DNA of 62,927 nt, filler included, from Stramenopiles sp. TOSAG23-3 (taxonomy: Eukaryota), in the NCBI GenBank assembly GCA_900128585.1. It is 11 parts of 11 records of this genome, joined end to end, with 100 filler letters (N's around TTAATTAATTAA, not from the genome) between each part and the next. Parts side by side here need not be neighbours in the genome. Positions count along the whole stretch, not along the records: positions 40,153 to 45,773 come from LT643471.1; 10 more parts are not named here. One strand, 5' to 3'. The notes beneath the pieces are model-generated. The model was not told the origin of the DNA, searched no databases, and saw only the letters and a program-made list of their open reading frames with translations. This document shows, one piece after another, positions 1 to 62,927 of the stretch (positions are counted from its first letter, which is position 1; each line of letters begins with the position of its first letter). The position numbers and the translations under genes are program-made.

Positions 1-79
1 GTTGATATATTAAATAACATGAAAGCACATTAAGTGGTGGTCGCTCGTTACTACTCGTGACACGCCCTTTTTCGCATCG
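1..79. repeat. Left arm of exact 79-bp terminal inverted repeat of contig 1 (partner 5569..5647)
   Basis: 1..79 is the exact reverse complement of 5569..5647; the match ends at base 80. Confidence 0.95.
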
Positions 80-630
80 GATATTGTTATAGGCGTCCCA
101 ATTATAGAGGGCCGACCATTTACTGATACGACTAGTTGCTGCAACGTTGTCAGTCCGTAAAGTGCTCCCCAGATAGTCTTCGAACGCAGAAAACACGCAC
201 CCGTCGTCGATACGTTCAAAGAGTATGATTCATCATCGTGCAAATCTTTTCCTCCCTCTGGATTCAAAGCTTCGGTTTCCACAAAAACTTTCAGTTCCAC
301 ATCATCGTACAGGCGTGAGAATTCGTTGCTACTCGATAGTGTTTCTGGCTCTGTCCCAGTGCCACGCTCGATCAGGGTTGGGGTGTCCATTGAGTGTGCT
401 TCAAAATATTTTATAGCTTGAAGAAGGATAGGCGAGTCTTTGCTTTTGCTGTTTGGCAGAAAGGTAACGCCAATAGGTTTTGATAGTGAAATGGTGCTTT
501 CATTTGAACATTCGATAGATCCCGGGATAGGCCAAAGCCAGTCCTTACAAGTGCCACCGCTATTCTTTGCCTCTGACAACCAACAGGTAAACACACCGAG
601 ATACAGTGCTCGAAGAAGATACCCTGTCAT
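80..630 (-). CDS. Beta-hexosaminidase (GH20) N-terminal domain, secreted; 3'-truncated by a fold-back junction at about position 79
   Basis: Signal-like start MTGYLLRALYLGVF, then WLWPIP, DDESYSLNV, IWGALYGLTTLQQLV and ITISDA. The expected PRF.RG catalytic-domain start is replaced by inverted-repeat sequence. Confidence 0.8.
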
Positions 631-1148
631 GGTCCAAACGCTGGGGAAACGGCCCGATACGAAGTGTAATTTTCTCTTTTTGATTCTATCCAAATGAAAC
701 GACGGTGAGATTAAACAATGAGATCGAAAAGTAGATATGTTGAGCTAATGCATAAAAAGTCACGAGTGAGTTTAATAAGCAGAGATGAGCTAGCGAACGG
801 CTTTGTTTTTTGTTGTTGTCATAGTATGGAGTTTGAGTGTGTTGCTCTTCTTGTTGGGACGTTCGTTGTTGTTTATAGTAGTTTCCTCGTATATAATACC
901 ACCACGGTAGATATGATAGCTAAATTAAATAATAAAATAATAGGGAGGAGCAGCAGAGAGCAACAAAAAGAGAAAAATGTGAAGAGAGAAGAGAAGAAAA
1001 GAAGAAAAGAAGAAGAAAGAACGAAAAAAAATTAGAGGAGGAGAGAGGTAGAGGAAGAGAACAGTTAGTAATAAAATTTTTAGAAGACTATATGATAGGT
1101 AATATCTTTTATCATACCAGCAATACATTGCTCCGGAACCCGTACCGA

Positions 1149-2435
1149 TTAGGTAGGGGGGGGGCGGGGACCATCAATTCGTATCGATGCATGTTTTGGT
1201 TCAACTTCGTGCTTTTTTCTTTTTCTTTTCTGGCCCGGAAGACTTTCCCGCCCCCCTAGTCCTTTTTTTATCCTTTTCCAGCCCCTCTGGTTTCGCAGTC
1301 GGGTCACGCGCTGGTTTCGTTGATTCGGGCTGAGAGCAGCACCAAAAGTCTCCGTGGCGGCGGCCGTGATCGACTTTTCGTCGGCAGTCGAGCTACTGTT
1401 TGAGTGCATGTTTGTCCATAGCTGCTCTAGCATTTGCATACAGGCGGGGTTATCACTCACCCATAAAATAAACTTTGCGCTTTGATTAGGGGTTAAGATT
1501 TCCTGAATCTCTTGCATCTCACGCTCAAGGGCGGTGTTCTTGGCTTCCACGCGCCCCCGCAAATCAGACAGCAGGTGCAAGGATGTCTTCAAATCCCCGC
1601 AGAGACCGCGAATGCGGCTTCGGTAAGACATTATTTTTCGCTTTTGTGCGTCTTTAACTTCAAGTTCTTGGCACAAAATGTTCCAAATCGATTGTCCAAC
1701 GGAGAGCTTTTTACCTTGGTTATCTTCATAAAACTCATCTTCTTGGTGAAGCGACCAAAGGCCCATTTTGGTCACTGTGGTCGGTTGAAGCAAACCTTCA
1801 AGTTGATCGATATGGTATCGTATGGACGAGCGTCGCTCTTGTCCGTAGTCAGCATATCGCTCCTTAAACATGTCAATGGTTTCTGCCAGTGCAGTGTCAC
1901 TCTCTTTCTGTTCCACCATACTCCGAATAAGATCGGTGATCCTCCATTTTTCGGCCTCGTCAGCTTCTGCACTGTCACGGCCTATCTTCAGCTGCACCCG
2001 AAGTTCTTGGTTGTTCCTCTCTAGGCGTTGGACGCGTTCTTCCAGCTCTTGCACCCGTTGTTTCTTGCGTTTGCGACAGTCTCGGGCACTCTGGCGGTTC
2101 TTCTCGAGGCGCGACAACGTTTTTTCGCTCTTTTTAGAATGCTGCTTGGCGGAGGACCCGTTTCCTTGCTGCTTCTGGCGCGCTTGTTTCTTTGTTGTAC
2201 TAGAGCCCCCAGCACCGGACGGAGCTTTCGAAACGTGACCATCTTGAAACCCCAAAGGGTCCACTACCTCGTCAAAGGGCTCTTGGTCATTGTTGCTGAG
2301 TAACCACTGATACATATCGTCCGTTTGGCTGTCTAATGAGTTTCGCCGCTCCGCGCCAGCGTCCAGAGAATTCCGTCTTATCAAAGGGCTATTTGGCGGG
2401 GACGCCAGCAAGTCAGCTACAGACGAAGCATCCAT
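1149..2435 (-). CDS. bZIP transcription factor with C-terminal DOG1/TGA-like helical domain
   Basis: Basic region RLEKNRQSARDCRKRKKQ, zipper LEERVQRLERNNQELRVQL, and motif EILTPNQSAKFILWV. ATG at 2435. The C-terminal tail may be frameshifted. Confidence 0.85.
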   Translation of the reverse strand: MDASSVADLLASPPNSPLIRRNSLDAGAERRNSLDSQTDDMYQWLLSNNDQEPFDEVVDPLGFQDGHVSKAPSGAGGSSTTKKQARQKQQGNGSSAKQHSKKSEKTLSRLEKNRQSARDCRKRKKQRVQELEERVQRLERNNQELRVQLKIGRDSAEADEAEKWRITDLIRSMVEQKESDTALAETIDMFKERYADYGQERRSSIRYHIDQLEGLLQPTTVTKMGLWSLHQEDEFYEDNQGKKLSVGQSIWNILCQELEVKDAQKRKIMSYRSRIRGLCGDLKTSLHLLSDLRGRVEAKNTALEREMQEIQEILTPNQSAKFILWVSDNPACMQMLEQLWTNMHSNSSSTADEKSITAAATETFGAALSPNQRNQRVTRLRNQRGWKRIKKGLGGRESLPGQKRKRKKHEVEPKHASIRIDGPRPPPT

Positions 2436-3195
2436 CTTGAAGTCCAAACCCGTTTTCGGACGTTATACGCGCCAAGTTACGTGCGTCTTTAGGTCGGGTT
2501 TGCGGCTGCTCCAAAGATGGTAAACGTTGTCTATTCGAAGTTCGTATGCAGGCATCAAAAATACTCTGGCATCAGTATAAATGTATATTGCTCAACATAT
2601 TGTAATTATTATTAGTGTAATTGAAGTGGAAGCCGCTGCCTGCCCACCCACCGCAGCCCGCCGCGTTGCCGCGTTGTTGTTGAGGAGAGAAAACCAGCAC
2701 CTCCATGGTGTTTTCTTTCTAAATTATATTAATAGCAAGATAACAACTAATCACTCACCACCAAGTTTAAAGTTTTTCTAATTCTCAATGCTGTGTGGGT
2801 GCTAATTACCAATCGTCACTACTCGTCGTACTATGACCTTAAACTGATGTATACAGTATTTTGCACAAAAGATCGAGGTTGTTTTTATATTATAATGTGC
2901 CACATTGTATCATTCGAGATTCTTTGTACTTGTGACATTGTGACCAGCTTGATATACAATAATTAAGGAGGTATTTACTATCTTTTGCTATATGGCTGTT
3001 CAAAACATTTCATCAATGTTATTCAATATATTATGGGAAACTCAAACAATATTTTCTATCCTATAGTGTTTAAGCGGCCGTCCGCCAACTTGGCTCCACG
3101 CGCCCTCATTCCTTCTATGGGTCCAGACCTGGTCCAGACAGAAAACATGATCATAAGTCCTCAAATACGGGGGGCTCAAACACACACTCGGATTG

Positions 3196-5340
3196 TTAAT
3201 TCCCTTCGCGGAGCTTGCGCCCAACATCGTCCCAGCACTGAAAGCCTCGTTGGCACCACGCGATGAGCATCCAATCCGACTCAATCCATGGCGCGAAGAC
3301 CCACTTCTTGGTGAGAATCATCAGAATGGGCACCATCACATAGCCCACCCAACATGCATTGTACAGGCATTGTACCATTGTGACCAGCCAGACACCGTCA
3401 TCAAACCCCCATGATTTAACCCACGGGCCAACATATGGCACGGACATCGGGATGATTACGGGTATGTGCGCAACGGTAATTATAATTAGCATTTTCCAAT
3501 AGGTAGGGTCGCGCCGATACTTCTGAGCAGATGAATTCTCATCATCTTTGCCCGCGAAAAACCAGTCTTCTTCATGATACCCAGCGTCGGCCAAGTCAGC
3601 GACTGCAATGAGAATTGTAATAAACAATAACAAGAAAACGGAAGCAAAATATGGAGGCAGTTCGCATGATAGTGTGTCAGAGATGCTGTGTGGGCGGGGA
3701 GGGAGTGCGGTAAAATCAGCGAAAGAAATAAAGCAAACGACTTACAACTATCATATACCCGAATGGAGGTCGCGTTGTCTTGCACCAAGAGAGGCAGCAT
3801 GCGATCTACTAAATCTTTACGAATCGGGTCATTGTGCCACTGATTCATATGCTCACGAGTATCATACGCATAAATCAGCACGTGTGTGCATGCTGTCTTT
3901 TTGGTGGACGTCGGTGCTCGGATTATTAGTGTGCCCCGGTGGCCTTCAATGCAGTTTGCAGCTGCCCTGGAAATTTCCCGAACCCACTCTTCAAAGAGAA
4001 CAAAACACTCTGGGCGGACATTGTACCGAATGCATGTTGGGGTCTCCTGACCATTGCTTGCTGGCGCCAGAAATGACTTGGATGCCTTGGCGCTGCCAGA
4101 CTTTGATTCACTAGATCCGTCCTCCTTGCTGTGCCCCAATAATGGAGACGCCTCATCGCTTTCTTCCTCTTCGAAATCTTCCAGCTGCACTGTACGGCTT
4201 GACGCCCCATCATCCCCCCCACCATGACCACCTTCCAGCAATGAAGTACATTGTGATTCAAGCCTATCGATCCTTTCCAGCATACGCCGACGCACATTAC
4301 CATGAAAGTCACTATTACTCTGCAGCTGTAGCTCTAAGTTTTTCACCCGTTGAAACATTTCGCGCAGCTCGTTGTTAGGCTGCTTCTTATCGGGCCGAAA
4401 GCAAGGGCATCCATTCTGCAACGTGAGACATGGCTCGACTGCAGGGCACCGTGGGATGTCGTATATGCACGGAGCAAACATGCGATCGAAGAGTGGAAGT
4501 AAAAACCACTTAAGCGCGACTACCACGGGAATCAGAATGATGATGACGTACCAAAAAAGTGGCACTTTCAAATCCCCGAGCAGCCAGGGCGCAACCGTGT
4601 AGTTCCAGGGCAAAACTGTCATCATTAGAGCGAGCCACACTGTAATAGTGGTCCGCCACTTTGGGGGTGGCCCCCGGCGCCGCACAACTCGAGAGGCACT
4701 GACGTCACGAACTTTAGGGAGACCTGTGGTGTCGTTTTCAGCATTGACAGAAGACCTTGTCGTGAGCATATCCCAGGCTGAGAGGGTCATTTTCGGAGGC
4801 ATGATAGCGACAGTACCCTCCTGTATGTCGGAACATAATATGACGCTTGACACCGCCCCCCTCGCATTGAGCTCGTGGAGGGATTTCTTACCTGTAGATA
4901 TGTGCGAGGTGTTAGTAGTTGTGGGAAGGCAGGTGTTTGTGAGAAAGCTATCACGTATTTGTTACTGCATGCTCTTCAATTCTGAGTTGGCACTTACATA
5001 TGGCACGCTCCGGGCTTAAGAGCCAGGAGTGCATCACGCTGTACTCAGAGTACCTGAACATGACGATGAAATCGCTATGCCCAGGATCACCATAAGCGGC
5101 GGTTGGGCCCAGGACCATTTTGCCTCGCCATGCCGAAGTGTTGAACGACTTGGCAGCCTCGAGAATCCCATCAAGCCACTTCGTGAACGCCTCGACACTA
5201 TCTGTCTTGACACGGCAGCGTATGAGCACCGCCACCTGGTCCTCTGAAGATAGTTTCTTGCCAAAAGTGGCGACGCTGAGCGGGACGTAGTCGTCCAGCT
5301 GCTGGAGTACCAACTCGCGCTGCTCGGTTTCCTCTTCCAT
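3196..5340 (-). CDS. Three-exon membrane protein with two tandem [ABM-like monooxygenase domain + TM hairpin] units (COG3224-like); exons 5340-4998, 4891-3746, 3602-3196
   Basis: GTAAGT donors at 4997 and 3745 and CTACAG/TTGCAG acceptors at 4892 and 3603 join ORFs 4951..5511, 3486..4853 and 3196..3633 in frame. Paired motifs: RVKTDSVEAFTKW / NVRPECFVLFEEW, HSWLLSPER / NQWHNDPIR, PPPKWRTTITVWLAL / PTYWKMLIII. Confidence 0.75.
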
Positions 5341-5568
5341 ACAGAGAATTAAACAGTATGGAAACTTTGTTATCCCTAAACAAAGAAACAAGACAAATGG
5401 AAAGTGAGAAGAAGGAGGTGATAATCTGAGAAGAAGGAGGTGATAATCTAAGAATGTTGAAAGGAAAATTGTTATTGGTTTTAGTGAGTAGTAACGAAAG
5501 TTGAGTCTCACACTACCATCGCAAGATGGTGTTCGTAAATGAAGGTAATGGGTACGTACGAAAATGAT

Positions 5569-5647
5569 CGATGCGAAAAAGGGCGTGTCACGAGTAGTAA
5601 CGAGCGACCACCACTTAATGTGCTTTCATGTTATTTAATATATCAAC
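5569..5647. repeat. Right arm of 79-bp terminal inverted repeat of contig 1
   Basis: Exact reverse complement of 1..79. Confidence 0.95.
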
Positions 5648-5747
5648 NNNNNNNNNNNNNNNNNNNNNNNNNNNNNNNNNNNNNNNNNNNNTTAATTAAT
5701 TAANNNNNNNNNNNNNNNNNNNNNNNNNNNNNNNNNNNNNNNNNNNN
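5648..5747. other. Artificial contig linker
   Basis: N44-TTAATTAATTAA-N44 (stops in all six frames), identical at 10 positions in the window. Confidence 0.98.
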
Positions 5748-6085
5748 AAAGAAAGAAAGAAAGAAAGAACAAAATCGTGTTATTTATATTATTATTACAT
5801 CACACAGTATAGAGTGATGTTAAAAATTTCTTCTTCTTCTTCGTCGTCGCTCGTTCTTTTTTCTTTCTTCTTCCATTGTTGACACACCTCCTACTACCAA
5901 GCAAAGATGAAAATTTACTACGGTGTCGTTATTATTTATGTGAAAGAGTATCACAGAGGAAGACCAAAAACAAAATGTTTAGGATTTTAATGTGTTTAGG
6001 TGTTCAGAGGAAACTAACTGGGAAATTGAGTGTTTCCCGTTTTTCCACCAGACGCTGCGTTCTTCTATTTGTCTGTTCTTGAATT

Positions 6086-7318
6086 ATGGCCGCACGTCTC
6101 CTACTATTGTTCGTCGGCTGTTTCTCGTTTGTCCGCGGCACCCACATTGTCAGGCCAGAGGACTTTGGGGCTGTTGGGGATGGCAAAGCGAACGATTGGG
6201 TCCCAATACAGAAGTCGGTCGATTCGTGTGTTGGGTACGACGATTGTCGTGTCCTCCTTACGCAGTCGTATCTTTCGGGGTACATTTTGATAAAATCTGA
6301 CAATGTTGACTTTGTCATCACCGGGACGCTCGCAATTTTGCCGAAAACGCAGTACGCCAAGCTTCCGTCGTACAAAAGCTACGACTTCTTATCGAGCGGA
6401 AATTTACCCATAAAGAACGTCCAAGTGACAGGAAACGGGACGATACAGTCCACCTCTCCCATTGATTGGTGGGGATGCAAGTATTTGCCGAACGTCGACT
6501 GCTGGCGGCCAGCGTTTGTTTCCTTCACAAACGTAGAAGGCGTTCGCGTGAACCGTCTGAAATTTGAAAATTCGCCGAACCACAACGTAAAGGTTTACAA
6601 CTGTTCCAACGTGCGAATAGATCAAATCCATATCAAAGCGCCGTCGTTGTCCCCGAACACCGATGGGGTAAATTTTCACGGCGGGAGCGACCAATCGCTG
6701 ACTAATTCCATTATTGAAAATGGCGACGATTGTGTCAGCATAATTGCCAGTGGTGAATTCTTGCCCCAGTGCAAGGTTGCGCCAACGTCGAAAGAATGCC
6801 AAGGGGGGAACGTCGTTGTCCGGAACGTGACCTGTCACCACGGGCACGGCCTGTCCATCGGTGGGGTCCGGCAGGGGACGATAAGGAACGTAACGTTTGA
6901 AAATATCACTGCGACGGGTGGCATGTCCCAAGGCATATACAGCACAGGAGGGCTGCGCATCAAGTCCTACCCAAACGGGTCTGGGTCGGTGAGCAACATC
7001 ATGTACCGGAATATTGTCCTGGACAAAGTTTTCCTGCCCATTGAACTGCAGGCCCGGTATTGCGTATGGCCAAAGAAATGCCCTCCTGACGTCACCGCAA
7101 TCAAGTTTTTCAACATCACATTTGAAAACATTCGAGGGACAAGTTCACAGTGGCATCAAGTCGGTTTGTTGGCCTGCTCAAAAGTTTCTCCTTGCAAAAA
7201 TATAGTCCTCAAAAACGTTGTTTTGGGGGGACGCCACGGCGACGGCAAGTTTGATTGCACCAATACACAAAACGTACAGTTTCTCAATGGCTCTAACCCT
7301 AAAGCTTGCTCTTCTTAA
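6086..7318 (+). CDS. Secreted glycoside hydrolase family 28 (polygalacturonase-like)
   Basis: Signal peptide, DFGAVGDG, and all four GH28 motifs (NTDG, GDD, GHG, RIK). Cys-rich C-terminus. Confidence 0.92.
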   Translation: MAARLLLLFVGCFSFVRGTHIVRPEDFGAVGDGKANDWVPIQKSVDSCVGYDDCRVLLTQSYLSGYILIKSDNVDFVITGTLAILPKTQYAKLPSYKSYDFLSSGNLPIKNVQVTGNGTIQSTSPIDWWGCKYLPNVDCWRPAFVSFTNVEGVRVNRLKFENSPNHNVKVYNCSNVRIDQIHIKAPSLSPNTDGVNFHGGSDQSLTNSIIENGDDCVSIIASGEFLPQCKVAPTSKECQGGNVVVRNVTCHHGHGLSIGGVRQGTIRNVTFENITATGGMSQGIYSTGGLRIKSYPNGSGSVSNIMYRNIVLDKVFLPIELQARYCVWPKKCPPDVTAIKFFNITFENIRGTSSQWHQVGLLACSKVSPCKNIVLKNVVLGGRHGDGKFDCTNTQNVQFLNGSNPKACSS

Positions 7319-7709
7319 AATACCTTAAAAGACCTTAAAATGACTTATTGAAACGTAAATCTATTTTTAATTCGTTACAACTGACAACTTTTAACATACA
7401 GATGATAGCTTCTTTCCAAGTCTTGTATTTAATAATACAATTTAAATGTAATAATTATTTTATTAAATTAAAAAAAAGAAAACACATTCATTCATCACAC
7501 AATAGCATCATATACATTATTTTATAAGAAAGAAAAGTAATTGATGTGATGATTGTTCACATGGATGGTTTCATATTGAGAAGAAATTGAAGGTTAAACA
7601 ATTTGGATTTTCGAACGAGGGAGAGATAAATCTACCAAATCTGACAAACAACTTTGTTTTACGGCAAAGATTAGAACCAACACGCACACATTATTATTAA
7701 ACCGTAGCA

Positions 7710-8142
7710 ATGCATTGGACGAAACATTACAAGCCTGTGAAAGATTGCCAGTTTCCTTTTCAGGCCTACGTTGAAGAAGACTGGATAGCGGATCGCGGAT
7801 CACCAAAAAACTGAGATAAGCATTAAGAAGGGGGACATAATTGTCGTCTATGGTGAGTGCGAACCTGACGGGCACAATGCGGCCGATGTGCCGAGGACGT
7901 CGAAAAGAATAAACGGGATCATGGATGTGAAATACCCTGTATTTGATAAAGAGTCCACAAATTACTGGATAGGTTCCGTGCAAAATGCGACTGGGGCATC
8001 CGATTACTATGCGAAACATAAGGTTGGGCATTTTCCGATCAGTAAAGTTGTCCCATTAGACATCCATTTATGGGAAGTAGAAGTGGCGCGGAAGAAGCGT
8101 GTTGAAGAAAGACAGAGAAGAAGAAATGCAGAAAACGCGGAG

Positions 8143-8185
<43 letters not shown>

Positions 8186-11100
8186 ATGATGATGACGACG
8201 ACGACGACGATGAGGATGATGACGACGACGATGATGACGATGACGACGTCGATGATGACGATGACGATGATAAAAAGAAAGACGCTAGAGGACAGAACTC
8301 CGCTGGCGCCGCCAAATCTGCAAACCCGTCAGGTGCGAACGAGAGCGATAAAGAGAGCGAAGGCGATTCTTCCAAACGATTCAAAATAACATTCGGGTCT
8401 GGGAAACTGGGCTTTGGCATCGAGACCCTCGAACATATGGCCTACGGCAACGTTGTGATGGAAATCGTGGCCGGCGCGTCGGCTTCAAAAAACGGATTAG
8501 AAGTTGGGGACTTGTTGGTCGGTGTTGGTGAGAAAGACGTCAGTAAGCTAGACTTTGAGGCGACGTATGACATAATACTGAGCCTACCACGACCGGTTGA
8601 TTTATATTTTATAAGACCTGGTAAAGACAAACCGGTCGTCGTAATGCCTGAAGATAGGGATAAAGTACAAACGAATGAACAAGAGGAACAAACAGCAACC
8701 GTTCCGAAGGAAGAAGTGGTGACAGCACCCCAGGCATACGTTAAAAATAAGAAACCTCCCAAGTCACCGCCCAAGTTTCCCCCCATGGTAAGGCGACACT
8801 GGCAAAAGGGGGAGTCGTACGACGCGGGAGATTTTCTGTTTTTGCAGTCGGAAGAGACGGGGAAAAATGTAAAGTACATTTGCCAGAACGATATACCGAA
8901 CGCACAGAAGAATCCAGCGGCAGACCCGAGCAATTGGTACGAAGTAGAAGAGGTCAGCGCCGAGGACACAAAATTGGCACAGTCGGAGTTCAGCGTAGCG
9001 CTGGGAACTGATGCGGAAAAGGAAGCTTTCAAAGAGGACCAAAAGAAAATCGAAGAAACGAAGCAACAGTACAGAGAGGAAGATGACCAGAGGCGCAAAC
9101 AACTCAACCACCAAAAAACAGGAGAGAAACCGCATTACCTGCAAGAAACGGCCGCGTCAAAGCAAGAACGAGAGGCGGCGTTGGAGCACAACCCACAGCG
9201 TAAGAGGGAACAGAAGGCTGCAGAAGAAGAGGCTGCTGAAAAGAAGAAAGATGGGAACCACCACCACCACCACCACCACCACCACCACCATAACGCAGGA
9301 GAGACACCGCATTACCTGCAAGAAACGGCCGCGTCAAAGCGGGAGCAAGAGGCGGCGTTGAAGCACAATCCGCAGCGTGAGGGGGAACGGAAGGCTGCAG
9401 AAGAGGAGGCTGCCAAAAAGAGGAGAGACGAGAGAGAAGCAAAACGCAAAAGAAAGGCTGCCGAAGATGCCGAACGCAATAGAAAGGCTGCCGAAGCGGC
9501 CGAACGAAAAAGAAAGGCTGCCGAAGAGGCTGCTGTTGCTGCGGAGAAGAAGAAGAAGCGTCAGAAGGGAGGTTTTTTCGGCCAACTTTCGTGGAACAAG
9601 ACCGTAGGGTCGCGCTGGAAAAGGAAGTCAATGGCGAGAAAACAAAGGGAAGAAGAACTTCAGAAACGGCAGGAGGAACGGCTGACCCGCGTAGATAAGG
9701 CTTCCACTACCAAGAAAACTGCAGCTGTGCTCCTGCAAGAAATACTAGAGGAGGGAGGGATTACCTCGGGGGCATCAAAGCTCATTAAAGAAAAGATCGA
9801 AATTGCGCACGATGATCCAGAGCGTGCGGGCATATTGCGCTTGGCTATAGAATCATACGGGAAAAATCTGAAACAAATCAAGAAAGCCCTTGAAGATTTG
9901 GAGGTGGCCGTTGTGATTCGCTTGGCGGATGCTAAAGAGGCCGTGTTGAAGTCGGGAGTTCGCACGCCAACGCCTGTTGAAGACAGTGACGTAGATGCGT
10001 ACGATGAAGAGAGCGACGATGAACACCCCGAAATGGACGGAATCCGGGACATTTTAAACACCTCCATGAATCGTTACGCACCTCGTAAAAAACCAGAAGT
10101 CGACCGTACCAGTCGAAAGTATGTTGATCCGGAATGGCTTTGTACAAACGATGACGACTTTTCGGATTCAGACCCATTTGACGACATGGACAACAATGCA
10201 GACCCAGAATTTAGAGAGCTAGCAATGGAAGATGTGGTTGCAAAATATCAAAAGGGGTTGGAGACGATGCACAAAGCATACTCTCAAATGCCTGGAAATG
10301 ACACCGCTGCTCACAACCAGGGCATAAATAAGACTTTTGAAAGCCTAAAGAACAGCAAAGAGAGGCTTGGCTGGGCGTCGTTCCTGCGTTTGTGCAAAGA
10401 TTTTAATTTGATCACGCGGGAAAATAAAACGCTTCGCAACAGCAGGGATGGCACCGGTTACAATGACATAGCCATTATCACGCATATAGCGGCGGGAAAA
10501 AACGGGGTAATATCAAGAGAAGGGAAGCTGCCCGTACTGAGGAGCGAGGCAAAGGCAATCTTTAAGCGTGTTGCGGGGAAAAAGTCCCAGTACAATTATG
10601 TGAACCAGCGCCAGCTGATGGAGGCGATCTTTGGGATCGTGCTGAAGGCTTGGCCTCGACTATGCGCCTCGCAAGAGAACCATCAACGGGAACTGTGGTC
10701 CTCTACGTCCCTGAAAGCGTTTCGTAACGTGGTACGCAACCCACACAAATTTCGACCCCAGTTCCGGGTTCTGAAATGCAATGGCCCAGTGCACAGCATG
10801 CTCCAGCGCATACGAACAATGAAAAGGCGGGCAAGTCGAAGTGGGTTTGTCTCCAACGATTTCATCATCGCCGAGGTGATTACAAACTACCAGGCAACGC
10901 CGGAAGAATTAAACGCATTTGAAGGCGACCCGGAAGATGCTATGCTCTTTGAAACACTAAAGAAAGGAGACCAGCTGCGGATTTTGGCATTACAGAATAC
11001 CGACATAGACGATGATGAGGAAGTCAGTGAGGATTTCAAAGAATGGCTTCCCATCCCAAAAGGCAGCAATTTTCCGTTTGGTGTCAAGAAGGGCTTTGGA

Positions 11101-11364
11101 AACTACTGGCTAGCGCAGCAGCTAACGGTGGATGGGACGGAAGTCGACGACGAATACGCGCACTTTGAACACAGAGGCATTCTTCCGGCAGAGATTGTAA
11201 AAATCGTCGCGGTCACGAAAGAAAAGGAGTTGACAAAAGACCTCGCTGCAAAGCAGATTCAAAAGGTCGCTCGCGGTGCCATGCTTCGCCTGCGCCGGCA
11301 ACGCCTGTGGGACCCTCCAATACCAAATTCCGGAGGATTATCGTTGCACCGTTACTTGCTCTAA
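7710..11364 (+). CDS. Multidomain scaffold: SH3-like, poly-Asp, PDZ, CBM5/12-like, coiled coil with poly-His, p25alpha/EF-like, SH3-like, IQ; needs a +1 frameshift at 7805-7814
   Basis: ATG 7710 frame reads QAYVEEDWIADRGSPK; the +1 frame continues TEISIKKGDIIVVY...YWIG...GHFPISKV (SH3). PDZ: GKLGFGI...GLEVGDLLVGV. CBM-like: WQKGESYDAGD...YIC...NP...W. Second SH3: LKKGDQLRIL...YWLA...GILPAEIV. IQ: QIQKVARG. Confidence 0.7.
8143..8271 (+). repeat. (GAC/GAT)n coding repeat giving an acidic tract of about 43 residues, almost all Asp
   Basis: Directly visible in the sequence. Confidence 0.95.
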
Positions 11365-11391
11365 AAAAACGATGCTTGACGTTTGCATTTG

Positions 11392-11491
11392 NNNNNNNNN
11401 NNNNNNNNNNNNNNNNNNNNNNNNNNNNNNNNNNNTTAATTAATTAANNNNNNNNNNNNNNNNNNNNNNNNNNNNNNNNNNNNNNNNNNNN
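11392..11491. other. Artificial contig linker
   Basis: N44-TTAATTAATTAA-N44. Confidence 0.98.
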
Positions 11492-11830
11492 GTAGTATTT
11501 TTAGCTTATTTATATATAGAGAGAAAAGAGAAAGAAAAAAAAGAAGAAGAGAAGGAGACGAGAGGAGGAGAGAGAAGAAGAAGAAGAAGAAAAAAAAAGA
11601 CAGACGACAGAAGGAATGAAGAAGATGTTTTAAGATTCAATTCTTTTGCATTTTTGTAGCTTAATGAAACGAAAAGAAGCTAAAAGGAAAAACGGATAGA
11701 GTTATGATGCTGTTTTATGCACTTAAGGAACCAATTGATATTTTTTGTTCAACTTTTAGTGTGAACGGGTCGAACTGGTGAACGGGTCTTCCGTTGTCTT
11801 GTAGTCGTCGCCAACTGATCCGTTGTCTGG

Positions 11831-14800
11831 ATGGAGAGCCCCCGTTTCCCGGACCATTTGCCGGAAACCAATAATCCGAACGTTGTCGTCGTCGTTGGGG
11901 AACAGGAAGAGGAAGATGAGCACCTGATGGAGAAATTGCGAACGGAAACTCGGATTAAGCAATTGCTAGACAATTGTCTGTTGCCAAACGTTGCGACAGA
12001 AACGTTTTGCCGTAACATGCACTTATTCTCGGACTATATAGAAGAGCTGGAACAAGAGTATCAAGAGCAGTCGGGCCAAAAGCACGGCGCCTTCGACGAG
12101 GACTTACGGCAGCACGGGTACAAAGTAGGTTGGGCCCTTGAAGTAGTCACGGAGCACAGTGAATTCCTTGACGTCATTCTTGTCAAGTTTATGAGCACAA
12201 GACGTCCTAATGCAGAGCACCGGAGCATTCAAACCGCTATTTGCCGTGCGTTAGTAGCCAACATGCTAGGCCTGAATTCACAGGTCGTAGCTATGTGCGC
12301 CAACGACATGAGCCTGGTCGACCTTCTGGCCAAACTAGTCATTAATGAAGAACCTCCTCTCCGCTGTTATGCGACTGGGTTGTTGGCGGGAGGTATGTTA
12401 GACAGGGGTGTACAAGATCATATAGTAAAAACGTTTTTGATGGACAGCCTCTTTGGCCGTTTGATGCGCAGTAATTTGCCAGTCACGGGGCGCTTATGTT
12501 ATGCTTTTCCAGAGGAGCCTGTTGACAGCGAAGAAGGTAAAACACGCGGTGTTGCGGTAAAAAATGGAGGTGGGATTTCTGCGGGTAATGAGCCGAAGAA
12601 AGGCAGTGCGTCAAAAGTGCCGAATAAGGAGGCTGAATCCAGTGAAGGCAATAAGAACGACGACGGGGTCGATGACGGGATGCCGGCTGCTTTCAATTTT
12701 GGAGAAGGCACTGTACCAATTCAGGCAACGATACTTCTTCAAAAAGAGTGTAGCTACGCCATCCAATGTATTGCTTGCTTGGGGGAATACCAAGAGACAT
12801 TGAAGCCAATACTAGAGTCTGACGTTCTTTCCGTCATTCTCCCCTTGTTACGCTCCGTGCATAAATCGCTTCGCTTAGATATTGTAGATTTGCTCTGGCA
12901 CTTATTGGCGCACAAACGCTTTTCTTCTATATTCGTTGACCGTGGTGGCGTCCAGCTGCTCCTGGATATTGTTACGCAGCATGAATTAGAACACCCGCTG
13001 CACCACTGTATACTGTTGTGCTTTACCGGCCTTTCGTCTCTATCAAGTGTCATGGAGCGAGTTTGTAAATTTGAGGATGATACGCCATTGAAAATGATGA
13101 AGCATGCCCTAAGAGTACTGGAAGCCCCAAGAGAACACCATCGCAGAAATGCCGCGCTGTTCTTTAGCGTCAGCCTGGCGTTTCCTGCGTTTCTTCGCCA
13201 CTTCGATTCATGCCACGGGTTTAAAATTTTGCTAAGGCGTCTGGACTCACCACTGGCGGGCATACTGACTCATAAGCAACGTCGACGGAATATGGCGTCT
13301 GGCAACAATGGCAGTGCGACCGCTGCATCTCAAGCTGGGGGTACCAATTCCTCTTCCGCCCCGGGGACGAGCGGAAACGCCGTGGCCAGCAGTGCGTCTC
13401 CAGGACACGTTCCGGAAGTGACCAGCGCGTTGACAACCGGGCTTCGAACACGAATTGGTACATCCGCGTCTACTCCCTCTGGTGGTGTGGCTGAGGATAC
13501 GCCGCCTACAGAGCCTCGGGTGACAACAACCGCTGCTCCCCGCACGGTTTACCGAGGGAAAAATTCATGTGAGCGGCGAATCGCACATTCCCTGACCATG
13601 GCTCTTCGGCAATTTTTTCGAGCCCATTTGGCCTTGATCGCAAATGTGGTCCGTCGGCGAATGCGGTTTAAACGAAGTCAAGCACGAAATTCCAGCACTG
13701 CACGAAATATTTCTAGAGGTGGACGCCCGCGACTGGATTCATGGAGCTCTGGGCCATCGCAGCAAGTTGTACCGTACCGAGCGGTAGAAATTGATGACAA
13801 AGCTGCCAAACGAAACCTGGCCATGATTGAGCGGCACTGGCAAACAGCTATGCCCATCTTAATCGGATCGAAATGGACCCCAACGGATGGTTTCATCAAA
13901 TTTGGGGGTGCCCGTCCGCTGCTGCAAATAATTGCCGTTTCTAATCGCTCCGACATGAAAAATCCATTTCTTGTAGATGCCTCTGCGTTTGCGCTAGATG
14001 CACTGAAGATTGCGACCTTGGTGCCGTCAATATGTGAAGATATATGCTCAAAGCCTTTGGATGGGAACTCAATAGGCGTGTCGGTGCTTTTGAATGCCGC
14101 CGCAGGGTCTCTGCATGATTCTCCAAAAATAACAAAAGCTGCGCTGGAAGTGTTGTACCATTGCGTTGAAATTCGACACTCTTCCGATTGTATCCTTCAC
14201 CCATTTCCAAATTTGTCCAATAATCGAAGTAGCCGGTCCCGAAAAGGCCCGAGGAACGCCCAGAGGCAATGCAATTGCCGGCATTCCGATGATTCGGTCC
14301 AGAAACGGATGAGAAAATTGCTGCGCTCAAAAGATGCGATCAAGGTCTGCTTCCAGTTGCTGCGGTATAGGCGGGTAGCTGCCCAAAGCGACAATATAAA
14401 ACACAAAGTATCCCGGGTCCTATTGGGCCTTGCAAGAGACAGGCAGGTTGCCCAAATAATCGGAAAGATGAACATTGGAAAGCTGATTTCGGAAATCCGT
14501 GCGAAAGGCCCAGTTCTTGAAGCATATATGCTCCATTTTAAACGTTTCTGTGTATACAGCAACGCCATCATAAACCTGACTGGGGGACGGTCTCGCGTAG
14601 CGGCAGATGCGACTGAATCGGCGGTTCAAAAAATGGAGCGTGCCAAAGTTATAAATAGATCGACCATTAGGTTTTCTAAAGACGAATTGCTCGGTGTTAT
14701 TCGGCAGCACTTAACCGCCAACGGGCTGTTTGAGAGTGCCCGTGTGCTTGCGGAGGAAGCGAAGCTAGGGAACGATGACAGTAGTCAAAAGAAACTAAAA

Positions 14801-16852
14801 TCAAAAACATTTGCTTGGCCTAAAACCAAGCATGGCCAGATTACTGCTGCAAAATCGGCTATAGAGAAAGGGCGGGGGGGCACTGTCACCCCTGACAAGA
14901 CGGTTGTTCAACATACCTGTAATGCCCCGGTGTCAGGGGGGGGGGTACTAAATTCTAAGCCAAGCTTGGAAGGTTCAAAATTCCGAAAGCGTCCTAGATC
15001 TGAAAGTATGCCAAACTTGTTGGAGGCAAAATTGTCCTCTCCGACCCGTCATCTGAGGCCTTTGAAGATGCAGAAAACGAAAGCAGCGTCTATGCTTCCC
15101 ACTTCAACAGTCATGTTTGCCTCACGATTTCTTGTAGCATCTCCTAAACCAATAAAGCGATCTAGCTCCGCTGCTGGCACAGCTGAAATGCTCTTGAACA
15201 AAAATAATGAGACACTCCCCAGTGGCATACAGACAGAAGACCGTATTAAATTTAAAATCGGGAAACGAACGAAGCCATTGTCCTCGAGGGCAAACCCTCG
15301 AAATATTTTTTTGCCTAATGCCGGCGAAGCAGATAAGAAGCGGGAATCTGGACCTAGTAGTCCTTCGTCGAGACCAGGGGCTGACCCCTTAACACATATT
15401 GTAAAGGAATACTTGCGAGGGAAAATCAGTATGTGGTCTAAACCGATTGAAGTCTTGCCAACGCTCTCTTTGGTAGAGCCCCAGGCGTGCCCAGAAGGTC
15501 GTCCTTGTGCGCCCTGGGATGCTCCTCAAAATGTGGCTCACCAAGTTATGTCAAGACAGCTTGTTGGTGGCACTGGTGGCCGAGGGGGCAGAACAAAGAG
15601 CCATGAAATTGTATACAGTAATTTTCGGAAAATTCGAGTGTTTCGTGATGATGAGGCAGTTCTGACATGTTCGACTTTTTTAAACCATGTTCAGGGAGAG
15701 CCAAGCTGCCATTTTGCTGCGTGCGGAAACGACAACGGGCAGGTGCGAATTTACAACATGTGGAACACTGAGATTGTAACTACCTTCTCGGCGCACGAGG
15801 CCGCCTTGGCTTCTGTGGCTACGTCCCCCGCAGAAGGGCAGAAAAATCGTTTGCTTTTGACCTCGTCCACCGTCTTTCAAGCGAAGCTTTTTGACCTGAC
15901 GAAGACTTCATCGGTAGGCGGGTCGTACACTACATTTTCCGCTTGCTACTCACCTTCGTTTTCTCACAGCGGGGACAGGATAATCGGATCCAAAGTAATA
16001 GAGTCCGATGATCGAAACGGTTCAAACCAGTCTTCCTCGGTCAGGGAGACCGGCCCCCGCCATCAAATATCTATATACGACGTAGAAACTGGCGTCGAGA
16101 TGATCTCTTTGGACGACACTTCAAACGGTTACACGTATCCCATTTCATCCGCAAAATTCGATGTGACTGATAATGTCATCGTTTGCGACGGGAAACTTTG
16201 GGATGTTCGAACCAAACGGCTTCTCTACCGCTTTGACAAATTGGGGAACATGGGGCACGCCTCGTTCCACCCCTCTGGAAACCAATTGTTGATTGACTCT
16301 GCTGTGTGGGATTTGCGAACTAGAAAGCTTGTTCAAGTGGTCCCGGCACTGGACCGATGCGAAGTTGAATTCTCTTCACTCGGCGATGCATTGTTTGCAT
16401 ACCCAAGACCTGCGACAGGATCAATGCTTAGAGAAGCTCAAAAAGAAGTCAGAATACTGCACGGGGGGACTTATGGAGACTTGGGAAAGCCTTTGCCCCT
16501 AGAGCGATTTGCCACGGACCTCTGCGTTGACAATACGGATGGCTACATGTTAGTGACAGACCACGGTTTTACCCCAAACGACTGCCGGGTCAATCTTTTT
16601 GAGATTGGTCGAAGGAAACCCAATGAAGCAGACTCTGATATGGATGACGCCCAAGATGACAGCGAATCCGAAGAACATGAGGACGACGATGACCGCCATG
16701 GAATGAGTAGTCCATTTCAGCGACAAAGTGCAATGTCGACGTATATAAATGATGTGATGGAACTTGAGTCTTTCGTAACAGATCCTGGTATGGATGGGGA
16801 TGACGACGACATATTTTTCTCTGATGACGAATGGGAGCAGTCGTGGCTTTAA
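11831..16852 (+). CDS. DCAF1: DDB1- and CUL4-associated factor 1 (VprBP) homolog
   Basis: ARM-like N-terminus (PLRCYATGLLAG, LLAHKRF, RRNAALFF), LisH (ELLGVIRQHLTANGLFESARVLAEEA), WD40 (LWDVR..YRFDKL, FHPSG..VWDLRT), FEIGR and an acidic tail. Confidence 0.92.
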   Translation: MESPRFPDHLPETNNPNVVVVVGEQEEEDEHLMEKLRTETRIKQLLDNCLLPNVATETFCRNMHLFSDYIEELEQEYQEQSGQKHGAFDEDLRQHGYKVGWALEVVTEHSEFLDVILVKFMSTRRPNAEHRSIQTAICRALVANMLGLNSQVVAMCANDMSLVDLLAKLVINEEPPLRCYATGLLAGGMLDRGVQDHIVKTFLMDSLFGRLMRSNLPVTGRLCYAFPEEPVDSEEGKTRGVAVKNGGGISAGNEPKKGSASKVPNKEAESSEGNKNDDGVDDGMPAAFNFGEGTVPIQATILLQKECSYAIQCIACLGEYQETLKPILESDVLSVILPLLRSVHKSLRLDIVDLLWHLLAHKRFSSIFVDRGGVQLLLDIVTQHELEHPLHHCILLCFTGLSSLSSVMERVCKFEDDTPLKMMKHALRVLEAPREHHRRNAALFFSVSLAFPAFLRHFDSCHGFKILLRRLDSPLAGILTHKQRRRNMASGNNGSATAASQAGGTNSSSAPGTSGNAVASSASPGHVPEVTSALTTGLRTRIGTSASTPSGGVAEDTPPTEPRVTTTAAPRTVYRGKNSCERRIAHSLTMALRQFFRAHLALIANVVRRRMRFKRSQARNSSTARNISRGGRPRLDSWSSGPSQQVVPYRAVEIDDKAAKRNLAMIERHWQTAMPILIGSKWTPTDGFIKFGGARPLLQIIAVSNRSDMKNPFLVDASAFALDALKIATLVPSICEDICSKPLDGNSIGVSVLLNAAAGSLHDSPKITKAALEVLYHCVEIRHSSDCILHPFPNLSNNRSSRSRKGPRNAQRQCNCRHSDDSVQKRMRKLLRSKDAIKVCFQLLRYRRVAAQSDNIKHKVSRVLLGLARDRQVAQIIGKMNIGKLISEIRAKGPVLEAYMLHFKRFCVYSNAIINLTGGRSRVAADATESAVQKMERAKVINRSTIRFSKDELLGVIRQHLTANGLFESARVLAEEAKLGNDDSSQKKLKSKTFAWPKTKHGQITAAKSAIEKGRGGTVTPDKTVVQHTCNAPVSGGGVLNSKPSLEGSKFRKRPRSESMPNLLEAKLSSPTRHLRPLKMQKTKAASMLPTSTVMFASRFLVASPKPIKRSSSAAGTAEMLLNKNNETLPSGIQTEDRIKFKIGKRTKPLSSRANPRNIFLPNAGEADKKRESGPSSPSSRPGADPLTHIVKEYLRGKISMWSKPIEVLPTLSLVEPQACPEGRPCAPWDAPQNVAHQVMSRQLVGGTGGRGGRTKSHEIVYSNFRKIRVFRDDEAVLTCSTFLNHVQGEPSCHFAACGNDNGQVRIYNMWNTEIVTTFSAHEAALASVATSPAEGQKNRLLLTSSTVFQAKLFDLTKTSSVGGSYTTFSACYSPSFSHSGDRIIGSKVIESDDRNGSNQSSSVRETGPRHQISIYDVETGVEMISLDDTSNGYTYPISSAKFDVTDNVIVCDGKLWDVRTKRLLYRFDKLGNMGHASFHPSGNQLLIDSAVWDLRTRKLVQVVPALDRCEVEFSSLGDALFAYPRPATGSMLREAQKEVRILHGGTYGDLGKPLPLERFATDLCVDNTDGYMLVTDHGFTPNDCRVNLFEIGRRKPNEADSDMDDAQDDSESEEHEDDDDRHGMSSPFQRQSAMSTYINDVMELESFVTDPGMDGDDDDIFFSDDEWEQSWL

Positions 16853-17055
16853 CGTATAATTTTAGAAACTTAACAAGAAATATTGTTGTGGTGATGTGGA
16901 GATTATTTCTTCCCTCTTCTTTTTCATTTACTTTTTTTTCAAGGACACAGCATTGAACATGGCAATAACCACCAATTATTTTTCTCGTGGTTTACGCCTA
17001 TTAGGCAGGTGTGAACGGGCAAAGCATTATACACCTGTGATTCTGCTCGGAGTTG

Positions 17056-17056
<1 letters not shown>

Positions 17057-17131
<75 letters not shown>

Positions 17132-17132
17132 T
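17057..17132. repeat. (CTTT)n microsatellite at contig end
   Basis: Directly visible in the sequence. Confidence 0.95.
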
Positions 17133-17232
17133 NNNNNNNNNNNNNNNNNNNNNNNNNNNNNNNNNNNNNNNNNNNNTTAATTAATTAANNNNNNNNNNNN
17201 NNNNNNNNNNNNNNNNNNNNNNNNNNNNNNNN
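17133..17232. other. Artificial contig linker
   Basis: N44-TTAATTAATTAA-N44. Confidence 0.98.
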
Positions 17233-17286
17233 CCTTCGTTTCTTTCGATAAACACGAAAAAAGACCCGCACCGACGCACCATAATA

Positions 17287-17751
17287 ATGGCACGTAGAAT
17301 TTTGAGACTCGGGAAGAAGGCGTTGGAGCCCTCGGTGTACGGAAAGCACCAGCAACTGCAGCGGGATACACGCACGAACGTCACAAAACTTAGAGCGAGA
17401 GAAACGTTAGATCGCTATGGAATGGAAGCGTTGACGCCGCAAAAGGTGAACGGTAAGTGGCGTAAACCGAGGGTATCAAGAAGGAAGGCAGCGGTGATGC
17501 GGAAGTTGGCCATACGAAATAGTGCGTACGGTGAAGATAGTATTGGATGGAAGCCTTCTTGGGACACCCGTCGTACCGCTCGCGTTGCAATGCCACCGAA
17601 GGGCAGCATCGACAAACGCATACAGGCCGATCGTGTCAAGTCGATCGATGTAAATATGGAAGACATGTCGAAAAAAATTGCTAAGCACAGAAAGGCCGAG
17701 AAAGAACGGAAGCCACAGTCGTTTTTGGACAAGCTTTTGTCGCAAGCCTAA
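17287..17751 (+). CDS. Mitochondrial large-subunit ribosomal protein mL59 (yeast MrpL25)-like
   Basis: Small basic protein with NGKWRKPRVSRRKAAVMRK and PPKG..R...I...M..M...I motifs. Confidence 0.6.
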   Translation: MARRILRLGKKALEPSVYGKHQQLQRDTRTNVTKLRARETLDRYGMEALTPQKVNGKWRKPRVSRRKAAVMRKLAIRNSAYGEDSIGWKPSWDTRRTARVAMPPKGSIDKRIQADRVKSIDVNMEDMSKKIAKHRKAEKERKPQSFLDKLLSQA

Positions 17752-18018
17752 AATGTCCGCCAGGGCACCCCCGGACGTTTCTTTTTCTGACAGCGGCGCC
17801 TACGCCTAAGATAACGCTTTGTAAAAAATAATAAAAGTAAGGCGTACTTTGTAAGAAATATAGTTCTTAAACATTAAAAATACAGAGTGCGCTGTTAAAG
17901 CCATTAAATTACATCCGTTCTTTACCTGTACGATATCGTACCTCGTGAACGTGCGTGCGACGAGGGCGCGCAAACGCCTCCTGTATCTTGTACTTTGTGC
18001 AGACCCTTTTATTTTCGG

Positions 18019-20577
18019 TCACTCTCTGTTCATCAATCGGCGCCCCTTCAGGTACTTCTTGTCCCTTAAGATGGTGTGAAATGCCACCCACGTTGGAATG
18101 AGTTTGTTGCTTATCATATCGAACACAACGAACAGGAGACCAAGGGTCCAAATCCCACCGAGCGTGTCTTTGGCCATGTCAACAAATTCGACGCCCTTGA
18201 GGCTCTTTTCAGACAGCGTGCAGTTCACCACGGAAGTAACCAAATACGGGACCACTGCGGACGCGGCCAGCACGAACGGTCGGGCGGCCCCCAGGTACCT
18301 CCCGAGCTCCCATGCCTGATGCAGCTTGTCCCTTCGGTTCCACAGGAGATACATCAGCATGCCCGTCGCGAGCACACCGTATGGCCCGTGCTGGTACGTC
18401 TCTTTGATGCGAAATGCCCAGAAAGGCAGGTACATCGCAGAGGCAAAGACGGTCAGTATGGCAACGTTCAGGCAGACGACAGCGACCCACACGATTAATC
18501 CAAGGACGCCGACGCGAAGGGCACACCAGGAGGGCGTTTTTCTTTGAAGAATTTTTCGGGGCCCATGGAAATCGGCGTCGGTGTATAGCGCTCCGTTAAA
18601 CGTACCAAGAAAGCGAGGAGTTTCTTCCTTTGTTGGTGCCGGGAGTGGCATCAGGAAAGCTTCCAGCCCAAGAAATTTGAAAACCTTGGGCAAAACCTTG
18701 TCCAGTACATTTCGAAGCATTTGCTTGAAAGGGTCGATCGTGTAATACACAATCAGGTACGCGACGCAAATTTCAGACAAGAGCTGCCCGTTCACCCAGA
18801 CGTACGACGTCGGCGGCCGGAGCGGAAGTATTGCCTGGACGACTCCGAGCGGGATGGACTTTAGCAGCGTCACTGGGACAATCAAGTAGCATATGATGAG
18901 CAATATGTAGATGACGCTGGAGACGATGGACCGCCGCGCATGCGTCCCCCACGAATCTTCCAGCAGGGTCTCCAACAAATTTTGGTCGGGGTTCGGAATT
19001 CTTACCACCCCGTTCAATACTTCCGGGTGAAGCACGTCCTTCAGTTCCAAGATGATCACGGTGACAAAAAGCATAAATGCAATCCCCATGACCCAGTGCA
19101 ACGCTACCCCGTACGTCACTGGGTACATGCTCATCATGTCAAACTCACCGCTGAGAAGATCACCAAACACTTGAATATCGCTGGCGTGCCAGACTATTCC
19201 CAGGCACACCGGGTAGATGCCCATCTTAAATGCAAAGAGGACGGTGATCTTCAGGATGGCGGCAACTCCAAACATGAAGCCCAGGAGACCTCTCGCGACG
19301 TTGGCATTCAAATATTTGTACATCCTGCGTTCGAGCAAAAACGGGGTACCAATCAACATCGCCAGGAGGAAGCCGTGACCCACGAAAAATTGCAGCCCGC
19401 TGTTCGTAATCGGGCGGTCTTCAAAAATGGAGTTGAAATCGAAGCCGAAAATACCACGGAGCATAATGCGGCCAATCTTTTTGGGGAAGTGGACGGTCAT
19501 GAGGAGTATCGAGGACACAAACAACCAGAAAACGACCACGTTCCGCACCGCAGCCACCGGGTGTCCCTCTATTCCGACCAGCGCAAGAAAGGGCAATTGT
19601 ATTTCCACCGCCCCTGCCTCGTCCAAGTCATCATCAAAATTGTTGTTCCTATTGGCGTTCCCCCTTCCCATTCCGTCCACACGATCGACCGGCGCGGGCG
19701 CTCTCCCGTCCACCGGGTTTGCGGCCCCACCCCATTCGGCCGGGGCGGGGCCTTGGCCGTCCGCCGGGCCAAAGGGCTGCTGTTCATTCCCTAAGCCTTC
19801 CTCTCCTAGGTCGAGGCCCCTTTCCCGGGCGAAGTCGTCCGGAAACCTTGCTTCCAATCGCTCCCGTTGCTGCCTCGGCATATTCTCCCAGATGTCCCCA
19901 GGTGCGTCGTCGTCTATGTCGCCCGGGCCGCCGGGGTGGTCCCCGCCCCCAACTGCTGCTTCCCCCTGGCGGTCTCGTTCCAAGTCCTCCTGCATGGCCT
20001 GCTCAATTGCCGCGTGATCCTCTGCCCTCCATCGGTAAAAATCCGTGAACGCAACTATGGCAAGGGCAAAAATGGTTGCAGACACCATTACAAATATACC
20101 ATACTGCATGTCTTCCCCAAAAAACGACGGCGTCATGCGCGCCCAGACCTCGCTAAACGTAAGTTTGTCTTGCTCCAGCAACATAAAACCCCACGTTATC
20201 TTCAAAGGCAAGATGACAAGCCACAGCAGGGCCACGTAACAGTAACGCAGCAGGCTGGGAACGTACGAGACAACGAGCCTTACAAGGGCGCCGCAGATGT
20301 CGCTCATCGGCAGCTTGTCGGGCGTGTTCTCTTCATATACAGCAGAAAACTTAAACACGTGCCCGCAAACTTCACAGGCAGTGCTATTCTTTATTTGCAA
20401 CCATTTGACCAAGCACTCTTCGTGCACAAACTTTATGCTCCCCGCACACTTGCACGGGCACACAAGCGGCTGCGTTGGCAGCGCAACATCACGGCAAACG
20501 CGGCATTCCGGTCCCTCTTCCTCCTCTTCCTCCCCAGGGAGGTGACCCGTCGTGGGGCCAAGAAAGCTAGCTGCCAT
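18019..20577 (-). CDS. MARCHF6: RING-CH membrane E3 ubiquitin ligase, MARCH6/Doa10 family
   Basis: CRVC..PCKCAGSIKFVHEECLVKWL..CEVC, many TM segments, LHW..G, ELKDVLHP, and C-terminal RDKKYLKGRRLMN. Confidence 0.9.
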   Translation of the reverse strand: MAASFLGPTTGHLPGEEEEEEGPECRVCRDVALPTQPLVCPCKCAGSIKFVHEECLVKWLQIKNSTACEVCGHVFKFSAVYEENTPDKLPMSDICGALVRLVVSYVPSLLRYCYVALLWLVILPLKITWGFMLLEQDKLTFSEVWARMTPSFFGEDMQYGIFVMVSATIFALAIVAFTDFYRWRAEDHAAIEQAMQEDLERDRQGEAAVGGGDHPGGPGDIDDDAPGDIWENMPRQQRERLEARFPDDFARERGLDLGEEGLGNEQQPFGPADGQGPAPAEWGGAANPVDGRAPAPVDRVDGMGRGNANRNNNFDDDLDEAGAVEIQLPFLALVGIEGHPVAAVRNVVVFWLFVSSILLMTVHFPKKIGRIMLRGIFGFDFNSIFEDRPITNSGLQFFVGHGFLLAMLIGTPFLLERRMYKYLNANVARGLLGFMFGVAAILKITVLFAFKMGIYPVCLGIVWHASDIQVFGDLLSGEFDMMSMYPVTYGVALHWVMGIAFMLFVTVIILELKDVLHPEVLNGVVRIPNPDQNLLETLLEDSWGTHARRSIVSSVIYILLIICYLIVPVTLLKSIPLGVVQAILPLRPPTSYVWVNGQLLSEICVAYLIVYYTIDPFKQMLRNVLDKVLPKVFKFLGLEAFLMPLPAPTKEETPRFLGTFNGALYTDADFHGPRKILQRKTPSWCALRVGVLGLIVWVAVVCLNVAILTVFASAMYLPFWAFRIKETYQHGPYGVLATGMLMYLLWNRRDKLHQAWELGRYLGAARPFVLAASAVVPYLVTSVVNCTLSEKSLKGVEFVDMAKDTLGGIWTLGLLFVVFDMISNKLIPTWVAFHTILRDKKYLKGRRLMNRE

Positions 20578-21304
20578 AGAGGCGTTCAGAACAACAGAAC
20601 AGTGTTGAACCGTAAGAATACAAAAGAAAAATGAATCAAAGTAACAACGTACCTTAAACTATATAATGCACGCACACATTCACACAATAAAAATCAGAAG
20701 ATGAGCACCTTCCTTCCATAAATAAAAATGCATTCATTTTACAAATCATACACTGCAGTATCTGGTCCACAAACGATCTCGATCAATGTGTAAATAGAGA
20801 AGAAGAAGTGTGTAATAAAAAATAATAATAAATAAAAAAAAAAAAAAAAGAAAAGAAGAAGAAAAAGAAGAAGAAGAAGAAAGAAAAAAAAGAAAAGAAG
20901 CCGGTGCTGCGTGCTGCGTACTACTGCTGCCCTTTATTACAATTGAAATTAATATAATAATAATATTAACACAACACCACCGTTTAATGGTGCTATTTCA
21001 TGTTGTTTTTATTAATTAAAACTATAAGCTACCGGTACGGGTATAACAGCATGCGGGTTTATAAATAGAGAGGACGGAGAAAACGGAGGAGGAGAGAGCC
21101 TTGTTCCTTGTTCCTTGCATGCTGATTTAACTTGTGGCGGGTGGGGGTATCTTTTCGTGTGTGGTGTGTGGTGGAAGGAAAAGGAATGGACATGAACAAA
21201 TCTTTGTTTGTTTGCGTCTCTCTTTTTTTTTAGAGAGAGAGAGAGAAAGCATCGCTTCTTCTTTTTAGACTTAGAAGAGAGGAAATAAACAGCAAGTTTA
21301 CAAC

Positions 21305-22561
21305 ATGTCCTTATCCTTTCAGAATGTTGCTACGGTCGCAGCAGTTGCGGTGGTCGCCGTCGCGTCCCTCCTGTCCCGGTCCTCGAAACTAAAGAAGGGG
21401 GGCATGCCGTTCTCGTCGTACAGAACAGTTGCAAAGTCGTTGATACTGCTTAGTCCGTTTGACGAGGGTTTGCCGAGCGAAAAACTTGGGGTCCACTTTG
21501 ACGTAAAGGAAGAACCGTTGGAAATTGGGGAGGGTGGACGAACCCTCCAGTCCGGGGAAGTGCTGGTGAAGCTGCTGTGCCTGAGCGCCGACCCGTACCA
21601 AAGAGGCCGGGTAAAGTCCGTAAACCCCCTTGGCAGCGACGGCCAAGGCGAGGAAAAGGAGGCAAAGGTGATGCGGGGTTTTGTCTGCGGCAAGATTTTG
21701 GCCTCGAACCACTCGGAGTGGCAAGTGGGCGACCTGCTGGGCGGATCCCTAGGATATACGTCCGTCCAGGTCATCAACGTGGAAAAGGAGTTTGTGTGGA
21801 AGTTGACCGGTTACGTCGACGAGACCACGATATCGTACGGCATCGGGGCCCTGGGCATGCCTGGGGCAACGGCGTACGGCGGTCTAATCGATGTGCTTAG
21901 GCCAAAGACGGGGGAAACGTTGTGGGTGTCGGCGGCGTCTGGGGCAGTCGGCTCCCTGGTAGGCCAGATCGGGAAGAATGTGTACGGGCTGAAGGTGATC
22001 GGGTCGGTCGGGGGGCAGGCCAAGGTGAAAAAAATTTTGGAATCCTACGGGTACGATGCTGCCATCGATAGAAAAACGCTGCCGCCAAAAGAGTCCAACG
22101 GGTCCTGGGTAGCCCGCAAAGAGGAGCTCAAGCGACGGATCAAGGAGGCGGCGCCAGAGGGGATTGACATGTACTTTGAAAACGTCGGAGAGGACCATTT
22201 CGAGGCCGCCTTCGAGAGCTTGAAGGCGCACGGGCGGATCGCCGTCTGCGGCCAAATCGCTGCATACAACGACAAGGTTCCCTCGACGGTCAACGTGTAC
22301 CCCGGCAAGATGATCTACAGTTTCCAGCGTATTGAGGGATTTATCTGCGTGCCCTGGCTGACCAGAAAGAAGGGGAACTTCTTTCAAGATATGAGCCAAT
22401 GGATAAAGGACGGCAAAGTCGAGGTGAAGGAAACCAAATTTTCCAACGTGTCCTCCTGGCCCCTTGCGTTTCGAAGCCTCTTTGTCAACACTGACACGAA
22501 AGACGGCAAAGTCGTCGTACTCTTAGGCCAAGACGATTGGGGAAAGGAAGTTACCGAGTAG
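21305..22561 (+). CDS. NADP-dependent alkenal/prostaglandin reductase (MDR family) with N-terminal hydrophobic anchor
   Basis: LSADPYQR, GALGMPGATAYGGL, VSAASGAVGSLVGQ, GIDMYFENVG, GRIAVCGQIAAYN, GKVVV. Confidence 0.92.
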   Translation: MSLSFQNVATVAAVAVVAVASLLSRSSKLKKGGMPFSSYRTVAKSLILLSPFDEGLPSEKLGVHFDVKEEPLEIGEGGRTLQSGEVLVKLLCLSADPYQRGRVKSVNPLGSDGQGEEKEAKVMRGFVCGKILASNHSEWQVGDLLGGSLGYTSVQVINVEKEFVWKLTGYVDETTISYGIGALGMPGATAYGGLIDVLRPKTGETLWVSAASGAVGSLVGQIGKNVYGLKVIGSVGGQAKVKKILESYGYDAAIDRKTLPPKESNGSWVARKEELKRRIKEAAPEGIDMYFENVGEDHFEAAFESLKAHGRIAVCGQIAAYNDKVPSTVNVYPGKMIYSFQRIEGFICVPWLTRKKGNFFQDMSQWIKDGKVEVKETKFSNVSSWPLAFRSLFVNTDTKDGKVVVLLGQDDWGKEVTE

Positions 22562-22723
22562 AGAGGAGAAAAAGAGCTCGTAAAAAACAAAATACACGTT
22601 GCATTATTTTCAGATATTCTTTTTTTCACACTAAGATTCTTAAAACACAACTCGTCTACTATCTAACGATAATGTATCATTTTATTTATTCTAAAATGTT
22701 AATATTAGAACGACTATTATACA

Positions 22724-22868
22724 ACTTCTTCTTCTTCTTTCTTCTTCTTCTTCTTCTTTCTTCTTTCTTCTTTCTTCTTTCTTCTTTCTTCTTTCTTCTT
22801 TCTTCTTCTTCTTCTTTCTTCTTCTTCTTTCTTCTTTCTTCTTTCTTCTTTCTTCTTCTTTCTTCTTC
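22724..22868. repeat. CTT/CTTT low-complexity repeat at contig end
   Basis: Directly visible in the sequence. Confidence 0.9.
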
Positions 22869-22968
22869 NNNNNNNNNNNNNNNNNNNNNNNNNNNNNNNN
22901 NNNNNNNNNNNNTTAATTAATTAANNNNNNNNNNNNNNNNNNNNNNNNNNNNNNNNNNNNNNNNNNNN
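22869..22968. other. Artificial contig linker
   Basis: N44-TTAATTAATTAA-N44. Confidence 0.98.
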
Positions 22969-22970
22969 TC

Positions 22971-25900
22971 ATTTCTATCGAAGCCGATGCATTGACCTCT
23001 GGTAATGCTATTGAAGTATCAAACAAAGGTAATGGGCTGACAACGGGGTCATTGTTGAAGTTGTCTACGACGTTGGAAGGGGGAACTAATTTTTCTGGCA
23101 GTATTGCACACATTGAGGCTGATGGTATGACAGAAGGAGTCGGATTTCGTATTGGTTTACAGGGGTTAGAAAAAGGAACTGGGATTGATTTGTCAAATAA
23201 TGTTAATCTGAAGAGTGGAAAATTATTAAATATTGAAACAAAGTCTTCTTATGCACGAAATCCAGTTGCAATATCAGCACAAAAAGTTCGAAATGGCAAT
23301 ATTTTACAAGTGGAGGGAAAAGACCTCATGTCTGGTTCCGTGTTGGTTTTAACGACGCACGAGGGTAGTACAATGAGCAATGAGGCTGCAGCTAGTTCTG
23401 TTAGCTACGTTCATCAAAATGGTGTTCTAAGAGTGATTACTTCTGTTGGGCAGACTATGACTACATTTGATCAAGTAAGACTTTCGAACTGCTCACCAAG
23501 GATGGAGAACGATGGGGAGTATTTAGTCGAAGATATAAAGAGAGACATTGCAACAGTCTTTACGTGCAGCGTTAGATGTGGTGGTCAGAATTTGACGGTC
23601 ACTTCAACTAGTACAACAGCACCGACAAGCGCACCTACTTCTACAACCACCCAAATTGATACAACGTCTACCACAACTATATCTACCACAACATCAACCG
23701 CGTCCATAAAGATGACGACGACAAATGTTTCCTGGACATCTGAATACTGCAAAAGTTCAGACGATTGTCCGAATGGGAATATTACGGTTTCATATACTGA
23801 AAATACACAGTGTGAGAGGAACAGGTCTGTTTTCTGTGATTTCAGCACACACGAATATTTTTATTTACAACATCTAGATGGCTCTGCCATCACAACATTT
23901 GCTACTACAAACATCACAGAGAATTGCCAAATATCACGATCTAGGGGGAGTATTTTGTCCATCCGAGGAAAAGAGCAAAAGGAGGGTGCATTGTTTGAAG
24001 TGACAAATGATGATCTTGTAGGAGGTAAATTAATTAGTGTTGAAACTTCGTCTTCAACAGCCAAAAATCCAATACTATTTAGTGCGAAGAAGATAAGCAA
24101 TGGGGAAATGTTTAAGGTCCAAGGCGATGAAGTTACTTCAGGCACGATAATGACCGTAACAACCAACTTAGGGTCGAAAATGGTTAATGAAGTTAAAGTG
24201 TCTTCTATTGCAGAAGTTATGGTGGATAACACTGTACGACTTCAAACTATTGTTTCTGAAAAACTGCAACTATACGATAAAATTAGCATCAGCGAATGCT
24301 CAACAAATACAAGCGACAATGGAGACTATATGATTGGCATGATTCTCCGAAACATTACTACAATGTACAGCTGTGATGTGTCTTGTAACAATTCTGAAAT
24401 TGCAGTTTCAACAACAACAATAGTGCAATCGAATACGACAACATCGCCAACCAATACAACATCGCCAACCAATACAACAAACGCAACAAATACAACAAAT
24501 GCAACAACCGTCTCAGCCACCACTACTACAACAGGGGCGCCTTCTGCAAGTTATATCTGCGCCCGAGTTAGTGACTGCCCTGCGGGACATGCAACGGCCT
24601 CATATGTAGAACATAGCCAATGTACAGTAGATACCAATACATTTTGTGCATACAACACTCATGCTGATTTATCTTTAACAACATTGAGTGGAGCACCCAT
24701 CAAACCATCTCTAACCAAAGAGCATGGTGAATCAAACACTTGCAAAATATCAAGAACGGGGGGCAAGCTCTTGAGCGTTGAAGGAAATGCACAATCAGAT
24801 GGCACGCTGCTTGATATTAGTGCCGATGCGTTGGGGTCTGGGAAAGCTTTTTCAGTACACTCATCATCAAAGAACACCTCAGCAAGAAGTCTAGTAACAT
24901 TTGATAACGATGGAGCTGAGGCAACCAAAACACAAGTGGTAACAATAACCCAAAAAGCGTCTAAATCTGATGGTAGTGCCGTTCGACCGGCAGCTGCTCT
25001 CGGCATAAATTCAGCTGTTGATGAAGCTTTGTTTGTTCGTGTCAGCTCGGTAAATACCAATGCAGGGGCTACTTTGACTTTGGCGAGAGACCGTGCCGCA
25101 GACCCCACTGAAATTCCTCAAAGTGTGGCGAATGATGATACTGTCGGAAAGATATCGTTTCAAGGCTTTGTGGACGCCAACAATAGGGTTGAAATTGCGT
25201 CAATATCTTCCATTGTGCAACAAGGGGATGGAGCCGAGATTTCAAATACTTCAATCGGGGGGAAAATAGTGTTATCGACTACAGACAAGAATGGTTATAC
25301 CTTAAAACCCCGTATGGCGATTTCTGAAGCAGGTGCAGAAATGGGTGATGCCCATAGTACATTTCAACTCAGTCGGCCAATTGCAGCTGGCGCAGCCACA
25401 AATTTCACATTATCAGGTCAAAATGCGGGTGATGATTCCAGGAACGGTGGCAACGTGGTATTAGAAGTTGGCCTTGGTGGTGCTAACGCTACCGATGGAA
25501 ATCTTATTTTTAGTGGTGCAGCGCAACTCGGCGCGAAAGACCGCCAGATGTTAGCCCTGGAGACTTTTGCTCATGTTCAGGTAAATCCTGGTGTACTAAA
25601 ACTTGCCAGAGAAGGAAAGCATGACATGGTATCTTCGGTGCACATTAAAAGCCCTGAAATTGCAATAAATAATGGTATGATAGAGAAGACAGCCACTTTA
25701 TACATTGATGGTGCATGGAAAGGTAGTCCGGACAAGAACCTTAGCAAAATAGCAGAGGCCGACGCTGTATTGAGCTCCGGAGAAGTTATACTCAATTCCG
25801 AGTATTTGACCTCTTTCGAAAAAGGAGATTATGTTGAGCTTCAAAAGTGCAAAGAATTCATCAATGTTGGCGATTACATTGTTGGTGATTCTTCTCCAGT

Positions 25901-26117
25901 TTTTAAACGTAATGATTGTCGCTCACTTCCGTGCGCAACAACATATGTTTCAAACTGCTCTACTTCCCAAAATATATCTTGTACTGGTAGTTTCTCGGTG
26001 GTGTCGCTACTGTATGCCAGCAGTAAATTGAAGTTTGCGTTGCAACCAGAAAATGCGTCAACATGTCAAATTATCTTGAAACCTAACCCGTATAATCATC
26101 ATTTGAAGGGAATCTAG
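22971..26117 (+). CDS. Giant repeat protein, segment 1 (5'-partial): beta-strand repeats, phage-fibre-like module, Cys-flanked Thr-rich inserts
   Basis: Frame is open from the contig edge. Repeats of I.AD.L..G..; LARDR...VANDDTVGKISFQG..IASISSIV..GGKIVLSTT..RMAISE; Thr tracts with N-x-T/S sequons. Confidence 0.7.
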   Translation: MSIEADALTSGNAIEVSNKGNGLTTGSLLKLSTTLEGGTNFSGSIAHIEADGMTEGVGFRIGLQGLEKGTGIDLSNNVNLKSGKLLNIETKSSYARNPVAISAQKVRNGNILQVEGKDLMSGSVLVLTTHEGSTMSNEAAASSVSYVHQNGVLRVITSVGQTMTTFDQVRLSNCSPRMENDGEYLVEDIKRDIATVFTCSVRCGGQNLTVTSTSTTAPTSAPTSTTTQIDTTSTTTISTTTSTASIKMTTTNVSWTSEYCKSSDDCPNGNITVSYTENTQCERNRSVFCDFSTHEYFYLQHLDGSAITTFATTNITENCQISRSRGSILSIRGKEQKEGALFEVTNDDLVGGKLISVETSSSTAKNPILFSAKKISNGEMFKVQGDEVTSGTIMTVTTNLGSKMVNEVKVSSIAEVMVDNTVRLQTIVSEKLQLYDKISISECSTNTSDNGDYMIGMILRNITTMYSCDVSCNNSEIAVSTTTIVQSNTTTSPTNTTSPTNTTNATNTTNATTVSATTTTTGAPSASYICARVSDCPAGHATASYVEHSQCTVDTNTFCAYNTHADLSLTTLSGAPIKPSLTKEHGESNTCKISRTGGKLLSVEGNAQSDGTLLDISADALGSGKAFSVHSSSKNTSARSLVTFDNDGAEATKTQVVTITQKASKSDGSAVRPAAALGINSAVDEALFVRVSSVNTNAGATLTLARDRAADPTEIPQSVANDDTVGKISFQGFVDANNRVEIASISSIVQQGDGAEISNTSIGGKIVLSTTDKNGYTLKPRMAISEAGAEMGDAHSTFQLSRPIAAGAATNFTLSGQNAGDDSRNGGNVVLEVGLGGANATDGNLIFSGAAQLGAKDRQMLALETFAHVQVNPGVLKLAREGKHDMVSSVHIKSPEIAINNGMIEKTATLYIDGAWKGSPDKNLSKIAEADAVLSSGEVILNSEYLTSFEKGDYVELQKCKEFINVGDYIVGDSSPVFKRNDCRSLPCATTYVSNCSTSQNISCTGSFSVVSLLYASSKLKFALQPENASTCQIILKPNPYNHHLKGI

Positions 26118-26893
26118 TTGTAGGCGGGGGTTTACAAGTGCATGGAAGAGAATTACTTGCTTATGGAAACTCACAGGCTACGGCGGCACCAATTGGTGAA
26201 GATGACAGCGTAATCCAACTTGTGACAAGCCAACAAAACTTGAGTTGTGTTTTGCCCCCAGCAACACCTGGCAGAACTTTAACAATCAGTCGCACACTTG
26301 AATCTGCAAGTGTTGAATTTCAATTATTCCCTGGTTTAGGCAATCAAGTCAATGGTTTGGGTCTGAATGCTCCCGCCAATATACTACAAAATGAGATTCT
26401 TGTTTTCTGTAACGCTATTAGCGACTCGGAATGGGCTTGCGCAACGAGAACTTATTCAGGTGGACTTTCCATCAAATCACTTGATCTGGTCGGACTTGGT
26501 TATTTGAAAGGCGGGCTGCAAGTAGATGAACTCATGAAAGTAAACACTGGAGTAAATATTCAAATTGAATCGATGATTAATGCTAATGCAGGTTTATTGT
26601 CAAAAACAACTAGCACGTTTGAAGGCCTTGCAACAGCTAAAGGTGGCCTTGTCTCTCAAGACAGCGACTTTACCGTTGTAACCAACGCTAATGACGAAAG
26701 TGCAAATACTATCCAGTTCAAAAAGTCAAGGTCCGATACGGACGGGAACCATGCTGTGTTACAAGAAAATGACAAGCTGGGATCGATTAAGTGGTCAGGA
26801 TCAAACGGGTCAAATTTCAACGCTGCTGCTTCCATACGTGCCGAAGTTTCTGAAGCACCTGGAGCAAATGATATGCCAGGGCGGATAGAATGA
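26096..26893 (+). CDS. Giant repeat protein, segment 2 (after frameshift)
   Basis: SSFEGNLVVGGGLQV parallels SKLEGYLQVSGGIQV in segment 3. Also LPPATPG..FPG..VNG..W and FKKSR..DKLGSIKWSGSNG..APGANDMPGRIE. Confidence 0.65.
   Translation, partial: SSFEGNLVVGGGLQVHGRELLAYGNSQATAAPIGEDDSVIQLVTSQQNLSCVLPPATPGRTLTISRTLESASVEFQLFPGLGNQVNGLGLNAPANILQNEILVFCNAISDSEWACATRTYSGGLSIKSLDLVGLGYLKGGLQVDELMKVNTGVNIQIESMINANAGLLSKTTSTFEGLATAKGGLVSQDSDFTVVTNANDESANTIQFKKSRSDTDGNHAVLQENDKLGSIKWSGSNGSNFNAAASIRAEVSEAPGANDMPGRIE
26608..26883 (+). repeat. 276-bp direct repeat, copy 1 (copy 2 at 28326..28601)
   Basis: Three substitutions seen between the copies. Confidence 0.92.
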
Positions 26894-28601
26894 GCATATC
26901 AGAAAAACAAACTTTAATTTCTCTTGCAGATAACAGAACAGGTGGCTATCAGATTCAAAACACAAACGGTTCTTTTCCCATTTTCTCAATCGACACCGAT
27001 TCCAGTTCTGGAGGAAGTGAGTTAATTAAATTAACATCTAAGTCAATAGACTTCAAGGCGACCGAGTTACTAAAAATAAACGCCAAAAAAATGGAAGTGA
27101 GCGGTGAAGGTTTGGATATTGCATCTGCTGCACTAACGCTGGGTGCTCATGCTGATTTTGCATCTGTTCTTATTAATCCCAGTCAAATTAGAACAATGAA
27201 ATCGCAGAATTACACCGTTTATACATGTAACGTAACATGTGATCAATCTGTAACGACGACAACAGCAATAACAACGACGACAACGCAGGCACCCAGTTCT
27301 AACGCGACGGGTAATGCCACGTCTAATTCGACGAATGCTACGTCTAACTTGACGAATGCCACGTCTAACTCGACGAATGCCACCTCTAACTCAACGAATG
27401 TCAACACAACAATCTCTGCATCAACGACGACATCTGCACCAACCACGACTACTGTCGCAAGTAACACGACTACCAATGTGACCAACACTACCAATAGCTC
27501 CTCTTATAACAGTTCCACAACGACTGCTGTTTCAACCACGACAACATCGATCCCTTTGTCAGCCTGTCAAAACTTAGAAGATTGTACGAATGCTGGAGGA
27601 ACTTATCAGACCTCATACGCGACATCATGCACTCCAACGCCAATTGTTTTTTGCGGGGCGTTAATTGTGCATCCACATTCGTTGGTGACATCTCTGACCG
27701 TGAAAAGCCCACCAATTGATATTTCAACAAATGACGGTACCGTCCAGGAAAGTGCCACATTATACGTTGATGGTTCGTTCGATGATACGGATGGGCATTA
27801 CGCCATGTATGTTAAAGGATCCACATCTCTATCGAAACTTGAAGGGTACTTGCAAGTCAGTGGAGGAATCCAAGTGACTGCAACTAATTATGAGGCAAAA
27901 GGCACGAATCAATCCAGCGCGAAAGGAATTCTAAATTATGAAAGCTCAATAACAGTGGAGACTTCTGCGCATGGACAAGGGCTTAAACTTCCAAGTGCCA
28001 GCGCTGGAAAACAAATCACTTTTGTAAGGGCACAAAACACACATAATTACAATATATACCCAGGCACGGATGCTGTTATAAACGGACAGAGCTCCAACAC
28101 ACCTCTGGTTGTTGGTACTGGTGGAGCCGTAGTACTTTGCTTAGCGTCAGGGCCAATACACTGGAGCTGTGTAACACAAAGCAGCTCGGGTGGGAAAATA
28201 TTTACAGCGATTCAGAGCAACGGAAATGCTTCTCTCACTGGGCACGTTACATTAGGGGATAGCGTCGAGGATACGATAATATCCAAAGGTGTTTTAAGAG
28301 TAGACAGCACCTTTACAGCAAAACAAACTAGCACGTTTGAAGGCCTTGCAACAGCTAAAGGTGGCCTTGTCTCTCAAGACAGCGACTTCACCGTTGTAAC
28401 CAACGCTAATGACGAAAGTGCAAATACTATCCAGTTCAAAAAGTCAAGGTCCAATACGGACGGGAACCATGCTGTGTTACAAGAAAATGACAAGCTGGGA
28501 TCGATTAAGTGGTCAGGATCAGACGGGTCAAATTTCAACGCTGCTGCTTCCATACGTGCCGAAGTTTCTGAAGCACCTGGAGCAAATGATATGCCAGGGC
28601 G
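26890..28601 (+). CDS. Giant repeat protein, segment 3 (after second frameshift; 3'-partial)
   Basis: MSISE parallels RMAISE in segment 1. Contains the same module set and runs off the contig end. Confidence 0.65.
28326..28601 (+). repeat. 276-bp direct repeat, copy 2
   Basis: Near-identical to 26608..26883. Confidence 0.92.
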
Positions 28602-28701
28602 NNNNNNNNNNNNNNNNNNNNNNNNNNNNNNNNNNNNNNNNNNNNTTAATTAATTAANNNNNNNNNNNNNNNNNNNNNNNNNNNNNNNNNNNNNNNNNNN
28701 N
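28602..28701. other. Artificial contig linker
   Basis: N44-TTAATTAATTAA-N44. Confidence 0.98.
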
Positions 28702-28702
28702 T

Positions 28703-28766
<64 letters not shown>

Positions 28767-29041
28767 TCGACTCTTTCTTTGTTTGTTTCTTTCTTTCGAC
28801 TCTTTCTTTCTTTCTTGCCCTCGCCCTCCCGATCTCATAAAATATATTCTAGTGAAGATTTATGAACTTTTCGTATTTATCCGGTGAAGAAAGTGAAAAT
28901 TATTATTTCAGAAGAGAAAGAGAATGAAGAAGAAGGAAGAAACAAGAAGAAGAAAGAAGAAGAAAGAAGAAGAAAGAAGAAGAAGAAAGAAAGAAGAAAA
29001 AAAAAAGAAGAAAGAAAAGAAGAAACAAGAACAAGAACAAG

Positions 29042-29073
<32 letters not shown>

Positions 29074-29075
29074 AG
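28702..29075. repeat. (CTTT)n, GAA-rich and (GA)n simple repeats
   Basis: Directly visible in the sequence. Confidence 0.85.
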
Positions 29076-29484
29076 GAGCAAGGAAGCAAAAGGTGGGATT
29101 GATCATCGAAACGCCTGCTGACTGAAGAACTGAAGAATAAATAATAATATGATAGAAGAAGAAGAAGAGAGAAGAAGAAGAGAGAAGAATGAATAATAAT
29201 AATAAAAAATTATTTTATTTATAAAAAAAAGAAGTATTATTATTATTATTATTATATATATTTTAAATTATATATATGTTGTATGAGATAAGTTAAGAAG
29301 AAGAAGGTAAACAACAAACATGAGTGGCGGCAGTAATTTTTTAAATTATTATTATATAAGTATCTAGTGGAATATAGATACAGACGATTGGCATTGCTTT
29401 TTGTTCTTTCCATTTGCTGTTCTTTCGATCGTAATATCGTTGGCTGGACAAGGCGCGCCACAGTCGATTGCATTATATACCCGA

Positions 29485-32400
29485 ATGTCCATTTCTTCCT
29501 CCCCGAGGTCATTGAACACGACGCCGCTCTTGTCGCCGTCGAAATCCATCCGCATTTCGAGGCATGGGAGCGTCACTATATCGGGCGCATCGAATGCGCT
29601 GGAGAAGTCCGTGCAGGAACTAGACAGGGAGTTCGAAAGCAGCCTGAACCGCCTGAGTGTGGCGAGCGATATTGCGTCGCCGCAGAACCGGTTGTCGCGA
29701 TCCTCGTCCCCGGCCAAAGGACCATGCGAACCCGCCCCTTACCGAGTCGAGATCGAAAATGCAAAGAAGCGGGAGAAAATCTTGAAAGCTCGGCTTCGGG
29801 AGTCCCAGGCTGTGCTGAACAATCAACGGATCGAGGCGGACGCCGTCCGCAAGAGCTTCATCCGGGACGAAATCGCGCGGCGCGTGGAACTGGACGCGTC
29901 GACGAAAACATTGGCCCAAACGGCAATGACGCACAAGTTCAACGAAGATGCCGACCGAGAACTGGCGCACCTTGGGCAGCGCCTGGACCGGCGGAGGGAC
30001 GAGGTTCTGCGCCAGACCCGGGCCCAGCTCAACCTGGACTTTACCCGCCGCGTGGAAACGCAACATGTCGACTTTGAGAAATCCTTGGACTCGGAAGTCC
30101 GCTCCATGGCGGCGGACATGACGAGGGCGCACCAGAACCGTCTAAAAGAGCTCGCGGCCGCGTACGTTGTGAAGGAGAGGGCGAAAAAAGACGAACTAGA
30201 AAAGCGGATGGCGTACATTGCTTGTGAGGAGGAAAAGAACATGGTGAAGAAGCTTTCAAACGACCAGGTCAACCTGCTGAGCAAGCTCAAGGCCGAGCTG
30301 AAGAGGGAGCAAGAGATCCGGTTGGAGCACCGCAAACATGAAATCAAAAGGGCGCACTCGGAGGATAGAAAGAGACGCCTGTTAGAAATCGGGCGAGAGA
30401 CGAAAGACGAGCACGACCGGCTGCTCGGGGATCTAAAGCGGCAGCTGGAGTTGGAGGAAGAAACTTGCATTCACCAGCTAGAGAATGAACTAGCCAAAGA
30501 GCACGCGGGCAAGGTCGAGGCGCTGCAAAAAGACATGGAGATGCAACTGAATAAAGCCCGCGCTGCCCGCAGGCACGAAATGGGCGCGGGGTACGACTCC
30601 CAGCGGGAGAGCCTTCGCAACCGGCTGGAAGCCGATTCGCGGAGGGAGCTGGAGCGCATCCGTTCAACGGCCGGCGCCACGTTTGACTCAGAGGCAGAGC
30701 TGTTCGAGCGAGAGTACCGCGCGCGCCTTGCACGGGAGAGGGACGCGGAGGAGGACAAAATAAAGGCCACCCTTCAGCAGCAGTTGAACCACAAGAAAAA
30801 GCACGCCGAGCTGGAGCTAAAGAGGGAGCACCAGCATGACGTCGACACGGCCCGTCGCGCCATCGAGAAGCAAACGGAAAAGGAGCTGGAAACGTTCCGC
30901 ATGGATACGAAGGCAAAGTACGAGTCGTTGCTGTCGGAAAAGCGCACCGAGCTCGAAACGATAAGGGAAGACCGCGTCGATCAAGTCCGGAGGGAGCTAC
31001 GAAAGAAACACGAGAAAGACATGAAAAATTTGCAAGAGCGAATGGCCCTGGAAGAGGAGCGAAAAATTGCCGAGGCCAGGGAGGACGGGCAGAAGGCCAG
31101 CGCCCGTGCAGAGAGCGAAGCCAAGCGCATCGGGCAGAGCGAGACACGCCAAAAGCTGAAGGAGATCGCGGCCCAAAACGAACGAATGATTCAAGAGACA
31201 AAAGACGACACCAAGGCCAAGTACGCCCACGAGCTGTACCAAGAAATGGAGGCCTTAAACATGAAGTACAAGACGGAGATGGAAGAAACGAAACAGAACT
31301 TGGAAACCAACTACGAGAAAGAGAAAAAGAATGCGAAAGAAAGGGCGCGGCTAGAAATGCAGGCAAAGAAAGACAAGATGATCGAAGACTTAGAGAAACA
31401 AGGAAAGGCCGACTTGGACACGATCGTAAGGCGGGAACAACTGGCCTACGGGGCGGAACTCAACACGATGAAAGCCATGAAGCTGGAAGAACAAAGCAGA
31501 AAGGAGGACGCAGCGGTGCAGAAGCACCGGGAGGAGTACAGGATGCAGATGGAAGCAGAAAAGTTGGATATTCAGAACAAGCAGCACGACCAGCTTCAAA
31601 GGGTGTTGAAAACGGTGATCGAAGAACTAAACGTCGAGCACGAGCGGACAGTGAAATCGCTCCAGCTGCAGCACGAAGAAGAAAAATCGCGGCGGAGTGC
31701 GGAGCTTCGAAAACAGATGCGGCAGGAGAACGAGGCACAGTACGACCGGTTCAAAGACGCATCGTTGCGCAAGATCGAGGCAATCTGCCAGCAAGTGCAG
31801 GACGAGTACACGTCGGAAAAGGCCCAAGTACTTCGCAAACTGGACAGGGACATGGAAAGCTCGTGCGAAAAAGCCTTGCTGGCGATGGAAAAGGACCACA
31901 CGACGGAGATCGAATCCCTTCGCTCCAAAAAGATCTTTGAACTCCACTCTAGCATCGAGGCGACAAAGTCCACACTGCTGCAGGAGACCTTGTCCACCCA
32001 AGCGCGCCTTCGCGCAAATTTCGAAAGGGACGTTCGCGCGGCACAAAATATGCTGCGCGAATTGTTCGGCCAGACAGAGGACCGAAAAAGTATAAACGGC
32101 AGAGACGAAGCGAACTGGCTGAACAGCGATAGTTACGTCTCCAAGTTGCAACAGCAGTATGGCGTCTTGCACGAAAAGTATACGAAAATGTCAGAAAAGT
32201 TGGCGGAGATTGGCGTCAAGTACAACCGCGTATGCCGCGAGCTTTCGGACAACACTGAACGAATCAGCGCCGAAGCAAGCGTTAGAAAGGTAATGGGGAA
32301 GCCACGGGATGGTGATTCGAGAGTGGTTGAAAAGCTGATGAGTGCCAACCAAACGCTTGTAGATAAATTGGGAAGCCTTGGGGACAGATATACGAAGTTA

Positions 32401-32565
32401 GAAAACTTGCTCATGGGCAACGGTGAGCGCCCTGCGTCTCCAAACGGGACCAGCAGCGCCAGCGCCAACCGAACCGATATCGCGTTCCTTACCAAGTACT
32501 CGTCTCCTTCAAAATTCTCTCCACGCGCAAAATCGTTCGGTTTCGACTCTCCAACCCAACAGTGA
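29485..32565 (+). CDS. Long E/K/R-rich coiled-coil protein, function unknown
   Basis: About 1026-aa ORF from ATG 29485 with GC-rich codon usage. Continuous charged helical composition between Ser/Pro-rich ends. Confidence 0.8.
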   Translation: MSISSSPRSLNTTPLLSPSKSIRISRHGSVTISGASNALEKSVQELDREFESSLNRLSVASDIASPQNRLSRSSSPAKGPCEPAPYRVEIENAKKREKILKARLRESQAVLNNQRIEADAVRKSFIRDEIARRVELDASTKTLAQTAMTHKFNEDADRELAHLGQRLDRRRDEVLRQTRAQLNLDFTRRVETQHVDFEKSLDSEVRSMAADMTRAHQNRLKELAAAYVVKERAKKDELEKRMAYIACEEEKNMVKKLSNDQVNLLSKLKAELKREQEIRLEHRKHEIKRAHSEDRKRRLLEIGRETKDEHDRLLGDLKRQLELEEETCIHQLENELAKEHAGKVEALQKDMEMQLNKARAARRHEMGAGYDSQRESLRNRLEADSRRELERIRSTAGATFDSEAELFEREYRARLARERDAEEDKIKATLQQQLNHKKKHAELELKREHQHDVDTARRAIEKQTEKELETFRMDTKAKYESLLSEKRTELETIREDRVDQVRRELRKKHEKDMKNLQERMALEEERKIAEAREDGQKASARAESEAKRIGQSETRQKLKEIAAQNERMIQETKDDTKAKYAHELYQEMEALNMKYKTEMEETKQNLETNYEKEKKNAKERARLEMQAKKDKMIEDLEKQGKADLDTIVRREQLAYGAELNTMKAMKLEEQSRKEDAAVQKHREEYRMQMEAEKLDIQNKQHDQLQRVLKTVIEELNVEHERTVKSLQLQHEEEKSRRSAELRKQMRQENEAQYDRFKDASLRKIEAICQQVQDEYTSEKAQVLRKLDRDMESSCEKALLAMEKDHTTEIESLRSKKIFELHSSIEATKSTLLQETLSTQARLRANFERDVRAAQNMLRELFGQTEDRKSINGRDEANWLNSDSYVSKLQQQYGVLHEKYTKMSEKLAEIGVKYNRVCRELSDNTERISAEASVRKVMGKPRDGDSRVVEKLMSANQTLVDKLGSLGDRYTKLENLLMGNGERPASPNGTSSASANRTDIAFLTKYSSPSKFSPRAKSFGFDSPTQQ

Positions 32566-32693
32566 CACTCGGGGACGAAGGGAAACGAACGAAAATATTT
32601 TAGGATAATAATCCTGTATCATAAAATTTATCAACATGATATATGATACTAAATAACGTTCATGATATCATAACTTATGCTACCGTACTACCT

Positions 32694-33890
32694 TCACTTC
32701 ATGCCGCTGGTGTTTAGGTATTCGTAAGCGCCAGTCCCGCTTTGGTTACGGAATAGCGCGGACCGGTCCGACCCGAGGCTGGACTCTCGGTTTCCAAAGG
32801 ACCCCTTTGACCGCGATAAAGTGCTGCTGTGCAAGGCTTCCGTCGAATCCGTGATGGAGCTCGTATGGACATCGTTGGAGCCCATGGACTTGTGCCGTTT
32901 GTACGCTCTCATAAATTCCTCATGGTTTGGGTTAGAAGCAAGTGGGTCGGGTTTGTACGGCTGGTCGTACTCCCCATCGGTTCTTCTGGCCATTCTAGTT
33001 GGGACGTAGCCCAAAGGTTGGAAAGCACGAGGTTTGTTCGGGGCAGACCTTTGCTGAGCCAAGGCGTCTTCCATCTTTTGCTTCAAAAGTTGAATGGACC
33101 TCCGTTCACCGTGGAATTCGTTCAACCGCTTTTTCTTGTAAATGTCAAAATTGTTTTTATCGTGCTCAAAGGCCTTGACCTTACGTTCGAACTCCTCGGC
33201 TTTGGCATTCCCGCTGCCCGCCCCCTCCGTTTGGCGCAGGAGGCTCTGGTACTTTGAATCCAGGTCGGCATACTCGTTCAGGTACGTCTCTCGTTGGCGC
33301 TGGAAACTCTCCTTAATAATGTCTTCGTTCGCAGCCATTTCTCCCTTCAAGCGAGCCACTTCCGTTTCCATCCTGGACATCGCGGAGCTCGCCATGCGGG
33401 ACTGTTCTTTCTCGACCCGCAGCTCTTCCTGGAGTTCCCCCAGTATCTTCGCGTACGACTTCACTTTTGTCTCCTCTTTAAAACGATTTTGCCTCTCCAT
33501 CTCGAGGAGCGCCACGAGTTTGTCGTTGTCCACGAGTTTTCCGTTCCGCTTTGTCGCATTTTCCAACTGTGCTTCTAGTGTGGCCACTTTGGCCTGCAGC
33601 CCCTGTTTCTCCTGTTCTACCTGCTTGAGCATGTCGATGATGACGTTGGTGGTGGACGGCGACTCCATCGCCTCCCCAGTGCTCTCGTGGAATATAACCT
33701 TGGGAAAAAAGTCGGCCTTACCCTTTTCTTCCTCTTCCGTGCCGTCCAAAAGAATGACGGCGGGCGAAGTGTCTACGCTTTCAGCAGCCTCGGCGTATGC
33801 GTCTTCGGTACGCGTACCTGTTCCGATATCTTTCGTTTCAGAAATGAATCCAAAGTTTAATGCTTCCTGCTCGTTCAACACAGAGGACAT
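32694..33890 (-). CDS. Coiled-coil protein, function unknown
   Basis: 398-aa ORF starting at the AT-to-GC boundary, with a heptad-rich core. Confidence 0.75.
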   Translation of the reverse strand: MSSVLNEQEALNFGFISETKDIGTGTRTEDAYAEAAESVDTSPAVILLDGTEEEEKGKADFFPKVIFHESTGEAMESPSTTNVIIDMLKQVEQEKQGLQAKVATLEAQLENATKRNGKLVDNDKLVALLEMERQNRFKEETKVKSYAKILGELQEELRVEKEQSRMASSAMSRMETEVARLKGEMAANEDIIKESFQRQRETYLNEYADLDSKYQSLLRQTEGAGSGNAKAEEFERKVKAFEHDKNNFDIYKKKRLNEFHGERRSIQLLKQKMEDALAQQRSAPNKPRAFQPLGYVPTRMARRTDGEYDQPYKPDPLASNPNHEEFMRAYKRHKSMGSNDVHTSSITDSTEALHSSTLSRSKGSFGNRESSLGSDRSALFRNQSGTGAYEYLNTSGMK

Positions 33891-34169
33891 TTAACAAAAT
33901 ATGAAATGGAAATGCAAACAAACCGTTTTATATTCTTTTATTGCTTTTGTGTATAATGTGTAATGTCGATGCATTCTCTTTTTAAAAATATATATTATGT
34001 ATCTTTTCTATATATGCATCATTTTATTATTATCATATTTATTTGTGTTTATTTTTATTATGATGGATGGATGGGATGATGGATGGATGAGATATTATTA
34101 TTATATTGGATTTCTCCATATTTTATTATTATTAATACCAAGTATTATTATTATTATTATTATAAGAAA

Positions 34170-34328
34170 AGATCCTTTCTCTCTTTTTCTTTCTTTCTTT
34201 CTTTCTTTCTTTTTTTTAGATTTCTTTCTTTCTTTCTTTCTTTTTTAGATTTCTTTCTTTCTTTCTTTCTTTCTTTCTTTCGACTCTTTCTTTCTTTCTT
34301 TCTTTCGACTCTTTCTTTCTTTCTTTCT
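34170..34328. repeat. (CTTT)n-like microsatellite at contig end
   Basis: Directly visible in the sequence. Confidence 0.85.
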
Positions 34329-34428
34329 NNNNNNNNNNNNNNNNNNNNNNNNNNNNNNNNNNNNNNNNNNNNTTAATTAATTAANNNNNNNNNNNNNNNN
34401 NNNNNNNNNNNNNNNNNNNNNNNNNNNN
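34329..34428. other. Artificial contig linker
   Basis: N44-TTAATTAATTAA-N44. Confidence 0.98.
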
Positions 34429-34901
34429 ACACATTAGAATACAAAATGAATAAAAGGGTTGGTTTCCAAAATAATTTTAAAATGCGACATGAATCACTTG
34501 GATTATAATATATTATTAAAAAAAAAATGTTAGGTTTTTTATAATAAAATATTATTATTTTATTATTATTATTATTGATGATGATATTTATTATTTAGGA
34601 GGGGAGAGAAGAGAGTGGGACGAAGGGGGGGAAGGAGGGGAAGGAGGAGAGGAGGAGGAAGGAGGACCGAGGACCGAGGAGGGAGAGAAGCATTTTTATT
34701 ATTAGTGCCCAATAATATATTATAGCTATTAATGTACGTACGGAACACATTGCATATCATAAGAATAAGAAAAGAGGTTTATAAAACAATCCATAAACCG
34801 ACATGAATGGGGTACTGTGCAATTGGTGGGAGAGTGAAGACATATTGCTTCGTGCTACGCATTATAATTGAAAGGACCATCTCCGAAGTGTACTACTGCA
34901 A

Positions 34902-36944
34902 ATGACTACTCTGGCTACTCCGCCCTCCTCCGCGGGAGGAGGAGGGGGTGGGGGGACAGAGGACCGTGGGGACGAACGTGCGCCCGTGCAAGCGATAGAG
35001 GCCTTGGCCATTGGTGATGATCCTGGCCGAGCTCCGCTGCCTGAGACTGCAAGCCTAGACGCTGCATTTGTGAAGTTAAAGCGAGGGGTCCGTGTCCTTA
35101 AATCGACGACAACGGCGAGTTCACACTGGAGAGTCTTCAAGCTGTCAGGAGACTGCAAGTCAATTACTTGGAACAGCAAAGGGGCCGAGCGCGAAATTAA
35201 AGTAACCGACGTGAAGCGTATCGAGAAAGGGAGCAAAAGTGGGAACAAAAAGTTCCCCTTGTTGTTCACAACGACCGACAGGACCATAGAGGTGGCGTGC
35301 TCGAACTCCGAAGACCAGGAGGACTGGTTGAAGGCAGTCGAGTACCTAATCGCCAACCCAAACTTCTCAGATAGACACTCGAGCGGCAGCTTTAGTAGTA
35401 GTGGGATGTGCGACGTGTACACGTGGGGGTTCGGTGGGTTTGGCCAGCTCGGCCAAGGCAACACATCGGACTGTCGGAACCCTTCCATCATAAAGTCCGT
35501 CTTGGGTAAAGAACCGAAACTTATCGCGTCTGGCCTGGAGCACCTCGTCGTCGTGACCGATGGGGGGACTATGTACGGTTGGGGAAACAACGGAAGCTCT
35601 CGGCTGAGCGGAAAAACGAGTGCCATGGCAGTCATAGACGAATTTTGTGACACCGCTGGAAACAACGCCTTTGTCCCAAGCAGCAAGGCCGGATTGGACT
35701 CCCTTTGTAGCAAACCAAAGGTTTCCTTGGTCACCTGCGGGGACTACCACTCCATGGCGATCGTTGGCGGGGAAGTGTACGCGTGGGGGGCGAACACGTT
35801 TGGCCAACTGGGGCTCGGGGAAGGGCTTATGGGCGACCAAGCGACGCCTAGGAAAGTGGACACCTTTGATGCGTCCTCTGATTCTACGTTTGCCATCGGC
35901 GTAGCGTGTGGGGGCATGTTCTCCACTGCTTTGGCCGAAGACGGCGCATTTTATACTTGGGGGTGCAACTCGGAAGGCCAGCTTGGCCATGGGGACCGGA
36001 ACGACCGCTGGGATCCCACGATTGTGAACGCATTGTCGGACGGCGAAATGCCGGTCCGAGATGTTGCGGTCGGCGACGAGTTTATTGCGGTAGTCGCAGG
36101 CGCAAGCGAGAGTTTGTTCACTTGGGGATCCAACGTCTGCGGCCAGCTCGGCCACGGCGATTTTGGTACAAGGCTGCACCCAACGCTAGTGCAGCAAGTA
36201 GGAGCAGTTTCCAAAATCGCTGCCGGATCGGCCCACGTCTGTGCAGTCATCGAGATAGAGGCGGTCGGCAAAGCTTTGCATACCTGGGGCTGTGGGACCT
36301 CCGGGCAATTGGGCCACGGGGTTCTGGGGGAGTCGAACCTGTCGTCTCCGCGGAAGGTCGATTCGAATGTACTTAATGAGCGGCCTATAACTTCCATGTC
36401 GTGTGGTGCTAACCACACCGTCGTTGTGGTTGGGGAGGACCTCTTCGCATGGGGAAATAATGAGTGGGGACAACTAGGTACTGGGGCTAGCTCGGATGGG
36501 AGCGCGGGGGCCAACCTTGGCGCTGTTGCGGGGCGAAAACATAGTCAGATCACGAAAGGGAACGTCGCCGCGCACGTCGTCAACGAGCCCAGAGCTGTAG
36601 TGTTTAAAGATAAGGACGGCAAAAGCATTAAGAAACCGGTGCATGCTGTTGATTGTGGGGGTCGCTTTACGGCCGCCCTTGTCAGTAGAGCGGTCGGGTC
36701 GAAGGGTTGGATCGGGGACGAAGAAACGGCGACGTGTCTGAACCCTCTGTGCAAAGGCAATCGCCTCGGCAAACCGGCAGTATTCAACATGTTCACCAGG
36801 AGGCACCACTGCAGAAATTGCGGCGGTGTCTTTTGCGACGCTTGCTCGGAGCACCGCATCAAACTAGACATGCTAGGGTACACGAAGAAAGTGAGAGTGT
36901 GCAATGATTGTAAGGAATTGTTCGTGAAAGGGATTATATGGTGA
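34902..36944 (+). CDS. PH - RCC1 repeats - FYVE domain protein (PRAF/RLD-like architecture)
   Basis: PH: LKRG..FKLSGD..ITW...EDWLKAV. About 7 RCC1 repeats (YTWG....GQLG.G). FYVE: WIGD..C..FNMFTRRHHCRNCGGVFCDACS..RVCNDC. Confidence 0.92.
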   Translation: MTTLATPPSSAGGGGGGGTEDRGDERAPVQAIEALAIGDDPGRAPLPETASLDAAFVKLKRGVRVLKSTTTASSHWRVFKLSGDCKSITWNSKGAEREIKVTDVKRIEKGSKSGNKKFPLLFTTTDRTIEVACSNSEDQEDWLKAVEYLIANPNFSDRHSSGSFSSSGMCDVYTWGFGGFGQLGQGNTSDCRNPSIIKSVLGKEPKLIASGLEHLVVVTDGGTMYGWGNNGSSRLSGKTSAMAVIDEFCDTAGNNAFVPSSKAGLDSLCSKPKVSLVTCGDYHSMAIVGGEVYAWGANTFGQLGLGEGLMGDQATPRKVDTFDASSDSTFAIGVACGGMFSTALAEDGAFYTWGCNSEGQLGHGDRNDRWDPTIVNALSDGEMPVRDVAVGDEFIAVVAGASESLFTWGSNVCGQLGHGDFGTRLHPTLVQQVGAVSKIAAGSAHVCAVIEIEAVGKALHTWGCGTSGQLGHGVLGESNLSSPRKVDSNVLNERPITSMSCGANHTVVVVGEDLFAWGNNEWGQLGTGASSDGSAGANLGAVAGRKHSQITKGNVAAHVVNEPRAVVFKDKDGKSIKKPVHAVDCGGRFTAALVSRAVGSKGWIGDEETATCLNPLCKGNRLGKPAVFNMFTRRHHCRNCGGVFCDACSEHRIKLDMLGYTKKVRVCNDCKELFVKGIIW

Positions 36945-37270
36945 TACGAGTGTAATAACATACTAACCAAAGATTTGGCTTCTTGTTATATTATTATAAT
37001 ACCAATTCATGGGTTTTTATATTATTAATAATATAAACACAGCATCAGCATATAATCTATTTTGTTTCTTTTTTTTATTCATAATTAATAAAAAAAATAA
37101 AAAATTACATTTATTATATTAGACTATTTATGATATTATTTTAATATTATACCAAAAGCACTGCGAACTGAAGAACTCTTCTGGTGTGGTATGTATTTAA
37201 ATTGACTTATATTAAAACTAAGCCTCTCCCAGGCGCTCGCTTGCCACATCGGTATGGTCACGATAAACGG

Positions 37271-38320
37271 TTAGCACCCATCCCCCAAGCAATCTACTTC
37301 CCGCGTCACATTGCCATTACCGTACACCAAATCTCGCAGCCAGTCAACAAACGAGATGTTTTCAGAAACTACGTTGTACATTTCATCACTTTCTGTTATG
37401 ACGTGGATATTGCTGGGGGAAACGAAGCTCGCGTAATTGTCCAGGTTATCGGCCTTTATACCGTTGTGGACGAGAGCAATCGCATTTCGAAACGCTTTTT
37501 TCCAGTTGCACTTCTCGGCACCACAGCCTTCAAAGATGTAAAATGACGTTTGCACGGGGTCACGGTTTGAGATGTAAGAGGCAAACATTGCTTTGGGGTA
37601 GGTCCTGGCCGTAGCGTTCAAATTGGATGCACTGATATAATCTCTCCAACGCCCAATATCCATTCCTTTGACCCGCCTGTCGTACGACGACAAAGAATCC
37701 CAATTATCAAGGCCCCCGTTATAACCCGCCTCCCCAAACAAGGGGGCGTAGCTGTCTCCCAGGTGGTAGTGCTCAGAATTTGGATACATGTCAAAAATTT
37801 TTGGGGCCCAGACGTAGCTTGCAACGCTCCCGGCACTGCCGCCGGTCACAAAAACCTTTCCGGGGTTGTTTGACACGTTTGTTTTCAGCCACTCCAACGC
37901 AGCCTTTGCATTAACCTGCCCAGCATGGTGAACGCCGTAGCCTGGGGTCTTGTTTCCCATGTGTGCGTCTCCCGTGCAGTAAGGAATGTACAAATGGGAC
38001 CATCCCAGGAATGGATTCCTTGGGTCGCTTTGCGAACGAATTCCTCCCGAGTTTTTTAGACTATTTAGCTCGTCCCTTACACTTACTGTTCTCGTGTACG
38101 TCGGACCTAGACATGTCAACCCACTGTAGCAGCAACCCCCGCCTTCGAACTCTACAATAACATTATTCACAGTCCCCGTCCGCGCCATGTAAGCATACTC
38201 CCCGCCATGGGAACATATTGTTGGGGGGCCAGGCCTGAAAGCCTCCCAGTTGTTCGCACCAGCCAACTCGGCGAGGAGAAAACAGACCGAACAAAGGTAA
38301 GCGTTGCTTTTGAAGAACAT
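37271..38320 (-). CDS. Secreted pectin acetylesterase/Notum-family esterase
   Basis: Signal peptide, FEGGGCC, NPFLGW..YIPYCTGDAHMG, and nucleophile motif TGGSAGS. Confidence 0.88.
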   Translation of the reverse strand: MFFKSNAYLCSVCFLLAELAGANNWEAFRPGPPTICSHGGEYAYMARTGTVNNVIVEFEGGGCCYSGLTCLGPTYTRTVSVRDELNSLKNSGGIRSQSDPRNPFLGWSHLYIPYCTGDAHMGNKTPGYGVHHAGQVNAKAALEWLKTNVSNNPGKVFVTGGSAGSVASYVWAPKIFDMYPNSEHYHLGDSYAPLFGEAGYNGGLDNWDSLSSYDRRVKGMDIGRWRDYISASNLNATARTYPKAMFASYISNRDPVQTSFYIFEGCGAEKCNWKKAFRNAIALVHNGIKADNLDNYASFVSPSNIHVITESDEMYNVVSENISFVDWLRDLVYGNGNVTREVDCLGDGC

Positions 38321-39208
38321 ACTTGCTGCCCCAAAATGGTGGTGACCCCTTCCCTGGTGGCTTATAAAGTATCACCAAAATCCACCGCGAATCTCTGTGA
38401 AAGCACAAAATTAAAACACAAACTAGGCCGTCCATTTTCTCTTCCTCCATACTCTCATACCTTGCACCTACCGTGTACCGAATACCAGTATACCAAGTCT
38501 TTAGAGGTTCGTTACTTCGTTCGTCGTACGGTTATAATTAATATTGATTATTATTTATTAATTATGGCTTCTTCTTCTTTCTTGTTTAGTAGAGGAAGGA
38601 GGAGCGAGGAGGAAGACAGGAAGACAGACTGACTCACTGACTATTTTATGTGGGGCCTATTTTATTATAATGACACTTGGCTGCTGCTGTGGTGGTAATG
38701 ATGAATTATTATTATTATTAGTCTATGAAGAGCTACAGTATATTTAAAAAAAAAAAAAAAATAGAAAAATAATAATAATAATGCTTCTTCCTTTTTTGTT
38801 TTTGTGTTCTCATTAAGCTTAAGCATATATTAATATTATAGTCCTCTATTTTTTAATAAAAAAAAAAAATAAATAATTGAATTTTAATATTTAAAAGGTG
38901 GCTGGTATGTTGTTGTTGTGTTCCTTTATATTTTTTTTAATTAATATATAATACAGTAATAAAATATATTTTTTTTTATTTTTTATTTTTATATATAATT
39001 CTATAATAATAATACTACTCTGCTGTTGTATTTTATTAATTATTTTATTTTTTTTTTATTATTAAAATATTAATATATGGATTTAAGAAAAAAATGATAA
39101 TTGTTGAATGGACCTTGCTTTCTTCTGTATTTTTGTTTTGTTATGTTTCGATTGAAGGCAAAAAATAGGTTAAATAAGTTGTCAAGATTTTTTTTTACTG
39201 CCTTCTTT

Positions 39209-39688
39209 ATGAAAAAACATGAATCAGCTGCAGCCTTACGACGGGAGAGAAACGTAGGCCTTCCTGGAAGATTGACCAAGGGCGCTGGGACGCACTTGGC
39301 GAGCTGGCTTCAGCTGGTGTCGAATGTGTCCGAAGAAGACGCAACAGCGTGGGTCGAATCCCCTCGGCACGAGCGAACGGCGGGGGCGCTTAAAAAAATC
39401 CAAGAATTGCACGGGAAAAAGGCCGGCCACTCGAGCAGGGTAATAGACGCTGCTTTTAGTGGGCAGCTCCTTGCAACGAAGGACAAAAGTTCTATGAGAT
39501 TATGGAGGGCTAGGGATGGAAATTTGCTAAGAGTAATTGGTGCATGCAATGGGAAGAGTGTAGCATTTTCTCCATCTGGGCAGAACATTGTTACCGGCAC
39601 GGTGGGATCGAAGCTAAAGATATGGGGTCCAGCAGGTGGTAGCGCTGTCGGTTGTGGAAAAACAAAGATAACTGCCGGAAAAGCATGA
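39209..39688 (+). CDS. Short WD40-repeat protein or 3' fragment (about 2 repeats)
   Basis: GHSSRVIDAAFS..LLAT..MRLW and VAFSPSGQNIVTG..KLKIW. GC-rich island in AT-rich DNA; start uncertain. Confidence 0.6.
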   Translation: MKKHESAAALRRERNVGLPGRLTKGAGTHLASWLQLVSNVSEEDATAWVESPRHERTAGALKKIQELHGKKAGHSSRVIDAAFSGQLLATKDKSSMRLWRARDGNLLRVIGACNGKSVAFSPSGQNIVTGTVGSKLKIWGPAGGSAVGCGKTKITAGKA

Positions 39689-40052
39689 AGAGAGCCATCA
39701 TCCCCTATAGGATGGGATCTGATTTTTTGAGAAATATTTATAATATTATTATTCTCCACCAGCAGCAGAGTTTTTTTTCTTTCTTGCTGTGTGTGTGTTT
39801 TCAAAAAAAACACATACTGTATTACTGTACTAAAAAATGTATCATCAAGAAGAAAGAAAAAAAAATTGTTGTTGTTGTTGTTGTTGTTGTTGTCTTTTTT
39901 TTAATATTATTGGTATAACAACAGCATCTGATCATCTGTGGTGGTATTATTTGTATGATGTGTATAGTAGAGAAGAAGAAGAAGAAGGAGGAGGAAGAAG
40001 AGGTGGGGTTCGTTCGGTGCGCGCAAGCAGTAGAAGTTTTTCTAATTGTGTT

Positions 40053-40152
40053 NNNNNNNNNNNNNNNNNNNNNNNNNNNNNNNNNNNNNNNNNNNNTTAA
40101 TTAATTAANNNNNNNNNNNNNNNNNNNNNNNNNNNNNNNNNNNNNNNNNNNN
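40053..40152. other. Artificial contig linker
   Basis: N44-TTAATTAATTAA-N44. Confidence 0.98.
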
Positions 40153-40384
40153 TATATATAATACTGTACATAATACTTCTTGCACCTCTCTTTTCGCGAA
40201 TTGGAAAACCAGTTTTGGGGGTTGTATTTGTTCCAATAGCAAAACATTTGAATCGTTTCATTGTCTTCCCAACTTCACTTCCTTGTTTGTGAAGTTTTAC
40301 TAAGAGGGGATTGTTGAAGGACGAAGGAAGGGCTTACTGTATACATACGTATATCCCTGGACCCGTGCGAAACAGTTTCAAAGA

Positions 40385-42466
40385 ATGGCAAGCCTCGTCC
40401 AAGGACAGGGAAAACATTCAGCAAAGATGTACGCGGAAGCCATGGTTCATTTGCGTAGGGGCAGCGAGAATGGCGCAGGCGGGGACTTTGGAAAAGCAAA
40501 TTCGGATTACTTGATAGGTCTGACGTGCCTGATGGACGCTATTAAGATCGAGCCGAGTACCGAGAAACGCGACAACATGAAACATATTATGGAAACATTT
40601 TTGAAACGCGCAGAGCTCTTCAAGAAAGCAAAGGATAGTGGGGTAAGCTTAGGCGGAGGCAAGGCCGTGCAAAACATCTTAGATGAAAAACAAATTGGTG
40701 TCGCAGCATCAATTGAGTCCAAAGAGCCCAACAGTAGCCACAGCCTTGTCGAAAAGCAGGAGGAAAAGGCCGCCACACTCTCCGAGGAAGAGCCGGACGA
40801 GCCACGGGAGCCGCGCCCCGCCCCCGACGTCGTGGCTGCCATGCCGGAGGAGCCGGTCCCCACTCCGCCAGTTCGACCCCCACGCCCCGCACTCTTTCAA
40901 ACGCCAGCTGCAAGCGACAACGACGAAGACAATTTTTTGCTGCCAGAGGTGTTCAGCCCTGCGGCGGAAGAAGTAGAATCGCCCCCGCCAATACCCCCTC
41001 GCCCGCCACACGCCTTGTCGCCTTCCAAAAAGAGGCAGCTTGCCGTGGAAGCAAAGGCAAAGGCAGACGATGAATTGCAGAAAAGTGTTGAAAACGGAGA
41101 AAATAGCTTTAACTCCAGCTGCGCAATCACAGACGATGAAATCATGGCACAGCTGCTTGTAACGGCCCGGCCGTCCCCAGCCCCATCAGCAGACGAAGAC
41201 CCCGTGATTTTGACCGTTCCCGACGACACGAGGGCCCTGTTGAACGCGTCCGACGAGGTCGTGACAACCCCCAGGTCGCGCACTCGCAAAGCGCAGTGGA
41301 GGGACACCCCGGACGAGGACAGACAATCCGGGGTAATCGTTCACGAGGCTAGTAAATCGGGAAAAAAAGAAAGAACCCCGCGGAAAAACAGGCGGAAGGG
41401 TTCCGCTGGATCCTCGGAACGCCGCCTTTCCCGCCGCAAGGGCGGAAATCTAAGGCCCATGCGCTTCACCAATTCCAGCGACACCAAACGAAAGGGCGAA
41501 CTTTTCAAAGAGCGAATGAACTATAATCGACCAAGCGGTGGCAGCCGGCGCAAGGGGAGTTCTAGCAGTGGCGAGACGAAGGTGGGAAAAGAGTTTGAAA
41601 ACGCGGTGCAGGCAGAGATTATGAACACTGACCCGGGCGTTGTGTGGGACGATGTTGCCGGCCTTGTGCTGGCAAAGCAAGCATTGCAAGAGGCGGTTAT
41701 TCTCCCCATGCTTCGCCCAGATATATTTAACGGCATACGGGCCCCGTCGAAGGGGGTGCTACTTTATGGCCCCCCAGGGACAGGCAAAACGATGCTGGCA
41801 AAAGCCGTGGCGTCAGAGTCCAACGCCACCTTTTTCTCTATCTCAGCATCTTCCTTGACTAGCAAGTGGGTGGGAGAATCTTCAAAACTCGTGCGTGCCC
41901 TATTCAATTTGGCGAACAAGCGTGCGCCCGCGGTCGTTTTCATCGACGAAATCGATAGCGTCTTGTCCGCGCGGTCTTCAGGCGAGCACAATGCGGGGCG
42001 CCAGCTGAAGACAGAGTTTCTAGTTCAGTTCGATGGGGCCCGGCAAGAGGAGAGAAAAGGTCATGTTTTGTTTATCGGAGCCACGAATCGACCATGGGAT
42101 CTCGACGAAGCCGTTATTCGGCGCCTAGCAAAGCGCGTGTACATTCCGCTGCCAGACGAAAGTGGGCGTCTTGAGATATTCAAGAGTTTGATGGAAGGGC
42201 AAAACTGCGACATATCGGGATTAGAGTGGGGCAATATCGTCACAGCTACCGAAGGGTACTCGGGCAGTGATTTGAAAGAGCTATGCCATGAGGCAGCTTT
42301 GGGCCCCATCAGAGGTTTTGGCATGCGAATTACGGAGGTCGAAGCGAGCGAGCTCCCACCCGTCACGGTAGAGGACTTCAGAGACGCAATCCAGCATATT
42401 CGGCCAAGTGTGGGAAAAGACGACAAGCGGTATGAGAAATGGACTGAAAAGTTTGGCACCCGATGA
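40385..42466 (+). CDS. SPAST: Spastin-like microtubule-severing AAA ATPase (MIT + AAA)
   Basis: N-terminal MIT-like helices (FLKRAELFK), WDDVAGL..KQALQEAVILP, GPPGTGKT, SLTSKWVGE, FIDEID, LKTEFLVQFDG, ATNRP. Confidence 0.85.
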   Translation: MASLVQGQGKHSAKMYAEAMVHLRRGSENGAGGDFGKANSDYLIGLTCLMDAIKIEPSTEKRDNMKHIMETFLKRAELFKKAKDSGVSLGGGKAVQNILDEKQIGVAASIESKEPNSSHSLVEKQEEKAATLSEEEPDEPREPRPAPDVVAAMPEEPVPTPPVRPPRPALFQTPAASDNDEDNFLLPEVFSPAAEEVESPPPIPPRPPHALSPSKKRQLAVEAKAKADDELQKSVENGENSFNSSCAITDDEIMAQLLVTARPSPAPSADEDPVILTVPDDTRALLNASDEVVTTPRSRTRKAQWRDTPDEDRQSGVIVHEASKSGKKERTPRKNRRKGSAGSSERRLSRRKGGNLRPMRFTNSSDTKRKGELFKERMNYNRPSGGSRRKGSSSSGETKVGKEFENAVQAEIMNTDPGVVWDDVAGLVLAKQALQEAVILPMLRPDIFNGIRAPSKGVLLYGPPGTGKTMLAKAVASESNATFFSISASSLTSKWVGESSKLVRALFNLANKRAPAVVFIDEIDSVLSARSSGEHNAGRQLKTEFLVQFDGARQEERKGHVLFIGATNRPWDLDEAVIRRLAKRVYIPLPDESGRLEIFKSLMEGQNCDISGLEWGNIVTATEGYSGSDLKELCHEAALGPIRGFGMRITEVEASELPPVTVEDFRDAIQHIRPSVGKDDKRYEKWTEKFGTR

Positions 42467-42772
42467 GTAGAAAAGATTCTTGCATTTCTCCAGATTTGAG
42501 CGCGGTGCATTTGCATGTTTTGAAACTGCAAAATCAGAACGTCACACACATTAGTTTTAAAATAAAATATATAATTTAAAATGAGATAACAGAGGTACTG
42601 GTACATACTCCACACTCCTGTTAAATGTAGATGTCAGTGACAACCAAAAAAATATACATAAAACTTTTTAATTTTTTCGCAAATTACTTTATGAATCATA
42701 AACTTTAATAACTTTTCGATTTAAATCTTGATATTAAAAAATATAAAATGGAAACTCTGCCGTTCCCTAGAA

Positions 42773-44128
42773 TCAGTAATCGTCGTCGTCGTCGTCTTCG
42801 ATAACAAACACCCGTTTCTGTCGTTTCGCCGGCCTGTCGTTTGCAGCACGAGCAGTACTGTGGCTCATGCCCTCGACCGCACCCGCTGAATCTTCTGCCG
42901 TATCTTCAGCTTCGCTTCCGCTGGAACCCGATTCTTGTGACGCCCCTGTTTCATACTCCACCTCGTCGTCGTCGACCACGAAATCATCCATGCCATCGTC
43001 GTCCATGTCCCCCTCGTCGTCGTCCAAGCTGTCGCTGGCATCAGAGCCATCGACTTCACCATCACTCAATGAGTCTCCACCACCTTGTGCCCCAATATCG
43101 AACGTCATTTTCATAAATAGATAATGCGAATCCACTTCACAGGGGTGGTGATGCCCTTCGACACTCGCTTCCCCACCAGGACCCGTTTGGTAAATGTAAA
43201 CCATGTAGTTATCAATAGGTTGCCCAGCATCGTCATGGGTTGGGATACCGGTAAATGTAAATGCCGCCCTTCCGTTCTGAACAATACTAGTCGTAGTCAT
43301 CAGATGTACGGACGACTCGCCTTCTCCTTCATTATTTTGCACAATGCATGCCCGCAGGGATTCATCGTGATAGGTGTCGTCTATTAGCTCCTCATCATCT
43401 CCTCGCAAAAGGATTGGGCGCCCACCGGCAGCAACTTCGTCTTCTTCCATTACAATGCACGCCACGCGGAAATGAAGGTCATCCCCCATAGTTACACGTC
43501 TCGGGAACTCCAAAAATGCCAATGACCACTGGTGATGTTCCATACCATCCACTACATTGTTCCGCACGACCCGGACCAACGAGCGGTTGTCCGATAGCTG
43601 TTCGTTTTCAATAAAAGCTTCCAAAACTGTAGAACTTGCTTGCTCTCCGTTCTCCTCAGCAACAGGGTGCTGGCTGCCGCCACGTTCACGGGCTATTAGT
43701 TTTGCCTCCTCCAATTTGAACTTCTCGTCGTGTCTACTATCTTCAAAATCTGGGCCTTTCCCGTTCACGTACTTTATCAAGTCCCACAGTGCAATGTTCG
43801 TTTTAAAATGGCTTGCAGCGACCCTCAGGGGAGCCCGGCAAGTAGGACAAAGACTTCGTGAACTGTGCATGCTGGAGTCAGCGCACGTCAAATTTATGCT
43901 GTACACGATACAGTAGCGGCAAAAGGAGTGCCCACATGGCAGCGTGTACGGTTTGTACATTTCCGACATGCAGATGGGACAATCAATATAAAACATTTCT
44001 TTCTTCTCCTGCTCTGTAACTTCTACACTACCAGATACATGCTTTTGGATGGCGGCGTCGACACTGTCGTCGGCATCGGCCGCCTTCGAAATTTTTATTG
44101 CAGTCGCTTGTTCTGCTTGGTCTGACAT
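42773..44128 (-). CDS. C3HC4 RING-finger protein with acidic tail
   Basis: CPIC..P.TLPCGHSFCRYC...CPTCR, N.ALW, a D/E-rich C-terminus and NLS-like PAKRQKR. Confidence 0.85.
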   Translation of the reverse strand: MSDQAEQATAIKISKAADADDSVDAAIQKHVSGSVEVTEQEKKEMFYIDCPICMSEMYKPYTLPCGHSFCRYCIVYSINLTCADSSMHSSRSLCPTCRAPLRVAASHFKTNIALWDLIKYVNGKGPDFEDSRHDEKFKLEEAKLIARERGGSQHPVAEENGEQASSTVLEAFIENEQLSDNRSLVRVVRNNVVDGMEHHQWSLAFLEFPRRVTMGDDLHFRVACIVMEEDEVAAGGRPILLRGDDEELIDDTYHDESLRACIVQNNEGEGESSVHLMTTTSIVQNGRAAFTFTGIPTHDDAGQPIDNYMVYIYQTGPGGEASVEGHHHPCEVDSHYLFMKMTFDIGAQGGGDSLSDGEVDGSDASDSLDDDEGDMDDDGMDDFVVDDDEVEYETGASQESGSSGSEAEDTAEDSAGAVEGMSHSTARAANDRPAKRQKRVFVIEDDDDDDY

Positions 44129-44568
44129 ATTAAGTACTAGAATGGTGTGCCTTTTAAACGGTAAAAGAAAGCTCCGGGTCGTTGATATTAGTTTTACATT
44201 TTCTTGTTACTTGCAACAGAATTGCATTCTTTTAGTTAGTTCGGTGAGCAAGGAGGGAACCCGCGAAATGACAAGGAGGAGGATGGAAAACAACACAAAG
44301 TTTTTTTGAATTCAAAATAATTAGGTTTTGTACTTGTATTTGGTATTAACAATGTTCAATATTCCTATCATTATAATAAATGATTATTATTAAAAAAAAC
44401 AAATTATATATAGTACTATTTAGATAGATTGATTATTATTATTTTTATACAATATTAATTTTATACTTTTTACTAAGTTATTACTTCGTATTTATTATTA
44501 TTATTTACATTTTTTTCGTTGCAAGAAGTTGTTCTTGCGCGCTATTCTTCATGATTTCATGGATGCAA

Positions 44569-45771
44569 TCATTTTTTCATACAGGATGCGGCGGCAGTAA
44601 ATCGAGGGCGACAACAAATATTGTCCGACCCTCCTTTGCAGTACCCTTTTTGTAGCACTCCGTCTGTGCAGGAAGACGTGGGTCCGCAGACCCCTACTAT
44701 TTCGTACATGCATGCTTTGCCAGGCTGGCCAATTTCCTTTGAATCGACTTCGAGGAGAAACGTATTTGCTCGCCTTCGCCGCGGCACGCTTGGGACGGGA
44801 ACATGCGGCAACACAGGGCACTCTTTCTTTAGCAATGTAAGGATTTCCCCCAGTTTCTTACTAGACTGCTTTCGGGATTGAAACGTACACCCCACCCCTT
44901 CGCATTTGCGACGAAGGGAGTTTGGCGCGAAATCTTTGGTTTTCTCTCCCGGGTGTGCCCCGTGAGCAACCACTACCCCAGGACATTGCCCCTTTTTGCA
45001 TTTAGCGTCCGTACGTATCAAGTCGACCCTTCTATTAACAGCCCTCCCTGCTGGATTATCTACCGAATTACCATTTATTACCCTATGGTTTGCGTTCACT
45101 GGGTCATTTTCGCCCCGGGTATACTTGCACGTGCGTAAATCCTCTGAAGTGGGGCTGCATTGTTGGGGGTCTTCTATTCGTTTCATGATACTCGGGTCCT
45201 TTCCTGCGATCTCTCTTACACGGGTGTAAACAGCAATCGCACGCCGAAGCCCAAGCTTGAAGTTGTAGTTCCAGCTACCCTTTGAGTCTGTATGCCCTTG
45301 TATCATAATGGTTGCAGTCGGATTTTTCCGTAGAAAGCATACATACAAGTTCAAGATTTCGTCATTTTCAGGAGCAAGTACGTCCGAATCAAACCCAAAT
45401 TTTAAATCCGCACTGAATCGACACGGCATATCCACAGCATTTGTTGTTTTGCAGCATTCTGCAAACGAACACACATTGTCTTTACACCTTGCATTTAGTT
45501 TTTTATCTTCTGTAACAAAAGCGCACTCGTGCACATTATCTGGGCATTCCAGCCCACAGAGAGATTTCCATTTCTTACTTTCCCTTGCACAAGTTTGGGG
45601 TACCTCTTCCTTCTCACAACAATCATCAAACGTACACCCACCTTCGCTCGCGCACTCGTGTTCATTAATGTGCTCGTCGGACTTAATTTTTCCACACTTT
45701 CCCTCTGATTTGGTGTTTTGAAGCTGGAGCAGAAACATGGTGTGGGCCCTTCGGTATCGTTTTGCTGGCGC
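44569..45771 (-). CDS. 5'-partial Cys-rich protein with OmpA-like C-terminal (peptidoglycan-binding) domain and a C-terminal six-Cys beta-defensin-like module
   Basis: Frame is open to the contig edge (APAKRYRRAHTMFLLQL). OmpA motifs: FGFDSDVL..IQGHTDSKGSWNYNFKLGLRRAIAV..GENDP..GRAVNRRVD. Cys module: C-x7-C-x5-C-x9-C-x7-CC. Confidence 0.85.
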   Translation of the reverse strand, partial: APAKRYRRAHTMFLLQLQNTKSEGKCGKIKSDEHINEHECASEGGCTFDDCCEKEEVPQTCARESKKWKSLCGLECPDNVHECAFVTEDKKLNARCKDNVCSFAECCKTTNAVDMPCRFSADLKFGFDSDVLAPENDEILNLYVCFLRKNPTATIMIQGHTDSKGSWNYNFKLGLRRAIAVYTRVREIAGKDPSIMKRIEDPQQCSPTSEDLRTCKYTRGENDPVNANHRVINGNSVDNPAGRAVNRRVDLIRTDAKCKKGQCPGVVVAHGAHPGEKTKDFAPNSLRRKCEGVGCTFQSRKQSSKKLGEILTLLKKECPVLPHVPVPSVPRRRRANTFLLEVDSKEIGQPGKACMYEIVGVCGPTSSCTDGVLQKGYCKGGSDNICCRPRFTAAASCMKK

Positions 45772-45773
45772 AT

Positions 45774-45873
45774 NNNNNNNNNNNNNNNNNNNNNNNNNNN
45801 NNNNNNNNNNNNNNNNNTTAATTAATTAANNNNNNNNNNNNNNNNNNNNNNNNNNNNNNNNNNNNNNNNNNNN
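45774..45873. other. Artificial contig linker
   Basis: N44-TTAATTAATTAA-N44. Confidence 0.98.
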
Positions 45874-46110
45874 AATAATAATAATAGTCTAGACGACGAC
45901 TAATAATACTTTATGAAAAGTATATATATATAGTCACACAGACAGAAGAAGAAGATTAACACCATATTTTGGGTGGGTGGGATTGGTATGAAGAAGTGGG
46001 GGGTGGGGGGGGAAGGAATCATTTATAGATAAGTAGATTTGTTGTACATTTTTAAGACATTGTCTGGTTTGCCTATCATCAGCTTTCCGTTATCGATCAG
46101 CAGAGCAAGT

Positions 46111-46770
46111 ATGGCAGCAGTGGCAAAGAATGAAAACATAGACGTAGAGGGGGAGGAGGAAGAAGAAGAGGAGGTGGCGGACGGTGCCGGGCCCGAAGCC
46201 AGTGTCGAAACAGTTGCCCGCGTGGCCCCGGAGGCCACTGCCGAAATTGTGCAATCAGGCAATGCAGTCGATGCGCCCAGGCACGCCTCTTTTAACGAAA
46301 ACGTTGCGTCTGCCGCGAAGCGAGCGAGTGGGATGTGGGCCTGGACCGTCGCAAAGGCTCAAGAAAAGGCTGCGCAGGCAAAAAAAGCAGCACAGCCCCA
46401 CCTCATTGTTGCAGGAGAGAACATAAGCAAGGCTGCCCAGGTGACCCGAGAAAGGGCCACAAGTGCTGCAGAGGCAACGAGGGAGAGGGCTTCGAGTGCG
46501 GTACAGGCAACGAAGGAGGCTTTTAGCGAAGAGAACCAAAGGCTAGCAAAAGCAAAGGCAAAACAGAAAGCGAACGACGCCTACGACGCGATGCTGGTCG
46601 CTTCGCAAAAGGCCGCGGAAGCGGCTAAAGTGGCCGCCATTCAGACCAAAAGGGCGGCCATACAGACGGGGGAGGCCATAAAACGGACGTCGGACCAGGT
46701 TATTGCAAAGTCGCGGTCGAAAATAGGAGGGCATACGTCAGAGATTGAGATTGGCGAGGTCAGCTTGTGA
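46111..46770 (+). CDS. Ala/Lys/Glu-rich helical protein with LEA-like 11-mer repeats
   Basis: AAQVTRERATS / AAEATRERASS / AVQATKEAFSE repeats; ATG at 46111. Confidence 0.65.
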   Translation: MAAVAKNENIDVEGEEEEEEEVADGAGPEASVETVARVAPEATAEIVQSGNAVDAPRHASFNENVASAAKRASGMWAWTVAKAQEKAAQAKKAAQPHLIVAGENISKAAQVTRERATSAAEATRERASSAVQATKEAFSEENQRLAKAKAKQKANDAYDAMLVASQKAAEAAKVAAIQTKRAAIQTGEAIKRTSDQVIAKSRSKIGGHTSEIEIGEVSL

Positions 46771-46928
46771 GCGTGCGGTGCGCCCTCGAAACAACAAAAG
46801 CAGTCTGAAAAATATTTTTATTTTACAAAAGTTATACGCGCTTTACGAGAGACGTGTACGCACGCTTTTAGTATTTTTAACAACTCACATATATATTTTA
46901 ATGTTTGTGTAAACTTATTGAGTCATTT

Positions 46929-49900
46929 CTATGTCCCCGCATTCCTTACCTCTTGGACGCTGGCTCTCGCCGCCTTCTGCAACGAGGCATACTTTGCTTT
47001 AAAGGTAAGGTCTGATGCGGCGTTGTCCCCGTGGCAACTTAGGCTCAACCGGGGGCGCTGCAACGCAAGCTCTCCGCTCACGGAGGGACTGCTGAAACTA
47101 ACAGCGTCTGACTTGACCCCGTCGTGGATTATGGTGAAGCCATAATTCGATTTTCTATTGCTAATCCAATCCCGCACCCAATCGGTGACGTCTAATGCCA
47201 CAAAATTGTATATGCGCGACGCCTTCGCAGTTTTGCAATCGGTCATGCCTGGCATAACCTGTTCGCTGAACGTATTGAAGGTGATATCGCTGTCCCACGG
47301 CTTAATGTTCTTGCAATATTTAAACGACGTGCCACTCTGGCTTGTTACAAAAAGCCGCAATTTGGATGATTTTATCATGGCCCCTTCCTCCGCCTTGGAT
47401 ATCAATTCGCCTAGTGCAATTTTCATCAAAATGTACGCGGAGTTGGGGGAATCGTCGTAGGACATTAAGGATTGCCCAATCTCCTGCACCTTCTCTAAGG
47501 ACGATTTGGTCGCCCCAGACACGGCCATCGCGACCGTCAGCTTCTCCGAATCCAACGGGGTTACGAAGGGGGACTGGCGATTCCGGGCGCTCTTGCAAGA
47601 CCATCGGGATGCCCCGAGGTGTTCTTTGCTATAACTGTGCCATGCGTCAGTGGTGTCAATGCGGCACATTGCGGAAGTTTTTATCTTCGCGTACGACGAG
47701 TGGGAGTAAATCCAGAATGCTTTCGACGCCATGCCTGGGACGACCCCCCATGGCACCGTCCCTTCCCCTTCGTTGGTCCCGATCTCTGCGGCTTTTGCCC
47801 AGTTGGTGTCGTCATGGTCTGCCTTGGCCAAGGCCGCGGCATTTTCGTCAAACAAAAGGTCCTTACACTTCCAGGTAGAACTGGACACTATACTATCTCC
47901 AATGGACGCGATGAACCCGGCGCGGTTGTTTCCCCTTCCGTTGACTTTCACGGCGAACGATTTCGACGCGGGGTCTACGCGGAACCGGGAGATCTCTTTC
48001 ATTTCGTTGTACTTTCCAGTGCCAACCAACTTCCCATCCGCAAAGAGCTCGAAACTGTCGTCTGCTAAAATTCGAACCGGCCAGCCCCCCGTCACTACCT
48101 TGACATCGTCTATGCCAAATACATTGCAACAGTAGCAATCGTGCGCCTCCTGGTAAAACCGGATTCGCAGCTTCTGGCCTTTGTTTGCTGGGTTGGACGG
48201 GTGCAGCTGCCGGTCAACGGCTTCTTGCGGGATGCGCAGGGTCATCAAACTCCAGTCTGTCGTCATGTTGGTCTCCGCGTAAAGCTTTGCCGGGAACGCT
48301 TTCAACTGCTTCCAAATGCACAACTTGTTTACGGACTCCATGGTATGCTTGCTCAGTGGGTTGGATCGCATGTCTTCCTTGGCCGCGAGGCACTCCTTCG
48401 TCTCTGGGTACTTGCAGTCCTCCACGCACCATTGAACGACTGGGTCTGTTTTCCCCGGCATCCTCAACGCGGCGCCGTCCGCGACCATATGTTTTTCGTC
48501 GTGCTCGTTCGCCTTGACATCTGCAAATATATTTGCCTCTTCCTTCTTCGCAACCTCGCACGCGCTTTCTAGCACGTGTTTTCCCAACATGCGCCCAACT
48601 TTGACAAAGTCTTGTACGCACGTTTCCATCGCCTTCGAGTCGGGGGCGGGCATGCCAGTGCACTCAACAAGCTTCGCTTTGCACAGCTCCGTGGCCTCTT
48701 CGGTGCTAATGACGTCGCTTTTCGGCTGCATCGCTTTCGCGGGCGCCGCTTTTGGGAGCCGCCTGGACACAATCCTGGAAAAAATTCGCTTGAATTTGAA
48801 GTTCTGGTTGTACACGGGGGGCTCGAAACCGGAGCAAGAGAAGTGTGAGTTTTCTTTCGTCTTTATCGTCATGGGGCCACTGAAGAACTCTTTCGATGTC
48901 ATGTGGAAATCCCCTCGCTTCCCGCTGGAAGCGAGGAGCTTTTCGCCGCTAGTGTCGCCGCTGGTCCCTTTGTTTCCGTAGTACCCGCACAGGCCGGTCG
49001 ACTTTCCGTCGCGAGGAGATTTGACCGTCAAATACGAGTTCAATCCTTCGCCGCAATCGTACTCAATGGACCAGCCATTGACCGAGATCGTGCTGGTGGT
49101 GACTTTGATCCCTAACTTTGTCGTGAAGTCACGCGTCTTTTGTTCGATACACTTTTCGCCATCTTGATAGAAAAACTTGCAATCCATCATCGAGACGGTG
49201 TCGCACGGCCCTTTCATGTTCCCGCCCTTGTTGGTAACGCCGTCTTGGAACGGACCCCCATTACAGACACGAAGGGACACGCCCGCATTCTTTGCCCTGG
49301 ATCCAGCCGCTTTCGTGACGACGTGCGCTTCGACGTTCACGTCTGGATGGCGGGACCAAACAAACTCGCCGACGTCATACAGGTTGAAACTCTCCCCGTT
49401 TGCGGTGCTTGGGTGGGGCAAAAGGCCCACGTTGCGGCAGCGGCTGAAGCCGTCTTTCGTGTTTACCTTGGACACGATCCCGCAGTTTTTACCCATGTAG
49501 TCCGCCTCGCACTTGCAAATACAGGCCATTGCCTTTTCGTTGTGGCACAGGTATTTATCTTTGTCGGAGCGCGCGCCTTCGACCCAACGCCCGTCCTTGA
49601 AGCACGAGGATTGGTAGACCCCGGTCCCGTGCCCACTGCAGCCCGGTTTGTCCTGGCACTTCTGGTACGCCTCCAGTTCTCGGATCCTGCGCTGTGCTTG
49701 ACGTTTCTCGAGCCTTACCAAGCCTTCATGGTTGATCTGGCAGATCTTGTCGCCCTTGTCGGGGCCGTCCTTCAGGTAGAACGAAATTAACCCACCCTTC
49801 GAGGCGTCTATTTCCTTTGTCGTCAAGTACCGTGCACCTCCGTGCTTCAGGGTACGCACGCCGTCCTTGTTGCCCGCGAAAAGGGCTGCGTTGTGGCCTT

Positions 49901-50555
49901 TCCCCACGGAGCCAAGCATGGTGGACTGGAGCACTTCTGAGAGCGTACTCAACTCTTTGTCCCACGTATGCCCTTCGAACTCGACCGGACCGTTCTCGCT
50001 GCCCATCGCATATCGCCTCCTTCCACCGTACCCCCCAATGACTTTGCCTTCGAAAGTTTCGTGAAACACTGTCACCGGCTTGCCCGCGGTGCGGTCGGGC
50101 TTTTCAAACGCGTTCTGGCCGTCGGCATCGCCCTGTGGTAGCTTTTGCTTGCTGCATCTTTCAAACGCGGTTGTTAGTGTTTCCAGGTTCAGCTGCTTGC
50201 AGGGGTTTTGGTCGGCGAAGCATGTGGCGGCCTTCTTCAACACTGCCGTGTTGAACGTGGGGCATTTCAATTTTTCTAAATAAAATTTGAAAGTAAAGTC
50301 TCTCTCCTCGCCGTCTTTGCCTGTGCCAATGCGACACTCCGGCTTTAGGTTGTACGTTTTTACTTCCCCATTCCCGCACCTTTTCGATTTTGGGCCGACA
50401 CTGCTACCCCCAAGAGTACCGCCGCTCTTCGCCACTCGTCGTTGAGACAGCGTTTTTAACGATTCGACCGTGTGCAGCTTGTGGACCGCAGCTAACACAT
50501 CCTGAGACCCAATAAGGACCAGGAAGAAAATCGCTAGGTGAACCTTTGACGTCAT
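46929..50555 (-). CDS. Secreted modular protein: split reelin-like domain containing EGF + VWD insert, CBM67-like lectin domain, DNRLRE/CBM96-like domain
   Basis: Signal peptide. Reelin halves: AALF.G..RYLTTKEID..ISFYLK and RIRFYQ..FGIDDV. EGF: CSGHG..CKC...YMGKNC. VWD: GLCGYY. Lectin-like: ADDSFELFADG..SSTWKC..DDTNW..PWG..AFWIY. C-terminal: LDVTDWVRDW..NYGF..FSS..RPRL. Confidence 0.75.
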   Translation of the reverse strand: MTSKVHLAIFFLVLIGSQDVLAAVHKLHTVESLKTLSQRRVAKSGGTLGGSSVGPKSKRCGNGEVKTYNLKPECRIGTGKDGEERDFTFKFYLEKLKCPTFNTAVLKKAATCFADQNPCKQLNLETLTTAFERCSKQKLPQGDADGQNAFEKPDRTAGKPVTVFHETFEGKVIGGYGGRRRYAMGSENGPVEFEGHTWDKELSTLSEVLQSTMLGSVGKGHNAALFAGNKDGVRTLKHGGARYLTTKEIDASKGGLISFYLKDGPDKGDKICQINHEGLVRLEKRQAQRRIRELEAYQKCQDKPGCSGHGTGVYQSSCFKDGRWVEGARSDKDKYLCHNEKAMACICKCEADYMGKNCGIVSKVNTKDGFSRCRNVGLLPHPSTANGESFNLYDVGEFVWSRHPDVNVEAHVVTKAAGSRAKNAGVSLRVCNGGPFQDGVTNKGGNMKGPCDTVSMMDCKFFYQDGEKCIEQKTRDFTTKLGIKVTTSTISVNGWSIEYDCGEGLNSYLTVKSPRDGKSTGLCGYYGNKGTSGDTSGEKLLASSGKRGDFHMTSKEFFSGPMTIKTKENSHFSCSGFEPPVYNQNFKFKRIFSRIVSRRLPKAAPAKAMQPKSDVISTEEATELCKAKLVECTGMPAPDSKAMETCVQDFVKVGRMLGKHVLESACEVAKKEEANIFADVKANEHDEKHMVADGAALRMPGKTDPVVQWCVEDCKYPETKECLAAKEDMRSNPLSKHTMESVNKLCIWKQLKAFPAKLYAETNMTTDWSLMTLRIPQEAVDRQLHPSNPANKGQKLRIRFYQEAHDCYCCNVFGIDDVKVVTGGWPVRILADDSFELFADGKLVGTGKYNEMKEISRFRVDPASKSFAVKVNGRGNNRAGFIASIGDSIVSSSTWKCKDLLFDENAAALAKADHDDTNWAKAAEIGTNEGEGTVPWGVVPGMASKAFWIYSHSSYAKIKTSAMCRIDTTDAWHSYSKEHLGASRWSCKSARNRQSPFVTPLDSEKLTVAMAVSGATKSSLEKVQEIGQSLMSYDDSPNSAYILMKIALGELISKAEEGAMIKSSKLRLFVTSQSGTSFKYCKNIKPWDSDITFNTFSEQVMPGMTDCKTAKASRIYNFVALDVTDWVRDWISNRKSNYGFTIIHDGVKSDAVSFSSPSVSGELALQRPRLSLSCHGDNAASDLTFKAKYASLQKAARASVQEVRNAGT

Positions 50556-51493
50556 GTTGAACTCTCCAGTCAACCACAATAAATTCTAGACACGTTTCTG
50601 TACCTTCCAGAGACTGTCCCACAGTTTTAGATTGATTCTCTCGCCAATGCAATCGATGTGCACAGACCTGCGCTTCTTCTTCTCACTATCCAAAATTGAT
50701 GACGATTATTGCCTTTTCCGTAATTATTCCGTGCTAATCATATTGAGTCTATGGTAGGGCCATGTAGTACCGCTTATGTGGAAATCCCCCCCCTTTTTTT
50801 TCTCTTCGGCGGGTTTTGCGTCTTTTTAAGAAAATTTTCATTTCTACAAATAGTAGTATACTTAATGGTATATATAAGTATATACTAATATTTTATTAAG
50901 TACATTAAGTCACCTGTATAAAAAACAAAAAGATTACCATTTTCGATCCTCAGGATTCTAACGTGCAGAAATAGGATTTCAATGCTCTGTCTTTTTTAAC
51001 TGTCTTCCTCCCTTTGTAAATTAAGGCATACATGATTTAAATTATTTATTAAATATTTTATAACTATCTAGTCGTATATAATAAGACAAACTATATATAT
51101 ACTACAAAACACCTTAAGATTGTTCTCTAAATAAAATAGAATGAGGAACAGAAGAAGAGAGAAGAGAAGGAAGGACAAGACTTCCCCAAAAGCTTTTACA
51201 TAGTAGTACAGCTAATATATGATTGTGATTGACCTAAAAGATATCCAAATCACGTAACAATTTTAGTCGAATAAAACTAACAATGATATAACTATATTAA
51301 ATATATACTAACTACGTTAAGTATGTGATTCAGAGAGATATACAAACATTCGGAGATTCGGAGTTGGAAATAGAGAGATGAGAGCTGACAGCTGACAGCT
51401 GCTGACGACAACAACGAAGAAGAAGAAAGAAGAACGACGAAGAAATAATAATAATAAAAAATAATACCACCACCAACAACAACAACCAAAAAA

Positions 51494-51593
51494 NNNNNNN
51501 NNNNNNNNNNNNNNNNNNNNNNNNNNNNNNNNNNNNNTTAATTAATTAANNNNNNNNNNNNNNNNNNNNNNNNNNNNNNNNNNNNNNNNNNNN
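51494..51593. other. Artificial contig linker
   Basis: N44-TTAATTAATTAA-N44. Confidence 0.98.
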
Positions 51594-51672
51594 TTGCGCC
51601 GGTTCGCCTGCTCAAGTTTACGCTGGTCCTTTGCGCCTGCCTCGGCATGGTTGACCGGCTTCCCCCCATCGT
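51594..51672. repeat. Left arm of exact 79-bp terminal inverted repeat of contig 10 (partner 57134..57212)
   Basis: Exact reverse complement; the match ends at the 80th base. Confidence 0.95.
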
Positions 51673-52573
51673 TCAACACAATTTGCCTCGCAATTTCATA
51701 AAAAGCTTCCTCCACGTTGTCCCCGTTCTTCGCGCTCGTTTCGAAATATTTACAACCGTACTTGGCAGCGACACCCTCCGCCTCTTCGGTCTCCGTTTGC
51801 CGCTTTTTCGCCAAATCGGCCTTGTTTCCAACGAGTAACTTCATCACGTTTTGATTCGCATGTTTCGATATGTTATCCATCCAATATTCTATGTTCGTAA
51901 AGGTTTCCTTCTCCGTAATGTCGTACACCAAAACTATTCCGTGCGACCCCTTGTAGTACGCCCGCGTTATCACGTGAAACCTTTCTTGCCCCGCCGTGTC
52001 CCACACTTGGCACTTGACCCGCTTCCCCTCCACCGTCAAGTAATGCACTTTGAAATCTATCCCAACGGTCGAGATGAAGTTGTGCTTATAATTGTTTTCT
52101 TGGTACCGCTGCAACAGGCAAGTCTTTCCAACGCCACTGTCCCCTAGCAGCAAGACTTTTATATACAAGTCAAAGGACTCGTCTTGCTCTTCGCCTTTCT
52201 TCCCACCCTTTTCCACCGTAGTGGGCCTCAGCGATAGCTCTAAATCCCTCTCTGCCCGCTCCTCCTCCGTCAAAGGCCGCGGCTTCTCTGGGCGCCCGCC
52301 CTGGGCCCCGTTGTGAACGTTTTGCATTATTTCCACCGTGCGCCTGGACACCTTCCCAGGCTTCTTCCCAGGCTTTCTATTCGAGCGCGAGCTTCTACCA
52401 CCACTACTCGCGGCGACCGTATCTTCGTTATCGTTGTCTTCGTGGAAGCTCTGCGTCCTCCCGCGACCGACCACCATCGGGGCGTCCAAATCATCGTCGC
52501 ACTCGTTGTCGCTCTCGTGAAAGCTGGAGGTACGGTCCCGCCCGGGCCCTCGAGAAGCAGCGAAATCAGTCAT
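51594..52573 (-). CDS. RAB8: Rab8/Sec4-like GTPase with about 130-aa N-terminal extension; C-terminus cut by contig end
   Basis: GDSGVGKT, FISTVGIDFK, WDTAGQERFHVITRAYY, GNKAD, ETSAK. Confidence 0.85.
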
Positions 52574-53225
52574 AATGGCCGTTGTGCACGGAAAGGACAA
52601 GTCTGGGTCAGTTGGGTCCTACGAGGGGGGAGAGTCTCTGAGAAATGGAATACGACGTCCCTTCTTTTTACGAACAGAATTAATCAGTCTCACTTTTCCT
52701 TTCTCAATTAAAAAAGAGAAGGTACAATTAGCTATATACACTAGAGTAGACGATATAGAAACATTGTTGATTGATTAAAAAACAACCAACACAAGAAAGA
52801 GTATTATTATTAAGAATAATTATTATGATGAAGAAAGAATAAAAATAGGACTACTAAGCTTTATTATTTAATAAGAAAAACCAATTGGAGAGCTTAATAC
52901 TATTATAAGAAGAAGGTTTATTTAAATAAAATAAAACTAAATATAACTGCCTTATTTCTATGCTCTGATGATGTATTATAGTTAAATACTAATAATGGAG
53001 TACATATACATATTACCAAGTACAAGAACCCGTAGTCTAGTATAAAAATAATAGAATAAATAGAAGACGTGGACTAATAAAGAAAATGTTGTACTTATTT
53101 GTTTTAAAATTAGTATTTAAATAAATATTTATTAGACTATTATATATGCACAACACTTTATTTCATTCAAAAAAATAAATATAATACCAGTTCATAATAC
53201 TGTTCAATACTATTCCAACAAGACG

Positions 53226-53540
53226 ACTCTTCTCTTCAGATTCTCTTCTCTTCTCTTCTCTTCGATTCTCTTCTCTTCAGATCTTCAGATTCTTCTCTTC
53301 TCTTCTCTTCTCTTCTCTTCAGATCTTCAGATTCTCTTCTCTTCTCTTCAGATTCTCTTCTCTTCTCTTCAGATTCTCTTCTATTCTCTTCAGATTCTCT
53401 TCTATTCTCTTCAGATTCTCTTCTCTTCTCTTCAGATTCTCTTCTCTTCAGATTCTCTTCTATTCTCTTCAGATTCTCTTCTCTTCTCTTCAGATTCTCT
53501 TCTCTTCTCTCTTCAGATTCTCTTCTCTTCAGAAGATTCT
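53226..53540. repeat. Compound minisatellite of (TTCTC)n interrupted by TTCAGA
   Basis: About 13 units of ctcttcagattctcttct with variable TTCTC counts. Confidence 0.9.
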
Positions 53541-53843
53541 TCTTTAAGAAGAAGAAGAAGAGGAGAAGAAGAAGAAGAGAGAAATAATTTTTTATTATTA
53601 TTCTTATTAAAATAATAGACGACTAATTTTATTAATAAAAAAAATAAATATAAAAAACGAAATTTAGTAAATAATAATACGAGTAAAGGATAAATGCAAA
53701 TAATATATATATAAAAAAAGTGCAAGTTCTTTTTCAAATGTTTACCATTTCCGAAGAGCAAATTTTATGTTCGAGAGGATAATTTACGGGGGGACGACGA
53801 AAGAGGAATCGCCAGTAAAACACTACCGTTTATCCACGACAGA

Positions 53844-54953
53844 ATGGCAGAGAGTTTGTACCTTACGGCGCGCTCGAGTTTTACGAGTGGGCAGGAGTTT
53901 CCCGCGGCCACGAACGGGGACAGGCAGCCTTCAAAGGTTTCACTTGCCGCTCCGCAGAGCGCTTTAAAATTTATGTCTGTTGGTTATGACTCAAAGTACC
54001 CAAGCTTAATCACGGGGTCGTCCAGCGTCAATAGTCGTGGCTTTAGTAAGCTGCAGCTGCTGAGTTTGTTTGGTTCGGAGTGGCGCGTGGAAAACGCTGC
54101 CGAGGTCCGAGGGGGGGTGACAGACATAGCAACGGGTGAGTCGTTTGCAGTCGTAGCAACCTCAGCGGGGCTGCTCAACTTTGCTGTCGTCGGAATCATG
54201 CCCGACGGAAGCAAAAGCCTCAATGTTACGAAATCATGGAGCCCGCCACGATCATTAGAAGGGAAAGGCGCAACGAGTGGCCTGGACATATTTCAAGGCA
54301 GCGGAAGGGTGGTGGCGGTGTCCGAAACTGGCAGCATTGACATGTGCCAAATCGGGAACTCGGAATTTTCAAACCCGATTTGCAATACTACCCCAAATTG
54401 TACCGCATACAACGACGTCACATTCATGACGAATCCGAATAGCTTTGTAGTCGTTGGGGACCGCCCAACAGGGCAAATAGAAGTATGGGACGTGGCAGCG
54501 TCCTGCGACCGCCCTCAACTGACGTTCACGCACGACAACCACTCTCGCGTGAGGCAGAACTGTGTAGCACGGCACCCAGCGCGGAACGAAATATTAGCCA
54601 CCGGTTCCAGCGAGGGGTCGGTAAGCATCTGGGACCTAAGAAAAGGGGACACGCCATTTGTAAAGATGCAAGAAGCTCATGCAGGGGACGTGTGGTCTTT
54701 GCGCTTTCACACCCAAGACCCTGGAACCATCGTATCGGTGGGAGAGGACGGCAATGCATTTAGGTGGTCTTACGTCGGCGCCGGAGAAAAGACCCCAGAG
54801 CGGTTTACTCACTCCCCACTGTTTGGCGGGGCGTCTCAGCAGATCGTAGGCAACCATGGATCACCAGCAAACAGTGTCGATATAGATGGCATGACGGATG
54901 CAGTTGCAGTAGCTTATGACATGGGGGTCATTGTTTGCGGGGAGTTGAACTGA
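53844..54953 (+). CDS. NUP43: WD40 protein, Nup43-like
   Basis: CVARHPARNEILATGSSEGSVSIWDLRK..AHAGDVWSLRFH..SVGEDG; single-propeller length. Confidence 0.6.
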   Translation: MAESLYLTARSSFTSGQEFPAATNGDRQPSKVSLAAPQSALKFMSVGYDSKYPSLITGSSSVNSRGFSKLQLLSLFGSEWRVENAAEVRGGVTDIATGESFAVVATSAGLLNFAVVGIMPDGSKSLNVTKSWSPPRSLEGKGATSGLDIFQGSGRVVAVSETGSIDMCQIGNSEFSNPICNTTPNCTAYNDVTFMTNPNSFVVVGDRPTGQIEVWDVAASCDRPQLTFTHDNHSRVRQNCVARHPARNEILATGSSEGSVSIWDLRKGDTPFVKMQEAHAGDVWSLRFHTQDPGTIVSVGEDGNAFRWSYVGAGEKTPERFTHSPLFGGASQQIVGNHGSPANSVDIDGMTDAVAVAYDMGVIVCGELN

Positions 54954-55030
54954 GTCCTGTGCCTCACGTTGTGTTGACACACAGAAAGTTAGGAAGAGAG
55001 AATGTATCATTAATCAAAAAAACAAATCTT

Positions 55031-55384
55031 AAAAACAAGAAAATTGGCTGTTATTTAAGTAAAAACAAGAAAATTGGCTGTTATTTAAGTAATTAAATTT
55101 AGCTTCGTCGTACCCTAATCCTAACTTGGTTCTGTAATTGAATTGGCATTGCTTGCAGATGAACCGTAATCAACTTCCATAAATAAACAAATCTTATCCT
55201 ATGCTTATCTTTAAAAAAACAAGAAAATTGGCTGTTATTTAAGTAATTAAAATTTATGTGCTTGCGAACTGAACTCTAGATTTAGACATTCGAATTAATA
55301 AAAACGAAAAAAGTTGGCTGTTATTTTAAGTAATTAAAATTAATGTTTTAATTACTTAAATAACAGCCAATTTTCTTGTTTTTT
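55031..55384. repeat. Five copies of a 30-37 bp AT-rich repeat (AAAAACAAGAAAATTGGCTGTTATTTAAGT[AATTAAA]): four direct, the last inverted
   Basis: Copies at about 55031, 55061, 55215 and 55300 (degenerate), plus an inverted copy at 55347..55384. Confidence 0.88.
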
Positions 55385-55541
55385 AATTAATGTATCTCAT
55401 ACTACGAACTGATCTCTGCTGTTGTGATTTTAGTAATCAATATGATATCATACATACTATATCAATAGTTTTTTTCATACACAGCGTGAGTAGATTTACA
55501 AAAACAGAAGGAAGCAAATGTTTAATTTACGCCCGTCCCGT

Positions 55542-57133
55542 TCACTCCGCAACACATGGATACTCAATTGGTTTTATGTTAGCGACGCCAAGCCTGCTGC
55601 TCTTGAGGTACCGCTTCCTGATGACCAGCAGCGTGTTGTCCTTATTAAATGACAGAGCGTGCATGTCGCAAATGGCTGTCACGCACTCCCTCAGGCTACT
55701 CCAGCGATACCCACTTATTGCACTCAACCAGGCTTCCCAGAAGGGCTTTTTCAAGCACTGCAGGGCACGAATTATACAAGCCGCCGCAACTTTTGAAGGT
55801 TGCACGGACACCGACACGAGGTATTCCTGCAAAGACAGCTCTGCCAGGTACTTTGACAACGGCGCGACCCGCCCATCTTCAAAATAAGGGCAGTGTTCAA
55901 GGTACATGTTCAGAAAGTCCAGGACGGTGGAAGACGACAGTTTGAACTCCAACGAGTTGAGAACTTTCTCTTCCAGGCTCAGGACATGCTTGGAATGGTA
56001 GACATTGTCCGCGCAGACGGCAAGGTCGTCAACTCCAATGTACGAAACGTCTTCACATTTTGAGGCTATGTGAAGGCAAGTGGCCCCAAGAAGCTGGAAT
56101 TTGCTACGGCTGATTACGGTGGTGCCTAAGTATCGGTCCACGTACTGGACGGCAAGGAATGCGCTTCGCAGGCTCATTTCGAACACGTCCACCACCTCGA
56201 TCAACCAATCGACCAGCATGGCGCGGTGGTTCTGCCGCAATTCGTTTTGAAGCGGCAGGTAATCACGGAAAGGGAAACGGGAACTTTCTAAGCTGCGAAT
56301 GTAGGCGTGGTAATTTCCAAGGAACTGCAAATCGTACCCCCCAATCTGGTACGCCAGTCGAGAACTCTCGATGAACGACGAGCACGGCTGAATGCCCGCT
56401 TCGCCGTCCACCAGCCCAAGTGCACGGAGGCCACGGAGGGGGGGGAACGATAGCTTTTCCCCTTTCGCGGGACTATTCGACGTCAAGGCGTTGCTCCCGT
56501 CAAAATACGAGCATGACAGGGCGTCCTCTGCCGTAGTGCGCTTTCGAGGGTCTAATGCCAGGAGCCCTGACAGCACACTTCTCGCGGCTGGCTCTAGGGC
56601 GGGCAGGACTTTCGTCAGGTCTTTCGGCTTCCAGTTGGGGAAAGAAAATCTATAGTTGGGCAAGCTCTTGAACTCGGGCCAATCGCTTGCAGGAGTCCCT
56701 AAGGTGCTAAATATCTGAAAAAGTTGGTCGATCTCGCAGATTCCTGGGAAAAAGGGTCTACCAAGGGCCATTTCGGCGAAAATGCACCCTATAGACCACA
56801 TGTCAACAGGAAGAAAGTACCGGTCCCCCATCAGCACCTCCGGAGGCCGGTACCACAGCGTCACCACCTCCGTGGTGTACGTTCGGAGGGGGATGCAGGT
56901 GGACCGCACCAGTGCAAAATCGGACACTTGCAAGCGGGCTTTTGATACGTCCCCGTCGGGGCCCAACTTGATAAGCAAATGTTTTGGTTTCAAGTTTCTA
57001 TGGACAACGCCACGGCGATGACAATACGCAATCGCGCCGATGAGTTGGTGCATGAACATTTTAATGACGCCTTTGCTGAGGGGCTTCCCCCCGGTCGGGT
57101 TCTTGGCCGGGTTTATCAAATCGTACATGGTGC
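55542..57133 (-). CDS. CDK-like (pseudo)kinase domain fused to an A/B-type cyclin; 5'-truncated by a fold-back junction
   Basis: Kinase: HRNLKPKHLL, SDFALVR, YTTEVVTLWYRPPE, DMWSIGCIFAEM, EIDQLFQIF..LGTP. Cyclin box: HRAMLVDWLIEV..VDRYL..FQLLGATCLHIASKCED, then YLAELSL and PSKVAAA. Confidence 0.9.
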
Positions 57134-57212
57134 ACGATGGGGGGAAGCCGGTCAACCATGCCGAGGCAGGCGCAAAGGACCAGCGTAAACTTGAGCAGGC
57201 GAACCGGCGCAA
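57134..57212. repeat. Right arm of 79-bp terminal inverted repeat of contig 10 (Rab coding sequence)
   Basis: Exact reverse complement of 51594..51672. Confidence 0.95.
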
Positions 57213-57312
57213 NNNNNNNNNNNNNNNNNNNNNNNNNNNNNNNNNNNNNNNNNNNNTTAATTAATTAANNNNNNNNNNNNNNNNNNNNNNNNNNNNNNNN
57301 NNNNNNNNNNNN
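57213..57312. other. Artificial contig linker
   Basis: N44-TTAATTAATTAA-N44. Confidence 0.98.
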
Positions 57313-57675
57313 ATCTATCTATCTATCTATATTTATAAAGAAATAGTATGTAAATAGGACACATAAGATGGTTAAATTAATTACAACATCCTCGTATTCT
57401 AATAGAAGAAGATAGAAAAAAAATAATAATAATATAAAAAATAAAATATGAAAAAAAATATGAGAAGAAGAAATGGAGATCATTCGAATGAGATATGAGT
57501 GCACTCATTGAATCAATCAATCAATCAATCAATTGATCAATCGATCGAGCGATCGGACGAATTTATTCAAAACCAGTGAGATTATGTTTTTAGTGATATG
57601 GTTACACGATAAATTCATCCACAAGTGACGTTTACTTCATTTGCTTTGTTGTTTCTACTACCACCGCTAGCTGTA

Positions 57676-60600
57676 ATGGGGAACCAAAAATCGCGTTCGC
57701 TTCAAAAGGAAGCGGACCACATAAAAAGTGACTTAACCCCCGAGGGTCGCCAGCTCGTCGAAAATGTCTTTGCCACCTTGGCCGCGCGCTCGGGCGGCGG
57801 GTCAGACCAGATTGACAGGGCTGCGTTCATAAAGTTCTATTCCAACATCGAGCAAGTATTTTGGAAGGACAGGCTTTTTGACGTTTTTGATTTCAAGAAA
57901 ACGGGCTTCATGAACTTCGACGAGTTCCTCGTGAGCTACGTTATCTTTTCCAGCAACTCCTCCTCGGCCAGCAAACCCTCGGCCAAGCTGAAGTTCCTGT
58001 TCGCCATGTTTGCGAATGGGGACATGCGTCTGGACCGGCCCGGGCTGACACAGTTCATTGAGCACTTACCGGACGCCGTCTTGGAAAAGTGCGAATCGTA
58101 CGTGGAGGTCACGGAGGACGGGGGCATTGCCACCGACACGGGCCCGGGGTGTGTGGAACGTATGGTGAACCACGCGTTCGGCGGGCACGAAGAGAAGACC
58201 GTCAATTTTTCCGACAGCGAAGACTCAGAGCAAACGGACGAAAAGGGTGGGCAGGTTCTCAGCAAAGGCAAAAAGTCGATCGGGTTCAAAACGTTTCTAG
58301 AGTGGGCCCACCACTACCACATGGTGGCCGAATGGGCGGACGACCTGCACAACGAGACGGCAGAGGAGACCGAAATGGAACGAAAGTCTGCCGCAGAGCT
58401 CCAGAGTTACGCGGAAGAGATTGAAGGTGCCCACGGCGAAGTCCACGACGCAGTGTCCAAGCTTGAGCGCGAACACAGGGCGATGTTGGACGCGGCCCGC
58501 GCAAGGAAAAAGCTTGCACGCGCGGAAAATGCCCTTCGCCACAAGAAGCACGCGGTCAGAAAGATAGTAAAACTCTGCCGCCACGTTCAGTACAACGCCC
58601 GTCGCGAAGCCTTCGAGGTGTGGGCGGCCGCAGTCTACCGGAGCGCCGCTTCCGAGTTCGTCAAAATACGAAACAGGCTTGGGTCGAGCAAAAGCGGCTT
58701 CTTCCCAAACTTGGCCGAGAAACAACGCGCGGAGCCCGCGTGGGTCAAGACCGCCCCCCTGGGCGACGTGGCCACGGGAAAGGTATGGGAACGGCGCGGC
58801 CTTCCCCGCTACGTACCGAAGGGCCACTCCTCCAAGATGGACGACGAGCGCAGGAAAATCGAGGAACTCTCACCGCGGCAAAGAAAGCAGTTTCGGCTTG
58901 AACAGCGCCGAAACATAGCGTTCGGGCGATTCTTGGTGACATCTGGGAGGGCGATCCCGCGAATTTTTCGCTGCTCCACGGCCTCCGCCGACTACCCAAT
59001 CTTTCACCTTCCCTCGCACACGACGGCGCCCGAGGCGACGGCGCAGCTCCCAAAGTTTACCGCGCGCAACCATGGGCTTTTTGGTGCCATGCGGCGACAG
59101 GAGCTTATGTTCGGAACGAAGAGCGCACCTGAAAGGCTGTGTGAGGCTTACATCCAAGGGCGGACCAAAGGAAACGCGTTTTTGCCCCTCGCCACCAGGC
59201 GGTCCAAGGCAGGAGACAGCTCCAGCATCGTGTCTTTCGACGATGCCCACCACCTGTCGTGGGGGAAAATGGAGGACGGCGCGAGCGACGACAACAAGAC
59301 CTGGGCCAAGATGCAGACGGACATGTACGCAAATACGCTTGTGCCAGTCTACGAGACGGTGCGATGGAAGTTTAAAGTGGGCTCCTTAGTTCATGTCGAC
59401 CTGCCTGTCGACGCCCACGCCATTGCCGAGGAGTTCGGGCGGGTGATCGGCCTGATCGTTTACGACTATTGCGCGGTCTGGGACGAGCACCACGACGAGC
59501 TTCACGGGAAAGGGCACGACACCGGCGTTCACCCCGAACACCTGCTGGACGTTTCGAGCTTGGGGCTTTGCGAAGCGTTCCTATCGGAGTATCGATCAAA
59601 CCAAAACGACCAGCAGTTTGAGCTGAATGGTCCCCTGTACGGCTTTCAATCCATTTCAGAGTCGATAAAGTCGGACTGGCAGCGTGGCTTTGCACTCAAA
59701 AATTTGGACCCGATGAATTCTTTTCCAGACACCATACTGCTGACCATTGTCGTCGCGACCCTTTCCGGTCCACGTTCGAAGGGGCTGAACGTCGAGAAGC
59801 AGCTCTGCGAAGATCGCGCAGCAGGGCGAGACACCACGATTGACATCAACGTCCAGGCCACTGCCGAAGAGAAGCAAGCGTTCGCGTTGATGAAGCAGAT
59901 CATGTGCGCCAAACTGGCCTTGATGGTGCTGAGCGGGGGCACCATCAATTACACCCCGCGGAACGAGCGCACCACGGACGCCACCATCAGTCCATCCCAA
60001 GACCATCATTTGGGCCTGTTATCGTCCATTGTGAACCACTCCATCATGACGTGCTTGCAGCCGATGTTTGCCGACTGCAACTTTCGAAGCGATTTGTGCT
60101 CCGCAAAAATAGTAAAAATGTACCGGTGCAAATCGTCCCGTCCTACCCCGATTAGCCTGGCGCTCGGCGGGCGAGCGCTGCTAGAGCACAACATAAAACG
60201 GACGGGGGAGGCCCCAATTTTGAAGCGACACTCGCGGACCCGAGAAATAGAACGCGACGGATTTTTGGCCGACACCCAGACGCCCGACCTGGGGGACTGG
60301 GTCTACGAGCTGCGGTACGACGAGCGATGCAACGTGTGGGGGAAAAGGGATCCACGGGTAACCACGGTCTCGTACGACCGGTTGACCCCCCTGAGGGAGG
60401 ATTTGATCAAAGAGCACTCCTCGGACCCGGACAAACTGCTGGTAAACTACGAGGGCATGGAGACCCGGCCCGAAGGGGATGACAAGACCGGGATTACAGT
60501 GTGCGTATTTGGGAGCAAGCGGCAACTGCTGCGTTCGGCGTTGGATCGGTGGCTCGCACGAGCGGGGGGCAACCCCTGCGAAGCCTTCCTCCACAAACTA

Positions 60601-61299
60601 CATCGGTGCGCCGATAGCGAGTCGATCGTTCGCCGATTGCACCGTTTCCAAAAGAAGCAAAAGCCTAGGAAAGCGTCCAAAAAATCGGACCCGGAAAAAG
60701 GGTCCATGGACATACTGAAATATATAAACGCCCGCCCGCCCGCAGGCTGGGACATCGACGAGGCCAGGGACATGTACACCCGAATTTACGTGGGACCCGC
60801 GAAACACAGCAACGCCACCGACGCCCCCGGCAAATACGGGCTGTTGGCAACGGATAGGCTTGTGAAGGACTTGGGAGAGCTTGATTTAGAGCTTAAGAAC
60901 GTGCTCCTGCCCCGGCAACGGCTTTGGGAAGATCGTCTCGAGGGCGCCCAGGCGTTGGAGCAGCAACTGCTGCAAACTGTCACAAAGCAAACCCAACTTT
61001 TGAACAGCCGGTTACCGGGGTCCTCCGCAACCAACGCGGCAATGAGTTTTGAAGAATCCCTGGGAACCAACCACCTAGAGGCAAATATGACCGAAATACA
61101 GGACGAAATTGACGCTGTCGCAAAAGAGCGCGAGCACTGGAGGCAAAAAGTTATTCAGTACCAATTAATTTTGGACCAGATGGTGACCAGTGAGAAAGGG
61201 ATGAGCATGCACGAACTCGTTCAACGAGACCAACAGCAATTTGGCGGTCTTCATTCCGAGCTAAAGAGGAACGATTTGACGTGGGAGCTCACGGGGTAA
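57676..61299 (+). CDS. Large protein with N-myristoylation-like start and calcineurin-B/recoverin-like EF-hand region; remainder unrecognised
   Basis: MGNQKS start; DRLFDVFDFKKTGFMNFDEFL; KLKFLFAMF; coiled coils. Confidence 0.75.
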   Translation: MGNQKSRSLQKEADHIKSDLTPEGRQLVENVFATLAARSGGGSDQIDRAAFIKFYSNIEQVFWKDRLFDVFDFKKTGFMNFDEFLVSYVIFSSNSSSASKPSAKLKFLFAMFANGDMRLDRPGLTQFIEHLPDAVLEKCESYVEVTEDGGIATDTGPGCVERMVNHAFGGHEEKTVNFSDSEDSEQTDEKGGQVLSKGKKSIGFKTFLEWAHHYHMVAEWADDLHNETAEETEMERKSAAELQSYAEEIEGAHGEVHDAVSKLEREHRAMLDAARARKKLARAENALRHKKHAVRKIVKLCRHVQYNARREAFEVWAAAVYRSAASEFVKIRNRLGSSKSGFFPNLAEKQRAEPAWVKTAPLGDVATGKVWERRGLPRYVPKGHSSKMDDERRKIEELSPRQRKQFRLEQRRNIAFGRFLVTSGRAIPRIFRCSTASADYPIFHLPSHTTAPEATAQLPKFTARNHGLFGAMRRQELMFGTKSAPERLCEAYIQGRTKGNAFLPLATRRSKAGDSSSIVSFDDAHHLSWGKMEDGASDDNKTWAKMQTDMYANTLVPVYETVRWKFKVGSLVHVDLPVDAHAIAEEFGRVIGLIVYDYCAVWDEHHDELHGKGHDTGVHPEHLLDVSSLGLCEAFLSEYRSNQNDQQFELNGPLYGFQSISESIKSDWQRGFALKNLDPMNSFPDTILLTIVVATLSGPRSKGLNVEKQLCEDRAAGRDTTIDINVQATAEEKQAFALMKQIMCAKLALMVLSGGTINYTPRNERTTDATISPSQDHHLGLLSSIVNHSIMTCLQPMFADCNFRSDLCSAKIVKMYRCKSSRPTPISLALGGRALLEHNIKRTGEAPILKRHSRTREIERDGFLADTQTPDLGDWVYELRYDERCNVWGKRDPRVTTVSYDRLTPLREDLIKEHSSDPDKLLVNYEGMETRPEGDDKTGITVCVFGSKRQLLRSALDRWLARAGGNPCEAFLHKLHRCADSESIVRRLHRFQKKQKPRKASKKSDPEKGSMDILKYINARPPAGWDIDEARDMYTRIYVGPAKHSNATDAPGKYGLLATDRLVKDLGELDLELKNVLLPRQRLWEDRLEGAQALEQQLLQTVTKQTQLLNSRLPGSSATNAAMSFEESLGTNHLEANMTEIQDEIDAVAKEREHWRQKVIQYQLILDQMVTSEKGMSMHELVQRDQQQFGGLHSELKRNDLTWELTG

Positions 61300-61573
61300 C
61301 TGGCCATTTGGACAATACGTTTTATGAGTTACGAATCTATAAAAAAAACTAATGATATATGATATGTAGTATGTTTTAAGACTCTTTGTACTGTTTGTGC
61401 TATAGTTCATCATTTTAATTACTTAAAAATAACAACACCATTATTTTGCTTTTAATTTTTAATCGAATTGAATGATATTCTTTGATGATCTAATAATATC
61501 TTGTACTTATTACGAGACTAGACAGAGTGGGGGAAATGCATGACGCGCTAGACACAATGGAGTCAGTTTCACT

Positions 61574-62746
61574 TCACTTCTTTCGCTTTTTTTTCCCCCC
61601 ACTTTTCCCAGAGTTCGATTCGGCAAGCACAGCGTTCGGATACTGGGACAAAGACGCTTGGAAAATAAGATTCGGGTGTTTTTGGGACAGCCAGCGGCGG
61701 AACACCGCATTCTGTTCGTCAAACTCGCCTATTTTGCCGTGGTTCAATTCGCCGGATCCAACATTGCCGTTTTGAAAATTTGGTTGAAAATCGCTACGAA
61801 TCATATTGAGGTATTCTAAGAGGCAAATGTCTGTGACCATGTCTCCGCCGATGCGATTTGGGTAAAAAATCAAATGGCAATTTGGGAACCGTTCGTTGTG
61901 GAAAAACTCACACAAGTCTTCGTAGCATGTTTCAGTTATTCCCGTGTGAGACACATCCAGCGTGTACATTTCATCCTGCCATCGTTGGATCGTTTTCAGG
62001 TATTTAAAAAATTTGGACATTCCCGACGGCCCAATGTTGTTCCAGGATACATCATACTCGTACAGAGGGTGCTCATCCACCATCTGGGCCGCGCACTCTG
62101 CAGAGCGCCATGTCATGCCTACATCTGACAAAATCAAACGAAAAATATCATTGCTGAAAGGCTCGTCGTACAGCAGCTTCATCCCTCTATCGCCTATCTT
62201 GTTTGATCCGAGATCGAGGTCAATCAACCGTGGCATGTGCATGATGCTCAGGAGGATCCCATCGACCCTCTTGCGTTCTCGCTTGCGGTTCGGTTCGTTT
62301 CCCGGAATATAGCGCAAGCCGACATTGTTCAAATGCAGATGCATGATTTGCGCAGTTGTGCTCCCTTCATTAGTCAATGCTTGCGTGAGCAGGTGCATCC
62401 CATAAACCCCAATCTGGTTCCCACTGAGATCAATGGACCTAATACCTACTTCCCGGTGGGACTCTTTTTCGCTCGCCATCTTTACCACCGTGGATATAGC
62501 TTCGATGTCTTTTTCCCTCAGCCCGCGGTTGTTACAGTTTATATTCAACCGCACAAGAGTATCTTCCACGATGGATTTTACAGGGAAAATATGAAGTCTA
62601 GCGCACGCAGCCCGATAATCTGTCATCGCCCTCTCGTTGTCATTTTTCAAAGGTTCCTGAATTTCCAGGTCCAAACTATCACTCTCACTCCCCTCGTCGT
62701 CAAAGTCAAGCAACTTGCTCGTATCGTCCAATTCGCTATCTGCCAT
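61574..62746 (-). CDS. Ribonuclease-inhibitor-like leucine-rich repeat protein (LRRC74-like N-terminus)
   Basis: YRAAC..L.I.P; LRRs IDLSGNQIG, LDLGSNKIGDRG, YDVSWNNIGPSG, LDVSHTGI. Confidence 0.8.
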   Translation of the reverse strand: MADSELDDTSKLLDFDDEGSESDSLDLEIQEPLKNDNERAMTDYRAACARLHIFPVKSIVEDTLVRLNINCNNRGLREKDIEAISTVVKMASEKESHREVGIRSIDLSGNQIGVYGMHLLTQALTNEGSTTAQIMHLHLNNVGLRYIPGNEPNRKRERKRVDGILLSIMHMPRLIDLDLGSNKIGDRGMKLLYDEPFSNDIFRLILSDVGMTWRSAECAAQMVDEHPLYEYDVSWNNIGPSGMSKFFKYLKTIQRWQDEMYTLDVSHTGITETCYEDLCEFFHNERFPNCHLIFYPNRIGGDMVTDICLLEYLNMIRSDFQPNFQNGNVGSGELNHGKIGEFDEQNAVFRRWLSQKHPNLIFQASLSQYPNAVLAESNSGKSGGKKKRKK

Positions 62747-62927
62747 TCTCGGGCAGACGATTCAAAGGATACGTTGGGATCGAAACGCCGCCGAATGAAT
62801 GAATTCTTGCCTTTTAGCAAGTGTTGGCATTGTACTTGAACAATCTACATTTTTTTACGTAACTTAGGTATTACTCATTGATCGAAATCAGAATAATATG
62901 CAAGAAGAGAAGAAAGAAAAGTGTATA

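Follow-up and report, generated by a model that had tools for sequence, protein, structure and literature searches.

The contig described here most likely carries part of a nuclear gene of its host, a MAST-4-like marine stramenopile, and this gene appears to belong to a family of giant mosaic fibres assembled from modules of phage tails. The proteins are most likely exported, and the fibres may grip prey as those of Bdellovibrio do. Judged from sequence, a host-encoded secreted fibre is very probable; an adhesion role, i.e., binding surface polymers of bacteria or particles and thereby aiding capture, stands overall at about even chances.

Within the window (the whole stretch of DNA that was analysed, 62,927 nucleotides), positions 22969–28601 form a complete contig of 5,633 bp, C3164, flanked by N/TTAATTAATTAA/N linkers. 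The earlier note had read this contig as a single open reading frame in one coding direction, open at both ends. The direction and the open ends stand (plus strand, about 1,875 codons), but the single frame does not, as the contig holds three overlapping frames: P0001 at 22971–26114 (1,048 aa), P0002 at 26096–26890 (265 aa) and P0003 at 26872–28599 (576 aa). The features are as follows.

22971–28601, plus strand: internal part of one giant mosaic fibre gene, about 1,875 codons, or about 1,900 including two lost segments
22971–23385, plus strand: short beta-strand repeats, probably solenoid- or beta-helix-like, also in the paralogues on C758, C6536, C3099, C1478 and C5151
23388–23579, plus strand: Cys-containing barrel module 1, weakly FCCH-like (HMM)
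23589–23741, plus strand: Thr-rich mucin-like stalk, inserted past barrel 1
24195–24386, plus strand: barrel module 2 (HMM)
24402–24545, plus strand: Thr/Asn-rich stalk with N-X-T sequons
25053–25322, plus strand: diverged copy of the KSR..PGxNDMPGR unit, found likewise in C6536, C758 (twice) and P0005
25746–25934, plus strand: barrel module 3 (HMM)
26101–26102, no strand: frame break 1, where 37 nt present in four of four runs are absent from the assembly
26177–26464, plus strand: LP.A..G domain 1, a beta domain of the T4 gp9/gp10 XD type (HMM and structure search)
26601–26883, plus strand: copy 1 of a 283-nt repeat, including a canonical KSR unit at 26690–26883
26883–26884, no strand: frame break 2, where 43 nt are absent relative to the repeat node and contig C6987
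27271–27561, plus strand: long Thr/Ser/Asn stalk of 21-nt tandem units with dense N-X-S/T sequons
27913–28194, plus strand: LP.A..G (XD-type) domain 2 (motif and HMM)
28319–28601, plus strand: copy 2 of the 283-nt repeat, including a canonical KSR unit at 28408–28599; the repeat branches at the contig end

Both frame breaks are assembly losses, and the single protein of the earlier note therefore holds in the organism though not in the window as assembled. A pseudogene was ruled out by the recovery of the lost 37 nt in all four runs and of the 43 nt on the repeat node. Introns at the breaks were likewise rejected, since the alignment with the relative P0005 ('Stramenopile-MAST_4_protein_4251' in EukProt), which is continuous across the first break, spans both, and letters were lost rather than added. 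No intron was seen in C3164, where RNA and DNA contigs agree. At its 3′ end the contig shares a 26-nt overlap with the end of C6987, which also matches a loose end at 26916 found in four of four runs; the gene runs on 3′ from C3164 into C6987. Another loose end, at 23059, was sought in the assembly and is absent from it. From style alone, C3099 is a candidate 5′ neighbour. Across four runs, 12 places vary in 5.3 kb, one of them within the collapsed repeat; six of the 12 are synonymous, a number too small to show selection. The stretch is present in 13 studies besides its possible source, 7 of the 13 through runs recorded as RNA, these RNA data being contigs only, without a silent control.

The exact motif FKKSR..LQENDKLGSIKWSG occurs at 26717–26809 and 28435–28527, both copies sitting within the 283-nt direct repeat (98% identical). 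The third, diverged copy that the earlier note had also seen was recovered at P0001 695–784 (iE 1.9e-6) with an HMM made from 210 public modules only, which matched none of three host control proteins. The earlier note had proposed that this unit is homologous to tail fibres, and both the PHROG comparison (tail fibres phrog_18345, E 1.7e-13, and phrog_9942, E 1.5e-12) and the proposed BLAST against phages bear it out, the latter matching 29 phage records, every one a Synechococcus or Prochlorococcus phage. By sequence, then, the KSR..PGANDMPG unit is a phage tail part. Its closest known counterparts are the tail fibres, including S74-capped fibres, of cyanophages (phrog_18345, phrog_9942; Synechococcus phage WH11-B XYR95432.1, P-TIM68, S-CBP4), which share the repeated KSR..D.LG.I.F.G.DG..PG.NDMPGRL.F unit at 35–49% identity over 55–125 aa among the matches listed (the best 20 of 29). 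In contrast to these fibres, the protist protein shares only about 85 aa per unit and carries secretory-type inserts, and C3164 has no virion gene context and no S74 domain in the part seen. A tree of the unit (129 rows, 85 columns, 67 of 121 forks open), to which each public protein contributed a single module so that 121 of the 210 were used, places the three canonical protist copies on one side of a branch, and likewise the five diverged copies, but names no donor.

The LP.A..G and (F/Y)PG..NG motifs occur twice each, as noted earlier, and their combination appeared in none of 2,000 shuffles; by HMM, eight copies of the domain are spread across seven proteins. The structure search suggested in the earlier note was run with a model of this domain (pLDDT 86.7). 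Among 48,161 chains, five scored Z ≥ 8, all phage virion proteins, with 24qj (Z 11.1, rmsd 1.8, 85 aligned) and 7rej (Z 10.1, rmsd 2.5, 95 aligned) among them and unrelated rows next at Z ≤ 4.7. The domain also gave a cluster match scoring 0.94, with T4_gp9_10_N on 11% of the cluster. On this model, the LP.A..G domain is a phage tail part with the T4 gp9/gp10 XD fold, in keeping with the tail-fibre kinship first proposed. The closest folds are the XD domains of T4 gp9/gp10 and CBA120 TSP4 (7rej, 7rfv, 1qex, 2fl8, 9f4a) and Acinetobacter phage Solidus gp83 (24qj), which share the beta fold at Z 9.3–11.1; however, identity is 8–21%, and a conserved Cys pair marks the copies of the protist, which recur along a putatively secreted chain. 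In BFVD, the 50 rows listed for the fold are mostly tailed phages, with a few from Klosneuvirus, Pithovirus and ChoanoV1, so that the label 'giant-virus' given to the modules holds for the LP.A..G fold only.

An iterated HMM found the barrel three times, the number first noted, whereas two strict regexes missed one of the three each (the first scored 0 in 2,000 shuffles). Pfam gave no match above its cut-off for these barrels, and a PDB search with their profile gave nothing significant (best E 0.021). The comparison with E1_FCCH-like barrels (PF16190; phrog_584), known from phage tail and surface proteins, comes through the paralogues C758 and C1478, in which genuine E1_FCCH domains occupy the corresponding positions, whereas the window barrels align only weakly to these FCCH copies (probability 5%, E 0.0076). 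The barrel and solenoid modules showed no viral sequence match, and neither P0001 nor two parts of C6536 matched a phage by tblastn. Single-sequence modelling of the beta-strand repeat region gave regular short strands at an unreliable pLDDT of about 50, and the first 610 aa reached only a low-confidence pLDDT of 34; in the ESM Atlas, P0001 590–930 returned only leads below 0.9. N-glycosylation sequons are in excess in P0003 (21 vs. 12.7 in shuffles, 7 of 1,000 as high), P0001 (24 vs. 16.8, 30 of 1,000) and C3099 (48 vs. 28.7, 0 of 300), with no excess in P0005 (491 of 1,000 shuffles as high). Cysteine makes up 2.1% of P0001, vs. a median of 0.29% across 156 public proteins, the highest of which reaches 1.31%.

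P0005 aligns collinearly with the three frames, at 42%, 50% and 45% identity, and is the only relative found outside this genome (the only match among 1,993 candidates). Word-based protein searches with P0001 gave no match, a null that is uninformative because the same searches also missed P0005. A restricted search found no 18S gene, so the host lineage rests on the MAST-4 label of P0005. Inside the genome, the family covers at least 10 contigs, on one of which host genes surround it; the paralogues are 25–43% identical, with modules swapped and different ends. Since C3164 has no neighbour gene, start or end, the signal peptide, tip and host linkage all come from these paralogues. On C6536, which also carries myosin and LRR/EF-hand genes, a eukaryotic aspartyl protease lies 0.8 kb from the end of the paralogue. 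C276 starts with Met and a hydrophobic leader (12-residue hydropathy 3.1; a signal peptide by hydropathy and eye) and shares an overlap with C758, whose frame measures 3,785 aa; the paralogue beginning with this signal peptide is probably longer than 4,300 aa. C276 and C3099 have an N-terminal domain of their own in common. The family has two N-termini, and its ends are XD (C6536), S74 (C635), or S74 plus a transmembrane helix (C29); C29 and C635 are host-flanked contigs with fibre and S74 ends, not linked to C3164. Pfam found no Peptidase_S74 in C3164 or C6987, beyond which the C-terminal end of the gene lies.

A profile of the KSR unit, A1 (23 rows, 20 of them public phage-like proteins), matched only four PDB sequences at E ≤ 1, all of them mosaic adhesive trimer (MAT) fibres of Bdellovibrio bacteriovorus (E 4.7e-6 to 1e-4). 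The match is transitive, because the MAT structures, which neither P0002 alone nor protist-only profiles matched, were reached only through the phage-like intermediates in A1. [quoted passage not shown] Like them, the protist family is a phage-fibre-like, multi-gene mosaic repertoire in a cellular predator of bacteria; in both, the ends are exchanged and only some bear S74, and signal peptides occur (on the protist side a putative one, in a paralogue). The shaft unit of MAT is reached indirectly by the profile. In contrast, the protist is a eukaryote, its chains run from at least 2,000 to more than 4,300 aa vs. about 1,000, and XD domains, Cys barrels and glyco-stalks lie within the chain. Only for MAT are surface display and glycan binding demonstrated. 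MYRF/MrfA, transcription factors that keep the chaperone-protease only, are a known eukaryotic domestication of a phage tail part (S74/ICA), whereas the protist keeps the fibre shaft. The link of MYRF to S74 is also given in PMC10769870.

The host and secretion evidence applies equally to a host-encoded secreted structural fibre, i.e., a cell coat, flagellar-hair filament or extrusome thread in which XD domains would cross-link a mesh, a reading that we consider unlikely, if far from negligible. According to PMC8825819, XD domains mediate protein–protein assembly in T4 gp10 and CBA120 TSP4, and here they sit mid-chain, not only at the tip; the 12 differences noted above are also fewer than might be expected of a prey receptor under diversification. 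However, the divergence, module swapping and different ends of the paralogues are as in an adhesin repertoire, and Pfam gave no structural-family match above its cut-off. The modules would suit a fibre that traps virions, serves them as a decoy or shields against attachment, in that they derive from virion adhesion machinery, and phage S74 domains of this genome also occur within NLR-like proteins; since it is cells and not virions to which parts of tail fibres bind, such a host-encoded anti-virus or anti-competitor fibre seems very unlikely.

The earlier note had left a choice between a domesticated host fibre and a virus gene, of which the former is favoured by the MAST-4-labelled relative and by paralogues that either neighbour host genes or start with a signal peptide. 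We judge it improbable that the gene encodes the virion fibre of a giant or Polinton-like DNA virus of eukaryotes, whether endogenous or co-assembled. The GC3 of the C3164 frames (0.33–0.39) lies below all nine window host genes measured (0.49–0.71), and first-frame codon usage fits a virus-like contig of the assembly (−1.187 per codon) and low-GC host genes (−1.190) equally; such a gene would also agree with the lack of a visible intron, the XD fold of some giant-virus proteins, and the presence in the assembly of the virus-like contig C6602, with a double-jelly-roll protein, a helicase and an S74 fibre. However, the four module types tested are all absent from that fibre, C6602 is not linked to C3164, and the paralogues C6536, C758, C276 and C3099 either neighbour host genes or resemble them in codon usage. 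IMG/VR, JGI metagenomes and GTDB held no related locus, in scans that need near-exact 8-mers and so weigh weakly, covering close relatives only; Capsid_NCLDV had no match in the assembly, where no positive control scored either. An ingested phage or bacterium might be suspected from the cyanophage type of the best-conserved unit and from the MAST-4 diet of bacteria and perhaps viruses (PMC8237690), but this reading is largely refuted and extremely improbable: the Cys-rich, sequon-rich, mucin-like inserts differ from public matches, the family is spread over many contigs including one among host genes, and P0001 matched no phage, with the weak GTDB null pointing the same way.

For the preferred host-encoded adhesive fibre, the chain would enter the ER and become disulphide-bonded, its stalks N/O-glycosylated, and three chains would wind into a putative trimeric beta-prism or beta-helix fibre in which XD domains would be trimer nodes or sites for docking. 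The fibre would project from the cell and bind surface polymers of bacteria or particles, possibly aiding capture as Bdellovibrio MAT fibres do. A full eukaryotic MAT counterpart, i.e., glycosylated prey-recognition fibres thousands of residues long, assembled by a bacterivorous flagellate from several independently captured phage modules, is a tentative proposal, possible rather than probable.

MAST-4 flagellates are among the chief grazers on marine bacteria (PMC8237690, PMC10268365), and the literature consulted names no prey-binding protein for them. Such genes are missed because repeats scatter them over contigs and because short stretches lost in assembly make them look like pseudogenes. 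Even if structural, phage fibre shafts re-tooled for eukaryotic secretion would extend known virus-to-eukaryote domestication. If they are prey adhesins, single domains could be screened against bacterial surfaces despite the uncultured organism, and they would be a first molecular handle on prey choice by marine picoflagellates.

The fibre gene fills one entire contig, G000:C3164 (window 22969–28601, plus strand), among the 11 contigs of about 5.6 kb each that make up the window; these are separated by N-linkers, and their adjacency carries no genomic neighbourhood. The earlier note had described this contig as one coding direction, open at both ends and built of three recurring modules. All three modules, i.e., the copies of the KSR..PGANDMPG repeat (KSR unit), of the LP.A..G domain and of a Cys-containing barrel, are borne out, but three frames were found instead of one:

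22971–26114, plus strand: first frame
26096–26890, plus strand: second frame
26872–28599, plus strand: third frame

Contigs from four public runs (the possible source, one DNA metagenome and two metatranscriptomes) were aligned to 22969–28300. At the first break (26101/26102), all four runs have additional letters, net 37 nt. At the second, a 348-nt repeat node extends 72 letters beyond 26883 in all four, and comparison with a related contig, C6987, showed 43 of those 72 to be absent from the window. Both missing lengths (37 and 43 nt) are of the form 3n+1, in agreement with the frame shifts, and the fibre gene is a real gene. C6987 also overlaps the end of C3164 by 26 nt and extends the gene by about 190 codons, which brings it to at least about 2,090, both ends still being open.

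The phage character proposed for two of the modules stands. The KSR unit matched PHROG tail-fibre families and 29 of 50,697 phage records, every one a cyanophage; in one inspected record it is annotated within an endosialidase-chaperone protein close to a tail fibre. A phmmer search of 1.84 billion proteins returned 6,321 at E ≤ 0.001, and the best-matching stretch was the KSR unit in almost every one of the 150 top-ranking proteins. The LP.A..G domain, modelled from nine sequences (pLDDT 86.7), found T4 gp9/gp10-type XD domains and tailspike domains as its top structural matches; 131 viral models matched at E ≤ 0.001, mostly from tailed phages among the 50 matches listed. According to PMC8825819, XD domains of CBA120 TSP4 lie in a trimer and serve as docking points for further spikes. 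The barrels resemble FCCH domains no more than distantly, and a search for viral matches to the solenoid-like repeats found none.

Among those best 150 phmmer matches is P0005, described by its source as a MAST-4 stramenopile protein, which covers nearly the entire second frame and shows collinearity to each of the three frames. Related frames lie on contigs C758 (3,785 aa, open), C6536, C3099, C1478, C5151, C4545, C6987, C276, C2885, C3384 and C6935, some of which may be fragments of the same genes. C276 has a signal-peptide-like leader at its start and shares a 79-nt overlap with C758, for a joined length of about 4,300 aa; the join is likely rather than proven, because an inverted copy of the 79 nt lies at the other end of C276 (locus L040, 1–79 and 1776–1854, identical), possibly an amplification chimera. 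The mature N-terminus of C276 has a homologue at the start of C3099, so there are at least two fibre genes. The second frame of C3099 (1,738 aa) has seven barrel copies; the switch from a 304-aa frame at 770–914 (L027) is perhaps a further small assembly loss. Another marine-phage fibre repeat, phrog_38058, occurs on C2885, where it has pelagiphage matches, and is also seen in C276 and C3384. Separately, the open frame of 885 aa on C5615 (L002) combines beta-helix-like repeats with the N-A-T-S-N stalk style of the window protein, whose stalk it matches at the DNA level.

Searched for in the genome, the Peptidase_S74 chaperone (S74) turned up 10 times on 9 contigs; two of these matches are fibre ends amid host genes. 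On C29 the order is fibre, S74, hydrophobic helix, and self-cleavage could release the fibre from a membrane anchor. This end (L058:8676–9998, minus strand) has phage tail matches and a coiled region before the C-terminal helix, and adjoins a host AAA gene. On C635 (L057:242–1562, minus strand; close to a DM10/EF-hand gene) a hydrophobic helix precedes fibre and S74, with a candidate in-phase 52-nt GT-AG intron; this end is a probable type II membrane fibre. The tested modules of the C3164 gene are absent from both ends. Together, they point to a repertoire whose ends include XD, S74 and membrane-anchored types. Elsewhere, S74 is fused to NB-ARC with TPR or ankyrin repeats (C3635, C4904 and C2391, L061–L063, plus C4034); C2391 has two S74 copies.

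The alternative to a host gene is a virus origin, for which one can cite the low GC3 of the fibre gene, a first-frame codon usage equally compatible with a virus-like contig, and the lack of direct linkage of C3164 to host genes. Its GC is 0.429 vs. 0.453–0.511 in the remaining ten window contigs, on which ordinary eukaryotic genes occur (bZIP, RINGv, RCC1-FYVE, AAA/Vps4_C). On the host side, a fibre C-terminus on the related 26.7-kb contig C6536 lies alongside myosin, LRR/EF-hand and aspartyl protease genes, and the window fibre protein has sequons and cysteines above chance or public relatives. At least half the words of the fibre stretch are present in 20 of the 24 runs listed, from 13 studies beyond the possible source, 7 of these with runs recorded as RNA; these matches are contigs, silent on expression level and strand. 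A 22-kb contig, C6602 (L059, L066, L067; GC 0.36), encodes double-jelly-roll and RING proteins along with an origin-binding helicase and an S74 fibre, and we read it as a small DNA virus, Polinton-like or of a similar kind, that is either endogenous or co-assembled. The window also holds:

6086–7315: secreted GH28
37274–38320: pectinacetylesterase-like protein (by eye)
44569–45825, minus strand: OmpA-like domain motif within a Cys-rich eukaryotic-style protein (by eye), a possible peptidoglycan binder
55542–57260, minus strand: one open frame in which a CDK-like kinase passes directly into a cyclin-like region (by eye)

The first two represent pectin-type enzymes in a marine bacterivore.

A profile (A1) that combines 20 public KSR proteins with the second frame and two protist segments matched four PDB sequences, all fibres of the Bdellovibrio mosaic adhesive trimer (MAT) group and named as such in PMC10769870. 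There, MATs are described as trimeric proteins that resemble phage fibres, bear signal peptides and sit on the surface of the predator; S74 is present in some and missing from others, and one MAT binds prey glycans. Since the link is transitive, through a mixed profile, we limit the claim to a probable common shaft unit and a parallel design, and do not claim membership in MAT. Function is what we infer: the protist genes might, with about an even chance, encode secreted, trimeric, adhesive fibres, the main rival being a structural role, which we consider rather unlikely. Extrapolation from the length of the Bd3182 model (550 angstroms) gives a possible reach of roughly 0.25–0.3 micrometres for a 4,300-aa chain, on a 2–5 micrometre cell.

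A literature search that took in few subscription journals turned up no publication describing phage-type fibres for MAST or any other flagellate; the word "phage" is absent from the main texts of PMC10268365, PMC8237690 and PMC13724720, whose supplements could list these genes. Phage-fibre or MAT-like mosaics are a known design, here in an unexpected host.

Follow-up and report, generated by a model that had tools for sequence, protein, structure and literature searches.

The window analysed here, 62,927 nucleotides of DNA from Stramenopiles sp. TOSAG23-3, is a chain of 11 contigs, and the gene that we describe lies at the end of the contig that occupies positions 40153-45773. Spacers of the form N44-TTAATTAATTAA-N44 join the separate contigs of ~5.6 kb, and the open frame of the gene runs into one of them. 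Translation of 44569-45771 on the minus strand yields a single open frame of 400 residues followed by a stop (protein P0001). The same contig encodes a spastin-like protein with AAA, MIT and Vps4_C domains and a RING protein, in agreement with the initial annotation, which had taken the gene to be eukaryotic; all of the sequence features that it named are present where it had placed them. On the other contigs of the window, Pfam detected only general eukaryotic genes together with GH28, pectin acetylesterase, and a hexosaminidase domain. Photosynthesis and plastid families were absent by Pfam from the 22 window ORFs scanned, which were chosen from 74 stop-to-stop frames of at least 150 residues; this absence is weak evidence.

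Table 1. Features of the OmpA-containing gene, in window coordinates and in the order of the protein
Feature	Position	Strand	Remarks
3' part of a cysteine-rich eukaryotic gene	44569..45773	(-)	400 codons and a stop at 44569-44571; cut by the contig end
Motif copy KRYRR-AHTMFLLQL	45721..45762	(-)	copy 2 of 3 in the 530-aa form
N-terminal-type Cys module, C-x13-C-x5-CTFDDCC then C-x10-C-x3-C	45544..45696	(-)	homologous to the upstream unit
Half-module CKDNVCSFAECC	45451..45486	(-)	internal alignment of U2 with U2b, z 5.9
OmpA-like domain (Pal/OmpA C-terminal type)	45010..45426	(-)	Pfam PF00691, PDB Pal sequences, AF2, Foldseek
GHTD	45286-45297	(-)	within the OmpA-like domain
LGLRRA	45238-45255	(-)	within the OmpA-like domain
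Cys-containing insertion, C205...C215	45127-45159	(-)	within the OmpA-like domain
NRRVD	inside 45010-45036	(-)	within the OmpA-like domain
Cys-stapled, partly helical extension, CKKGQC ... CEGVGC ... KKEC	44818..45009	(-)	common to eukaryote-like relatives
RRRR and ANTFLLEV, motif copy 3; candidate kexin/furin-type site	44746..44781	(-)	RRRR 44770-44781, ANTFLLEV 44746-44769
Six-Cys module, C-x7-C-x5-C-x9-C-x7-CC, with conserved GxC, G, and GxCxG	44611..44712	(-)	alignment, AF2
C-terminal tail RPRFTAAASCMKK with a lone Cys	44572..44610	(-)	alignment columns 801-829

Tandem units, cysteine modules, and a recurring motif

The contig end falls within a tandem repeat of ~663 nt, and because the contig is broken inside this repeat, the true N terminus of the protein and any signal peptide lie beyond the sequence. 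A DNA contig links position 45773 back to 45613 with 502 letters in between, and RNA contigs diverge at 45613, where their reverse complement, read by eye, translates to the alternative continuation found in P0154. The upstream tandem unit of ~221 aa consists of an acidic spacer and two subunits, each with a basic-FLLQL motif and a CTFDxCC Cys module. A database form of 530 aa (P0002/P0156) is 100% identical to the window protein over the shared part except for one residue, where the window has Lys and P0002 has Thr. This form contains 38 Cys in 530 residues (7%). At the called start it lacks a signal peptide; the Met there is probably internal, its counterpart in another copy being Val.

RNA contigs cover 44490-45773 without joints, which indicates that the gene is intron-free where covered. 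The stretch is present in 20 of the 24 runs listed, from 13 studies of marine metagenomes, and six of the rows are RNA. Read depth, which is not equivalent to copy number, was higher across 45631-45773. Among 4307 candidates we found no longer relatives (929 to 2650 aa), which is weak evidence. Pattern searches for loci related to P0002 gave 43 matches in metagenome contigs and 2 in viral contigs, none of which was confirmed.

Eukaryote-style disulfide modules had been proposed to surround the OmpA domain, and CASEGGCTFDDCC (within 45616-45696 on the minus strand) and the half-module listed in Table 1 are both present. For the N-terminal-type module, the internal alignment of U1 with U2 gave a score of 66, whereas shuffles averaged 34.3 (z 4.7) and 0 of 200 reached it. 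Similarity between the six-Cys unit and the N-terminal CTFDxCC units was not significant (z -0.4 and 0.7), so the repeated element is a short motif and not the whole unit. The ESM Atlas gave no usable match for residues 455-530 or 55-245.

That short motif, a basic stretch followed by FLL(Q/E)(L/V), occurs three times in the 530-aa form, twice within the window as first described and once more ahead of these two. In 20,000 shuffles of the 530-aa form, the pattern [ST].?FLL?[QE][LVI] matched once in 63 and at least twice in none, compared with three observed matches; its recurrence is beyond chance. The motif is also kept in relatives: the counterpart of KRYRR-AHTMFLLQL in P0003 (61-63% identical) is RHSR-AQTLFLLQL, and P0010 has TR-HETFLEV at the position aligned with RRRR-ANTFLLEV. 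We read seven copies by eye in P0002, P0003, P0010, and P0161, which are preceded by R-x-K/R-R (two), RR (one), R-x-x-R (one), a single K/R (two), or no basic residue (one). A basic residue therefore stands directly before six of the seven; in copy 1 of P0003 the P1 residue is Asn, and the copy in P0010 follows a single Arg. The initial annotation had placed furin/kexin sites at the motif, and RYRR and RRRR do fit that consensus, although only these two of the seven copies across the relatives do so. An acidic run, DSDDDDD, precedes the basic stretch in the protein. PEXEL, RxLR, and diatom RXL identities were considered, and the motif does not fit them.

An OmpA-like domain with a eukaryote-like extension

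PF00691 matched the central domain over residues 125-184 of the window protein at 40 bits (cut-off 27.2; E 5.3e-10). Only the first 63 of 98 profile positions aligned, because the domain carries a Cys-containing insertion of ~40 residues; the earlier description of a complete OmpA_C-like domain with GHTD, LGLRRA, and NRRVD holds once this insertion is added to it. In a search of PDB sequences, Pal chains matched the domain (E 1.5e-8; 25-28% identity to bacterial Pal), with the signature GH.D...YN..LG.RRA.AV preserved in the alignment. AF2 modelled residues ~121-260 at a pLDDT of 86 to 96, and Foldseek returned 109 PDB matches to the model at E ≤ 0.001, headed by OprF, Pal, YfiB, and OmpA (TMt up to 0.89; E 3e-8 and TMt 0.8-0.89 for the OprF/Pal/OmpA chains) and including the OmpA-DAP complex entries 3td4 and 3td5. 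The OmpA-like domain is genuine and no chance match.

In the alignment with Pal, GHTD (Asp162) lies opposite GHaD, and LGLRRA (Arg176/177) opposite LGeRRA; one of the two arginines is taken as the equivalent of the DAP-binding one. The domain retains the Asp and Arg with which bacterial homologues contact the diaminopimelate (DAP) of peptidoglycan, and binding is predicted. In the OmpA domain of A. baumannii, according to PMC5974059, an Asp and an Arg bind DAP.

Most of the 2030 library matches at E ≤ 0.001 cover only the OmpA part of the query. The closest relatives are eukaryote-like and rich in Cys, and two of them come from a catalogue of marine eukaryote transcripts; BLASTP alignments to P0049 (E 2e-15) and P0010 (E 1e-22) pass through the extension that follows the domain, in which AF2 placed helices at residues 283-292 and 300-317 (pLDDT 74-79). 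A Pro-rich linker, RRRR, the third motif copy, and the six-Cys module come after this extension. The N-terminal parts vary across the eukaryote-like family (P0009, P0160), and that of P0009 is hydrophobic and signal-like. In the alignment, a subfamily (P0049, P0071, P0079, and P0161) lacks the first half of the OmpA domain, so the C-terminal half and the extension may act independently of peptidoglycan binding.

One member of this subfamily, P0049, keeps ...AKEC...FTATPSCMRN, in which FTATPSCMRN is an end resembling the C-terminal tail of the window protein, but does not have the six-Cys module. From this conservation, the Cys of KKEC and the last Cys, in SCMKK, probably pair across the motif and the six-Cys module, and Cys318-Cys397 is our guess for that pair. 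Such a conserved pair around both elements suggests a module that is embedded or tethered, not a freed peptide. CaaX-type prenylation of the C-terminal SCMKK was set aside because the protein is disulfide-rich.

The six-Cys module and a lipase that carries it

The C-terminal module has exactly the cysteine spacing that had been reported for it. Ten columns (six Cys and four Gly) are invariant across four modules from three proteins, and the spacing is kept in the three modules other than that of the window, one with longer loops; judged by this conservation, the module is a real, rare domain and no coincidence. Beta-defensins have a consensus spacing of about C-x6-C-x4-C-x9-C-x6-CC, and the module shares with them a six-Cys framework of this type ending in CC. 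The fold of beta-defensins is an antiparallel sheet of three strands in which the cysteines pair as C1-C5, C2-C4, and C3-C6.

Its fold was modelled with less confidence. AF2 predicted three strands, at C2, between C3 and C4, and at CC, with a pLDDT of 65 to 71 over the module (mean of the model 60, from a small alignment), and in the whole-protein model the module had a pLDDT of ~40. When the low-confidence model was compared with 48161 chains by VIA-align, human beta-defensin 4 (5ki9_A) was the only chain at Z ≥ 2 (Z 2.2, rmsd 4.5 Å, 43 aligned residues). Foldseek against the PDB returned nothing at E ≤ 0.001 (best E 1.1, to an unrelated chain), and none of its 11 rows reached Z ≥ 2 on VIA re-alignment. 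The profile searches for defensin similarity were negative: Pfam found no family at E ≤ 5 for the 73-residue C terminus, and a profile of four modules matched 0 PDB sequences at E ≤ 10. The core has a net charge of -1.7, slightly acidic, and the 66-residue piece after RRRR one of +1.3; in charge, the module is unlike typical membrane-active defensins. It is also the C terminus of a protein of >530 aa and not, as a defensin would be, a small, secreted, cationic peptide derived from a short prepropeptide. Of the beta-defensin likeness first proposed, the spacing and the GxC elements stand; the models hint weakly at a defensin fold.

The module is rare. Its profile matched 0 of 30 candidates from 185,579 prokaryote genomes and 0 of 80 from viral contigs, and from metagenome contigs it returned only one, L001, which encodes a lipase. 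Among 84 candidates for small stand-alone module proteins (25 to 144 aa) there was a single match, which looks by eye like a disrupted lipase N terminus.

The lipase (P0157/P0024), a class-3 enzyme of another marine eukaryote known from metagenome data, has two tandem six-Cys modules at its N terminus. It starts with MNFKLFTFALVATVQLAMA, bears a signal peptide, and is encoded by a closed ORF with its ATG at base 60 of L001; the Lipase_3 domain was recognized at E 3.4e-8. In the alignment, the two modules share 46% and 40% identity with the window's piece and keep all Cys and the four Gly; a tblastn segment on L001 is 53% identical. The lipase modules, strongly basic by eye, stand in tandem at the N terminus, whereas the window module is C-terminal; they are followed by a KHYGGKLVDG-type repeat and Lipase_3, whereas the OmpA domain precedes the module in the window protein. 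That the module serves as the N-terminal domain of a lipase argues for a domain rather than a released peptide.

Interpretation and comparison with known systems

The molecular basis on which heterotrophic and mixotrophic picoeukaryotes recognize, hold, and kill bacteria is largely unknown. We postulate, with about even confidence, that the gene encodes a modular cysteine-rich protein of the secretory pathway of an uncultured marine picoeukaryote that binds bacterial envelopes. From its Cys content and its relatives, the protein would be secreted, exposed at the cell surface, or held in the phagosome lumen. The OmpA domain may hold the peptidoglycan of prey or associated bacteria, and the six-Cys module could be a small domain of three strands knotted by disulfides, laid out like a trans-defensin and directed at some component of the envelope or membrane. 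Such a role would explain its attachment to both a peptidoglycan binder and a lipase. RRRR is a possible nicking site for a kexin-like protease; since the KKEC and SCMKK cysteines probably pair, the six-Cys module would stay attached after such a nick.

The same features could be read, as the initial annotation did, as those of a secreted precursor that a furin/kexin-type convertase cuts to yield peptides rich in Cys, a unit that binds peptidoglycan, and, set free, a beta-defensin-like antimicrobial with which bacterial prey would be killed or sensed. RYRR and RRRR match R-x-K/R-R directly ahead of two motif copies, and the basic residue immediately before six of the seven copies, the tandem repetition of the unit, and an acidic run ahead of a basic stretch, as in many peptide precursors, all agree with processing. 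The order of dibasic site, hydrophobic part, and beta-defensin-like domain is also that of big-defensin precursors (PMC7203481), and the sole structural match of the module is a beta-defensin (Z 2.2). We nevertheless consider release unlikely: furin-type sites occur at only two of the seven copies, the hydrophobic part has 6 residues compared with the ~35-residue domain of big defensins, the six-Cys core is not cationic, and the only stand-alone module found among 84 candidates looks by eye like a broken lipase N terminus. The use of the module in a lipase and the Cys pair that brackets site and module both tell against release as well, and the initial proposal as a whole finds partial support. 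It is likewise improbable, in our estimation, that the protein is a structural or adhesive part of the cell's own surface, matrix, scales, or extrusive organelles, with the OmpA-like domain co-opted for a glycan or protein of the cell itself and Cys modules that act as cross-links. Matrix and adhesion proteins typically show such features as its tandem units of 221 aa, its acidic spacers of low complexity, its Pro-rich linker, and its 7% Cys; the eukaryote-like OmpA family has varied N-terminal parts, and in some relatives the domain half with the peptidoglycan-binding residues is missing. Yet the DAP-binding Asp and Arg and GH.D...YN..LG.RRA are retained at 25-28% identity, which would be unexpected had the peptidoglycan ligand been lost, and a partner module on a lipase fits an attack on foreign envelopes better than self-assembly.

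Two further possibilities carry far less weight. Residual plastid peptidoglycan has been discussed for some green algae and glaucophytes, and an organelle-envelope protein binding such a layer would account for the intact peptidoglycan-binding signature, the only point in its favor; envelope proteins are not typically built of many repeats or rich in disulfides, the 22 scanned ORFs contain no photosynthesis or plastid family (weak evidence, as noted above), and we regard this reading as very improbable. Least credible, to the point of being negligible, is bacterial DNA in the bin or a recent dead transfer. The great majority of OmpA domains come from bacteria, and most library matches cover that part only, but the contig is shared with spastin-like and RING genes, the frame is open for 400 codons and present in RNA libraries, the nearest relatives are Cys-rich and eukaryote-like, and the six-Cys profile matched nothing in 185,579 prokaryote genomes.

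Within the reading of an envelope-binding protein that we favor, an intact peptidoglycan-binding domain and a defensin-like module that also occurs on a secreted lipase provide two testable envelope-targeting candidates, encoded by a gene that is widespread in marine metagenomes and present in RNA libraries. A bolder possibility, which we think doubtful though worth stating, is that the six-Cys module has a true trans-defensin fold outside animals and is a mobile, disulfide-knotted envelope-targeting domain that marine protists join to antibacterial effectors, in one case a peptidoglycan binder and in the other a lipase, and perhaps release at RRRR. Trans-defensins are described as exclusive to animals in PMC7203481, which makes homology of the module unlikely and convergence the default reading. 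A true beta-defensin fold would challenge the view, expressed in PMC7203481, that trans-defensins are confined to animals, and would imply either that a protist arrived at the beta-defensin scaffold by convergence or that the fold is far more ancient. If the fold is a different one, the locus would still add a Cys-rich domain that is new and unclassified, in a eukaryotic OmpA architecture that is likewise new. Among the papers listed in our searches of open-access literature on OmpA, defensins, protists, stramenopiles, picoeukaryotes, and flagellate phagocytosis, none dealt with a eukaryotic OmpA-defensin protein.

Precursors built of repeats and processed by kexin or furin include fungal KEP-type proteins and neuropeptide-like polyproteins. 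The window protein resembles them in its tandem units, its acidic spacers, and the basic sites before a short motif; it differs from such precursors in that its units, of ~221 aa, are large and include folded Cys modules, its basic sites are not uniformly dibasic (furin-type at two of seven copies), and its processing is putative. With beta-defensins, its C-terminal module shares six Cys ending in CC, the range of spacing, and a Gly before C2 and C4. Big-defensin precursors, as described in PMC7203481, have a polybasic site and a hydrophobic part upstream, as the window protein does, and ahead of their defensin domain big defensins carry a hydrophobic N-terminal domain that folds as beta-alpha-alpha-beta. 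In the window protein, by comparison, 19 residues separate RRRR from the first Cys and include a hydrophobic core of 6 residues, modelled as coil at a pLDDT of ~50; the AF2 model has no folded hydrophobic domain of the big-defensin type before the six-Cys module. There is also a correspondence with bacterial PF00691 proteins of the Pal/OmpA/MotB type, which have the same fold and the signature GH.D...YN..LG.RRA with NRRV, Pal giving the best sequence matches. Unlike these bacterial proteins, the window protein is encoded by a eukaryote, has neither a lipobox nor a beta-barrel, and embeds the domain, with its ~40-residue Cys insertion, in a repeat-built, Cys-rich chain whose Cys-stapled helical extension is common only to its eukaryote-like relatives.

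Gene structure and source of the DNA

The 62,927-base window strings together 11 contigs of near-equal size (5615 to 5647 bases) with N44-TTAATTAATTAA-N44 spacers between them and is not a single molecule; arguments from gene neighborhood are valid within a single contig only. G+C content ranges from 43% to 51% across the contigs and is 48% in the one carrying the target protein. That contig also encodes spastin-like and RING-finger proteins, and genes for standard eukaryotic proteins lie on other contigs (bZIP, RCC1-FYVE, Ras, WD40, RINGv, and a kinase-cyclin open reading frame [ORF]); we conclude that the DNA comes from a eukaryote with few introns. Target-protein DNA was found in marine metagenomes from 13 studies, and one member of its cluster is labelled marine plankton, small size fraction.

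A GH28 polygalacturonase, a pectin acetylesterase, and a beta-hexosaminidase-like domain, spread over three of the 11 contigs, suggest a set of polysaccharide-degrading enzymes with possible relevance to how the organism lives. The kinase-cyclin frame is either a fusion or a read-through of two adjoining genes. Judging from its sequence, the 1216-aa ORF on the contig after the target's is a large secreted protein of a kind that Pfam does not assign; its matches are weak (CBM96 at E 7e-5, under its cut-off).

Features of the window and of the lipase that shares the six-Cys module
Feature	Position	Strand	Description
Target protein	44569-45771	-	400 residues plus stop
Six-Cys module	44611-44712	-	C-x7-C-x5-C-x9-C-x7-CC
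Spastin-like gene	contig 40153-45773		693 aa, uninterrupted; AAA, MIT, Vps4_C
RING-finger gene	contig 40153-45773		451 aa, acidic tail
GH28 polygalacturonase	6083-7315	+	E 2e-54
Pectin acetylesterase	37274-38371	-	
Beta-hexosaminidase-like domain	13-744	-	
Kinase-cyclin frame	55545-57212	-	single 556-aa frame; protein kinase (residues 43-237), then Cyclin_N and Cyclin_C (303-547)
1216-aa ORF	46929-50579	-	signal-like N-terminus, Cys-rich
Class-3 lipase P0157	L001 60-2024	+	marine metagenome; two tandem six-Cys modules

The target frame stays open to the contig edge, and every sequence element named in the initial annotation is found at its stated position. In a database search, two contigs of 7.7 and 9.6 kb yielded a form of 530 aa (the 530-aa form), which differs by one residue over the common part and adds a third copy of the FLL motif (KAVSFLQL), an acidic spacer, and a further CTFDECC module. 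Translation probably does not begin at the Met called for this form, because P0154, another fragment, has Val there and continues upstream with more Cys-rich sequence. The end of P0154 repeats its own beginning after 221 residues; a public DNA contig returns from 45773 to 45613 after 502 intervening letters (period, 663 nt); and two RNA contigs depart from the window sequence at 45613, their loose letters (reverse complement, read by eye) translating to P0154's alternative continuation. The target contig therefore ends inside a near-identical tandem coding repeat of ~663 nt (45613-45773 and upstream), which explains why it stops where it does and why database gene calls at the locus differ in length (530, 321, 233, and 176 aa), and places the real N-terminus beyond the contig. 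The N-terminal units are mutually homologous (z 4.3 to 5.9, internal alignment); apart from the short motif, the same alignment detected no kinship between them and the six-Cys unit (z -0.4 to 0.8).

The target stretch is present in 20 of the 24 listed runs, six of these rows being RNA libraries, in which presence is not proof of transcription. RNA contigs from two runs cover 44490-45773 and 44550-45522 with no joints, so the covered part has no intron; they end 20 to 80 nt beyond the stop codon, where a DNA run goes on.

A Pal-type domain in a eukaryotic architecture

We are confident that the target protein represents a new eukaryotic architecture. Its Cys-rich units are arranged in tandem; its peptidoglycan-binding domain is intact, is of Pal type, and carries an insertion and an extension that are lineage specific; and its six-Cys domain is unclassified and also occurs in a secreted lipase. 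Sequence profiles and modeling agree that the OmpA domain proposed in the initial annotation is genuine, GHTD and RRA residues included. Pfam PF00691 scores 40 bits (cut-off, 27.2), its match broken by a Cys-bearing insertion of ~40 residues, and the top PDB sequence matches are Pal lipoproteins (E 1.5e-8), relative to which the GH.D...YN..LG.RRA.AV signature is retained. An AlphaFold model from 45 sequences has pLDDT 86 to 96 over residues ~121 to 260, insertion included, and Foldseek matches it to OprF, Pal, YfiB, and OmpA C-terminal domains (E 3e-8; target-normalized TM, 0.8 to 0.89), among them Acinetobacter baumannii OmpA entries with diaminopimelate and with peptidoglycan pentapeptide. 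According to PMC5974059, one Asp and one Arg of A. baumannii OmpA bind diaminopimelate; the target protein has counterparts of both, the Asp in GHTD and the Arg in RRA.

A HMMER search over 1.84 billion representatives gave 2030 matches at E <= 0.001, nearly all covering the OmpA part alone. The eukaryotic-looking relatives that share more form a small set: P0003 (61 to 63% identity), P0005, P0009 (713 aa, signal-like N-terminus), P0010, P0049/P0071/P0079/P0161, and P0030/P0160. Most have the same insertion and, past the OmpA domain, a Cys-stapled extension (conserved HG, DF, C-x4-C, and C) for which there is no Pfam family; P0003, a fragment that ends earlier, is not among them. The P0161 group (P0161, P0071, P0079, and P0049) lacks the first OmpA half, the one with GHTD and RRA; in this subfamily a six-Cys module, preceded by RRATSRRRLLSL, takes its place and leads straight into the second OmpA half and the extension. 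P0003 and P0049 derive from a marine eukaryote transcript catalogue, so the half-OmpA and extension region of P0049 is exonic.

The six-Cys module and the FLL motif

P0161 has a single copy of the module, with longer loops. The 654-aa lipase P0157 has two in tandem, straight after the signal peptide; a 10-residue KHYGGKLVDG-type repeat, in about eight copies, and then the catalytic domain (GHSLGG) follow them. All six Cys and four Gly are common to the four module copies. A module profile run against JGI metagenome contigs, prokaryote genomes, and viral contigs found nothing but the lipase; the module is rare, and the scan of prokaryote genomes did not detect it.

A module model from the four-row alignment (pLDDT 65 to 71; mean of 60 over 75 residues) places strands at C2, between C3 and C4, and at CC, which is the beta-defensin layout. 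Among 48,161 PDB representatives compared by VIA-align, the sole chain with Z >= 2 was human beta-defensin 4, a weak match (Z 2.2, rmsd 4.5 A, 43/43 residues aligned) mildly suggestive of a defensin-like fold. Foldseek against PDB with this model gave no match at E <= 0.001, nor did Pfam and PDB-sequence profile searches with the module, which is unfolded in the whole-protein model (pLDDT about 40). The core of the module is mildly acidic, and the net charge of the 66 residues that follow RRRR is +1.3. The defensin-like module proposed initially thus keeps its Cys spacing and one structural match but lacks fold confidence, a profile match, and cationic character.

The 530-aa form contains three matches to the pattern [ST].?FLL?[QE][LVI]; none of 20,000 shuffles had at least two. 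Seven copies were read by eye in the 530-aa form (P0002), P0003, P0010 (at the same place, as TR-HETFLEV), and P0161. Six have a basic residue just ahead, in two cases, both in the target protein, as a furin-type R-x-K/R-R; RR precedes one other copy and R-x-x-R another. Across these copies the conserved core is the hydrophobic part; the motif is coil in the module model and a low-confidence helix in the whole-protein model. The motifs had been described as repeated processing sites: the FLL core is conserved, but with furin-type sites at two of seven copies, processing ahead of the motif is possible and not a family-conserved feature.

Proposed roles: envelope binding or a freed peptide

The function that we consider likeliest, at about an even chance, is binding of bacterial envelopes in a secretory or phagosomal compartment. 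A polyprotein that a convertase cuts to free a beta-defensin-like antimicrobial peptide is possible but, in our view, improbable: it lacks its main supports, which would be a signal peptide, conservation of the sites, a fold predicted with confidence, and cationic character. From the OmpA domain to the C-terminal end there are 16 Cys; the module's six aside, no partner is apparent for the Cys of KKEC, which immediately precedes the Pro-rich linker, or for the last Cys (SCMKK). Because both are also kept in P0049, which has no six-Cys module (AKEC ... FTATPSCMRN), we infer that they form a disulfide pair. If so, the motif and module would be an insert in a disulfide-closed loop, and a cut at RRRR would yield a two-chain protein and no free peptide. 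The initial observation thus holds, and its polyprotein and defensin interpretation is supported in part only.

In a review (PMC7203481), trans-defensins are described as having evolved exclusively in animals, and big-defensin precursors as carrying a dibasic site ahead of two domains, one hydrophobic and one beta-defensin-like. The hydrophobic part of the target protein is six residues long, whereas that of big defensins is a domain.
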